From assembly GCA_002490245.1 (NCBI GenBank), contig PCNA01000001.1, forward strand, positions 1-39,694: 39,694 nucleotides of DNA, given 5' to 3'. Origin of the DNA: Candidatus Bathyarchaeota archaeon B24-2. GTDB taxonomy: Archaea; Thermoproteota; Bathyarchaeia; Bathyarchaeales; B24-2. The position numbers and the translations under genes are program-made. Below are positions 1 to 39,694 of this stretch, one piece after another. The notes beneath the pieces were generated by a model. The model saw nothing but the letters and a program-made list of their open reading frames with translations. It was not told the origin of the DNA and ran no database searches. Within the stretch, counting starts at the first letter, position 1. Each line of letters starts with the position of its first letter.

Positions 1-650
1 CTCTCGCTCACCTTCTTTTGATAGCTTGAGATTAAAGCCTTAAAGTTGAACGGATTAAAATCTTCTATCCCCCTCTCTACGATGAAGTCCCAACACACTA
101 ATTTGGCTGCCTCATCGTCTAGAGAGACTAGATACTTCTCTTGAAAGGTCTTTTGAAGACTCATAGCCTGAAGGAACAAGTCAGCGTTACATTCAATCAT
201 CTCTTTGATCAGGTCTTCTATGCTAAAATCGGTTCTAAATCTCCTAGCTTTACCGCTAGCAATCGCATAGCATGAATAAAAAACGTCCACCACGATTTCT
301 GGATATTGAAACATTATCTGGAAAGGCCAAGTCCTGCAGATTAGAGGTTTGTCTCTATGGATTCTACAAAGCCTAGTCTTCTTATCTAAGAAGACGCAGA
401 CACCGCTCTCATCTTTCTTAATCTGATATTGGTAGGGATCGTTGATGGATACCGGCATAAACGCTGGTTCGATGAAGTCTTGGAGCTTTAGGCCCGTAAT
501 CCTCCTAATCTTCAGGGCTTCATCTTCTCTTAAAGTCGGATAATGTATACCGCAACAATAGGCGCATTTGAGACACTCGAATTTGAAAGAGTCTGGGAAG
601 GAGGTCCTCCATTTGAAGGTCCTCCCCTTAAAATCGATCTTTCCGTTCAT
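1..650 (-). CDS. CxxCxxCC (YkgJ/UPF0153-type) putative Fe-S/zinc-chelating domain protein, 3' end runs off the window
   Basis: Own translation of the minus strand from ATG at 650-648: MNGKIDFKGRTFKWRTSFPDSFKFECLKCAYCCGIHYPTLREDEALKIRRITG...ESGVCVFLDKKTRLCRIHRDKPLICRTWPFQ. It contains the exact CxxCxxCC signature (CLKCAYCC) and the downstream C..F.....C.I...RP..CR..P half of this family. The frame stays open to position 1. Not in the supplied ORF track because it is partial. Confidence 0.7.
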   Translation of the reverse strand, partial: MNGKIDFKGRTFKWRTSFPDSFKFECLKCAYCCGIHYPTLREDEALKIRRITGLKLQDFIEPAFMPVSINDPYQYQIKKDESGVCVFLDKKTRLCRIHRDKPLICRTWPFQIMFQYPEIVVDVFYSCYAIASGKARRFRTDFSIEDLIKEMIECNADLFLQAMSLQKTFQEKYLVSLDDEAAKLVCWDFIVERGIEDFNPFNFKALISSYQKKVSE

Positions 651-798
651 AGCATAAATGGAATACTAACCCCTTTTAAATCTCTCACTTACCGAGTGCT
701 CTCTTCGACCTAAATTACCCCGCATGCGTGTAAAAGAAGTTTCATATTAAACCTTTTTTATTGCCTTCCATGATCTTTATCGAAAGAAGGTTTAGAAG

Positions 799-1942
799 AT
801 GGTTCTGCGCATCGCCGTAGTCGGTGTGGGTTCTAGAGCGCAGCATGCCCATCTGCCTGTAATAGCTTCTATGCGAGATGTATGGCGACTAGCGGCCGTA
901 TGCGATATAAATCCATATGTCTCGCGACGAATCGGAGAAGCCTATCATGTTCCTTATTACACAGATATAGAGAAGATGTTGCGAAGAACTGGACGTAGTC
1001 GACTTGTGCACTCCTCCTGACACTCATCATATTATTGCTAAGATAATCGCCGAGCATTCGGTTCACATCTTCTGTGAGACCCCTATAGCGATCACTTTAC
1101 CCTGCGCGGACTTTATGATAAAAGCCGTTAGTAAGGCTGGCGTGAAGATGGAGGTTTCCGAGAATTACCATCGAATGCTCATCGAGAGATCTCGTTTCAA
1201 ACTTTTAGAGGAAGGTATCATAGGAGAAGTTTCTAGAGTCTACAACGTTAATTACAGACACTGCTACCATGGGATGAGTCTTCTACGCCTTTACGCGAAA
1301 AGTGAAGCCAGAAGCGTTACGGGGGCATGTAAAACTTTTAGTCTTAGAGAAGGGAAGGTTGAAAGATGGGATCACGCGATAATCCACTTTAAAAACCATG
1401 TAGTCGCTATTCACGACTTCTGCTCTCCTCGGCCACCGATCCCTTGGAGGAGGACGCGATACATAGAGGTCGACGGAACGAGCGGCTGTGTAGTAAACGA
1501 TGAGGTCTTTTCCTTGACCGATAAAGGACCGAAAAAACTGAAGCTGAGACCGTTAACCGTTAGTGTGAATGGGATAGAAGTGCCTGAGAGAATAGTAATC
1601 GACGATGAAGGGAAATTAAGGACCGTGTTAGTTAATCCTTACAAGAGGTACATGCTTTCAGATAGAGAGATTCAGACAGGTGGTAGCCTCATAAGCGTTG
1701 CAGACATGCTGATGAGCATCGCTGAAGCTGTGAGGAAGGAGACAGAACCAAGATATGGTGCTCTTCAGGCTCGGAAAGACTTAGAGCTTCACATCGCGAT
1801 GAGGGAATCGAGCCTAAGAGGAAGTAAACCCGTAAAGATACCGCTCACCTCGCTTACGAGGTATGAACGTCAGGTTCATCGTCGTTACGAAGAAAAATAC
1901 GGTCACAAGCCTCTAGATGACGCTCTAACTTTAACCGGCTAA
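799..1942 (+). pseudogene. Gfo/Idh/MocA family oxidoreductase interrupted by a +1 frameshift near 985
   Basis: ORF 799-1020 encodes the Rossmann N-terminus (MVLRIAVVGVGSRAQHAHLPVI...YYTDIEKML). The frame of ORF 1004-1942 read back to 983 gives EELDVVDLCTPPDTHHIIA..., the expected continuation of this family. The two parts join if one nt around 985 (cgaAgaa) is skipped. Confidence 0.7.
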
Positions 1943-2058
1943 AACCAGCAATAGACAGAAAGGTTTTTCGACAGGGTTAATAACGAATCTCCAGCCTCCC
2001 TATAGCGATCTATGTAAGATTTAACCTTTAGAACTTTCTTACAGGCTTACATAAATTT

Positions 2059-3765
2059 TCAATCGACTTCTACGTTTTCAGAGTATTTAGCGTATAATAG
2101 TTGAGTTTCGAATAAGAAGTTGTTTATAGTAGATAAGAAAGCTCTATTCTTCTGAGAGCCGTTTAACTCGAATTTTTCCGTCATTTTCATCAGTTTCTCG
2201 TAAGCCTCACTAAGAGAGGTGAGTTCGGGCATACTATCGTCGTCTTTAAGTATGTCGTATGCTCCTCTATCAGGATACCTGTACTCCAACCAGCTCTCAA
2301 GATAGATCTCCTTAGAGTTAACTGGTGAGAAAACCGGGGTTTTTCTTATGACTTCTATCTTATATTTCTCCTTTTCTCTATAGAATTCCTGATGTTTTCC
2401 TAAGCAAAAGAGACAATAGACTACCGAGAATATCTTGTACCTCTTCTGTAGATCGGCTATCTCCTTCATGTCTGAGAGTAGCTCTTCTCTCGTATGCGTT
2501 GGAATACCACATAGCATGTAACAGAGAAGTTTGATCCCTGACTTGTAGGAATTTTTAATAACTTCGATTATACTCTCTCTAGTCGTTCCTTTTCTCGAAA
2601 ACTTCAAATACCTATCTGAAAGCGACTCTACACCAAGCATCAGAAATCTGCATCCGCTTTTATATGCTACCTTTAAGACGTCCAAGCTTAAGGATTTAGT
2701 GGGTCGGGCATAGCATCCAAAGTAGATTTTTAACCCTGAATCTATGATCGCTTGGCTTAGCTCCTTCAGCCTAGAACTCGTAACCTCCGAATCTGTAATT
2801 AGGAAGTTCGAAGCATTATATCTCTCTTTTAACGACTTTAAATCCTCTATGACTTTATCGATCGACCTTTTCCTGTACTTAGGACCATATTGAGCATTTA
2901 ACTCGCAGAATTTACATAGTTTCCATGGGCAGTTTCTAGCCGAACTAACAGGCAGGACGAGCTCAGGGAAATAGTAATTCTTCAATTCAAGGTCAGAGTA
3001 GTCGGGGGTGGGTAAAGTGTCTAAATCCTCGATCATACTCTCCTGATTAAAAACTACTTTTCCTTTCCTCCGCCACACTAAGTTTGGAACGTTAGAGTAA
3101 TCGTCATCTTTTTCGATGATCTTTTTCACGAGCTCGAGTAATGCTTTCTCTCCCTCCTTCACGATTATGAAGTCTATGAAGTCGAAGCATTCCATTAGGG
3201 TTTGAAGGTCGAAGTTAAAGTAAGCTGGTCCACCCAACACTACTGGGATATCGCTTTCTCTTTTTACAAGTTTAGCTAGGGAGATCGAGAAGTTTACTTG
3301 GGAGTCAGCTAAAGTCGAGAAACCTATTAAGATCGGGTTATCATCTAATATCCTCTTAACTTTCTCCTTTAAGTATTCGAATATTGGGTTTTCATCGAAT
3401 CTTATTTTACCCTCGATATAAAGTTTAAGGATGGAGTTAAAGTGGTTTGAGTATTCCATCATGATCGAGAAGAAGGGTGCAACATAATCCACTATCAAAT
3501 CCTTATTATAGAATAACTTTCTGTTTTTAATTATCTCTTTAGCCGTTTCACACAGGATTTCCTCATTAACGCACTCGATCTCGTCTTTCCCTATTAACCT
3601 ACAGATCTTACCATCGACTATGTCGTCGACAAACTCAAGGTTTAAGTCTAAGGTTTTAACGTAAATGTTTTTCAGGTTTCTCTCTACATAACTCTTTAAG
3701 TATGCTATACCGATCGGCACGCAGGAAGGCGCGATATAGGGTGGAAATATGAGATTTACTCTCAT
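2059..3765 (-). CDS. B12-binding domain radical SAM protein with non-canonical CX4CX2C cluster motif
   Basis: 568-aa ORF. The N-terminal half resembles a cobalamin-binding domain (IGFSTLADSQVNFSISLAKLVKRESDIPVVLGGP). The radical SAM core contains ARNCPWKLCKFC. The gene is visibly AT-richer than its neighbours (about 33-38% GC in sampled lines versus about 50%). Confidence 0.75.
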   Translation of the reverse strand: MRVNLIFPPYIAPSCVPIGIAYLKSYVERNLKNIYVKTLDLNLEFVDDIVDGKICRLIGKDEIECVNEEILCETAKEIIKNRKLFYNKDLIVDYVAPFFSIMMEYSNHFNSILKLYIEGKIRFDENPIFEYLKEKVKRILDDNPILIGFSTLADSQVNFSISLAKLVKRESDIPVVLGGPAYFNFDLQTLMECFDFIDFIIVKEGEKALLELVKKIIEKDDDYSNVPNLVWRRKGKVVFNQESMIEDLDTLPTPDYSDLELKNYYFPELVLPVSSARNCPWKLCKFCELNAQYGPKYRKRSIDKVIEDLKSLKERYNASNFLITDSEVTSSRLKELSQAIIDSGLKIYFGCYARPTKSLSLDVLKVAYKSGCRFLMLGVESLSDRYLKFSRKGTTRESIIEVIKNSYKSGIKLLCYMLCGIPTHTREELLSDMKEIADLQKRYKIFSVVYCLFCLGKHQEFYREKEKYKIEVIRKTPVFSPVNSKEIYLESWLEYRYPDRGAYDILKDDDSMPELTSLSEAYEKLMKMTEKFELNGSQKNRAFLSTINNFLFETQLLYAKYSENVEVD

Positions 3766-3881
3766 ATTCCTAAAAAGTAGGATGTCGATTTTCAGATTTA
3801 TATTTTACACAGAATAGCGTCTTTTATTTTATCTACATATAAAATTTTTAAATGAAAGAGGAACCCCTTTAATAGTAAACG
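3766..3881. promoter_or_regulatory. AT-rich divergent promoter region between the two radical SAM genes
   Basis: 116-bp intergenic region with several TATA-like tracts (tttatatttt, acatataaaattttta) facing both directions. No transcription data. Confidence 0.4.
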
Positions 3882-5351
3882 ATGGAACCTTGTGAGAGCG
3901 TAAAGGATTACATTCAAAAAGTCGATTTGCAGGGCGTTAAGTGTATTCTCATCGACCCTCCTAGACTGGTAAACCCATCGTGGAGTGATGGCATAAAAAA
4001 GATCCTTAGGTTTCACGACATAAATCCGCCGATGGGGCTAGCTTATATCGCGGGAGTGCTTAGAGAGGCCGGAGCAAAAGTAAAGATCTTAGATGCTAGG
4101 TCTCTGAGCATGCCGCATAACGAAGTTTTAAGGATAGTTGAGAAGAACAGGCCTGATTATGTAGGTATAACAGCCGTTACCCCACAGATGAAGAGCGCTT
4201 TATATTTATCTAAACTCATTAAGGAGAGCTGCCTAGACACAAAAATTATCCTTGGAGGACCACACGTCCATTTCGAGCATGAAGCGATAATCAGAGAGAA
4301 CGACGTTATAGACTTTTGTGTCAGAGGAGAAGGAGAGCTCACCCTACTAGAATTAATTAAGACTTTAAGAGAGAAAGGCAAACTCGAGAAGGTTAGAGGA
4401 ATCACCTTTAGAAGAGGTAAGAGAGTGATAGTGACTCCAGACAGGCCTTTCATAAAAGATTTAGACTCACTACCATACCCTGCAAGAGACTTACTGCCCA
4501 ACCATATATATAAATACTCAAAGTTTGGGTTAAACTGGACAGTCCTACTTGCTCAGAGAGGCTGTCCTTATAGATGCCACTTCTGCTCGAACCATGCGAT
4601 GTGGCGTTATCAGAGGAGGAGGTCTGTAGAGAACGTCTTAGACGAGATAGAGTATTGCCGTAGAAGGTTTCACGTCGAATACATAAAGTTTGCGGACGAC
4701 GTTTTCGTAATCAACAAGAAATGGGTCGCGGAGTTCTGTAAAGGCTTGATCGAGAGAGGGTTAGACGACATCCGATGGGCATGCGACTGTAGAGTAGACT
4801 TATTATCGGAGGACATACTAAGGAAGATGGCAGAGGCTAACTGCGAAACGATATTCTTCGGGTTAGAATTCGGAAACCAGAGGATACTGGATTTATGTGA
4901 GAAAGGTTTCACAATCCCCCAGATCTATAGGGCCATAAAAGCTACAAAGAAGGCTGGAATCTCACCATGCGGATACTTCATGATAGGGTACCCTACAGAG
5001 ACTAGGGAGACCATCATGGATACGATAAACCTCGCTAAAGACTTAATCCTAAACTACGGTTTAGACTACGCCGGCTTCTCTATAGTCACACCCTATCCAG
5101 GAACGAGACTCTACGAGTACTGTAAGAAGAGGAATATACTGAAGACTTGCGACCATCTACTTCATCCAAGGGAAGGATATATCGAGGTGGGAGGGAAGAG
5201 TGCCATGATCCTACTTCCATATCCCCCGATCAAATTAGAGAACCTTACGGACGAGGAATTAATAGAGTTATATCGAAAGGCTCATGAGGAAGTCGCTAAA
5301 GCCTTCGAGGAGCGAAGACAGAAGTTATCAGGAAAAATCTATCACGTATAA
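3882..5351 (+). CDS. B12-binding domain radical SAM protein (class B, canonical CX3CX2C)
   Basis: 489-aa ORF. B12-binding-like N-domain (YVGITAVTPQMKSALYLSKLIKESCLDTKIILGGPHV), then QRGCPYRCHFCSN and a typical class B radical SAM core. Confidence 0.85.
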   Translation: MEPCESVKDYIQKVDLQGVKCILIDPPRLVNPSWSDGIKKILRFHDINPPMGLAYIAGVLREAGAKVKILDARSLSMPHNEVLRIVEKNRPDYVGITAVTPQMKSALYLSKLIKESCLDTKIILGGPHVHFEHEAIIRENDVIDFCVRGEGELTLLELIKTLREKGKLEKVRGITFRRGKRVIVTPDRPFIKDLDSLPYPARDLLPNHIYKYSKFGLNWTVLLAQRGCPYRCHFCSNHAMWRYQRRRSVENVLDEIEYCRRRFHVEYIKFADDVFVINKKWVAEFCKGLIERGLDDIRWACDCRVDLLSEDILRKMAEANCETIFFGLEFGNQRILDLCEKGFTIPQIYRAIKATKKAGISPCGYFMIGYPTETRETIMDTINLAKDLILNYGLDYAGFSIVTPYPGTRLYEYCKKRNILKTCDHLLHPREGYIEVGGKSAMILLPYPPIKLENLTDEELIELYRKAHEEVAKAFEERRQKLSGKIYHV

Positions 5352-5412
5352 GAGTAACCCTTAAAAGGGAGGTAGAAGAAAAGGAGTTTAAAGGCCTTCC
5401 CTTAATAGAACG

Positions 5413-7164
5413 ATGCGGACATTTATTTCAGGCTTAAATTTGAGGTCTCTTCTCGAAGGCAATATTAGAGCTTTTGCTGTTAGAGGTCTACTTCTAACCT
5501 TAGGTCAAGGCTTAACAGGAGGGCTGGTGATGCTGTATGTTAAGAACGTTTTGGGTGCAGACGCATTAGTCATAGGCTCCTTCACTTCGCTGTGGTGTGC
5601 GGTATTCGTGGTCTTCATCTTGCTGGGTGGTTGGGTAGCAGACCGATACGACAGAAAGAAGACTTATCTCCTAGGGTCAGCGTTAGCCTTACCCACTCCT
5701 CTAATATACGCCCTGTCCCCCTCATGGCACATGATATTTTTAGCGTATTTTTTCGACGCTTTAAGCTCCGCATTTGTTGTTCCGGCATATCAATCGATCC
5801 TCTTCAGCTCGGTAGAGCGGAATAGAAGAAGCCGTGCAATAGCAGTAATAAACACTTTAAGCCACCTTGTCAACATGATCGTTCCTCCATTAAGCGCTTT
5901 AGCTGTTCAGTTAACAGGCGGCTTAAACAATCTACGCCTCATGTTTCTTCTTCAATTTACAGTCACCTTATGCGTTTGGCTCTATACTTCTAAAGCTATT
6001 CAAATTAAATCCGTTAATGAAAAGCTCCAGCCTAATGGGTTAAGCTCGACTATGAAGGACTTCTTCGGTCAGATCAAGAAAGTTTACCGTGTCGCGAGAG
6101 AAAGAAAAGCTATGCCCTGGCTTTACTTATATTTAACTGGACCGCTGGCATGGGGTGTAGTGAATCCTTTCTGGACTATATATGCGGCGGAGGTCTGTAA
6201 GTCGCCACTCTACGTTATCGGTCTGCTTTCCACGGTCAGTAGCTTAACGATAGTGCTCCTGCAAATCCCATTATCCAAAGTTTCAGATAGGAAAGGGAGA
6301 AAGAAAATAATACTTACTTTCCGGCCTTTCAGATACCTGTGCTTAATAATCCTTATCCTTGCAGGAAGCTTCGATATGCCTCTCTTCGTATCGTTTATCC
6401 CCCTTCTAGCTTGGGTGCTAGATGCTATAGGCGTTTCTTCAAGTCCCTCATGGATGGCAGCGTCCAGAGAAGTCATACCTGAGGATCTTCAAGGAACCTG
6501 GAATTCGCTTCTAAACCTTCTTTACCATTCCACAGCTGTTTTCTGTGGAGTTCTCGGTGGACTGCTATGGAACATCGACCCCAGATTACCCTTCATAATG
6601 GCTTTAGTGGTAGACTCTTCGATCAGGTATCCTCTACTCCATAAGATTCCGGAGACCCTACTAGCTATACGTTACAGACCAAGAGCCATAGGGCCGCACA
6701 TAGCCATATACGGTCTTCCTGGAGCGGGGCAGACTTACACCGCTAGGCTGTTGGGAAGGATGACAGGCTCCGAAATAGTGGACGAAAGGTTTTGGAGTGG
6801 GGATGAGGAGAAGGCTGAGAGGCTTATCGATAAAGTTCTGAAACGCGACGAGAACGTCATAATCGAGGGTAAACCTGCGGTTCTAGCGGCGAGACGGCCT
6901 GAGAGGTCGATCGTGGTTCTGTTGGTTGCGCCTAAAGAAGAGCGCATAATAAGGAAGATGAAGGATGTAAAGAAGCCTGACTTTATAGTGTTAAATTTAA
7001 TCGAAGAAGAGGACCGTGAAGTCCAGAAGCTAGTTAAGAGGCTTTACAGAGCGGATATATCGAGGCTTCCACCCTTTGATTTGGCTATAAACACGGAGAG
7101 GATACCTCCAGAAACGGTAGCAAAGATAATCTCGTTAATCCATAAAGAAAAGTTAAAACGATGA
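5413..7164 (+). CDS. MFS transporter fused to a C-terminal cytidylate-kinase-like (AAA/P-loop NMP kinase) domain with degenerate Walker A
   Basis: 583-aa ORF. Residues about 1-410 are polytopic and carry MFS motif A (GGWVADRYDRKKT). The C-terminal about 160 aa (HIAIYGLPGAGQTYTARLLGRMTG...DLAINTERIPPE) resembles archaeal cytidylate kinase, but the Walker A reads GLPGAGQT (Gln codon cag where Lys is expected). Confidence 0.7.
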   Translation: MRTFISGLNLRSLLEGNIRAFAVRGLLLTLGQGLTGGLVMLYVKNVLGADALVIGSFTSLWCAVFVVFILLGGWVADRYDRKKTYLLGSALALPTPLIYALSPSWHMIFLAYFFDALSSAFVVPAYQSILFSSVERNRRSRAIAVINTLSHLVNMIVPPLSALAVQLTGGLNNLRLMFLLQFTVTLCVWLYTSKAIQIKSVNEKLQPNGLSSTMKDFFGQIKKVYRVARERKAMPWLYLYLTGPLAWGVVNPFWTIYAAEVCKSPLYVIGLLSTVSSLTIVLLQIPLSKVSDRKGRKKIILTFRPFRYLCLIILILAGSFDMPLFVSFIPLLAWVLDAIGVSSSPSWMAASREVIPEDLQGTWNSLLNLLYHSTAVFCGVLGGLLWNIDPRLPFIMALVVDSSIRYPLLHKIPETLLAIRYRPRAIGPHIAIYGLPGAGQTYTARLLGRMTGSEIVDERFWSGDEEKAERLIDKVLKRDENVIIEGKPAVLAARRPERSIVVLLVAPKEERIIRKMKDVKKPDFIVLNLIEEEDREVQKLVKRLYRADISRLPPFDLAINTERIPPETVAKIISLIHKEKLKR

Positions 7165-7305
7165 TTAAGGCCTCTGTAACAAAATTGACGTTCTCTAAAG
7201 GAACCATTTAAGAATGTGTTACTTCTAGACTGTTTGCATTTTAATTCTCGATCAACTTTTAAGGTCTAAGCGATACTTTAGATACTGTAACTCTCGAGTT
7301 AAAGG

Positions 7306-8388
7306 GTGGTTGAAACGGTTAAGTACGACCTGTTGGTTAAGGGAGGCTTAGTTATAGATCCCTCTCAAGGCATACACGACAAGCTAGATGTAGCGGTCTT
7401 TAAAGGTAGAATAGTGAACTTAGGAGTTAACCTCAACCCTAAAGAATCTAAAGAAGTTTTAGAAGTCGACGGTCAGATAGTGACTCCCGGGGTTATAGAC
7501 CTCCATACCCACGTCTTCTATCTGCTAGGTCATAAAAGAGAAGGTCTCAAGGTGGATTCGACGAGTCTAGCTAAAGGCGTAACCACAGTCTTGGACGCCG
7601 GCTCCTTCTATCCAGAGGATGTGGAAGCTTTCAGATACTATATAGTGGAAAGGTCTAGAACTAGGGTGTACGCGCTCCTCTCCATGAAACCCGACGGGAA
7701 TCCCCGAGAATACGGTGGAACGGTTAAGGCAAACCGAGACTTCCTCGTCGGGATAAAGTATCATCACGGAGGTTTAGGAACCATGGACATGCTTATACTA
7801 GCCAGAGAAGCCGCTGACCGGGGCGAATGCACGCTTATGTGTGAACCCTATGGACCTAAACTTAAAACTATACTCGAATACATGTATAGAGGGGATGTCC
7901 TTACACATAGTTTTCATCCCCCGCCTAGAAGAGGACTCCTCGACGAAGACGGAAAAGTCTTGCCAGAGGTTTGGGAGGCTATTAAACGCGGGGTATACCT
8001 AGACCAAGGCCATGGGAGAAGCGGCTTCTCATTCGAAGTCGCCGAGAAGTGTTTAAAACAGGGTCTGCCCCCGTTCACGATAAGTACAGACTTACACAAA
8101 CTGTCTGTGAACGGCCCCGTATATGATATGCCGACGACCATGTCTAAATGGATGGCTCTAGGAATGTCTCTAGAGGAGGTTATCAAAAGGTCTACTCTAC
8201 ATCCAGCTATAGTCCTAAAGAAGGATGGCTATCTTGGAACGCTTAAAATAGGTGCCTGTGCGGATATATCGTGCTTTAAGATGCTTGAAGGCGAGTTTGT
8301 ATTTGAGGATTCGGCTGGTGAAAAGAGGACCGGAAGATACAAGCTGGAACCGATGCACGTAGTAAGGTCGGGTGAAGTAGTCTTCTAG
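7306..8388 (+). CDS. Amidohydrolase-superfamily metallohydrolase (dihydroorotase/deacetylase-like)
   Basis: 360-aa ORF with GTG start. The N-terminal beta-sandwich pattern (YDLLVKGGLVIDPSQG...) is followed by the metal-binding motif GVIDLHTHVF. Confidence 0.75.
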   Translation: MVETVKYDLLVKGGLVIDPSQGIHDKLDVAVFKGRIVNLGVNLNPKESKEVLEVDGQIVTPGVIDLHTHVFYLLGHKREGLKVDSTSLAKGVTTVLDAGSFYPEDVEAFRYYIVERSRTRVYALLSMKPDGNPREYGGTVKANRDFLVGIKYHHGGLGTMDMLILAREAADRGECTLMCEPYGPKLKTILEYMYRGDVLTHSFHPPPRRGLLDEDGKVLPEVWEAIKRGVYLDQGHGRSGFSFEVAEKCLKQGLPPFTISTDLHKLSVNGPVYDMPTTMSKWMALGMSLEEVIKRSTLHPAIVLKKDGYLGTLKIGACADISCFKMLEGEFVFEDSAGEKRTGRYKLEPMHVVRSGEVVF

Positions 8389-8400
8389 AGGAAGGAGCTT

Positions 8401-9618
8401 CTAATATTGAGGGATCCCTAGAGCTCTATGCTCTATCTTCCATCGATACTTATTCCAGAAGTACGCCGTGTACTTCTCGAGCTCCCTCCTTCTTTTCTCT
8501 GTAAGCTCATATTCCTTAATTTTACCTTCATCTAGGTTTACTCCTAAGCCAGGCTTAGAGGGAACTGTCATGCTTCCTCCTTTATACTCCATTTTACCTC
8601 CCTCAAGTATGTCGTCTTCAAGTTGATGGTAATGCGCATCTACAGCATGGTGCATGTCCGGAAACGATGCTGTAACGTGTAGCTTAGCTACGTGTGCTAC
8701 ACCAAGCCTCCTCATACTATGATAGGATACGCCGAGACGGAATGAACTAGCAACCCTGAACCACTCCATAGTCTTCTTTATTCCCCCGCAGCCATAGGTA
8801 TCTGCCATGACTACGTCGGCGGCGTCAGATTTAGCTATCCTAACCAGCGAGTCTATTTCGTATACGCCGTCGGCGCAGATCGGCGTTTTGGTCGAGCCTC
8901 TAAGCCTCTGATGGTTGCTGATAGGAGACCTCAAAGCGATGGGAGATTCGACATACTCTAAGTTACAGTCTTCTAGCGCCTTTACCACGTTGAGTGCTGT
9001 AGGCAACGACCAAGCACCGTTCGGGTCTATTCGGATCTTTATGTCTTCCCCTACCCTCTCTCTAACTTCACGCACCGCTTTAACCTCAACTTCAGGTGGA
9101 TAAACACCTAGCTTCAGCTTTACAGTTTTAAACCCGAACCTTCTGATCAGGGATACGCAGTGGTCTGCTAGGTTATCTGGCGTTACAGGATTCCTTCCCT
9201 CCTCGTCACGGAAGAACACATAGGCGGAGAGTGGTACCTCTCTCCTATAGATCCCTCCAGAGAGAAGCCTATAGACTGGTAGGTTGAAGACTTTACCTAT
9301 TATGTCCCAGCAGGCGATCTCTACTCCAGAGGAATACTCCTTCGGGATCCCCTCGCAGATGAGCCTCCTTCTGATCTTCTCGTAATTTAGGGGGTCTTCT
9401 CCCAGTATCAGGGGCTTTACCTTCCTCTCGTAGACCTCCTTACCTAGCGCCCCCTCTCCTATTCCCACTACTCCTTCATCAGTGTATAGTTCGAATATGG
9501 TTCTCGCCACGGTATCTGCATAATATCTGTGTATTCCGCCTGCCCAAAGAAGCACGCCCTTCCAGGGTACTGCTACCTCGTAGGCTTTAACGTCCTTTAT
9601 CTGAATGGCAGTCACCAC
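8401..9618 (-). CDS. Enolase-superfamily enzyme (mandelate racemase/muconate lactonizing family, probable sugar-acid dehydratase)
   Basis: 405-aa ORF with KIRIDPNGAW, LEYVESP and ICADG-type metal-ligand segments typical of the MR/MLE barrel. Confidence 0.8.
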   Translation of the reverse strand: MVTAIQIKDVKAYEVAVPWKGVLLWAGGIHRYYADTVARTIFELYTDEGVVGIGEGALGKEVYERKVKPLILGEDPLNYEKIRRRLICEGIPKEYSSGVEIACWDIIGKVFNLPVYRLLSGGIYRREVPLSAYVFFRDEEGRNPVTPDNLADHCVSLIRRFGFKTVKLKLGVYPPEVEVKAVREVRERVGEDIKIRIDPNGAWSLPTALNVVKALEDCNLEYVESPIALRSPISNHQRLRGSTKTPICADGVYEIDSLVRIAKSDAADVVMADTYGCGGIKKTMEWFRVASSFRLGVSYHSMRRLGVAHVAKLHVTASFPDMHHAVDAHYHQLEDDILEGGKMEYKGGSMTVPSKPGLGVNLDEGKIKEYELTEKRRRELEKYTAYFWNKYRWKIEHRALGIPQY

Positions 9619-9632
9619 CTAAACGTTTCTGT

Positions 9633-10373
9633 TTACTCTCTTAAATTTCTTGGCGTCGGGAATAACTTAAGAACGCGCTTCGTTCTGAACTGAACGAATC
9701 TCTCCGCGTACTTTACGCCTGCCTGTCTTCCGCAGTATAGCGCTACTTGAGTGTAGTAGTCGGCGTTGTTTCTCTGACTCTTCCAGAACGGTTCGAGAGC
9801 TTTCATCTTGACCTCCCAGACGTCTGTCACGTCGATGTATATGTCTTCGAGGAATCCTGTTATGGGGCCGTATGTTTCGGCGGGTTCGAAGAAGTATATG
9901 TCCTCAAAGCTCCACGGCTTCAAACCTGTTTCTTTAAGCTTCTCTGGGTCGGCTGCTAGCTCTCTAGCTTTAAAGCAGATAGACTTGGCCGTAAGTCTAT
10001 GGTCGTCGTAGAGGGTCATCATCCAATGTGTCAAAACGATGTGTGGCCTCGTCCTCCTTATAACCTCGGCGACCTTCAGCTGCTTCTCCTCTGTTAACGG
10101 ATGTATAGAGAAGTTATCGTCGAAGCCAAGCATTATAGGTTTAACCCCTAAGATCTCGGCTGACTCGAGGAACTCTTCTCTCCTTATCGATTTAGCCTTA
10201 TCGATGGTCATCTCAGGCTTCTCCCACAGAAGCTGCGACTCCATAGTCTCCCCGAAGGTGAGGCAAGCCATGTAAACTTCATGTCCTTCCTTCACATATC
10301 TAGCCACTGTTCCTCCAGCCCTTTTAGGTACGTCGGCTGGATGAGCACCTATAGCTAAAACCCTTAGCCTCAT
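9633..10373 (-). CDS. PIG-L/LmbE family deacetylase
   Basis: 246-aa ORF. MRLRVLAIGAHPADV... matches the AHPDD-type N-terminal motif (variant HPAD), followed by HIVLTH..DDH. Confidence 0.7.
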   Translation of the reverse strand: MRLRVLAIGAHPADVPKRAGGTVARYVKEGHEVYMACLTFGETMESQLLWEKPEMTIDKAKSIRREEFLESAEILGVKPIMLGFDDNFSIHPLTEEKQLKVAEVIRRTRPHIVLTHWMMTLYDDHRLTAKSICFKARELAADPEKLKETGLKPWSFEDIYFFEPAETYGPITGFLEDIYIDVTDVWEVKMKALEPFWKSQRNNADYYTQVALYCGRQAGVKYAERFVQFRTKRVLKLFPTPRNLRE

Positions 10374-10469
10374 CTACATCCACCACACAAACATCTTAAA
10401 CCGAAACTTTAAGAGCGTTTCTGCTTCAAGAAAATCGAAAAAGATTTTGAGGTGTAAAGCCGCTAAGTA

Positions 10470-11186
10470 TTAAGCGAGATCCCTTAGATATTTCTCCACT
10501 ATCCTAATGCATTCCTCTATTTCTTTCCAGCCGTCTCTCAGCGCCAGAAGTCCATGTCCTGGCAGTAGAATATCCGGCTTTACAGTCTCTAAGAGTTTTC
10601 TTAGAGAATTCAGGTAGGTCTCTATATCCTTTTGGTTTCTCTTTCCGACCCAAGCAGTGATTGGATGACCAGCCATTAATCCCCTCTCGCATTTAAAGGC
10701 CACGTCTCCAGTGAATAGTACAGATTTGCCGTCCACCTCGATTAGGTAGCATAGGTCTCCTCCCTCCCTTGTATGTCCCGGGGTATCCAAAATGTGAACT
10801 TCAAGGTCCCCGAAAGTTAGTGATTCTCCTCCATGCAGTTTGATCTCAACCTGAGCCGATAGGAGCTTATCCCGCCGCTTCCGAAATTCTCTCTCTATAA
10901 TCTCAGCCGTTATCTCATGTGCGGCTAATCTACATTCGAAGAGCCTCTTAGCCTTATACGCTCCGCCAGCGTGATCCATGTGTGGATGTGTTATGAAGAG
11001 CACTGATACATCGCTAGGATTTAGGCCTTCAGCCCTAATATTCTCCTTTATGAGCTTTACGTCATCCTCCGACCCAATATCCACGAGGAGGAGGTCTCCT
11101 CCCGTATCGATGAGGTATACGTTACACCCTCTTGAGAGGTTATATCCGGCTCCCCCAACTATGTATACGCCATCTATAATCCTCAT
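10470..11186 (-). CDS. MBL-fold metallo-hydrolase
   Basis: 238-aa ORF with ITHPHMDHAGG (HxHxDH) plus downstream TPGHT and GH ligands. Confidence 0.85.
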   Translation of the reverse strand: MRIIDGVYIVGGAGYNLSRGCNVYLIDTGGDLLLVDIGSEDDVKLIKENIRAEGLNPSDVSVLFITHPHMDHAGGAYKAKRLFECRLAAHEITAEIIEREFRKRRDKLLSAQVEIKLHGGESLTFGDLEVHILDTPGHTREGGDLCYLIEVDGKSVLFTGDVAFKCERGLMAGHPITAWVGKRNQKDIETYLNSLRKLLETVKPDILLPGHGLLALRDGWKEIEECIRIVEKYLRDLA

Positions 11187-11291
11187 TTATCTATCCCCAA
11201 GATAACACCACAAATTTATGCTTTATGGAGTAATTAAATTTCCCCGTCATTTTTGGTGGGTATAGCGTCTATAGGCTGAAGTTGTGTTGAC

Positions 11292-11346
11292 GAGAGGCTT
11301 ATGGTAAAGACCATGAAGAGCATCGCAAGAGAGCTTATGGTGAAGA
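11292..11346. repeat. Imperfect direct repeat GAGAG(G)CTTATGGT(A/G)AAGA x2 in the divergent intergenic region upstream of the ABC operon
   Basis: gagaggcttatggtaaaga at 11292-11310 and gagagcttatggtgaaga at 11329-11346, 37 nt start to start. Confidence 0.5.
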
Positions 11347-11557
11347 TACACATCCACAACATGTCGTAAACCTATAAACGACGGAACAGGAGAGAGCGGG
11401 AAAGATGCAAAGCCTATACTCAAGAAAGAAGAAACAACCATAAAACCAATTACTACAAAAGCAAAAATGCAATTTATTTATAAACTCAAAAACCTTTTAC
11501 AGTAACCTTTTTATCGTATGCTCTAAAAAGAAATCTTGAGCTAAAGGGTGAACATAT

Positions 11558-13093
11558 ATGTCCGAGCGAGTTAGTCGTCGTAAGTATATCGCTGTCGCCG
11601 GCGCCGCTGCGGCCGCAGCAGTAATCGGTGGAGCAGCATACTATCTGACCAGGCCTGTACCTCCGGCACCCACGCCTACACCTGCACCTACACCTGCACC
11701 TACGCCGAAACCTACCGCTACACCGGCTCCCACACCTGCCCCTACTCCTAAACCTACGCCAAAGCCAACACCTAAACCTACGGCTACGCCGAAACCTACG
11801 CCTAAACCTACACCGACTCCTTCACCTACCGCTACACCGAAGCCTACGCCTACCGCGAAGACACAGGTCACAGTCTGGACCTTCCCGATAGGAGACCCCG
11901 AAAAGTGGAAGGAACACTTGGTCGAGATGGAGAAGGTGTTTGAAGGTCTCCATCCTGAAGTAGACCTCGTGTTCCAGACGTATCCATGGGCGAATAGGGA
12001 TGCTAGGATGATCACGGCCGTCGCAGGCGGTGTAGCTCCCGACATATGCTATCTGAACACTAGGCACATCGCAAAGCTCAGCCACTTAGGTGCATTGAGA
12101 TACGTGGACGACCTGTTACCAGACATCTACCTTAAGGACGCCAAGCCAAGCCTCATAGAGGCATATACTTGGGATAACCATATATGGGCTGGAGTAAACC
12201 TAGTGTCGACGCCTTACGTATGGGTCTATAACCCAGACATCTTCGACGAATGTGGAATCACGAACCGCCCCTCCATAAACAATCCGTGGAGCTGGGAGGA
12301 TATGACCAATGCAGCCATAGCGTTGAAGGAGCATGGATACTACATCGGATGGCCGACTAGGCCCTCGGTCGTATGCTTCGTTAGACCTAGCCTACAGCAG
12401 GCTGGCGTCGACATATGTAAGGAGGGGAAGCCTTGGGCTACCGACGTCCTCTTCGATAACGAGGCGGGCGTAGAGTTCTTCAGATGGTACGGTGAGATGT
12501 GGTATAAACACAAGGCGGCGCATCCGTCGCTTGTGGGAAGTATACCTGGAGCCACGATGAATGATCTGTTCGCTACAAAGAAGATAGGGATAATTCAAGC
12601 CGTGGATACGGGATTCTGCGACTACATGCTCAAGAACGCACCTGACGTACCTTGGGAGGTCGGCGGTGTCCTCTATAACGAGAGAGCAGGGAAGGAACAT
12701 ATGGCGGTAGACGTCGTTCCCGGTATGTGGGGCGTATTTACACAGACATACAACAAGCATCCTGAAGCGACGAAAGCGGCCTTCGAGTGGTTAATGACGC
12801 CGGAAGCTATAGAGATGTGGATAAAGAGATACGGCTTCAGCTCACCCTACAAGTCTCAGGAAGGCTGGCTTAAAGGCACGGAGATCTGGGAGAAATACAA
12901 GCTAGAGGACTGGACGCCTTGGGCTAAGTACGGCTATCCAGAGTGGGGCAACCATCCTGCAGCCAACGACATATACCACATCTTCTGGTCTGAGATCGAG
13001 GCCTGCTGTCTAGGACAGAAGACGCCTGAGCAAGCATGCCACGACTGCGCTGAAGCGTGCAGAAAGGCGATGAAAGAAGCCATCAGACTCTAG
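11558..13093 (+). CDS. ABC transporter substrate-binding protein (family 1, carbohydrate type) with N-terminal anchor and Pro/Thr-rich linker
   Basis: 511-aa ORF. It has an SRRKY plus Ala-rich hydrophobic N-terminal signal/anchor, a 70-residue PT(K/A) linker, and a solute-binding fold. Two permease genes follow. Confidence 0.85.
11654..11863 (+). repeat. In-frame low-complexity tandem repeat encoding (P-T-P-[AK])n linker
   Basis: Residues 33-102 of the binding protein: [70 protein letters not shown]. At DNA level cctac(g/a)cc(t/g)aaa-type units recur. Confidence 0.9.
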
Positions 13094-13132
13094 AATGCTA
13101 GTGAGGTGAAAAACTTTTTAAACTTCTCTCCC

Positions 13133-13140
13133 TTTTTTTT
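13133..13140 (+). terminator. Oligo-T tract (T8) between the binding-protein and permease genes, possible partial archaeal terminator
   Basis: ctctccc-tttttttt-gaatg lies 40 nt after the stop at 13093. Archaeal termination commonly uses oligo-T runs. Not verified. Confidence 0.35.
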
Positions 13141-13161
13141 GAATGTCTGGAGAGATGTTTA

Positions 13162-14079
13162 TTGAGCTTGAGTCGAAGATTAAGGGAAGGATGGAAGAAA
13201 GCCTCAAGATACAGAGTTTATTACTTCATGATCATACCTTACTTGATAGGTTTCGTTGCCTTCCAGTTATATCCTATAGTGGAGGCATTCCGTCTAAGTC
13301 TATACTCGTTTGCTGGGGGTAGAGGCGGAGGATTTTTTGCCCAACCCGTATATGTAGGGTTGAGAAACTTCGAACGAATGTTTAACGATTCGATTTTTAT
13401 AATCTCGTTAAGGAACACCGTGATATACACTATAGGCTTCGTGTGTATGGCGACTGCTGTTGCACTGATCATGGCGCTGGTGTTATGGGAGAACCTAAAA
13501 GGGACAACTTTCTTCAGGACTGCTTACTTTCTACCCTTTGCTACCTCGTCGATCATAGTTTCCATAGTCTGGAAGAACATGCTTCAGCCGATGGGGGTAG
13601 CAAACTTCATCCTCAACCAGCTTGGGTTGCCTAGTCTGCCTTGGCTTACAAATGGTGATCTCGCCCTTTTTGCTGTTATGATTGTAAGTGTTTGGCAGAC
13701 CTTCGGATATTACGCCGTCATTCTCTTAGCTGGCCTCCAAGCTATGCCTAAAGACTTTTACGAGGCGGCCAAGGTTGACGGTGCGGGGGCATTCGCGACC
13801 TTGCGTTATATAACCCTTCCGTTACTGAAGCCTATGCTGTTCGTAGTTATCTTCTTAGCCACGATAAGCGGCTTCCAAGTTTATGACCAAATCTATGGGC
13901 TAACTAGAGGAGGCCCTGGATACGCTACCATGACTTTAACCTATTACCTCTACTGGAAGGGCTTCGAGAACTTTGAGTTAGGATTAGCGGACGCGGTCGG
14001 TATATTCGTCTTCTTCGTCTCTCTTGGATTAGCTTTGATTCAAAGGAAAGCTCTTGAAGCTGGAAAAAGTTACGTGTAA
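13162..14079 (+). CDS. ABC transporter permease (MalF/UgpA-like sugar permease)
   Basis: 305-aa polytopic ORF with the EAA-type loop (YEAAKVDGAGAFATLRYITLPLLKP). Confidence 0.85.
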   Translation: MSLSRRLREGWKKASRYRVYYFMIIPYLIGFVAFQLYPIVEAFRLSLYSFAGGRGGGFFAQPVYVGLRNFERMFNDSIFIISLRNTVIYTIGFVCMATAVALIMALVLWENLKGTTFFRTAYFLPFATSSIIVSIVWKNMLQPMGVANFILNQLGLPSLPWLTNGDLALFAVMIVSVWQTFGYYAVILLAGLQAMPKDFYEAAKVDGAGAFATLRYITLPLLKPMLFVVIFLATISGFQVYDQIYGLTRGGPGYATMTLTYYLYWKGFENFELGLADAVGIFVFFVSLGLALIQRKALEAGKSYV

Positions 14080-14092
14080 GGAGGATTGAAGG

Positions 14093-14929
14093 TTGAACTA
14101 TGTAAAAATCTTGAGTAGAGCCGTGTTCTATGCGGTGTTGATAGCGATAGCCTTCTACACACTGTTCCCTCTATACCATATGTTTATAGTTTCTTTTCAA
14201 CCCTCTGCCGTAGGTCTCTTCACCGATATATCTCTAATCCCTAGAGGCTTCTCCCTGAAGAACTACATAGACCTGTTTACCACGACCGCTATGCCTCGAT
14301 GGATCGTAAACACCGCGATATACGCTAGTTTCGTAGCCTTGGGAACCATCCTGCTAGACTCTCTCACGGCGTTCGCTTTATCTAAGGGAAGATTCCCCCT
14401 AAAAGAATTCTTCTTCGTTCTCATACTCAGCGGACTTATGATCCCGATTCAGGCAATATTGATCCCGCTCTTCAAGGTTATGGTAACCTTGAACTGGGTG
14501 AACACGTATTGGGGAATCATCATACCGGGAATAGTCAGCCCCTCCGGGGTTTTCTTGCTACGTCAATACATGCTCAGCATCCCAGACGAGCTATTAGACT
14601 CTGCTAGGGTAGACGGTAGTTCAGAGTTCTCTCTTTATTGGAGGATAACACTTCCTCTCTCTACACCTATGATAGCGACCGTCGCCGCGCTTAAGTTCAT
14701 AATGCACTGGAACGCCTTTCTCTTCCCGCTTATAATGATGAGAGACGAGAACATGTTCACTATTCCGGTCGGGATAGCCACGTTTCAGGCCTGGGCGGGA
14801 GCCTCTCTTTGGGGTCAGATAATGGCCGGCTCGGTCGTAGCGGTTATCCCGACCATAGTGGTGTTCCTTACGTTCCAGAAGAAGATAGTGGAGAGCTTAG
14901 CGCTCAGAGCTAGGGTGATAAAGAGATAA
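14093..14929 (+). CDS. ABC transporter permease (MalG/UgpE-like sugar permease)
   Basis: 278-aa polytopic ORF with the EAA loop (LDSARVDGSSEFSLYWRITLPLSTP). Confidence 0.85.
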   Translation: MNYVKILSRAVFYAVLIAIAFYTLFPLYHMFIVSFQPSAVGLFTDISLIPRGFSLKNYIDLFTTTAMPRWIVNTAIYASFVALGTILLDSLTAFALSKGRFPLKEFFFVLILSGLMIPIQAILIPLFKVMVTLNWVNTYWGIIIPGIVSPSGVFLLRQYMLSIPDELLDSARVDGSSEFSLYWRITLPLSTPMIATVAALKFIMHWNAFLFPLIMMRDENMFTIPVGIATFQAWAGASLWGQIMAGSVVAVIPTIVVFLTFQKKIVESLALRARVIKR

Positions 14930-15047
14930 AAGGCTCTTCCATCTTTACCTTAGCTGCCAGTCTGAAAAGATTTAAATATTAGATTTAAAATGGGAAAGTT
15001 AAGAAAAAGGTTAGAAGTTCAAGTGAAAATGTTTGGAGGTAGAGTCG

Positions 15048-15392
15048 ATGAGTACAGAACCTAAAGCTGAAGGTGAAGCCGAAGGAGAGGTTTCTCAAAC
15101 CCAACCTAAAGAGGAGCTAGATAATGCAGTCTTAGTGGGTAAAAAACCTGTGATGTCGTACGTCGTTGCTTGCCTAACGTTCTTCAACGCTGGTAAAAAC
15201 GAAGTAGTCGTGAAAGCCCGAGGAAGAGCGATAAGCAAAGCCGTAGACACGGTGGAACTTCTAAGAAGGTCTTTCATGAAGGAGATAAAGATAAAGGACA
15301 TAAAGATAGGGACGGTCGAACTGACACGTGCTGAAGGAACGAAGGCTAACGTATCGACGATCGAGATCTCGCTGGTGAAGGAAAAAGAATAA
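15048..15392 (+). CDS. albA: Alba chromatin/RNA-binding protein with acidic N-terminal extension
   Basis: [47 protein letters not shown] is the Alba signature. I prefer the ATG at 15048, preceded by GGAGGT at 15035-15040, over the TTG at 15033 in the track. Confidence 0.85.
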
Positions 15393-15449
15393 AAGCGCAG
15401 GCGACGCTGGAGAATAGACCTGCCTTAACACTTTTAATCCTTTTATCTG

Positions 15450-15902
15450 TTAGATTATCCTGAAGTCCTCCTTAACGGTAGTTAGGACTACGTGTGTATT
15501 CGTTCTTTCGACGTAAGGTAAGCTTAGTAAGTTCTTGGTGAAGTCGCTCAGCGATTTCCTATCCTTAAATTTAGCTATGACTATGGCATCTGTCAATCCG
15601 GTGATATCGTATACACAGCAGACGTTCGGTATTTTAGCTACTTCCTTCTCAACTTCGACGAGTTTTCCTTTAGAGACCGTGATTTCCGTTATCACGGTGA
15701 GCTCATAACCGAGTTCTTCATGGTTTAATATGGCCGAATATCCCATTATTACGTTTCCTTTCTCCATCTTCTTAATTCTGGAGATAACAGTCCCTATAGC
15801 CACACCTACCTTATCGGCGATCGCCCTATAGGAGAGTCTAGCATTCTTGAGTAGCTCTCGCAAGATCTTAATGTCTAACTCATCCAAATCCAATATGGAC
15901 AC
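15450..15902 (-). CDS. Lrp/AsnC family transcriptional regulator
   Basis: LDELDIKILRELLKNARLSYRAIADKVGVAIGTVISRIKKM is an HTH_AsnC motif, followed by a RAM/ASNC domain. The track ORF extends to 15971 through an implausible leader. I prefer the GTG at 15902 (VSILDLDELD..., 150 aa). The start is uncertain. Confidence 0.8.
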   Translation of the reverse strand: MSILDLDELDIKILRELLKNARLSYRAIADKVGVAIGTVISRIKKMEKGNVIMGYSAILNHEELGYELTVITEITVSKGKLVEVEKEVAKIPNVCCVYDITGLTDAIVIAKFKDRKSLSDFTKNLLSLPYVERTNTHVVLTTVKEDFRII

Positions 15903-16047
15903 CCGAAAATAAATATAGTAAAATCTCCGATAAAATATTTTTATTTTAAGTAAACGTTTGTCCATTAACAATATATAAGAGGTTACTAATTTAAACGATG
16001 GTCTACCATTAGCTTAACGTTTAGACTAAGAAGCTTTGTTGGTGGGT

Positions 16048-17550
16048 TTACACTTCCAACTCTGTGGTTTTTATGTTAGTTAATTGTATCGCTCCGGATG
16101 GGTCCGTGGTTACTAAAGCTCTTTTAACCTTTATATGGTCGCCTTTACTCAGGTTCTTCACTATATAAGCTTGCTCTCTCCATACCTTAAGCCGTATTCT
16201 GCCTGTTTCGTCTCCGATCTCTAGTATGGCTAGTGGAATCTTCTCTCCTTTCACGTCCACCTCTCTAACCTGTGGTGGAGAATTCACTTTTCCCTCGACC
16301 GTTACGAGAACGTCCCTTCTGGTGAGTTCTCCTATCTTCTTTGGTTTTAGTTCGACGTCGTTCAATTTCTTATACTCCTGTGTCATGCGTTTAACTTCTA
16401 TGCGTCCATTATCGTTTAGGTTTAGGTTTAACCTTCCAAACCTCTCGGTTATGTGTCCACCCTCGACGAGGATTAGGTCTCCCATTTTTAAGTTTTCGAG
16501 GATCTCGGCTTTTTCGTCCCATAAGTTCACTTGCAAGATTCCTGTCCCGTCGCTGAGAAATATTCTAGCCATCTTCCCTTCGCTTCCGTCTTTACGCCTA
16601 AACTCTTTTATATCATCTAGGGATACGAGTTTTCCTAAGACTTTAAGTCTACGGTCTAAGTCTATGTTTGCTTGTAGGTCTCTTATGGTAGGTATGTCCG
16701 TTTCAAAATAGTTTCCCATAACTTTAACGATCGAACTCTTATCTATGTGTAACTCGATAGAGTCGCCGTTCATCTTCTTCACTCTGCCGTTAACTATTTG
16801 AACTAGATCCCCGACCCTAAGGTCTCTTAACTCGTCGACTTTCTCGTTCCATAAAACTACGGTGAGTTTTCCTGTTTCATCGCTTAAAAGTATTCGACGA
16901 ACCTTCCCCTTAGTTCCGTCGCTTCTATCGAACTCGTGAACATCAAAGACTTTGTGTACGAAGCCTCTCAAGCTCACCTTTCCCTTCTTTTTAGGTAAGT
17001 CGCTTATCTTCAGGTCAAAGTATTCTATCGAAGGATAACGATCGTCCATCGGTTTTTCTGGCAAAACTTCTAGACTGCCTTTAGAGCCTAGATGAACTTC
17101 TAGGTCTCCTCTTAACCCACGGCGAACATAACCGTGAAGAACCTTAACTACGTCTCCACGAGCTATCTTCTGACTAGAGATCAATTCGACTTTATCGTCC
17201 CAGACCACTACCGAGACCACTCCCTTCCTGTCTCCCACCTCTAGCTTAGCGTATTTCCCCTCCGTTCCATCCCTCCTCTTAAAGCTCCTCGGAGGATAGA
17301 CCGCGAGAACCCTTCCTGAAAACGTGACGTCGTCTAAGCCTGAGATTAGGTCGTCGATCTCTAAATCCCTCTTCCCTCTAGAGTACTCGAGCTTAACCCC
17401 CAACTCTGAAGCCACTATCCTAGCGGCCCCCTCATCGGTCAGATAACCCTTAGCTTCTCTCTTCTTTTCTTCGATCAAGTTCATAAGTTCCTCGTACTTC
17501 ATCTCTTTGTTCTCGTCTAGTATCCTACGCACTATCTCCTCGAACTTCAT
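16048..17550 (-). CDS. RPA-like single-stranded DNA-binding protein with four tandem OB folds
   Basis: 500-aa ORF. After a helical N-domain, four units of about 100 aa repeat the pattern G.V..V...EF.R.DG..GK...I.L.D.TG...V.LW.EK...L..L..GD.V. Confidence 0.7.
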   Translation of the reverse strand: MKFEEIVRRILDENKEMKYEELMNLIEEKKREAKGYLTDEGAARIVASELGVKLEYSRGKRDLEIDDLISGLDDVTFSGRVLAVYPPRSFKRRDGTEGKYAKLEVGDRKGVVSVVVWDDKVELISSQKIARGDVVKVLHGYVRRGLRGDLEVHLGSKGSLEVLPEKPMDDRYPSIEYFDLKISDLPKKKGKVSLRGFVHKVFDVHEFDRSDGTKGKVRRILLSDETGKLTVVLWNEKVDELRDLRVGDLVQIVNGRVKKMNGDSIELHIDKSSIVKVMGNYFETDIPTIRDLQANIDLDRRLKVLGKLVSLDDIKEFRRKDGSEGKMARIFLSDGTGILQVNLWDEKAEILENLKMGDLILVEGGHITERFGRLNLNLNDNGRIEVKRMTQEYKKLNDVELKPKKIGELTRRDVLVTVEGKVNSPPQVREVDVKGEKIPLAILEIGDETGRIRLKVWREQAYIVKNLSKGDHIKVKRALVTTDPSGAIQLTNIKTTELEV

Positions 17551-17673
17551 AGTTTAATCAACTCGATAAACATCGAGTAACCTTAAGCACGCCTCAACCT
17601 ACAGGTAGTCTATCAACCTAGACTCCATATTAAGATTTATCTTTGAGAAATCCTCCATTAAGGTTGGTGTAGT

Positions 17674-17937
17674 ATGGGGATGGAGCTGAACCTCCTAACG
17701 GTCGGGTTGATCCTAGTCTTCCTAGGGTTTGCTCTCGCTTTCATCTCGGTGCTCGTTATGTCGTTTGGTGGATTGAGGAGGGGTAAAAAGGCGAAGGGTG
17801 GTGGAATAGTGATGATAGGCCCTATCCCCATAATCTTCGGAACCGATAAGGAGAGTTTAAAGGTTCTTATGGTCCTCGGGATAGTGTTAACCGTTATACT
17901 CTTTGTATTCATGTTTGTTCTGAGTAGACTTCTGTGA
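17674..17937 (+). CDS. Small membrane protein (DUF131/TIGR00304-like)
   Basis: 87-aa ORF with two hydrophobic segments flanking GGGIVMIGPIPIIFGTD. The family assignment is from memory of the IGPIPI motif. Confidence 0.55.
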   Translation: MGMELNLLTVGLILVFLGFALAFISVLVMSFGGLRRGKKAKGGGIVMIGPIPIIFGTDKESLKVLMVLGIVLTVILFVFMFVLSRLL

Positions 17938-17954
17938 TTAGGGAGGGAACGCTC

Positions 17955-18386
17955 ATGCCCGTTTGTGAAGTATGCGGTGAAAGACCCGCAAAGTATGTTT
18001 GTCAAAACTGTGGAAGATTGGTCTGCGAGAGTTGCGTTGCTCCTGAAGGTTTACTCTGCCCAGAATGTTCGACGTTGCTCGATAGAAGGGAAGAGATAGA
18101 GGATTCTCAGTTTAACGTTTTTTCCGGCTTCCTGAACCCTATAAACCTCTTCTTCATGAGCGTCCTACTCATTTTCATCGGTTTCTTCTGTATCATGTTA
18201 GGTAGCATAACCGGCGGAAGACTAGAGGGGTTAGGCGCGATTATAATGATAGGGCCCATCCCGATCATAGTTGGGGCAGGCCCCCTCTCGACGGAAGTGA
18301 TCCTTATAGGGGTTGTAGTTACGATAATCGCTGTGATATTGTTCGTGTTGTCTCTCTATGAGCGCAGGCGGTCCTTGTCTTCCTGA
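17955..18386 (+). CDS. Zinc-ribbon (8-Cys) domain fused to a DUF131-like membrane domain
   Basis: MPVCEVCGERPAKYVCQNCGRLVCESCVAPEGLLCPEC, then TM segments flanking GAIIMIGPIPIIVGAG, a paralogue of the upstream ORF. The ATG at 17955 is preceded by GGGAGGGA. The track start at 17934 is less likely. Confidence 0.6.
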   Translation: MPVCEVCGERPAKYVCQNCGRLVCESCVAPEGLLCPECSTLLDRREEIEDSQFNVFSGFLNPINLFFMSVLLIFIGFFCIMLGSITGGRLEGLGAIIMIGPIPIIVGAGPLSTEVILIGVVVTIIAVILFVLSLYERRRSLSS

Positions 18387-18389
18387 GGC

Positions 18390-18497
18390 TTATTTCTCCT
18401 TTTCTATGGCCATGAACACGAATATCAATATTAAAGTTAACAGAGCGATTGCCTGAATAAAGCCGACGAGTGTGTCGAAGTATGTTCCCAACTCCAT
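18390..18497 (-). CDS. Possible 35-aa single-pass membrane micro-protein
   Basis: Own translation: MELGTYFDTLVGFIQAIALLTLILIFVFMAIEKEK. No homology is recognised. Support is only the hydrophobic core and a weak purine-rich stretch upstream. Confidence 0.25.
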   Translation of the reverse strand: MELGTYFDTLVGFIQAIALLTLILIFVFMAIEKEK

Positions 18498-18544
18498 CTC
18501 TGAGTTCCCTCTCAACTTAACCTTCTAAGATTAGGATTTGATAT

Positions 18545-18940
18545 TTAAGAAGTTTGTTTCTTCCAGTCTTCTAAGAGGAAATCGTAGAGTGAGTCTTCCT
18601 CCTCGATCAGGTCGAACTCCCCTGTGGTTTCGGCGATCCAGCAGGCGATCAAATGGTAGCATAGCGAGGCCTCATCGTTCATGATCCTATAGTAATAGTC
18701 GTCGCATGAACAGAAACTCACCTTCGGTAAGACTATATATTCGCGTTTCTTGCCCACCACTATCCAGATAACCCTTCCACTCGGTTTAAAAACGTACTTC
18801 TTGACTTTTCTTTTCTTGACCGCCTCCAACGCCCTCGAGAATCTATCCTCGTCGCTTAACATCGCGTTCAATATATCTTCAGGAAACCCTTTATCACGCA
18901 GTTTCCTACAGACTTCCTTAAGCTCTGAGGCTCTGTCCAC
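18545..18940 (-). CDS. SWIM zinc-finger domain protein
   Basis: 131-aa ORF with CSCDDYYYRIMNDEASLCYH (CxCxnCxH SWIM signature). Confidence 0.7.
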   Translation of the reverse strand: MDRASELKEVCRKLRDKGFPEDILNAMLSDEDRFSRALEAVKKRKVKKYVFKPSGRVIWIVVGKKREYIVLPKVSFCSCDDYYYRIMNDEASLCYHLIACWIAETTGEFDLIEEEDSLYDFLLEDWKKQTS

Positions 18941-18985
18941 CTACTTACACTTCCTTGCCGTATTCTGTTTAAGCCACCTACACGT

Positions 18986-19849
18986 TCAATAGTTTAAACT
19001 TCGAAGTTGTTTAACTTTGCCTAGAAAAGTCCCGTCGAGGAGATAAGCCTCCGCGTTCATGATATCCACACAGCCTGAACGGAGTATAGGCCCTATGAAT
19101 GCACCAGACCTCCCTTTATCACCGTTCTCCTCCAAGTTTATCGGGATCCCTCCAAGGACCTCGTTAAACGAAGGAAGTACGATCAAGGAGGAGGATTTAA
19201 CCTCGAGGTCGAAGGTCTCCTGAAAGAAGCGCTTTAAATCCCCTTCGACCTTTATGCCTAAATGTTTAAGCACCGATTCACCGAGCTTCTCTCCGTCACA
19301 CTCGGCTTTAATCCAGACCTGCCTATTTATCCTTAATCCTGAAGGGTCTCGGAAAGAAATTATGGGGTGAATATGACCTATGATGAGGTGTTTACAACCT
19401 AAAAGCTTTGGGTCTGGCCAGCTATGACCGTGAAACAGTCCTATCTCATCCCAGAGGGTAATTCCTGTTACAGGAGCTTGAGTAACCCCCTCTGGGAGTA
19501 ACAAAGATAGGTTTCCGTCATGATTTCCTGGAACAACTATGATTTCGTTTACCTTCTTCTTTAAAGCCTCGAGGAATTCTGGTATGTCCCTCCACTCCTC
19601 GATCTCTACCCCTGAGACTGTATGTTTCAAGTCGCCTAAGATTATCAAGCTATCTGGTTTAGCTATTTTGATTAACGTAAGGGTCTTCTTTAGGAGTCTC
19701 TTCATCTGTGTGGGGAAGTGGAATCCCTCTCGATTTAGGGAGATCTCCCAGCCTAAGTGTAAGTCTGAGATCACTATTACCCTTTCATATCCCCTAGTTA
19801 AAACTAGAGCTTGATAGGGTCTAAGTGGCCTAACGTCTATTTTACCCAT
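18986..19849 (-). CDS. Calcineurin-like metallophosphoesterase (archaeal SbcD/Mre11-related small phosphoesterase family)
   Basis: 287-aa ORF with ISDLHLG, GDLKH, PGNHD, GHSW and GHIHP metal-ligand motifs in the canonical order. Confidence 0.8.
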   Translation of the reverse strand: MGKIDVRPLRPYQALVLTRGYERVIVISDLHLGWEISLNREGFHFPTQMKRLLKKTLTLIKIAKPDSLIILGDLKHTVSGVEIEEWRDIPEFLEALKKKVNEIIVVPGNHDGNLSLLLPEGVTQAPVTGITLWDEIGLFHGHSWPDPKLLGCKHLIIGHIHPIISFRDPSGLRINRQVWIKAECDGEKLGESVLKHLGIKVEGDLKRFFQETFDLEVKSSSLIVLPSFNEVLGGIPINLEENGDKGRSGAFIGPILRSGCVDIMNAEAYLLDGTFLGKVKQLRSLNY

Positions 19850-19925
19850 AGGTTAGATCAAGGTTATGGAGGGGGATGAAGTTTTCCTTGAAAGCGAAAA
19901 ATAAGTGTGTCTGCTAAAAGCAGAA

Positions 19926-20576
19926 TCACGCTTTCTGCGCTATCATCTCCTTACATTTCTGGACTCCTTGTACAGCGTCTACGGCGAAAGCGTCAGCTCC
20001 TATCTTCGAAGCGAACTCCTCCGTTATCGGTGCTCCTCCGACGATAACCTTAACTTTATCTCTTATGCTCGCCTCTTTCAGCGCTTTTATAACGTTTTCC
20101 ATCTCCACCATGGTGGTTGTGAGCAGAGCTGATAAAGCTAGTATGTCAGCGTTCGTTTCCTTCACTTTCTCCACGAACCTCTGAGCGTCGACGTCTACCC
20201 CTAAATCGTGAACCTCGAAACCAGACGACTTTAAGAGTGTTATCACGATGTTCTTTCCGATGTCGTGTAGGTCTCCCTTGACGGTGCCTATAACCACCAC
20301 TCCCTTTCTACCTACAGGAGTTGCTTTAAGATGTGGTTCCAAGACCTCCATGCCCGTCTTCATAACCTCTCCGGCCATGATGAGTTCTGCTAGAAAATAC
20401 TCTTTCTTCTCATATTTCTTGCCTACGATCTCCATACCCTTTGCCATACCCTTAGTCACTATATCTAACGCTGGGATCCCCGCCTCTAAGGCTTGGTTTA
20501 CAAGGTTCTTTATGTTGTCTATGTCGAATTCGACTATCGCTTTGCTTATCTTCTCCAAAATTTCCTCCTTACCCAT
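19926..20576 (-). CDS. Corrinoid (cobalamin)-binding protein, MtaC/MtbC-like
   Basis: 216-aa ORF with an N-terminal helical cap and a Rossmann-like B12-binding domain carrying GTVKGDLHDIGKNIV (DxHxxG). Confidence 0.8.
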   Translation of the reverse strand: MGKEEILEKISKAIVEFDIDNIKNLVNQALEAGIPALDIVTKGMAKGMEIVGKKYEKKEYFLAELIMAGEVMKTGMEVLEPHLKATPVGRKGVVVIGTVKGDLHDIGKNIVITLLKSSGFEVHDLGVDVDAQRFVEKVKETNADILALSALLTTTMVEMENVIKALKEASIRDKVKVIVGGAPITEEFASKIGADAFAVDAVQGVQKCKEMIAQKA

Positions 20577-20705
20577 TCCACCACACCATTAACTATTCTT
20601 TCATCATAGTCTCTAAGGATTTCCCTCAAACTTAACTTCAAGTATACATTTCGTATAAGAATATTTCCCCTTTTCTCTCCGTTCAAGTTTTAGGGGTACC
20701 TTCTC

Positions 20706-21788
20706 CTACTTGAGTCCCATGTAAGATAGCAGTCCCTTGAAATCGACGTGTTCTTTAACCAACTCTTTAGCTAAGTTTATTCTCTTAGTGTCTCCAGCCT
20801 TTATTTTGCCTGAGATCTCTTGAACCTTCTGTACGGTTGTATATGTGTCGTAAGAAACCAAGATAATCGGTATTCCTCTCTCCTTAGCTTTAGCCAGTAC
20901 CCTGACTTCCGGATATAGATTTCCCGTTAATATTATCGCCGACGTGTCAGTTTCCATAGCTGCGAGAGCGATATCCGGTCTGTCTCCTCCGGTTATAACT
21001 GCTTTCCTCGGATATCTTCTGAAGTAGCTTATAGCGCTTTCCGGCCTCATGGCTCCGACGAGAAAGCCTTCGACCATGTTAGATAGGTTCTCTTCACCCA
21101 CCAGCACCTCTCCGCTTAAGACCTCGACTAACTCACTCACCGTCGGAGCCGTTATCATGGAGTTATAAGGTATAAGCCCCCAGACATGTAGGTTCCTCTT
21201 CTTCAAGAGCGGTATGACTAACCTCTTTATCCTCTCCTCAGATTCTCTTCTTATGCTGTTGAAGACTACTCCGGCATACTTCACTCCTTCGAGCTTTGAA
21301 TAGTGAGCTTTACACAGGATTTCGTCTAGAGCTTCGTCTTTACAGGTTGATGATATGAAAAGAATGTGAGATTGAAGCATATTCACGACCTTCGTGGCCG
21401 AGAGGCCGATCGACCATCCTAGGCAAGGTTCGTGAAGAGACTCTATTATTATTAAGTCTTTATCTCTCGATATCTCAGAGTAACACTCTTTCAACTTTTT
21501 CAGAAGGCTTTGACAATCCACTTCAAGGCAGGTCTCAAGATATCTATAATCGAGGTTTATGGGGTTTAAAATCTCCGGTTCCTCTTTAAGCTTCAACGCG
21601 TACTTCATGAGGAGGGAGTCGCTGTCGATAAACCGGTTGCCCTTCTTTACGTTTCCTCGTCCGATCGGCTTGAAGTACCCCACTTTTAGGCCGAGATCCA
21701 TGAAGTTTAAAGCCAGACCTAAACATAAGGCTGTTTTCCCGACAGAATCTTTCGAAGCAGAAGCTACATACAAACTCGGAACGTTCAA
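20706..21788 (-). CDS. Pta N-terminal-like protein (BioD-like P-loop domain plus DRTGG domain)
   Basis: 360-aa ORF. N-terminal SASKDSVGKTALCLGLA P-loop-like segment and C-terminal VITGGDRPDIALAA...AIILTGN typical of DRTGG domains. There is no phosphotransacetylase catalytic domain. Confidence 0.65.
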   Translation of the reverse strand: MNVPSLYVASASKDSVGKTALCLGLALNFMDLGLKVGYFKPIGRGNVKKGNRFIDSDSLLMKYALKLKEEPEILNPINLDYRYLETCLEVDCQSLLKKLKECYSEISRDKDLIIIESLHEPCLGWSIGLSATKVVNMLQSHILFISSTCKDEALDEILCKAHYSKLEGVKYAGVVFNSIRRESEERIKRLVIPLLKKRNLHVWGLIPYNSMITAPTVSELVEVLSGEVLVGEENLSNMVEGFLVGAMRPESAISYFRRYPRKAVITGGDRPDIALAAMETDTSAIILTGNLYPEVRVLAKAKERGIPIILVSYDTYTTVQKVQEISGKIKAGDTKRINLAKELVKEHVDFKGLLSYMGLK

Positions 21789-21791
21789 CTT

Positions 21792-23951
21792 TCATTCACT
21801 TCCGATAGTCATCTTCACGTCTAGAGCTATAGCTCCTTTACCACGCTCATATACGAATATCGGGTTTATATCTATTTCATTTATCTCCTCGAAATCCATA
21901 GAGAGTTGCGATATCCTCAAGATTATGTCGACCACAGAGTCTATGTCTGAGCTAGTTTCCCCGCGTATACCGCGAAGCAAAGCGTATGCTTTGGTTTCTA
22001 AGATCATCTGGTAGGCTTCCTCCCGTGAGATGGGGGCTAGACGGAAAGATACGTCCTTAATCAGATTCACATATATTCCTCCAAGCCCGAACATTATTAA
22101 GGGGCCGAACTGTAGGTCTCTATGCATCCCGACTATCACTTCTCTACCTTGAGGCACCATCTTCTGGATCTCGACGCCGAAGACCCTAGCGTCAGGCATG
22201 AATATCGAGGCGTTCCTTATTATCTCGTTAAAGGCTAACTCTACCTCCCTGTCCGACTTGAGGTTTAATTTAACGCCTCCGATATCTGTTTTATGTAATA
22301 TCTGGGGGGAGACGACCTTCATTACGACGGGATAGCCTATCTTACGGGAGATCTCGACCGCTTGTCTTCTATCTTGGGCTAACCCATATTCTGGAACCGG
22401 TATGCCATAAGCTTTAACTACCTCTCTAGCCTCCACACTTAAGAGGTTGACCCTCCTCTCCCTTCTAACCCTGTCGAAGATCTCCCTAACGTCGCTTTTC
22501 CTCACCTTAAACTTAGGGATCTCTTGGATTCGTTCGCTTCTAAGGTACTCCCCATACTCTATCATTCCTGCAAGCGTATCCGCGGCTCTCTCGGGATACT
22601 CGAAGTTCGGTATACCTGCTCGAGCTAACAACTCTACGGCTTCTCTTACACTTTCTCCACCCATAAACACTGGTAAGATGGGTTTATTCGGGAACTTGGA
22701 GCGCATCTCTATTATCTTCTTAGCGGTTTCTAAGGGTTGGGTCATCGCTTGAGGAGTTAAAATCACTATGACAGCGTCCACGGAGTAGTCCTTCAGTAAG
22801 GTCTCGAGGGCAAACGCATACCTATCTGCCAAGGCGTCTCCTAGAACGTCGACCGGGTTTATCCAAGAAGCCTCCACCGGAAGTTTGCTTCTCAATCTCT
22901 CTATGGTCGTTGGGGATAGCCATGCAAGGTTCAGGTTACGCTTCGATACTGCGTCCGCCGCTACTATGCTAGGTCCACCAGCGTTCGTTAATATCGCGAT
23001 GTTTCGTCCTTCGGGTGTAGGTTGTGAAGCGAGGGTTAACCCCAAGTTAAACAGATCCTCCAGCGAGTCGACGGTTAATACCCCGCTTCTCCTGAAAGCC
23101 TCTCTGTACGCCACCATACTTCCGGCCATAGACCCTGTGTGAGAGGCGGCTGCTCTAGCTCCGGCGGCGGAGGCGCCGGCCTTGAATACTATTATAGGCT
23201 TTATTTTAGATACCTTTGGAGCCACTTCTAGAAAGCGTTTCCCGTCCTTTATCCCCTCGATATAGATGAGAATCGCCTTAGTGTTCTTATCGTTTGCTAG
23301 CAACTCGATAAAGTCTGTCTCGTCGGTATCCGCCATATTACCAAGACTGATCAAGTTGCTGAACCCTATGTTCTCTCTTTCAGCCCAATCTAAGATGGCT
23401 GTGCATAATGCCCCACTCTGAGAGAAGAAGGCTATATGGCCTTTGATCGGATTCTGCTTCGCAAATGAAGCGTTTATTGGGGTAGAAGTATTTATCAAGC
23501 CTAAGCAGTTAGGACCTAGCATCCTCATTCCGTACTTTCTGCAGATTTCGAGTAGACGCTTTTCCCTCTCAGCACCCTCCACTCCGACCTCCTTAAACCC
23601 GGCTGAAACGACTATGAGACATTTAACACCTTTTTCTCCTGCCTCCTCGGCGACTTGAGGAACTATCTTAGCCGGAACGGCGATTATCGCCAAGTCTACC
23701 TCATCCTCAACCTCGCCTATCTTCTTATAACATTTTAAGTCGAGGATCTTATCGGCTTTAGGGTTCACCGGATAGATCTGCCCTGGATACCCTGACCTTA
23801 TAAGGTTCCTAACGATCTCATGTCCCACCGCTCCAGGAGTCCTAGAAGCACCTATAACCGCGACGGACTTAGGTCTAAGAAACTTTTCGAGTATACTTAA
23901 CCTGTCCTTCTCGTATTTGCTATATAATCGGGGTTTCATGATTTCTTCCAC
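21792..23951 (-). CDS. acd: ADP-forming acetyl-CoA synthetase (acetate--CoA ligase), fused alpha-beta form
   Basis: 719-aa ORF. It has a CoA-binding domain (SVAVIGASRTPGAVGH), a succinyl-CoA-synthetase-like flavodoxin domain with the SHTGSMAG phosphohistidine segment, and a C-terminal ATP-grasp domain. The start may be the internal Met at 23939. Confidence 0.85.
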   Translation of the reverse strand: MEEIMKPRLYSKYEKDRLSILEKFLRPKSVAVIGASRTPGAVGHEIVRNLIRSGYPGQIYPVNPKADKILDLKCYKKIGEVEDEVDLAIIAVPAKIVPQVAEEAGEKGVKCLIVVSAGFKEVGVEGAEREKRLLEICRKYGMRMLGPNCLGLINTSTPINASFAKQNPIKGHIAFFSQSGALCTAILDWAERENIGFSNLISLGNMADTDETDFIELLANDKNTKAILIYIEGIKDGKRFLEVAPKVSKIKPIIVFKAGASAAGARAAASHTGSMAGSMVAYREAFRRSGVLTVDSLEDLFNLGLTLASQPTPEGRNIAILTNAGGPSIVAADAVSKRNLNLAWLSPTTIERLRSKLPVEASWINPVDVLGDALADRYAFALETLLKDYSVDAVIVILTPQAMTQPLETAKKIIEMRSKFPNKPILPVFMGGESVREAVELLARAGIPNFEYPERAADTLAGMIEYGEYLRSERIQEIPKFKVRKSDVREIFDRVRRERRVNLLSVEAREVVKAYGIPVPEYGLAQDRRQAVEISRKIGYPVVMKVVSPQILHKTDIGGVKLNLKSDREVELAFNEIIRNASIFMPDARVFGVEIQKMVPQGREVIVGMHRDLQFGPLIMFGLGGIYVNLIKDVSFRLAPISREEAYQMILETKAYALLRGIRGETSSDIDSVVDIILRISQLSMDFEEINEIDINPIFVYERGKGAIALDVKMTIGSE

Positions 23952-24049
23952 CGGTCAGATAGAATCTCCTTTTGAGTTCAACCCTCTCCCTAATTTCCCA
24001 TAGCTTTCTTGGAGAAGATATTAGAGGCTAGCTTATTTTAAAGTTGGTT

Positions 24050-25853
24050 TCATCCACCAAAGATTTTGCGTCTAACGATCTCCAGATACTCGTTTAATGC
24101 TTTAACCTCCTCCTCTGAGAGGAGATCCCGCATCTTAGAGGTTAGAATCTTAGCGTGTTCTTGAGGAACCCTAACGTAGAGGGTCTCTCCCTCCCTTACA
24201 TGTCTGCCGACTATCGGTTTATGCATAGAGATCGCGACTTGCATTCCCGTGCTTGCTTCAGATATCGGTTTTCCTTTATCCTGGATCTGAGAGATTTCCC
24301 CTATATCCCGCCCTCTCTCTGTGATCAAGGGGACTCTCGGTTTAATAGATCCTGCTAGAACCTCCACGCCGAAGATCGCTGGTTTAGCCTTCCGAAACAC
24401 GTATCCCGGTAAGACTCTAATCTTCGCCGGCTTGATCAGCCTCCTGTACTCTTCCATCTTCCTTCTGTCTTGCTGCTCCTTAAACCAGTTAAGATAGTCC
24501 TCTAGGAGATGGTAGATTATGTTGCTTCTGAAGATTTTGACCCCTCTGTTGTTCGCCTCCAATTCGGCGTCTGGTAAAACTTTAACGTTGAACGCTAAGA
24601 TCACTCCGTAAAGAGGCTCACTCTCCTTGACGACTAAAGCCTCCATGACGTCTCTTTTCGAGACGTCTCCGACATCGGCTAGTCTGACAGGCACTTCATG
24701 ACGTCTTAAACTTTCGACTAATGCCTCCAAGGAACCCAGCGTATCGGTCTTTAACACTATTCCATCGATCTCCGTGGATATCTTGATCTTTTCGACCTCT
24801 TCGGTTACGGCCTTCACGTAATCTTCTAGATTCTCTCCCTCTGGGACAGAATATAATGGTGATCCTGCTAGGGCTTCCTCTAGATTTGGTGCGACTATCT
24901 TTACTCCAGCCGCTGCGCTCACAGACTCGACGTCCGTGAACTTGTCTCGTGGATCTCTTATCTCGTCAAGAGGCTTAGGGAGTAGGATCGCGCGGACTCT
25001 AGTGATTATAGGCTTTTCCTTACCTCCCAGTACTATAGTGTCCCCCTTCTTCAAGACTCCGTCGAAGAGTATCACGTTCACCGTCATCCCGAGTCCTGTT
25101 TCCTCCCTCACTTCGAGTATGGTTCCCTTCGCCGCGCCCTCGGTGACCTGAAGCTTACGTTCCAAGTATGCTTGGGTTAACCCTATAAGCACGCTTATAA
25201 GGTCAGGTATACCCTCACCTGTCTTAGCGCTTGTAGGTATCAAAGCTACGGTCTTCGTGAAGTCTCTTATCCTGTCGTACCGGTCAGACCTAAACCCGAG
25301 GACTGAGAAGGAACCCATTATCTCGTAGAGGCGGTTGTTCAGCTCCTCGACGACATACTTATCCTGCTTCTTTATGGAGAAGATGAAAGGTTCGTCTTCA
25401 TGAGGCTTCCATCCAGGTATCCTATCTATCTTATTCACGGCGACTAGGAAGGGGGTCTTCCTATCCCTCAATATATCTATACACTCGTAGGTCTGTGCCT
25501 CAAAACCCCTCAAAACGTCTATAACCAATATTGCTATGTCGGCTACGGCTCCCCCTCTACGCCTGAGGTTCGCGAAAGCCTCATGACCGGGAGTATCTAT
25601 AATCAGTAAACCTGGGATCCTAATCTTAAACTGTATGTCTTTCATAAGGGGCTTGGTAACCGCGATCAACGTATCTGTAGGGAAAAAACTGGCTCCTATA
25701 TGCTGTGTGATACCTCCGGCCTCACGGGCCTGAACGGTGCTCTTTCTAATCCTATCTAGTAGAAGGGTTTTTCCCGTGTCGATTGGCACCTAGCAGGTAT
25801 GCGCCTGCTAGGTTATGCCCCAACACGGCTACTATAGGCTGTCTTACGGGCAT
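24050..25853 (-). CDS. infB: Translation initiation factor aIF5B (IF-2), split: exon 1 25853-25814, 31-nt intervening sequence 25813-25783, exon 2 25782-24050 (spliced CDS 1773 nt, 590 aa)
   Basis: The track ORF (24050-25789) starts PIDTGKTLLLDRIRK...GGITQHIGA and therefore lacks the first half of the G1 motif. Upstream, in another frame, ATG 25853 encodes MPVRQPIVAVLGH. Removing 31 nt joins them as ...LGHIDTGKTLLLD. Confidence 0.8.
25783..25813 (-). other. Putative bulge-helix-bulge (BHB) intron within the infB coding sequence
   Basis: Minus-strand RNA: A-CCUAGCAGG-CGCAUA-CCUGCUAGG-UGCC-AA. The flanks form a 4-bp central helix GGCA/UGCC with 3-nt bulges UAA and AAU, and an outer helix GUGUUG/CGACAC (whole motif 25776-25826). 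Confidence 0.65.
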
Positions 25854-25974
25854 ATTCCGCTACCTCTTCCTCCCTATCTTCGGAGTTTCACCTCACACAG
25901 TTAAACCAATTAAAGGAGGAGCTTCCTTATTTAAAAAGTGTTTTTCTGTGAAATCGAAGGTGAAAAAACAGGTT

Positions 25975-26172
25975 CTAACCTTTTCCTTTCTCTTCCTTTC
26001 CGTAGTACTCGGTCCAGCGGATCTTCCTTGGGTCGCGTTTAAGCTCTAGCGAGCTTCTCCTGCATTTCCTCGAGCAGAACCAGAGTAGTACTCCATCGTT
26101 TCTGACGTACAGCATCCCTGTTCCAGGCTTTATTTCTCCACCGCAGAAAGCACACTTATAGGTCCTCGGCAC
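25975..26172 (-). CDS. rpl24e: 50S ribosomal protein L24e
   Basis: 65-aa ORF: CAFCGGEIKPGTGMLYVRNDGVLLWFCSRKCR, the zinc-ribbon eL24 signature. Confidence 0.9.
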   Translation of the reverse strand: MPRTYKCAFCGGEIKPGTGMLYVRNDGVLLWFCSRKCRRSSLELKRDPRKIRWTEYYGKEEKGKG

Positions 26173-26187
26173 TCACGGCCACCTCTC

Positions 26188-26400
26188 TCATTTGATCTTC
26201 TTAGCCTCCCTTTCAGTCTCTCTTAACATTAGTATGTCTCCTTCACGCACGGGACCCTTAACGTTGCGGGAGATTATGCGGCCTTTATCTCTTCCCGCGA
26301 GGATCCGGACCCTGACTTGGGTTATTTCACCCGTTACGCCGGTCCTTCCTATTATCTGGATGACCTCTGCTGGAGTAAGTTCCTCCGATGACTCGCTCAA
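26188..26400 (-). CDS. rps28e: 30S ribosomal protein S28e
   Basis: 70-aa ORF: [56 protein letters not shown]. Confidence 0.9.
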
Positions 26401-26783
26401 CTCTCCTTGCTACCACCCTTAAGCACGTTTACCCTAGAGATTATCTCTTTCAGAAGGTCTGAGGATTCGCCTGGATCGATTATGCATGCTGAAGCTGCTC
26501 CTACATCTATACCCGCCGCCTTCCCTAGCCTATTCTTGTCTGGAACGTAGACGTAAGGTATCTTCTTCTCCTCGCATAGTAATGGTAGATGAGCTACTAT
26601 CTCCGGTGGTTCAACGTCCTCGGCTATCAGGACTAGCTTCGCCAGCCCTCTCTCAACGGCTTTCGTCGTCTCGTTCGTACCCTTCTTTATGGACCCTGTG
26701 TCTCTCGCTATTTGGAGGGCTTCATAGGCTGCGTCCGCGACTTCCCTCGGAACCTCAAACTTCACGTAAAACGGCTTAGACAA
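26397..26783 (-). CDS. rpl7ae: 50S ribosomal protein L7Ae (kink-turn binding protein)
   Basis: 128-aa ORF: [48 protein letters not shown]. It overlaps the rps28e start by 4 nt. Confidence 0.9.
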
Positions 26784-27110
26784 CGCCTCACCCCCGTTTA
26801 ACTCCTCTTTATTTTTTGTTACCTCACTTAAGAACCTTTCGAAATTTTAGTTCTGTGCGTGGATAAGTTAAGGGCAAGATAAAACGCTTTGATCTAAAGC
26901 TTAACCGAAAGATTGAAAATCTAACTAAAATTTAGAGTAGACTCACAGTAGCTATCATGGCCTTACACGGTGTAGTTCAAGTCTCCTCTTTTAAATCCCT
27001 CCTTTATGAAGGAGTCTAGAACCGTTGTTTCAGATCCTTCCTTAACATAACGTTTCCTACAGCCTCTTCGATTAAAGCCGGAAAATTAGGGTTCTTTCTC
27101 ATTTCTGTTG

Positions 27111-27530
27111 TCACGCCTCGGTATGGCCGGACGACTTAATCGGTACTCTCTTGATGTCTGGTATTCTATCGAAGGCTTCATCGTCTGAGACTACTTGACG
27201 ATCTAATGTTAGCGCGGAAGCAGCTATAAGGCTGTCGAAGTAGCTCAGTCGATATTTCTCCTCTAGCTCGCTTTGAAAAGCTAGCAGGCTCACGCTTAAC
27301 GTCTTAACCTCCTTCACGTTATTCTGCGTTAGGGCTTCGTGTAGAGCTAGTAGCGCGATCCTAACCTGAGATGGGCTTCTACCGCGGGCTCTAAGAACTA
27401 TTTGAAACTCTAGTATGGCGGTATCTGGTACGACGAGCCCGTTTACCTCTTTAAGTAGGTTTATTGCGTCCTTGTGTTTCCGATCTCTAGGGTTCATGGC
27501 GAAGAGGAGTTCTGTGTCAGCGACCGGCAT
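27111..27530 (-). CDS. vapC: PIN-domain ribonuclease toxin (VapC-like)
   Basis: 139-aa ORF. Acidic residues are placed as in PIN domains (VADTELL..., ...DSLIAASA..., VVSDDEAFD). It overlaps the upstream antitoxin gene by 14 nt. Confidence 0.7.
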   Translation of the reverse strand: MPVADTELLFAMNPRDRKHKDAINLLKEVNGLVVPDTAILEFQIVLRARGRSPSQVRIALLALHEALTQNNVKEVKTLSVSLLAFQSELEEKYRLSYFDSLIAASALTLDRQVVSDDEAFDRIPDIKRVPIKSSGHTEA

Positions 27531-27759
27531 GGCTCTTCAGCCACCTTTCTGCTTCAGGCTCGTCTCTCTCCTCCTCGTATGGTTCGCCGATAACTTCTTC
27601 CAATACCTTGTAGGGATTACGTGGCAGAGGTTCGATTATTATCTTCCCTTCCTCGACGTGGATGAGAACCCTCTGCCCCTCTTTAAGGGTTAATTCTTCC
27701 CTAATGGTTTTAGGTATCACCAGTGTATATCTTCTGCCTATAACAGATTCTTCAGACAT
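27517..27759 (-). CDS. vapB: AbrB/SpoVT-type antitoxin (VapB-like)
   Basis: RRYTLVIPKTIREELTLKEGQRVLIHVEEGKIIIEPL is a swapped-hairpin AbrB/MazE-type motif. I prefer the internal ATG at 27759 (MSEESVIG...) over the track start at 27816. Confidence 0.7.
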   Translation of the reverse strand: MSEESVIGRRYTLVIPKTIREELTLKEGQRVLIHVEEGKIIIEPLPRNPYKVLEEVIGEPYEEERDEPEAERWLKSHAGR

Positions 27760-28000
27760 ATAAATCACTATACGTAAATAATGTGGATTATCAGATAAAA
27801 ACTTAATCGCACGCACCTTTATACTGGAGGCCTACTCGCCGGCTAATATCAGTTAGGAACCTAAAGGTTGGAAAACCAAAAACCGTCTTCAGACGTGAGG
27901 AACTTTAACCTCCTCTCAAGCGATTATCGCGTCCAACTTACGGCTGGGATGTTAATCTCATGAGACTTCACCTACATAGCTAGACCTTTCATCGGTGGAC

Positions 28001-29758
28001 CTACCTGTGAGCGTAGAATACTGTTAGAAGAGAGTCCTTGACCTCGTCGACCCTAACAAAGCCGAAGCGTTCGAATTGAACCACCATGTCGGCCTTCAGT
28101 CTTCTACAGGATTCTTCGGCTAAACCTCGCTTCTCTCTTGCGTCTGGCATGATTACCCTAGTAGGGAAGGCGCCGTCGCATGGTACCCAGTGTATTAGGG
28201 GTATACCTTCCTTCTTAGCCCTCTCATAGCTTTCGTGTAGGAACCTCCCATTCAAGCGTTCTCGATCCTCCTTCACCTCGACGTTGAAGAGTCCTATAAG
28301 CCGCACCTTACCTTTAGCTTTAATCAATTCCAAGTCTGACCCTGAAATCCAGAGTTCTACTACCCCATCTTTAGGTTCCACATGGAACCTTCTAGAACCC
28401 CTCTCGGAGTGTTGAGGGTGGAGCGGAATCTCCACGTAGAAGGCGTGGGGTAAACCGTGAACGACTAATTTTCTTGGGTCTTCGACGAAGAAGTAGCGGT
28501 CGGCCTGTGGATCTACGATCTTCCTGTTGTATGCGTAGAGGTTCTCCCAGCTTAAGGTTACGTCCACGGGCTTCGGCCCGACCTCTAAGATCATTCTCCT
28601 TATCGCTTCCGGCTGTATCCCCCGTCTCCTCAAAGCGATCAGGGTTGCCAACCTAGGGTCACTCCAGCCCGTGTAGAGTCCGCTTCTAACCCCTTCGACT
28701 ATCTTAGACTTGCTCAGTACAGCGTTACTTATCTTCAGACGGCCGTAGTGTATCGTTTCAGGATATTTCCAGCCGAGATGCTCGTAGAGATACATCTGCC
28801 TTATCTGGTTTGTTAGGTGCTCCTTACCGCGTATTATATGCGTGACCCCCATGAGATGGTCGTCTATTCCACAGGCGAAGTTGTATAGGGGCCAAACCCT
28901 GTATTTTCTTCCAACCCTTGGATGTGGATATTTCTCCACATCTATTATCCTTAAGGCAGGCCAATCCCTCACCGCTGGGTTCGGATGCTCTATGTCTGTT
29001 TTAATCCTTAAGACCGCTTCCCCCTCTTTATACTCGCCGTTAAGCATAGAATTCCATCGATCGAGGTTCTCACGTGGACTTAGACCTCTACAAGGGCAGG
29101 GAGTCTTCGAGTTAATTAGCCTGCGGAAATCTTCTCTTTCGCATGTGCATACGTATGCTTTCCCTAGGTTGATCAACTTCTCCGCATGCTCATAGTAGAT
29201 CGGGATCCTGTCGCTCTGTATGTATTCTTCATCCCACTTGCAACCAAGCCAGATGAGGTCCTCCCTTATATAATCATAGAACTTCAGGGCTGAACGTTTC
29301 AACCTTGGGTCTGTATCCTCGAATCTGAGTATGAATTTTCCTCCGTACATCCGAGCATATTCGTGGCTGAGTATTATCGCTCTAGCAGAACCTAAGTGTA
29401 GGACGCAGTCGGGGTTCGGAGAGAATCGGGTTACGACTTTCTCGTATCTATCGACGTTTGGAAGCGGTGGAAGCGCCTCCCTCTTTTCAGCCTTAGGTTT
29501 AGAGGGCATCTGGATTCCGAGTTTCTCTAGAACTCTCTTTTGCTCTTCGACCTTTAGCTTATTCACTTCCTCGACCACTTCGTCGACTAAGCTTTTTACC
29601 TCACGGATGAAGTTCCTTAAGTCTTTATTCTCCGAGATAACCTTCCCGAGAACAGACTTCGCTAAGGCCTTTCCATCGTGCTCTAACGCGTTTATCAGCG
29701 CATGTTTAAGGGCGCTGTCTTTGACTTTCTGTTTGAGGCTCTCTTCCACCCAACTCAC
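28001..29758 (-). CDS. gltX: Glutamyl-tRNA synthetase (archaeal/eukaryal type)
   Basis: 585-aa ORF with the HIGH-class motif SPNPDCVLHLGSARA, FEDTDP and the KMSKS variant VLSKSK. Confidence 0.9.
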   Translation of the reverse strand: MSWVEESLKQKVKDSALKHALINALEHDGKALAKSVLGKVISENKDLRNFIREVKSLVDEVVEEVNKLKVEEQKRVLEKLGIQMPSKPKAEKREALPPLPNVDRYEKVVTRFSPNPDCVLHLGSARAIILSHEYARMYGGKFILRFEDTDPRLKRSALKFYDYIREDLIWLGCKWDEEYIQSDRIPIYYEHAEKLINLGKAYVCTCEREDFRRLINSKTPCPCRGLSPRENLDRWNSMLNGEYKEGEAVLRIKTDIEHPNPAVRDWPALRIIDVEKYPHPRVGRKYRVWPLYNFACGIDDHLMGVTHIIRGKEHLTNQIRQMYLYEHLGWKYPETIHYGRLKISNAVLSKSKIVEGVRSGLYTGWSDPRLATLIALRRRGIQPEAIRRMILEVGPKPVDVTLSWENLYAYNRKIVDPQADRYFFVEDPRKLVVHGLPHAFYVEIPLHPQHSERGSRRFHVEPKDGVVELWISGSDLELIKAKGKVRLIGLFNVEVKEDRERLNGRFLHESYERAKKEGIPLIHWVPCDGAFPTRVIMPDAREKRGLAEESCRRLKADMVVQFERFGFVRVDEVKDSLLTVFYAHR

Positions 29759-29764
29759 CCGAGG

Positions 29765-30766
29765 TTAACGCCGCCTTAAGACTATCAAGTCCACTAGGCT
29801 TAAGAGGTCTTCTTTTTCCCTGCAGTCCCTAAAGGCTTGAAGGGTGGACTTTGCTTTTATGGCGTAGTCCTTAGCTTTATTCATAGCGTACTCTATCGAG
29901 CCGAGAGACTTCAAAAGGGCTATTACCTCCCCGATTTTATGGCGGGAAGCCTTCTTATCGCCGAGGACTTCTAGGATCTTAGCCTTCTCCCTCTCAGAGG
30001 AGTTCCTCAAAGCGTGGATCACGATGATCGTCTTTTTACCTTCCCTGATATCGCTTCCGATAGGCTTACCTAATTCCTCTTCGTCTGCCGTGAGGCCTAA
30101 AACGTCGTCCACGATCTGGAAGGCCAGACCAGCGTTCCGTCCGAAATCTCCTAACCTTTCTAGCTGGTCGGCTGAGGCTCCTCCGACTACTCCTCCAACC
30201 TTAGCTGAAACCTCAAATAAAGCAGCCGTCTTACGGGAGATCATCTCCATATATTCGCTTTCACTTACCTCGCTTAGCATCTCAAATTCCATGTCTAGCG
30301 CCTGCCCCTCACAGATTAATATCGCGGCCTCGGTGAGGAGTTGCAGAATACTCAACTTAACCTCACATGAATAAAGGTCTGAGAGGCCCACCATACCTAG
30401 AACCTCGAAAACCTTTGCGAAAAGCAGGTCTCCAGCTATTATAGCAGTCGGCAAATTCCACTTTTTATGGACTGTTTCCACTCCTCTTCTTACGGTGTCT
30501 TGGTCCATTATGTCGTCATGGATCAACGTGAACGTGTGGAGAAGCTCCACGGTCGCCGCGGCTGGAACCGCTTGCTCCTCAACGCCTCCCACTAGCCCGC
30601 AGGTTTTACATACTAGGTATGGTCTAAGCCTCTTTCCTCCAGCCTCTATGATATGTCTCGCGGCTTTATAGAGGGTCTCTGGTCTACCTTTCTCGTCCAC
30701 GACTTTCCTTATGAACGAGTCTACCTTAGACTTTACCTCCTCCATCTGCAGGTATATCCTATTCAA
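29765..30766 (-). CDS. Geranylgeranyl diphosphate synthase (trans-prenyltransferase)
   Basis: 333-aa ORF with the first (LIHDDIMD) and second (QIVDDVLG) Asp-rich motifs. Confidence 0.85.
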   Translation of the reverse strand: MNRIYLQMEEVKSKVDSFIRKVVDEKGRPETLYKAARHIIEAGGKRLRPYLVCKTCGLVGGVEEQAVPAAATVELLHTFTLIHDDIMDQDTVRRGVETVHKKWNLPTAIIAGDLLFAKVFEVLGMVGLSDLYSCEVKLSILQLLTEAAILICEGQALDMEFEMLSEVSESEYMEMISRKTAALFEVSAKVGGVVGGASADQLERLGDFGRNAGLAFQIVDDVLGLTADEEELGKPIGSDIREGKKTIIVIHALRNSSEREKAKILEVLGDKKASRHKIGEVIALLKSLGSIEYAMNKAKDYAIKAKSTLQAFRDCREKEDLLSLVDLIVLRRR

Positions 30767-31851
30767 CCTGAACGCCTCGCATAGATTTTAGTGTCGAAAC
30801 CTCTTTCATTCAACCATACCTTGGTTTTTCCAGTTATGACTAGAGGCGCCGAGCGTAGCTCCTCTAGGTTTCTTGCTCCGACCAGAAACATCACGTTCTT
30901 CAACTCCTCCAAGAAGATATTTAAAGTTTCTTTCGCATCGCCTTTAACCGTGGCCTTCAAGAAGGGTAAGGCCATACCGACTAAGTCTGCTCCTAAGGAT
31001 ATCGCCTTTGCCCCTTCTACTCCTGTGCGGATTCCGCCTGAAGCTATCACAGGAATGCTCACGCTCTGCTTGACTTCGATCAAGCATATAGCGGTTGGGA
31101 TACCCCAATCCCAAAAGGTTTTACCCAACTTAGCCCTTAGCTCGTCTCGGTTGCTTTTAGCCCTGTAATGTTCGACCGCTGCCCAGCTTGTACCTCCTGC
31201 ACCAGCCACGTCTATACACGCGACCCCTACCTCAGCCAGCTTCCTAGCGTCTTCAGACGCTATCCCAGCACCCGTCTCCTTAACTATTACGGGCACCTTA
31301 ACTTCCTTAACCACATCCCTTATCCTCTGTAGTACTCCTAAGAAATAGGTCTCCCCTTCAGGCTGAATAGCCTCTTGGAGCGGGTTGAGGTGTATGGATA
31401 ACGCGTCTGCATCGACCATCTCGATTACCCTCTCTGCATACTCGATGCCTCGCTCGCTTAGAAGCTGGGTGCACCCTATATTAGCCATCAAAAAGGCTGT
31501 CGGAGCCTTCTCCCTAACTATGGTGTACGTCTCCTCTAACGAGGAGTCTTCGAGGGCTGCTCTCTGACTTCCAAGCCCCATCCCTATCCCAGCCTCTTCG
31601 ACCATAGAGGCTAAAGCCGCGTTTATCTCCTTAGACAAACTCTGTTCTCCCCCTGTCATCGGTTCCACGATGACTGGAGCCTCGAATCGATGGTCGAGAA
31701 ACTCGGTCGAGATGTCTATATCGTTCTTATCGAGTTCAGGTAAGGCTCTATGGACGAAATGGATGTCCTCGAAACCGTTAGTTACCAAGTTCGACTCCAC
31801 GTCTTCGTTCAAGCATATACGCAGGTGGTCGAGCTTCCTCTCCTCGGTCAA
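30763..31851 (-). CDS. fni: Isopentenyl-diphosphate delta-isomerase, type 2 (FMN-dependent)
   Basis: 362-aa TIM-barrel ORF with KLDHLRICL at the N-terminus, VIVKETGAGI and ASGGIRTG. It overlaps the GGPPS start by 4 nt. Confidence 0.9.
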   Translation of the reverse strand: MTEERKLDHLRICLNEDVESNLVTNGFEDIHFVHRALPELDKNDIDISTEFLDHRFEAPVIVEPMTGGEQSLSKEINAALASMVEEAGIGMGLGSQRAALEDSSLEETYTIVREKAPTAFLMANIGCTQLLSERGIEYAERVIEMVDADALSIHLNPLQEAIQPEGETYFLGVLQRIRDVVKEVKVPVIVKETGAGIASEDARKLAEVGVACIDVAGAGGTSWAAVEHYRAKSNRDELRAKLGKTFWDWGIPTAICLIEVKQSVSIPVIASGGIRTGVEGAKAISLGADLVGMALPFLKATVKGDAKETLNIFLEELKNVMFLVGARNLEELRSAPLVITGKTKVWLNERGFDTKIYARRSG

Positions 31852-31856
31852 CCCGT

Positions 31857-32654
31857 TCAGCTCCTTAAGATCAGGGTTCCACGTACCTTCTCGCTTCTTA
31901 AAGCCTTAAGCACCCTATCTCTCTCCTTAGCGTTTACTATTAAAACTTTCACTCCCTTCTCTATCGCGGGTATAAGCTCCATTATCTTACCGTACATCCC
32001 TTTAGTCACGTCTAGGGTGGAGGATTCCCCAATCTCGTCTATAATCCTTTTTAACCCGTCCAGCGTCACCTTTTCCAGTAGCTTCGCTTCAGGGTCTCGT
32101 TTAGGGTCTCCTGTATAGAGTCCGTCTACGTCTGTCCCGAGGATTATCCACTCTGCGTTTAGACGTATCCCTAGATATGAGGCTATCTGGTCTCCCGAAA
32201 GTATCGAGAACCCCCTCTCCAAATCAGGTACTACATCTCCATAGAGCACTGGGGTGATTCCTAACTCTAACATCTTCTCTAACGGCGTAGTCTCAAACCT
32301 CTCTATCCTTCCGGAGCGTGTTATGACGCATGAGGAAGGCTGGATCCCTACCGCCTTTAGGCCTTGAGCTAATATGGATTCGACGACTATTCTGTTTAGC
32401 TTCCTCATCGCTAAATGTACTCTAGAGAATCCCTCTAGCTGTCCATAGTCTCTAAAGCCTTCATGTAGCTTATACTTGAAAGCCAGAGGGTGGCCGAACG
32501 ACCCTCCACCGTGAACTAAAACCAGTTTCTCTCTACCCGCCTCATGGATCTCGCTTGCCAATCTTGAGAGAGAGGCTGGATTAGCCTCCATAAACCCGTC
32601 TTTAAACGTGATGACCGAGCCGCCTAACTTAAGGATCACAGTCCCTTCACTCAA
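31857..32654 (-). CDS. ipk: Isopentenyl phosphate kinase
   Basis: 265-aa amino-acid-kinase-fold ORF: ILKLGGSVITFKD, LVHGGGSFGH, and GTDVDGLYTGDP. Confidence 0.85.
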   Translation of the reverse strand: MSEGTVILKLGGSVITFKDGFMEANPASLSRLASEIHEAGREKLVLVHGGGSFGHPLAFKYKLHEGFRDYGQLEGFSRVHLAMRKLNRIVVESILAQGLKAVGIQPSSCVITRSGRIERFETTPLEKMLELGITPVLYGDVVPDLERGFSILSGDQIASYLGIRLNAEWIILGTDVDGLYTGDPKRDPEAKLLEKVTLDGLKRIIDEIGESSTLDVTKGMYGKIMELIPAIEKGVKVLIVNAKERDRVLKALRSEKVRGTLILRS

Positions 32655-33609
32655 CCCTCACTCCCTCATACGTCACTTCAGTCGTATAGACGTTCACGCC
32701 GAGACTCCTCAAGCCTTCAGCTACGGCTACTTTTCTCTCTGGCGTAGCTATAGCGACCATACATCCGCCGCCTCCACCACCAGTAAGCTTTGCGCCTAAA
32801 GCCCCAGCTTTTCTCGCCGTGTAGATTAGCTCCTCCAGCTTTAGGCAGGAAACCCCTACAGCCGAGAGTAAGCCGTGATTAACGTTCATCAACCTCCCAA
32901 AAGACGTTAAGTCTCCCCGCTCTAGGTCGCTTGAAGCCTTCAAGACGAGTTTCCTCGCCGCTTTCGATATGTAATTGAATATTTCTGGGTAGTCCCTTGC
33001 TATTCCCTCGACGAGTTTAATCTGCTCTCCTGTCGACCTTTGAATGCCTGTGTCGCCTATGATCAAGCTAAGCTTCTCTCTAACGTTAAGCTTCCTCACT
33101 CCGGTTTTCTTCGAGTAGATTATCATTCCGCCGTAGGTGGAGATAGTAGGGTCTATACCAGACGGGTTTCTGTGGACATATCTTTCAGATTCGATCGCTA
33201 TCTTTCGAACTTCCTCTAAACCTAGGTCTTCGCCGATTAAAGTGGAGACCGCTTTAACCGTGGCTGCCGCTACGGCGGCTGAGGAGCCGAGGCCTGAGGC
33301 TACAGGGATCTCTGAGTCCACATAGACCTTTAAGCCTGTATCGACGTTCAGTTTCTTGAGGGTCTCCCTAGCGGCTATATAAACAGGCTTTAGCTTCCGG
33401 TAAGCGGTTCCCTCTACGTTCTCGACCCCTTCATGAAAGACCTGTTCAAGATTAAAGTTTAAGGATTTAACGTATATCGCGTCGCTCGACTCGGATACTT
33501 TAACCCTTGCCCTAAGATCGATGGCACAGGCTATCGCAGGTTCCCCATACACGACGAAGTGTTCGCCTAAGAGGATAACCTTCGCGGGCGCCGAGGCTGT
33601 TACGCTCAA
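32647..33609 (-). CDS. mvk: Mevalonate kinase
   Basis: 320-aa GHMP kinase: APAKVILLGEHFVVYGEPAIA and PVASGLGSSAAVAAA (GHMP motif II), plus KLTGGGGGGC. Confidence 0.9.
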   Translation of the reverse strand: MSVTASAPAKVILLGEHFVVYGEPAIACAIDLRARVKVSESSDAIYVKSLNFNLEQVFHEGVENVEGTAYRKLKPVYIAARETLKKLNVDTGLKVYVDSEIPVASGLGSSAAVAAATVKAVSTLIGEDLGLEEVRKIAIESERYVHRNPSGIDPTISTYGGMIIYSKKTGVRKLNVREKLSLIIGDTGIQRSTGEQIKLVEGIARDYPEIFNYISKAARKLVLKASSDLERGDLTSFGRLMNVNHGLLSAVGVSCLKLEELIYTARKAGALGAKLTGGGGGGCMVAIATPERKVAVAEGLRSLGVNVYTTEVTYEGVRVE

Positions 33610-33619
33610 GAAGTCACGT

Positions 33620-34477
33620 TTACCTCCTCAACATTATAGAGGCGTAGCCTACGACCGAGGAGAAGTCTCCAGTCATGTCTCCGCTAGTTTTATAACATAA
33701 TAGAGAACCTTCCTTCGCGCCCAAGGCCTTTGAGGCTACGATCGCCGCTATCGTGGGACCATAGCCGCACATCGAGACCCCTCTCCCCTCGACCGTCTCG
33801 TATAGAAGTTCCTCGTCTAACCTGAGGATAGCCTCTATAACGGCTTTATCCTTAGACCTAGCAGAAGATTGGCTCTCATAATGGGTGAGGTCCGTGGAAG
33901 CTATCACCACGACGTTCTTCCCGTGAGCTGCTTTGGCTATCGCTTCGCCGACCTCCCTGCAAGTCTTTAAATCTTGAATCAAGAATACTATGGGAACGAT
34001 CTTTACTTTTGACCCGTAGATGAACTGGAGGAAGGGGAGTTGAACCTCTAGCGAATGCTCGTAAGTGTGGGCTGAGGGGTCTACGTCTATGATCTTCGAT
34101 TCCCTCAGGATCTCATCTGCCAGCGACTCGTCCACCAGCAAGTCTCCTAGAGGGGTCCTCCACACCCCTCTTTTAACGATCGATAAGGCGCTACCTACAC
34201 CCACATGGTTTGGGCCTAGCAGGACCGCCGTTTCAGGTGTCCCATCTAAAGCTAGTCGATAGTAAGCGTGAGCGGCTACAGGCCCAGAATACACGTATCC
34301 CGCGTGTGGACATACAAGAGCCGTGATGCTTCTAACCTCGCTTTCTGAAGGTTTAGGGATGGAGCCGGGACCGAACTTATGCTTAAAACACCACGTCAAC
34401 TGCTCCCTTAGTTTTTCTTCACCCGCGTTATAGAATGTTCCCGCGTGTCTGGGATATCTAACCTCCATCTCTACCAC
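33620..34477 (-). CDS. MEMO1-family protein (AmmeMemoRadiSam system protein B)
   Basis: 285-aa ORF: RYPRHAGTFY..., VCPHAGYVYSGPVAAHAY, LGPNH and HSLEVQLPFLQ, typical of Memo-like proteins. Confidence 0.8.
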   Translation of the reverse strand: MVEMEVRYPRHAGTFYNAGEEKLREQLTWCFKHKFGPGSIPKPSESEVRSITALVCPHAGYVYSGPVAAHAYYRLALDGTPETAVLLGPNHVGVGSALSIVKRGVWRTPLGDLLVDESLADEILRESKIIDVDPSAHTYEHSLEVQLPFLQFIYGSKVKIVPIVFLIQDLKTCREVGEAIAKAAHGKNVVVIASTDLTHYESQSSARSKDKAVIEAILRLDEELLYETVEGRGVSMCGYGPTIAAIVASKALGAKEGSLLCYKTSGDMTGDFSSVVGYASIMLRR

Positions 34478-34599
34478 CTCGATTAACAGAAAATTTAGGG
34501 GCTTAACTCCTTTAAACCTACTCGCCGAGAGACAAGATACTCCAGCAACAAAAATTATGAGGTTTCGGGTTTAAAAAAATTTAATATGTATTATGGTTG

Positions 34600-35298
34600 T
34601 TACTCTAACTCTTCTTTCCCCTCAGAGCTTTCCGTGGTCTCTTCTTTGCTTTCGGTTTCCACCTGTTCTTCAGCCAACTTCATTTCGAAGCTCTCTATCG
34701 GTACCGGTAGATCCTCGTCTGGCGCTAGCTCTCCTCTTTCACGTAGTAGCTGACGTGCGAGAACCCAATATATGACTGCCAACGCTCTTCTGCCTTTATT
34801 GTTCGTAGGTATCGCTAGGTCTATCTTCGATAGCTCGTTGTCCGTGCTGCAGAGGGCGACTACAGGTATACCCAAACTCGAGGCTTCCCTTACGGCTTGG
34901 GAGTCCGCCTTTGGGTCTGAGACTAAGACCACGTCGGGCTCCAAGCTGTTTGGGTACAGTGGGTTGGATAAGGTGCCGGGTACAAACCTGCCCGTAATCA
35001 ATTTAGCCTTAGTGTACTCACAGAATTTTTCTGCTGGAACCTTGGCGTAGAGTCTCCCTGCAACCACCAAGATCTTCTCTGGGTCGAACCTCGATAGGAA
35101 CTTTGCGGCGACTCTTATTCTCTCGTCCGTCTTCTTTATGTCCAGAACGAAGAGCCCGTCAGGCCTAACTCGGTAGATGAACTTTTCCATGTCGCCTGTT
35201 TTTATCTTCGTTCCTATATGGACTCCTGCTGAAAGGTAGGATTCCCTTGGAATCAGAAGATCCTCCTCGTTTTTGGTTTCTTCTGTGTTCTCCGACAT
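34600..35298 (-). CDS. rps2: 30S ribosomal protein uS2 with acidic C-terminal tail
   Basis: 232-aa ORF: [48 protein letters not shown]. Confidence 0.9.
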
Positions 35299-35307
35299 TT
35301 AGATCAC

Positions 35308-36573
35308 CTATCGGATCTGAAGTGAGGATAGTTTGGTTCTCCCCTCGAAGACAGACTCTATCCTTAAGACCTCGTTTATCTTGGCTATCCTCTCACCGCC
35401 TAGCACTCCGCTCTTCAAGATAGGGCTGTGGAAACCTATGGCTAAGTGTGCGATCTTTGTATCCGTCGTCTCCCCTGACCTGTGAGATACTACGGTAACG
35501 TAGCCTGCCTTCTTGGCTTCCTTAACGGTCTTAAATGCCTCTGTCAGGGTACCTATCTGGTTAACCTTGATTATTATCGCGTTTGCCGCTCCCAGCTCTA
35601 TGCCGCGTCTTAACCTTTCCCTATTAGTTACGAATAGGTCGTCTCCACAGATCATGACTTTCCCTCTAAACTCCTTCGTAAGCTCGGTGAAGCTCTCGAA
35701 ATCCTCTTCGTCGAAGGGGTCCTCTACGTAGATCAGCCTGTACTTATCGATGACCTCAGAAACGAACTCCAGTTGCTCCTGCGGTCTTCTCTCTACCCCG
35801 TCTCTGGCGTACACGTAAACCCCCTTATCTTCATTCCAGATGGAAGAGGCTGCTATGTCAAGGCCGAACCTGCATTCTCTCCCCGTCTCGTCAGAAACTT
35901 CCTCTACAGCTTGGTTAACGACATCGAGTGCCTCCCTGTTGCTGAGGTTAACCGCCCATGCCCCCTCGTCGCCTCTGCCTCCGTTGAACCCTACGTTCTT
36001 CTTTAGGAGTATTTCACCTATCTTCCTATGAACCTTAACGTTTAGCTCGGCAGCCTCCTCGAACGTTCTAGCTCCGACCGGAAGGACTAGGAATTCTTGG
36101 ATGTCTGGAACGCTTCCTCTGGCGTGTTTTCCTCCTCCTAGAACGTTTCCGAGAGGTAATGGTAGCTCGATGTCTAGGTTTCCACCTAAATACTGGAATA
36201 GGTTTAGGTTATGTGAATCTGCGGCCGCTTCGGCCGTGGCTAACGAGATGGCAAAAGCTAGGTTTCCCCCTATATTACCGAAGTTCTCTGTTCCGTCTAT
36301 TTCACGTAGAGTCTCGTCTATCGACTCTTGATCTTCCGCATCCATACCCACCAGTTTAGGCGCTATCAACTCTTCGACTTTCTTGATAGACTCTTCGACT
36401 CCTCCAGGAGGGAAGGGTATGGCTTCCCATTTCCCTCTGCTCGCGCCTGAGGGAGCGGAGGCTACGCCTAACCCGTCGGCCGTTTCGACCTCTACTTCTA
36501 CAGTCTCTTCCCCTCTGCTGTTGAATATCTTTAAGGCTCTAACGTCTTCTATTATGGTGGAGATTCCTCTCAT
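35308..36573 (-). CDS. eno: Enolase (phosphopyruvate hydratase)
   Basis: 421-aa ORF: IFNSRGEETVEVEV, SAPSGASRGKWEA, IKVNQIGTLTE and VVSHRSGETTDT. AGGAGG precedes the ATG. Confidence 0.9.
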   Translation of the reverse strand: MRGISTIIEDVRALKIFNSRGEETVEVEVETADGLGVASAPSGASRGKWEAIPFPPGGVEESIKKVEELIAPKLVGMDAEDQESIDETLREIDGTENFGNIGGNLAFAISLATAEAAADSHNLNLFQYLGGNLDIELPLPLGNVLGGGKHARGSVPDIQEFLVLPVGARTFEEAAELNVKVHRKIGEILLKKNVGFNGGRGDEGAWAVNLSNREALDVVNQAVEEVSDETGRECRFGLDIAASSIWNEDKGVYVYARDGVERRPQEQLEFVSEVIDKYRLIYVEDPFDEEDFESFTELTKEFRGKVMICGDDLFVTNRERLRRGIELGAANAIIIKVNQIGTLTEAFKTVKEAKKAGYVTVVSHRSGETTDTKIAHLAIGFHSPILKSGVLGGERIAKINEVLRIESVFEGRTKLSSLQIR

Positions 36574-36579
36574 TCCTCC

Positions 36580-36804
36580 TTAAATTTCTATCATGTTCTT
36601 TTTTCGCGCTTCCTCATAAAATTCAAGGATCTCGTCTATGAATTCTACATGTGAGAGAAGCATTCGTCGACAACAATATCTGTCTAATCCCAAGCTATCT
36701 AAGACTTGCGAGGGATCTTCGCCTGACTTGACTCGGGATGCGAACTCTTCCCATTTATCTCCTATCAGCTTCCCGCAGCTAAAGCAACGGATAGGAATTA
36801 TTAT
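36580..36804 (-). CDS. rpoN: DNA-directed RNA polymerase subunit N (Rpo10), apparent non-canonical ATA start, absent from the ORF track
   Basis: Own translation: (M)[73 protein letters not shown]. This carries the RPB10/RpoN CxxC...CC zinc-bundle signature. The in-frame TAA lies two codons before the first ATA. AAGGUGGUGGA lies about 7 nt upstream. Confidence 0.75.
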
Positions 36805-37139
36805 CTCTTATCCACCACCTTAGGACGTTCTACCACCGTTAAACCTAATTGGTTCTGTTACTTCCCGTAAATTAAACTTTCCTATGCGAAGGAGTAATTT
36901 AAATGTTTAGTATATGGTTGTTAAATCGAATCTAATCGTCCATCGCGCCGTCGGGGTTCTCCTCAATTTGAGGTTTAAAAGCTAAAGCCGAATATCTGGC
37001 AAGAGCTGAAAAAGTGGTATCTTTCCAGTCACCGCGCTTATAACCGTAGAATATGTGTTCGGTTAAAGGGTTGGTTTTTAGAGTAGACTCTCTAGAATAA
37101 CGTTCAAATATTTATTTCTATGACTTTCATCTAAGGGTT

Positions 37140-38759
37140 GTGAGCGGAGAAGAGAGGTTACTGTTGATGGAGAGTAAGGTCATCGGTCATGGAACATGGT
37201 ATGACAAGATGGCTGTTCAAATAATCGAGCGGGAAAAACGTTTGGGGAGAAGCCTCGACCTCTTAAGGACTGAAAGCGGGATAGGGGCTTCTGGTTTACC
37301 CCACATAGGGAGCTTAGCCGACGCGGCGAGATCTCACGCCGTAGCCCAAGCGATAGCCGAGCAGGGATATAAATCAGAGTTGATAGCTTTCTCGGACGAT
37401 ATGGACGGGCTTAGGAAAGTCCCTAGAGGTCTACCAGAATCTCTAAGCAAGTACATCGGTTTCCCTGTATCGACCATACCTGACCCTTGGGGTTGCCATG
37501 CGAGCTTCGGCAGTCACATGTCCTCCCTCCTTCTAGACGCGCTAGACAAATGCGGAATAAAATACAAGTTTAAGTCCGGCTTCGAGGTGTATAAACGCGG
37601 CGAACTCAAAGAGGAGATCGAAACGATCCTCAAGAACTTCAAGCGGGCGGGAGAGATAATAAAGGAGGAGATAGGCCAAGAAAAGTATGTCGAAGTCTTA
37701 CCCTACTTCGCCATCTGTGAACGTTGCGGTAGGATATACACGACTAGAGCCTACGACTTCTCCATCAAAGAGGGTCGTATCTTCTATAGGTGTGAGGGGG
37801 CGGAGATCGGCGGACGAAAGCTCGAAGGATGTGGGTATGAGGGTGAAGCAAACTATCTGAGAGGAGACGGAAAGCTGAGCTGGAAGGTCGAGTTCGCGGC
37901 TAGATGGCGGGCCTTAGACATACGGTTCGAGGCGTACGGTAAGGATATAGCCGACTCGGTTAGGGTTAACGATAGGGTCTGCAGGGAGATATTAGGCTAT
38001 GAGCCTCCTTTACACGTTCAGTATGAAATGTTCTTAGATAAAAGTGGGAGGAAAATCTCCAAGTCTGCGGGGAACGTCTTTACGCCTCAAGTATGGTTTA
38101 GATATGGTTCTCCCCAATCGCTGATGCTCTTGGTCTTAAAGAGATTCGTGGGTACTAGAACACTATCGATAGACGACATCCCGAGATACATGGATGAGCT
38201 CGACTATCTCAGCGACGTGTACTTCGATAAACGTCGGGTCGAGGATGAGAGGGAGAGGGCTAAACTTAAAGGCTTATACCTTTATTGTTGGACTTTAAAT
38301 CCGCCTAAGGAATGGAAGCCCCATGCACCTTACAGGCTGTTGGTTAACCTAGCCTCCGTAGCGCCTGAAGATAACCCTATCGAATTCATTAAAGAAAAGT
38401 TGAAGGAGTATGGATACAGGTTAGACCCGAGAGACTTGGAGGAAAGGGCTTGGTACGCGGTTAATTGGGTTAGAGACTTTAAGGTGGTCAAGAGAGAGCC
38501 TGTGGAACTCAACGAGCAGGAGAGAGCGGCGCTTCAAGAATTGATCGAGTTGATAGCTGAGCTGGAGACTGGAGAGGATATACAAAGTGCTGTCTTCACC
38601 GTGGCGAGGAAACATTCTATCAAACCTAGAGACTTCTTCAGGACGCTATACAAGATCTTGTTGGGGACGCAGGAGGGTCCGAGGTTCGGCCCCTATGTAG
38701 CAACCGTAGGTAAGCGTAAAGTCCTTAACCTGTTAAAAGAGGCCTTAAACGATCAGTAA
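37140..38759 (+). CDS. lysS: Lysyl-tRNA synthetase, class I
   Basis: 539-aa ORF: GASGLPHIGSLADAARSH (HIGH-like), a zinc-binding CERCG...C..C segment and GRKISKSAGN (KMSKS). The start may be the ATG at 37167 instead of the GTG at 37140. Confidence 0.9.
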   Translation: MSGEERLLLMESKVIGHGTWYDKMAVQIIEREKRLGRSLDLLRTESGIGASGLPHIGSLADAARSHAVAQAIAEQGYKSELIAFSDDMDGLRKVPRGLPESLSKYIGFPVSTIPDPWGCHASFGSHMSSLLLDALDKCGIKYKFKSGFEVYKRGELKEEIETILKNFKRAGEIIKEEIGQEKYVEVLPYFAICERCGRIYTTRAYDFSIKEGRIFYRCEGAEIGGRKLEGCGYEGEANYLRGDGKLSWKVEFAARWRALDIRFEAYGKDIADSVRVNDRVCREILGYEPPLHVQYEMFLDKSGRKISKSAGNVFTPQVWFRYGSPQSLMLLVLKRFVGTRTLSIDDIPRYMDELDYLSDVYFDKRRVEDERERAKLKGLYLYCWTLNPPKEWKPHAPYRLLVNLASVAPEDNPIEFIKEKLKEYGYRLDPRDLEERAWYAVNWVRDFKVVKREPVELNEQERAALQELIELIAELETGEDIQSAVFTVARKHSIKPRDFFRTLYKILLGTQEGPRFGPYVATVGKRKVLNLLKEALNDQ

Positions 38760-38827
38760 TGTAGGAAATCATACACAAAAGCTTTAAATAAAACATTTAT
38801 ACACATTAATTTCTTCAGGGTTACAGC

Positions 38828-39325
38828 GTGAGGGTTATGTGCCCCGACACCTCTGAAGACTCCGATTTAACGTCCAGTGAGGTTAGAGTGAAGTTAGTCG
38901 ACATAAACGAGCTCAAAGGTCATGAAAGAACAGACGAGGTCAGACTTAAAGCCTTAAAAGACGAGATAGAGTCGGACGGTATCCTAAAAAAGCCTATAGT
39001 GGTCGACGAAAAGACTCGGGTTATACTCGACGGCCATCACAGGCTAGAAGCGCTACGCCTACTTGGATGCTCGAAGATACCCGTATACTTCGTGAACTAT
39101 ATGTCAGAAAAGATAGGCGTAAAAAGCATGAACAAGGACCTAGAAATAACGAAGCCTAAGGTCGTCGAAGCAGCGCTAAAAGGAAGACCTTTCCCGCCAA
39201 AGTCCACATGGCACTACATAACATTCTCCAAGATAATCAGACACATATCACACATCCAGAGAAGGGTAGATATACCCCTAAAAGACCTAAAGAAAAGAAA
39301 ACCAAAACCGGAAACACAAACCTAA
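38828..39325 (+). CDS. ParB/sulfiredoxin-like N-terminal domain protein
   Basis: 165-aa ORF: VDINELKGHERTDEVRLKALKDEIESDGILKKPIVVDEKTRVILDGHHRLEALRLLG, a ParBc/Srx-fold pattern with the DGHHR box. GTG start, so the N-terminus is uncertain. Confidence 0.65.
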   Translation: MRVMCPDTSEDSDLTSSEVRVKLVDINELKGHERTDEVRLKALKDEIESDGILKKPIVVDEKTRVILDGHHRLEALRLLGCSKIPVYFVNYMSEKIGVKSMNKDLEITKPKVVEAALKGRPFPPKSTWHYITFSKIIRHISHIQRRVDIPLKDLKKRKPKPETQT

Positions 39326-39375
39326 AAATCCAACCCAACTGGACTCCATCATATATAAACTTTTGAGTCATCTCT

Positions 39376-39421
39376 GAAAAACCTTCAGAGAAAACAAACC
39401 AGAACCGAAAAACCTTCAGAG
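39376..39421. repeat. Direct repeat GAAAAACCTTCAGAG x2 (31-nt period) in the non-coding tail
   Basis: Exact 15-mers at 39376-39390 and 39407-39421. A degenerate third copy (ctgaaactcttcagc) lies at 39436-39450. TATATAAAC motifs occur at about 39351 and 39475. Confidence 0.6.
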
Positions 39422-39694
39422 GCACAAAACCCTTACTGAAACTCTTCAGCTAACCCCACAGAACTATATAAACCTAGACTAAGGTATAGAACAAAAGAAA
39501 AGGTTCTCTCGTAAATTTCATAGAGAATAGGGTGTCTGCAGAGGCTGTTTAAAGCCAGAAACTACTATAGAAATGCGGCATAAAATAATGTTTAGCGGGA
39601 GGACAAGTCGTTATGCCCCTTTACTCTACTTTTGAGCCTTTTTATCCTCGGTGACTAATAGAAGGTTTTTAACTCTTTGCTAAGAAGACGTAAG

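Follow-up and report, generated by a model that had tools for sequence, protein, structure and literature searches.

An interrupted P-loop in the aIF5B gene

The infB gene of Candidatus Bathyarchaeota archaeon B24-2, which encodes the translation GTPase aIF5B, raises the question of how a complete protein could be made from a reading frame that begins inside its own P-loop. We examined this gene within a 39,694-nt stretch of contig PCNA01000001.1, hereafter the window. The longest infB open reading frame (ORF) (24050..25789, minus strand; 579 aa) starts at GTG 25789 with (M)PIDTGKTLLLD and, as a first-pass annotation of this DNA had noted, lacks the GH of the G1 motif, so that the first P-loop Gly is missing. 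Upstream and in a different frame, ATG 25853 opens a 33-codon ORF (25853..25752, minus strand; MPVRQPIVAVLGHNLAGAYLLGANRHGKNPSTR*). The same annotation had proposed that the two frames are parts of one gene, divided by a 31-nt bulge-helix-bulge (BHB) intron, and the ORF, insert and helix coordinates that it gave were each correct base for base on re-reading. The features of the interrupted gene, all on the minus strand, are as follows.

25863..25874, minus strand: Shine-Dalgarno-like purine-rich GGGAGGAAGAGG, read from the sequence 5′ of the true infB start codon
25814..25853, minus strand: predicted exon 1 of aIF5B, 40 nt, comprising ATG, 12 further codons and the first base of codon 14 (MPVRQPIVAVLGH + A)
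25783..25813, minus strand: putative BHB intron, 31 nt, recognized by its sequence, its fold and homologous inserts at the same site
24050..25782, minus strand: predicted exon 2 of aIF5B, UC GAC ACG GGA AAA ACC... = (I)DTGKT..., to the stop codon
25787..25789, minus strand: GTG used as a start by gene callers, arising from the conserved h′/H sequence G-GUG-CC
25752..25754, minus strand: stop codon met by the exon-1 frame without splicing, ending a 33-aa dead-end peptide

GGAGG-like runs also lie 5′ of the ATG or TTG starts of related infB loci. The 31 nt read A-CCUAGCAGG-CGCAUA-CCUGCUAGG-UGCC-AA in the RNA, and we interpret them, with a probability of roughly 0.86, as an archaeal BHB intron in phase 1 of codon 14 (Ile), within the aIF5B P-loop GH|IDTGKT. 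This reading came through all in-silico tests of a splicing-endonuclease intron, and same-site inserts, covariation, selection on exon 1 and clean indels add to it.

Excision restores a complete G domain

With cuts placed between the second and third bases of both 3-nt bulges, removal of the 31 nt yields a 590-aa aIF5B whose N-terminus, MPVRQPIVAVLGHIDTGKT, agrees with intron-less Bathyarchaeia homologues, including the MPVRQPIVCVLGHIDTGKTLLLD shared by 164 Bathyarchaeia clusters without the intron, and with solved aIF5B structures. Splicing in silico and structure alignment therefore both uphold the earlier claim that excision restores the frame and a 590-aa product. Residues 3–585 of this product align to the aIF5B structure 5fg3 (E = 2e-205), with RQPIVxVLGHxDxGKT aligned, and also to 7yyp and 1g7r; in these alignments exon 1 falls on beta1 and the start of the P-loop. 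The Pfam domains are GTP_EFTU, IF-2 and GTP_EFTU_D4. A complete G domain (GxxxxGK[ST] P-loop after beta1) together with the IF-2 and domain IV regions is found only after excision, the unspliced ORF having neither beta1 nor the first Gly of the loop.

The predicted junction codon (CAU A|UC GAC) would give GH-I-DTGKT, with the same residue as in intron-less relatives. Moving both cuts one base upstream in the window sequence leaves the same mRNA; excision in a neighbouring 29-nt register found by our BHB scan would not restore the infB frame. A look-up of the exact 590-aa product in a collection of 15 billion predicted proteins, used as a proxy for spliced RNA, gave no match; the collection thus holds no cDNA-type contig in support of splicing. 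Members of 592 aa in clusters of mixed type were considered as spliced copies and rejected, being diverged intron-less alleles (GGT CAC).

Codon evidence points the same way. Across 10 intron-bearing loci, exon 1 has 157 synonymous versus 50 non-synonymous pairwise codon differences, which indicates purifying selection in a frame that continues into exon 2 only once the insert is removed. Even at only 69% protein identity, both exons remain intact and show purifying selection. Every unspliced reading of exon 1 terminates within or just past the insert (10 of 10 relatives), and even an in-frame insert variant of 33 nt carries a UAG. The codons GGG CAU are fixed in 10/10 intron-bearing loci, with GGU or GGA followed by CAC in 6 intron-less loci.

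The insert and its flanks form a bulge-helix-bulge

The BHB motif and its cleavage rule are defined in PMC2738675 and PMC5829648. In the minus-strand RNA of the window its elements are assigned as follows.

25821..25828, minus strand: outer helix h, 5′ strand CC-GUGUUG, exonic, pairing with 25781–25774
25774..25781, minus strand: outer helix h, 3′ strand CGACAC-GG, exonic, in the D-T-G codons
25820, minus strand: additional G separating h from H; left unpaired, it turns the 3′ bulge into a 1x3 internal loop, and in a wobble pair with U25782 it leaves a 3′ bulge of 2 nt
25816..25819, minus strand: central 4-bp helix H, 5′ strand GGCA, exonic, Gly codon positions 2–3 and His codon positions 1–2
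25785..25788, minus strand: central helix H, 3′ strand UGCC, intronic
25813..25815, minus strand: 5′ bulge UAA, with the predicted 5′ splice site after A25814; invariant in 10 sequences
25782..25784, minus strand: 3′ bulge AAU, with the predicted 3′ splice site after A25783
25789..25812, minus strand: inner helix h′ of 9 bp, CCUAGCAGG paired to CCUGCUAGG, capped by the 6-nt loop CGCAUA

The outer helix has the core GUGUUG (25826–25821) / CGACAC (25781–25776), which CC/GG extends to 8 bp. Two opposite-strand 3-nt bulges 4 bp apart occur in the window and in all 10 aligned sequences, flanked by h and h′ helices of at least 2 bp, h in the window being offset by G25820. This G is indeed the single deviation from a strict motif that the first-pass annotation had reported, although it may alternatively pair with U25782, and it makes the 3′ site slightly relaxed in the lineage of the window. 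Such a site would, in this model, need a broad-specificity (alpha-beta)2 EndA carrying the specific loop for relaxed sites.

Folding had been proposed as a check, and the 63-nt region proved more stable than chance, at −35.1 kcal/mol versus −18.3 ± 2.8 in 200 dinucleotide-shuffled controls (z = −5.9; none of the 200 as stable). The minimum-energy structure of RNAfold takes a neighbouring register in which A25813 pairs with U25788 and H is reduced to 3 bp. The canonical 4-bp register lies only 0.6 kcal/mol above that minimum. A25816 and A25813 compete for U25788 and, as all three bases are invariant, covariation cannot choose between the registers.

A search for the h-H-B-h′ geometry on either strand of the window gave loose matches at chance frequency, none of them at a frame break, and only the infB site exceeded chance: its flank-helix score is 17, the rest of the window reaches at most 14 and 12 shuffled windows peak at 13–15. 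In ~107 kb of related loci the extra BHB hits were likewise only at chance level; one of these sits upstream of an L7Ae gene in locus L126. ARAGORN and Rfam found no tRNA and no known RNA family in the window. A metagenome scan with the loose pattern GGGCATAA-N{15,45}-RTCGAYACGGG listed 120 matches, all unrelated and none in infB. Elsewhere in the window, the ORFs at 27111–27816 were considered as a split gene and rejected, as they are a MazE-type antitoxin/PIN toxin-antitoxin pair, and a frameshifted Gfo/Idh/MocA product that was looked up in other assemblies is not on record there.

A candidate splicing pathway

On this structure, the pre-mRNA would fold so that GGCA of exon 1 pairs with UGCC at the 3′ end of the intron to form the 4-bp H, flanked by the two 3-nt bulges, the exon–exon helix and the intron hairpin. 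The tRNA-splicing endonuclease EndA would cut past the second base of each bulge, at 25814|25813 and 25783|25782, a position that the first-pass annotation had also given and that agrees with the published rule of cleavage between the second and third bulge residues (PMC2738675). An RtcB-type ligase would link ...GGGCAUA to UCGACACG..., giving a mature junction that would read GUGUUGGGGCAUA|UCGACACGGGAAAAAC and the junction peptide QPIVAVLGHIDTGK, and translation from ATG 25853 would produce a normal 590-aa aIF5B. We infer the enzymes, the exact cut positions and efficient splicing in vivo; neither an endA nor an rtcB gene lies in the window. Counting against an intron is its distance of only 40 nt from the AUG, since with coupled transcription and translation ribosomes could load onto unspliced transcripts.

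The insert recurs at the same site and its helices covary

Aligning related infB loci, as had been suggested, showed the insert to be present in some and absent from others, with compensatory changes in its helices. Independent assemblies contribute at least 12 further infB loci with an insert at this site (L001, L002/L124, L003, L128, L129, L133–L138 and L140), drawn from ENA, NCBI, JGI and Logan, and one of them is the published metagenome-assembled genome (MAG) Bathyarchaeota BA2. The site is common to two Bathyarchaeia lineages. Insert length is 29 nt in L002/L124, 31 nt in L001, L129, L128, L137 and L140, 32 nt in L133 (= Bathyarchaeota BA2), L134 and L135/L136, and 33 nt in L003, a variation that rules out a coding insert. 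Over 161 nt, locus L138, taken from an independent vent-metagenome assembly in ENA, matches the window at 100% identity, so the 31 nt are not an assembly artefact. A length of only 29–33 nt, variation by non-multiples of 3 and the presence of stop codons led us to reject group I and group II introns and inteins.

In the second, BA2-type lineage (L128, L133–L137), h consists of UCG/CGA directly abutting H, plus GUG/CAC, and the G equivalent to 25820 pairs with the C of CGA; the motif there is consequently a strict hBHBh′. The 3′ bulge is AGU in this lineage and in L002.

In the alignment of 10 intron-bearing sequences (A2), helix H is paired in 40/40 cells, its intronic strand varying as UGCC, UGCU or UGUU by wobble-compatible changes only. 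The outer helix keeps GUG/CAC and U.G unchanged in 10/10 sequences. The inner helix, 5–11 bp long across all aligned sequences, is 89% paired, and four of its pairs are doubly changed with pairing kept (U-A/C-G, A-U/G-C, G-C/A-U). The covariation score of 0.242 exceeds that of shuffles (0.170 ± 0.016), none of 500 reaching it, and 86% of positions are paired as against 27–45% in slid controls. RNAalifold independently predicts h′. Structure is thus kept over sequence, and the loop varies freely. To judge from these alignments, the BHB core itself is conserved, namely the 4-bp helix between exon bases and the 3′ end of the intron, with a 3-nt bulge on either side.

Alternative readings of the insert

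Public annotations imply that there is no splicing and that GTG 25789 starts a 579-aa aIF5B truncated at its N-terminus, to which the exon-1 peptide might or might not contribute in trans. The GTG is there in all intron-bearing loci and is chosen by gene callers, and public records start at it or further downstream (KPV62984.1, 572 aa; MDH5449566.1, 581 aa). We nevertheless regard this reading as highly improbable. The GTG is an automatic product of the h′/H sequence G-GUG-CC, buried in a helix and without a Shine-Dalgarno sequence, and so is probably a by-product of that sequence and not a real start. The protein would lack beta1 and the first Gly of GxxxxGKT, both of which align to the structures only with exon 1. 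Moreover, coding conservation covers exon 1 but does not extend to the tail of the read-through peptide, which also varies in length. Public records give intron-bearing aIF5B as an N-terminally truncated protein with half of its P-loop missing, which means that gene callers and marker-gene pipelines mis-handle genes that bear such introns.

Programmed translational bypassing or frameshifting, in which the ribosome would hop the hairpin and resume at AUC GAC, as in phage T4 gene 60, is less probable still. A stable hairpin does stand directly after the last exon-1 codon, and the cbf5 introns have been confused by others with translational frameshifting, according to the authors of PMC2738675. 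However, matched take-off and landing codons are absent. The last exon-1 codon, CAU (His), is followed by AAC and not by a stop, the codon that precedes AUC is CCA, with no His codon, and the only Asn match (AAC/AAU) lands out of frame. Conservation falls on the symmetric BHB core and not on a take-off site, while the insert ranges over 29–33 nt with a freely variable loop.

The last alternative, a dead gene or an artefact (an assembly or polishing error, or an inactivating hairpin insertion with another infB copy at work), might draw on an apparent 1-nt frameshift in another gene of the window (799–1942), from which errors or pseudogenes do occur in the contig, but it is effectively refuted by the identical sequence in the independent ENA assembly, the 12 or more further loci with the insert at the same site, the two exons, both intact and under purifying selection, the helix covariation and, as a weak test, the single infB locus per species-representative genome in our genome scan.

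Patchy distribution and a 5′ recombination tract

Having set these alternatives aside, we return to the BHB intron reading and to the distribution of the intron among relatives. Clean 31-nt indels lie exactly at the predicted junction between L128 and L132 and between L140 and L139. Protein clusters of the intron type number 26/191, and the intron-less cluster P0219 and the intron-type cluster P0224 share 97.6% protein identity. L140 and L139 differ at 20 positions in the first 80 spliced nucleotides versus 62 in the other 1702 (Fisher p = 7e-11). The 5′ segment of infB groups by intron state and the remainder of the gene by lineage; on this sequence evidence, the presence or absence of the intron goes with a recombination tract of ~100 nt at the 5′ end of infB. 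A neighbour-joining tree requires at least 8 changes of state, which, as the tree is rough, should be read as ‘several’. Patchy presence and the link to a short 5′ recombination tract are observations new to this analysis, and alleles with and without it at >97% protein identity, together with so sharply bounded a tract, give an unusually clean view of intron gain and loss.

The patchiness among near-identical relatives argues that the intron is dispensable. Most likely it is an element gained and lost by homologous recombination and not a regulator. The first-pass annotation had suggested that the intron could couple aIF5B synthesis to tRNA-splicing capacity; this suggestion went unsupported, and patchy presence speaks against it. 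The bolder reading that the intron is kept as a gate, making aIF5B synthesis depend on EndA/RtcB activity, likewise has no support. A more tentative idea, which we hold to be possible though on balance doubtful, is that the intron might be an actively exchanged mobile allele among Bathyarchaeia lineages, moving by homologous recombination with ~40 nt of exon on each side (co-conversion). The intron encodes no homing enzyme. If the idea were true, infB would offer a natural system for the study of endonuclease-type introns as they colonize or leave protein-coding genes.

Relation to known introns of the tRNA type

Introns in cbf5 were reportedly studied early on by Watanabe (2002) and by Yoshinari (2006). 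The cbf5 pre-mRNA intron of Crenarchaeota was described further by Yokobori (2009; PMC2738675). Reviews of 2020–2023 list only cbf5 (coding sequence) and HVO_1309 (5′ untranslated region (UTR)) as archaeal mRNAs handled by the tRNA-splicing endonuclease and consider that more probably await discovery (PMC7714728, PMC10485636), in agreement with the statement of the first-pass annotation that cbf5 is the only well-documented case in a coding sequence. The aIF5B insert is real and, as far as its sequence can tell, of the same kind as the known BHB introns, and aIF5B would be the second archaeal coding sequence known to need tRNA-type splicing. The case would be new in its gene, which is essential and encodes a universal translation GTPase, and in its lineage, the globally abundant Bathyarchaeia, archaea of sediments and vents that include the much-cited MAG BA2.

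Like the cbf5 intron, the aIF5B intron is a mini-intron (16–44 bp in cbf5) with a BHB-like motif within coding sequence and predicted cuts between the second and third bulge residues. Both must be removed because each interrupts a catalytically essential motif; both have some in-frame variants that still require splicing, both are patchily gained and lost, and genome records mis-annotate or ignore both. The aIF5B intron does not belong to the cbf5 family, which resides in a pseudouridine synthase gene of Desulfurococcales, Sulfolobales and Thermoproteales, and it is the same kind of element. Its host is the P-loop of aIF5B, 40 nt from the start codon, in Bathyarchaeia. Whereas the cbf5 motifs are described as relaxed, the BA2-type aIF5B motif is a strict hBHBh′. 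For cbf5, endonuclease cleavage has been demonstrated and spliced cDNAs sequenced, whereas the aIF5B intron is a prediction from sequence comparison. The state of the aIF5B intron is tied to a recombination tract, whereas the paper on cbf5 (PMC2738675) uses none of the terms ‘recombination’, ‘lateral’ and ‘horizontal’.

The BHB intron of HVO_1309 in Haloferax volcanii, for which spliced reads were found by RNA-seq (Schwarz 2020, PMC7714728), also extends the substrates of the archaeal splicing endonuclease from tRNA and rRNA to an mRNA. It differs in lying in a 5′ UTR, where the reading frame is uninterrupted, and in belonging to a euryarchaeon. With the BHB introns of tRNA and rRNA, which are processed by EndA and RtcB, the aIF5B insert shares the 3-nt bulges, the 4-bp helix and the pairing of the 5′ exon with the 3′ end of the intron, and it is within the size range of tRNA introns (11–175 nt). 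In contrast to these, the substrate is an mRNA that lacks a mature tRNA domain, and its exonic helix strands must also serve as codons (GGG CAU, GAC AC).

Eukaryotic HAC1 and XBP1 mRNAs are spliced in a stress-regulated manner by the endonuclease IRE1, which acts on twin stem-loops, followed by a tRNA ligase or RtcB. The link between XBP1 and RtcB is mentioned in PMC8718801. The proposed aIF5B splicing resembles this process in being non-spliceosomal, in making two cuts at structure elements within an mRNA, in relying on a tRNA-type ligase and in changing the frame by excision. The nuclease and the signals differ, with IRE1 and twin stem-loops in HAC1/XBP1 and a BHB motif in aIF5B.

A 31-nt insert divides the aIF5B reading frame

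On the minus strand the infB (aIF5B) locus reads GGGAGGAAGAGGUAGCGGAAU-AUG CCC GUA AGA CAG CCU AUA GUA GCC GUG UUG GGG CAU A, followed by the insert, ACCUAGCAGGCGCAUACCUGCUAGGUGCCAA, and then by UC GAC ACG GGA AAA ACC, so that the predicted intron sits just 40 nt from the AUG.

25853-25814, minus strand: predicted exon 1
25813-25783, minus strand: 31-nt insert
24050-25782, minus strand: predicted exon 2

The first-pass annotation had described a long ORF from GTG 25789, an offset frame from ATG 25853 and a 590-aa spliced product. The ORF list confirmed the first, which is 579 aa long with N-terminus (M)PIDTGKTLLLD, and the second, which is 33 aa long and reads MPVRQPIVAVLGHNLAGAYLLGANRHGKNPSTR to a stop in a different frame; deletion of 25813-25783 yielded the third. 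Its helix and bulge coordinates likewise all proved correct when checked against the sequence. Residues 3-585 of the spliced protein match solved aIF5B structures (5fg3, E = 2e-205; 7yyp; 1g7r), exon 1 aligning with strand beta1 and the beginning of the P-loop (RQPIVxVLGHxDxGKT), and the nearest database proteins come from Bathyarchaeia. Intron-less Bathyarchaeia homologues are 592 aa long with N-terminus MPVRQPIVCVLGHIDTGKTLLLD, so the predicted junction codon, A/UC, specifies Ile exactly as in these relatives.

The neighbourhood is the usual L7Ae-S28e-L24e-infB. Between this cluster and the Glu/Gln-tRNA synthetase gene lies a VapBC-like pair; in the relatives L002 and L003 the pair is missing and the corresponding interval holds no called gene.

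27111-27816, minus strand: MazE-type antitoxin and PIN-domain toxin

The insert folds as a bulge-helix-bulge

A motif of the bulge-helix-bulge (BHB) type comprises two 3-nt bulges with a 4-bp helix between them (PMC5829648), and cleavage falls between the second and third bulge residues (PMC2738675). Applied here, this rule would place the cuts at 25814/25813 and 25783/25782; owing to an A/A repeat, cuts one base upstream at both sites would give the same mRNA in the window. EndA, the tRNA-splicing endonuclease, leaves 2',3'-cyclic phosphate and 5'-OH ends, and the ligase RtcB joins such ends. The infB pre-mRNA would be cleaved by EndA and its exons ligated by RtcB.

For the 63-nt region the folding energy is -35.1 kcal/mol, compared with -18.3 +/- 2.8 in shuffles (z = -5.9), and the structure also survives within a 151-nt context. 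In the RNAfold optimum U25788 pairs with A25813 rather than A25816, which shortens the central helix to 3 bp. The canonical register, with 4 bp, lies only 0.6 kcal/mol higher, and no other register restores the frame under the standard cleavage rule; the neighbouring one, which would remove 29 nt, fails to do so. A custom scan for the strand order outer helix, central helix, bulge, inner helix showed loose BHB-like matches to be common (∼50 per strand in the window versus ∼45 in shuffled sequence). The infB site, with 9 + 8 flanking pairs, scored 17; other window sites reached at most 14 and 12 shuffled windows peaked at 13-15.

A BHB-like fold (outer helix 7 bp, inner helix 8 bp, would-be intron 49 nt) was also seen on the plus strand of L126, an intron-less Bathyarchaeia MAG, at 1313-1368, a short way upstream of where L7Ae begins (start codon 1387). 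It scores 15, about the most that chance yields, and may be either meaningless or part of the 5' UTR, for instance a K-turn regulator of L7Ae or a BHB.

Insert and fold are conserved in two lineages

Proteins at least 74% identical to the aIF5B of the window are all 579-580 aa long and start at xIDTGKT; their DNA was retrieved and inspected for the insert. A second lineage, with proteins just 69% identical, carries an insert at the same nucleotide. Judged by the N-terminus, 26 of 191 retrieved protein clusters are of the intron type.

Inserts in related loci (locus, source, length)
Lineage of the window
L001, ENA, 31 nt
L002 = L124, NCBI GCA_964627655.1, 29 nt
L003, Logan SRR14241346, 33 nt (in frame yet containing UAG)
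L129, GTDB species representative, 31 nt
Second lineage
L128, GTDB representative, 31 nt
L133, Candidatus Bathyarchaeota archaeon BA2, LIHK01000029, 32 nt
L134, JREQ01002505, 32 nt
L135/L136, ENA / Logan, 32 nt
L137, JGI, 31 nt
L140, ENA, 31 nt

In an alignment of 10 intron-bearing sequences the central helix was paired throughout (10/10): its exonic strand, GGCA, is fixed and its intronic strand (UGCC, UGCU or UGUU) shows wobble-compatible changes only. The 5' bulge, UAA, is invariant and the 3' bulge is AAU or AGU. In four pairs of the inner helix both sides have changed with pairing kept (U-A to C-G, A-U to G-C, G-C to A-U). Overall 86% of cells were paired, against 27-45% with the partner slid by 1-3 columns; the covariation score was reached by 0 of 500 shuffles, and RNAalifold, unprompted, recovered the same helices. 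The outer helix of the BA2-type lineage (UCG/CGA, then GUG/CAC) sits directly against the central helix, giving a strict BHB, and in the lineage of the window one extra G (25820) leaves the 3' site slightly relaxed. The literature credits the (alpha-beta)2 enzymes found in TACK archaea with cleaving relaxed motifs.

Coding constraints agree with splicing. Unspliced readings all stop within the insert or shortly after it in the 10 loci, and insert lengths (29, 31, 32 and 33 nt) do not favour multiples of three. Pairwise comparison of exon 1 gives 157 synonymous and 50 non-synonymous codon differences, with amino-acid changes limited to P/S, V/I and A/C. Gly-His is encoded by GGG CAU in 10/10 intron-bearing loci versus GGU/GGA CAC in 6/6 intron-less ones, a pattern to be expected if the Gly codon has to pair with the intron through its third base. 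At the predicted junction, close relatives that lack the intron are set apart by a clean indel (L128 versus L132, L140 versus L139).

The inserts in relatives, helix covariation, selection on exon 1 and the restored aIF5B support the BHB intron proposed in the first pass, and comparative sequence data make a spliced intron in the aIF5B gene highly probable (∼0.86). Initiation at GTG 25789 without splicing is improbable: the resulting protein would be missing beta1 and the first glycine of the P-loop, the purifying selection seen on exon 1 would be unaccounted for, and the GTG itself arises incidentally from the conserved G-GUG-CC. Translational bypass over the insert is more improbable again, matched take-off and landing codons being missing, the take-off codon having no following stop and the conserved symmetric bulges being left unexplained. 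A pseudogene or artefact is effectively excluded by the insert in independent assemblies, including a hydrothermal-vent assembly in ENA (L138) that is 100% identical to the window across 161 nt, insert included, by conservation down to 69% identity and by the covariation. A genome scan gave a single infB locus per species-representative genome, a weak test of copy number.

Intron-bearing aIF5B entries in public records are N-terminally truncated and none marks an intron; they include L133 (LIHK01000029.1, Bathyarchaeota BA2), L135 and other NCBI entries. KPV62984.1 (572 aa) starts at MLDQ, MDH5449566.1 (581 aa) starts at a GTG inside the intron, and some gene calls translate the intron as well, giving VCSGITQLSKPFWVPVDTGKT (594 aa).

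Intron state follows a short 5' tract

Many intron-less lineages lie between the two intron-bearing groups, and by a rough parsimony count the state has changed several times. L128 shares 91% identity with intron-less P0017 but only 69% with the window, both states occur inside single 90% clusters, and P0219 (without intron) and P0224 (with intron) are 97.6% identical. Coupling of aIF5B synthesis to tRNA-splicing capacity, suggested in the first pass, is unsupported, and less likely because the intron appears dispensable among near-identical relatives.

Between L140 and its 96%-identical intron-less counterpart L139, 20 of 80 sites differ in the stretch that begins at the start codon and ends ∼40 nt beyond the junction, mostly synonymously, versus 62 in the other 1702 nt (Fisher p = 7e-11). 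In a comparison of eight loci, the 5' segment of 87 nt clusters by intron state (identity 86-98% within versus 74-82% between states) and the remainder of the gene by lineage, indicating that intron presence travels with a short recombination tract. This pattern fits gain or loss, in either direction, through homologous recombination with co-converted exon flanks. Upstream, L140 is rearranged relative to L139 (L140:1-2600 versus L139:2039-2600), a catalase gene (606-2186) being inserted between a radical-SAM gene and infB. The high-divergence zone extends from this insertion to ∼40 nt past the intron site, and the 5' edge of infB accordingly resembles a hot spot for recombination or rearrangement.

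Archaeal mRNA introns reported by 2020 were the 5'-UTR intron of HVO_1309 and the cbf5 intron only (PMC7714728). Our full-text literature search found no aIF5B/infB intron and no mRNA introns in Bathyarchaeia. The aIF5B intron is a known kind of element rather than a new one; new are its host gene, its lineage and its recombination-linked polymorphism.

Other features of the window

A Gfo/Idh/MocA-type oxidoreductase gene is split into two ORFs, covering positions 1-60 and 69-118 of the Pfam GFO_IDH_MocA profile.

799-1942, plus strand: Gfo/Idh/MocA-type oxidoreductase (ORFs 799-1020 and 1004-1942)

The reading frame shifts by 1 nt near 975-982 (GAG AAG ATG TTG c GAA GAA CTG GAC = EKML/EELDVVDLCTPPD), with no hairpin or BHB at that point, and the 312-aa product was not on record in other assemblies when looked up. 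A sequencing indel, a pseudogene or a +1 frameshift could each account for the break. The following genes, the third of which encodes a separate small protein, are ordinary metabolic context.

2059-3765, minus strand: B12-binding radical-SAM enzyme
3882-5351, plus strand: adjoining B12-binding radical-SAM enzyme
19926-20576: small B12-binding-domain protein
21792-23951: ADP-forming acetyl-CoA synthetase
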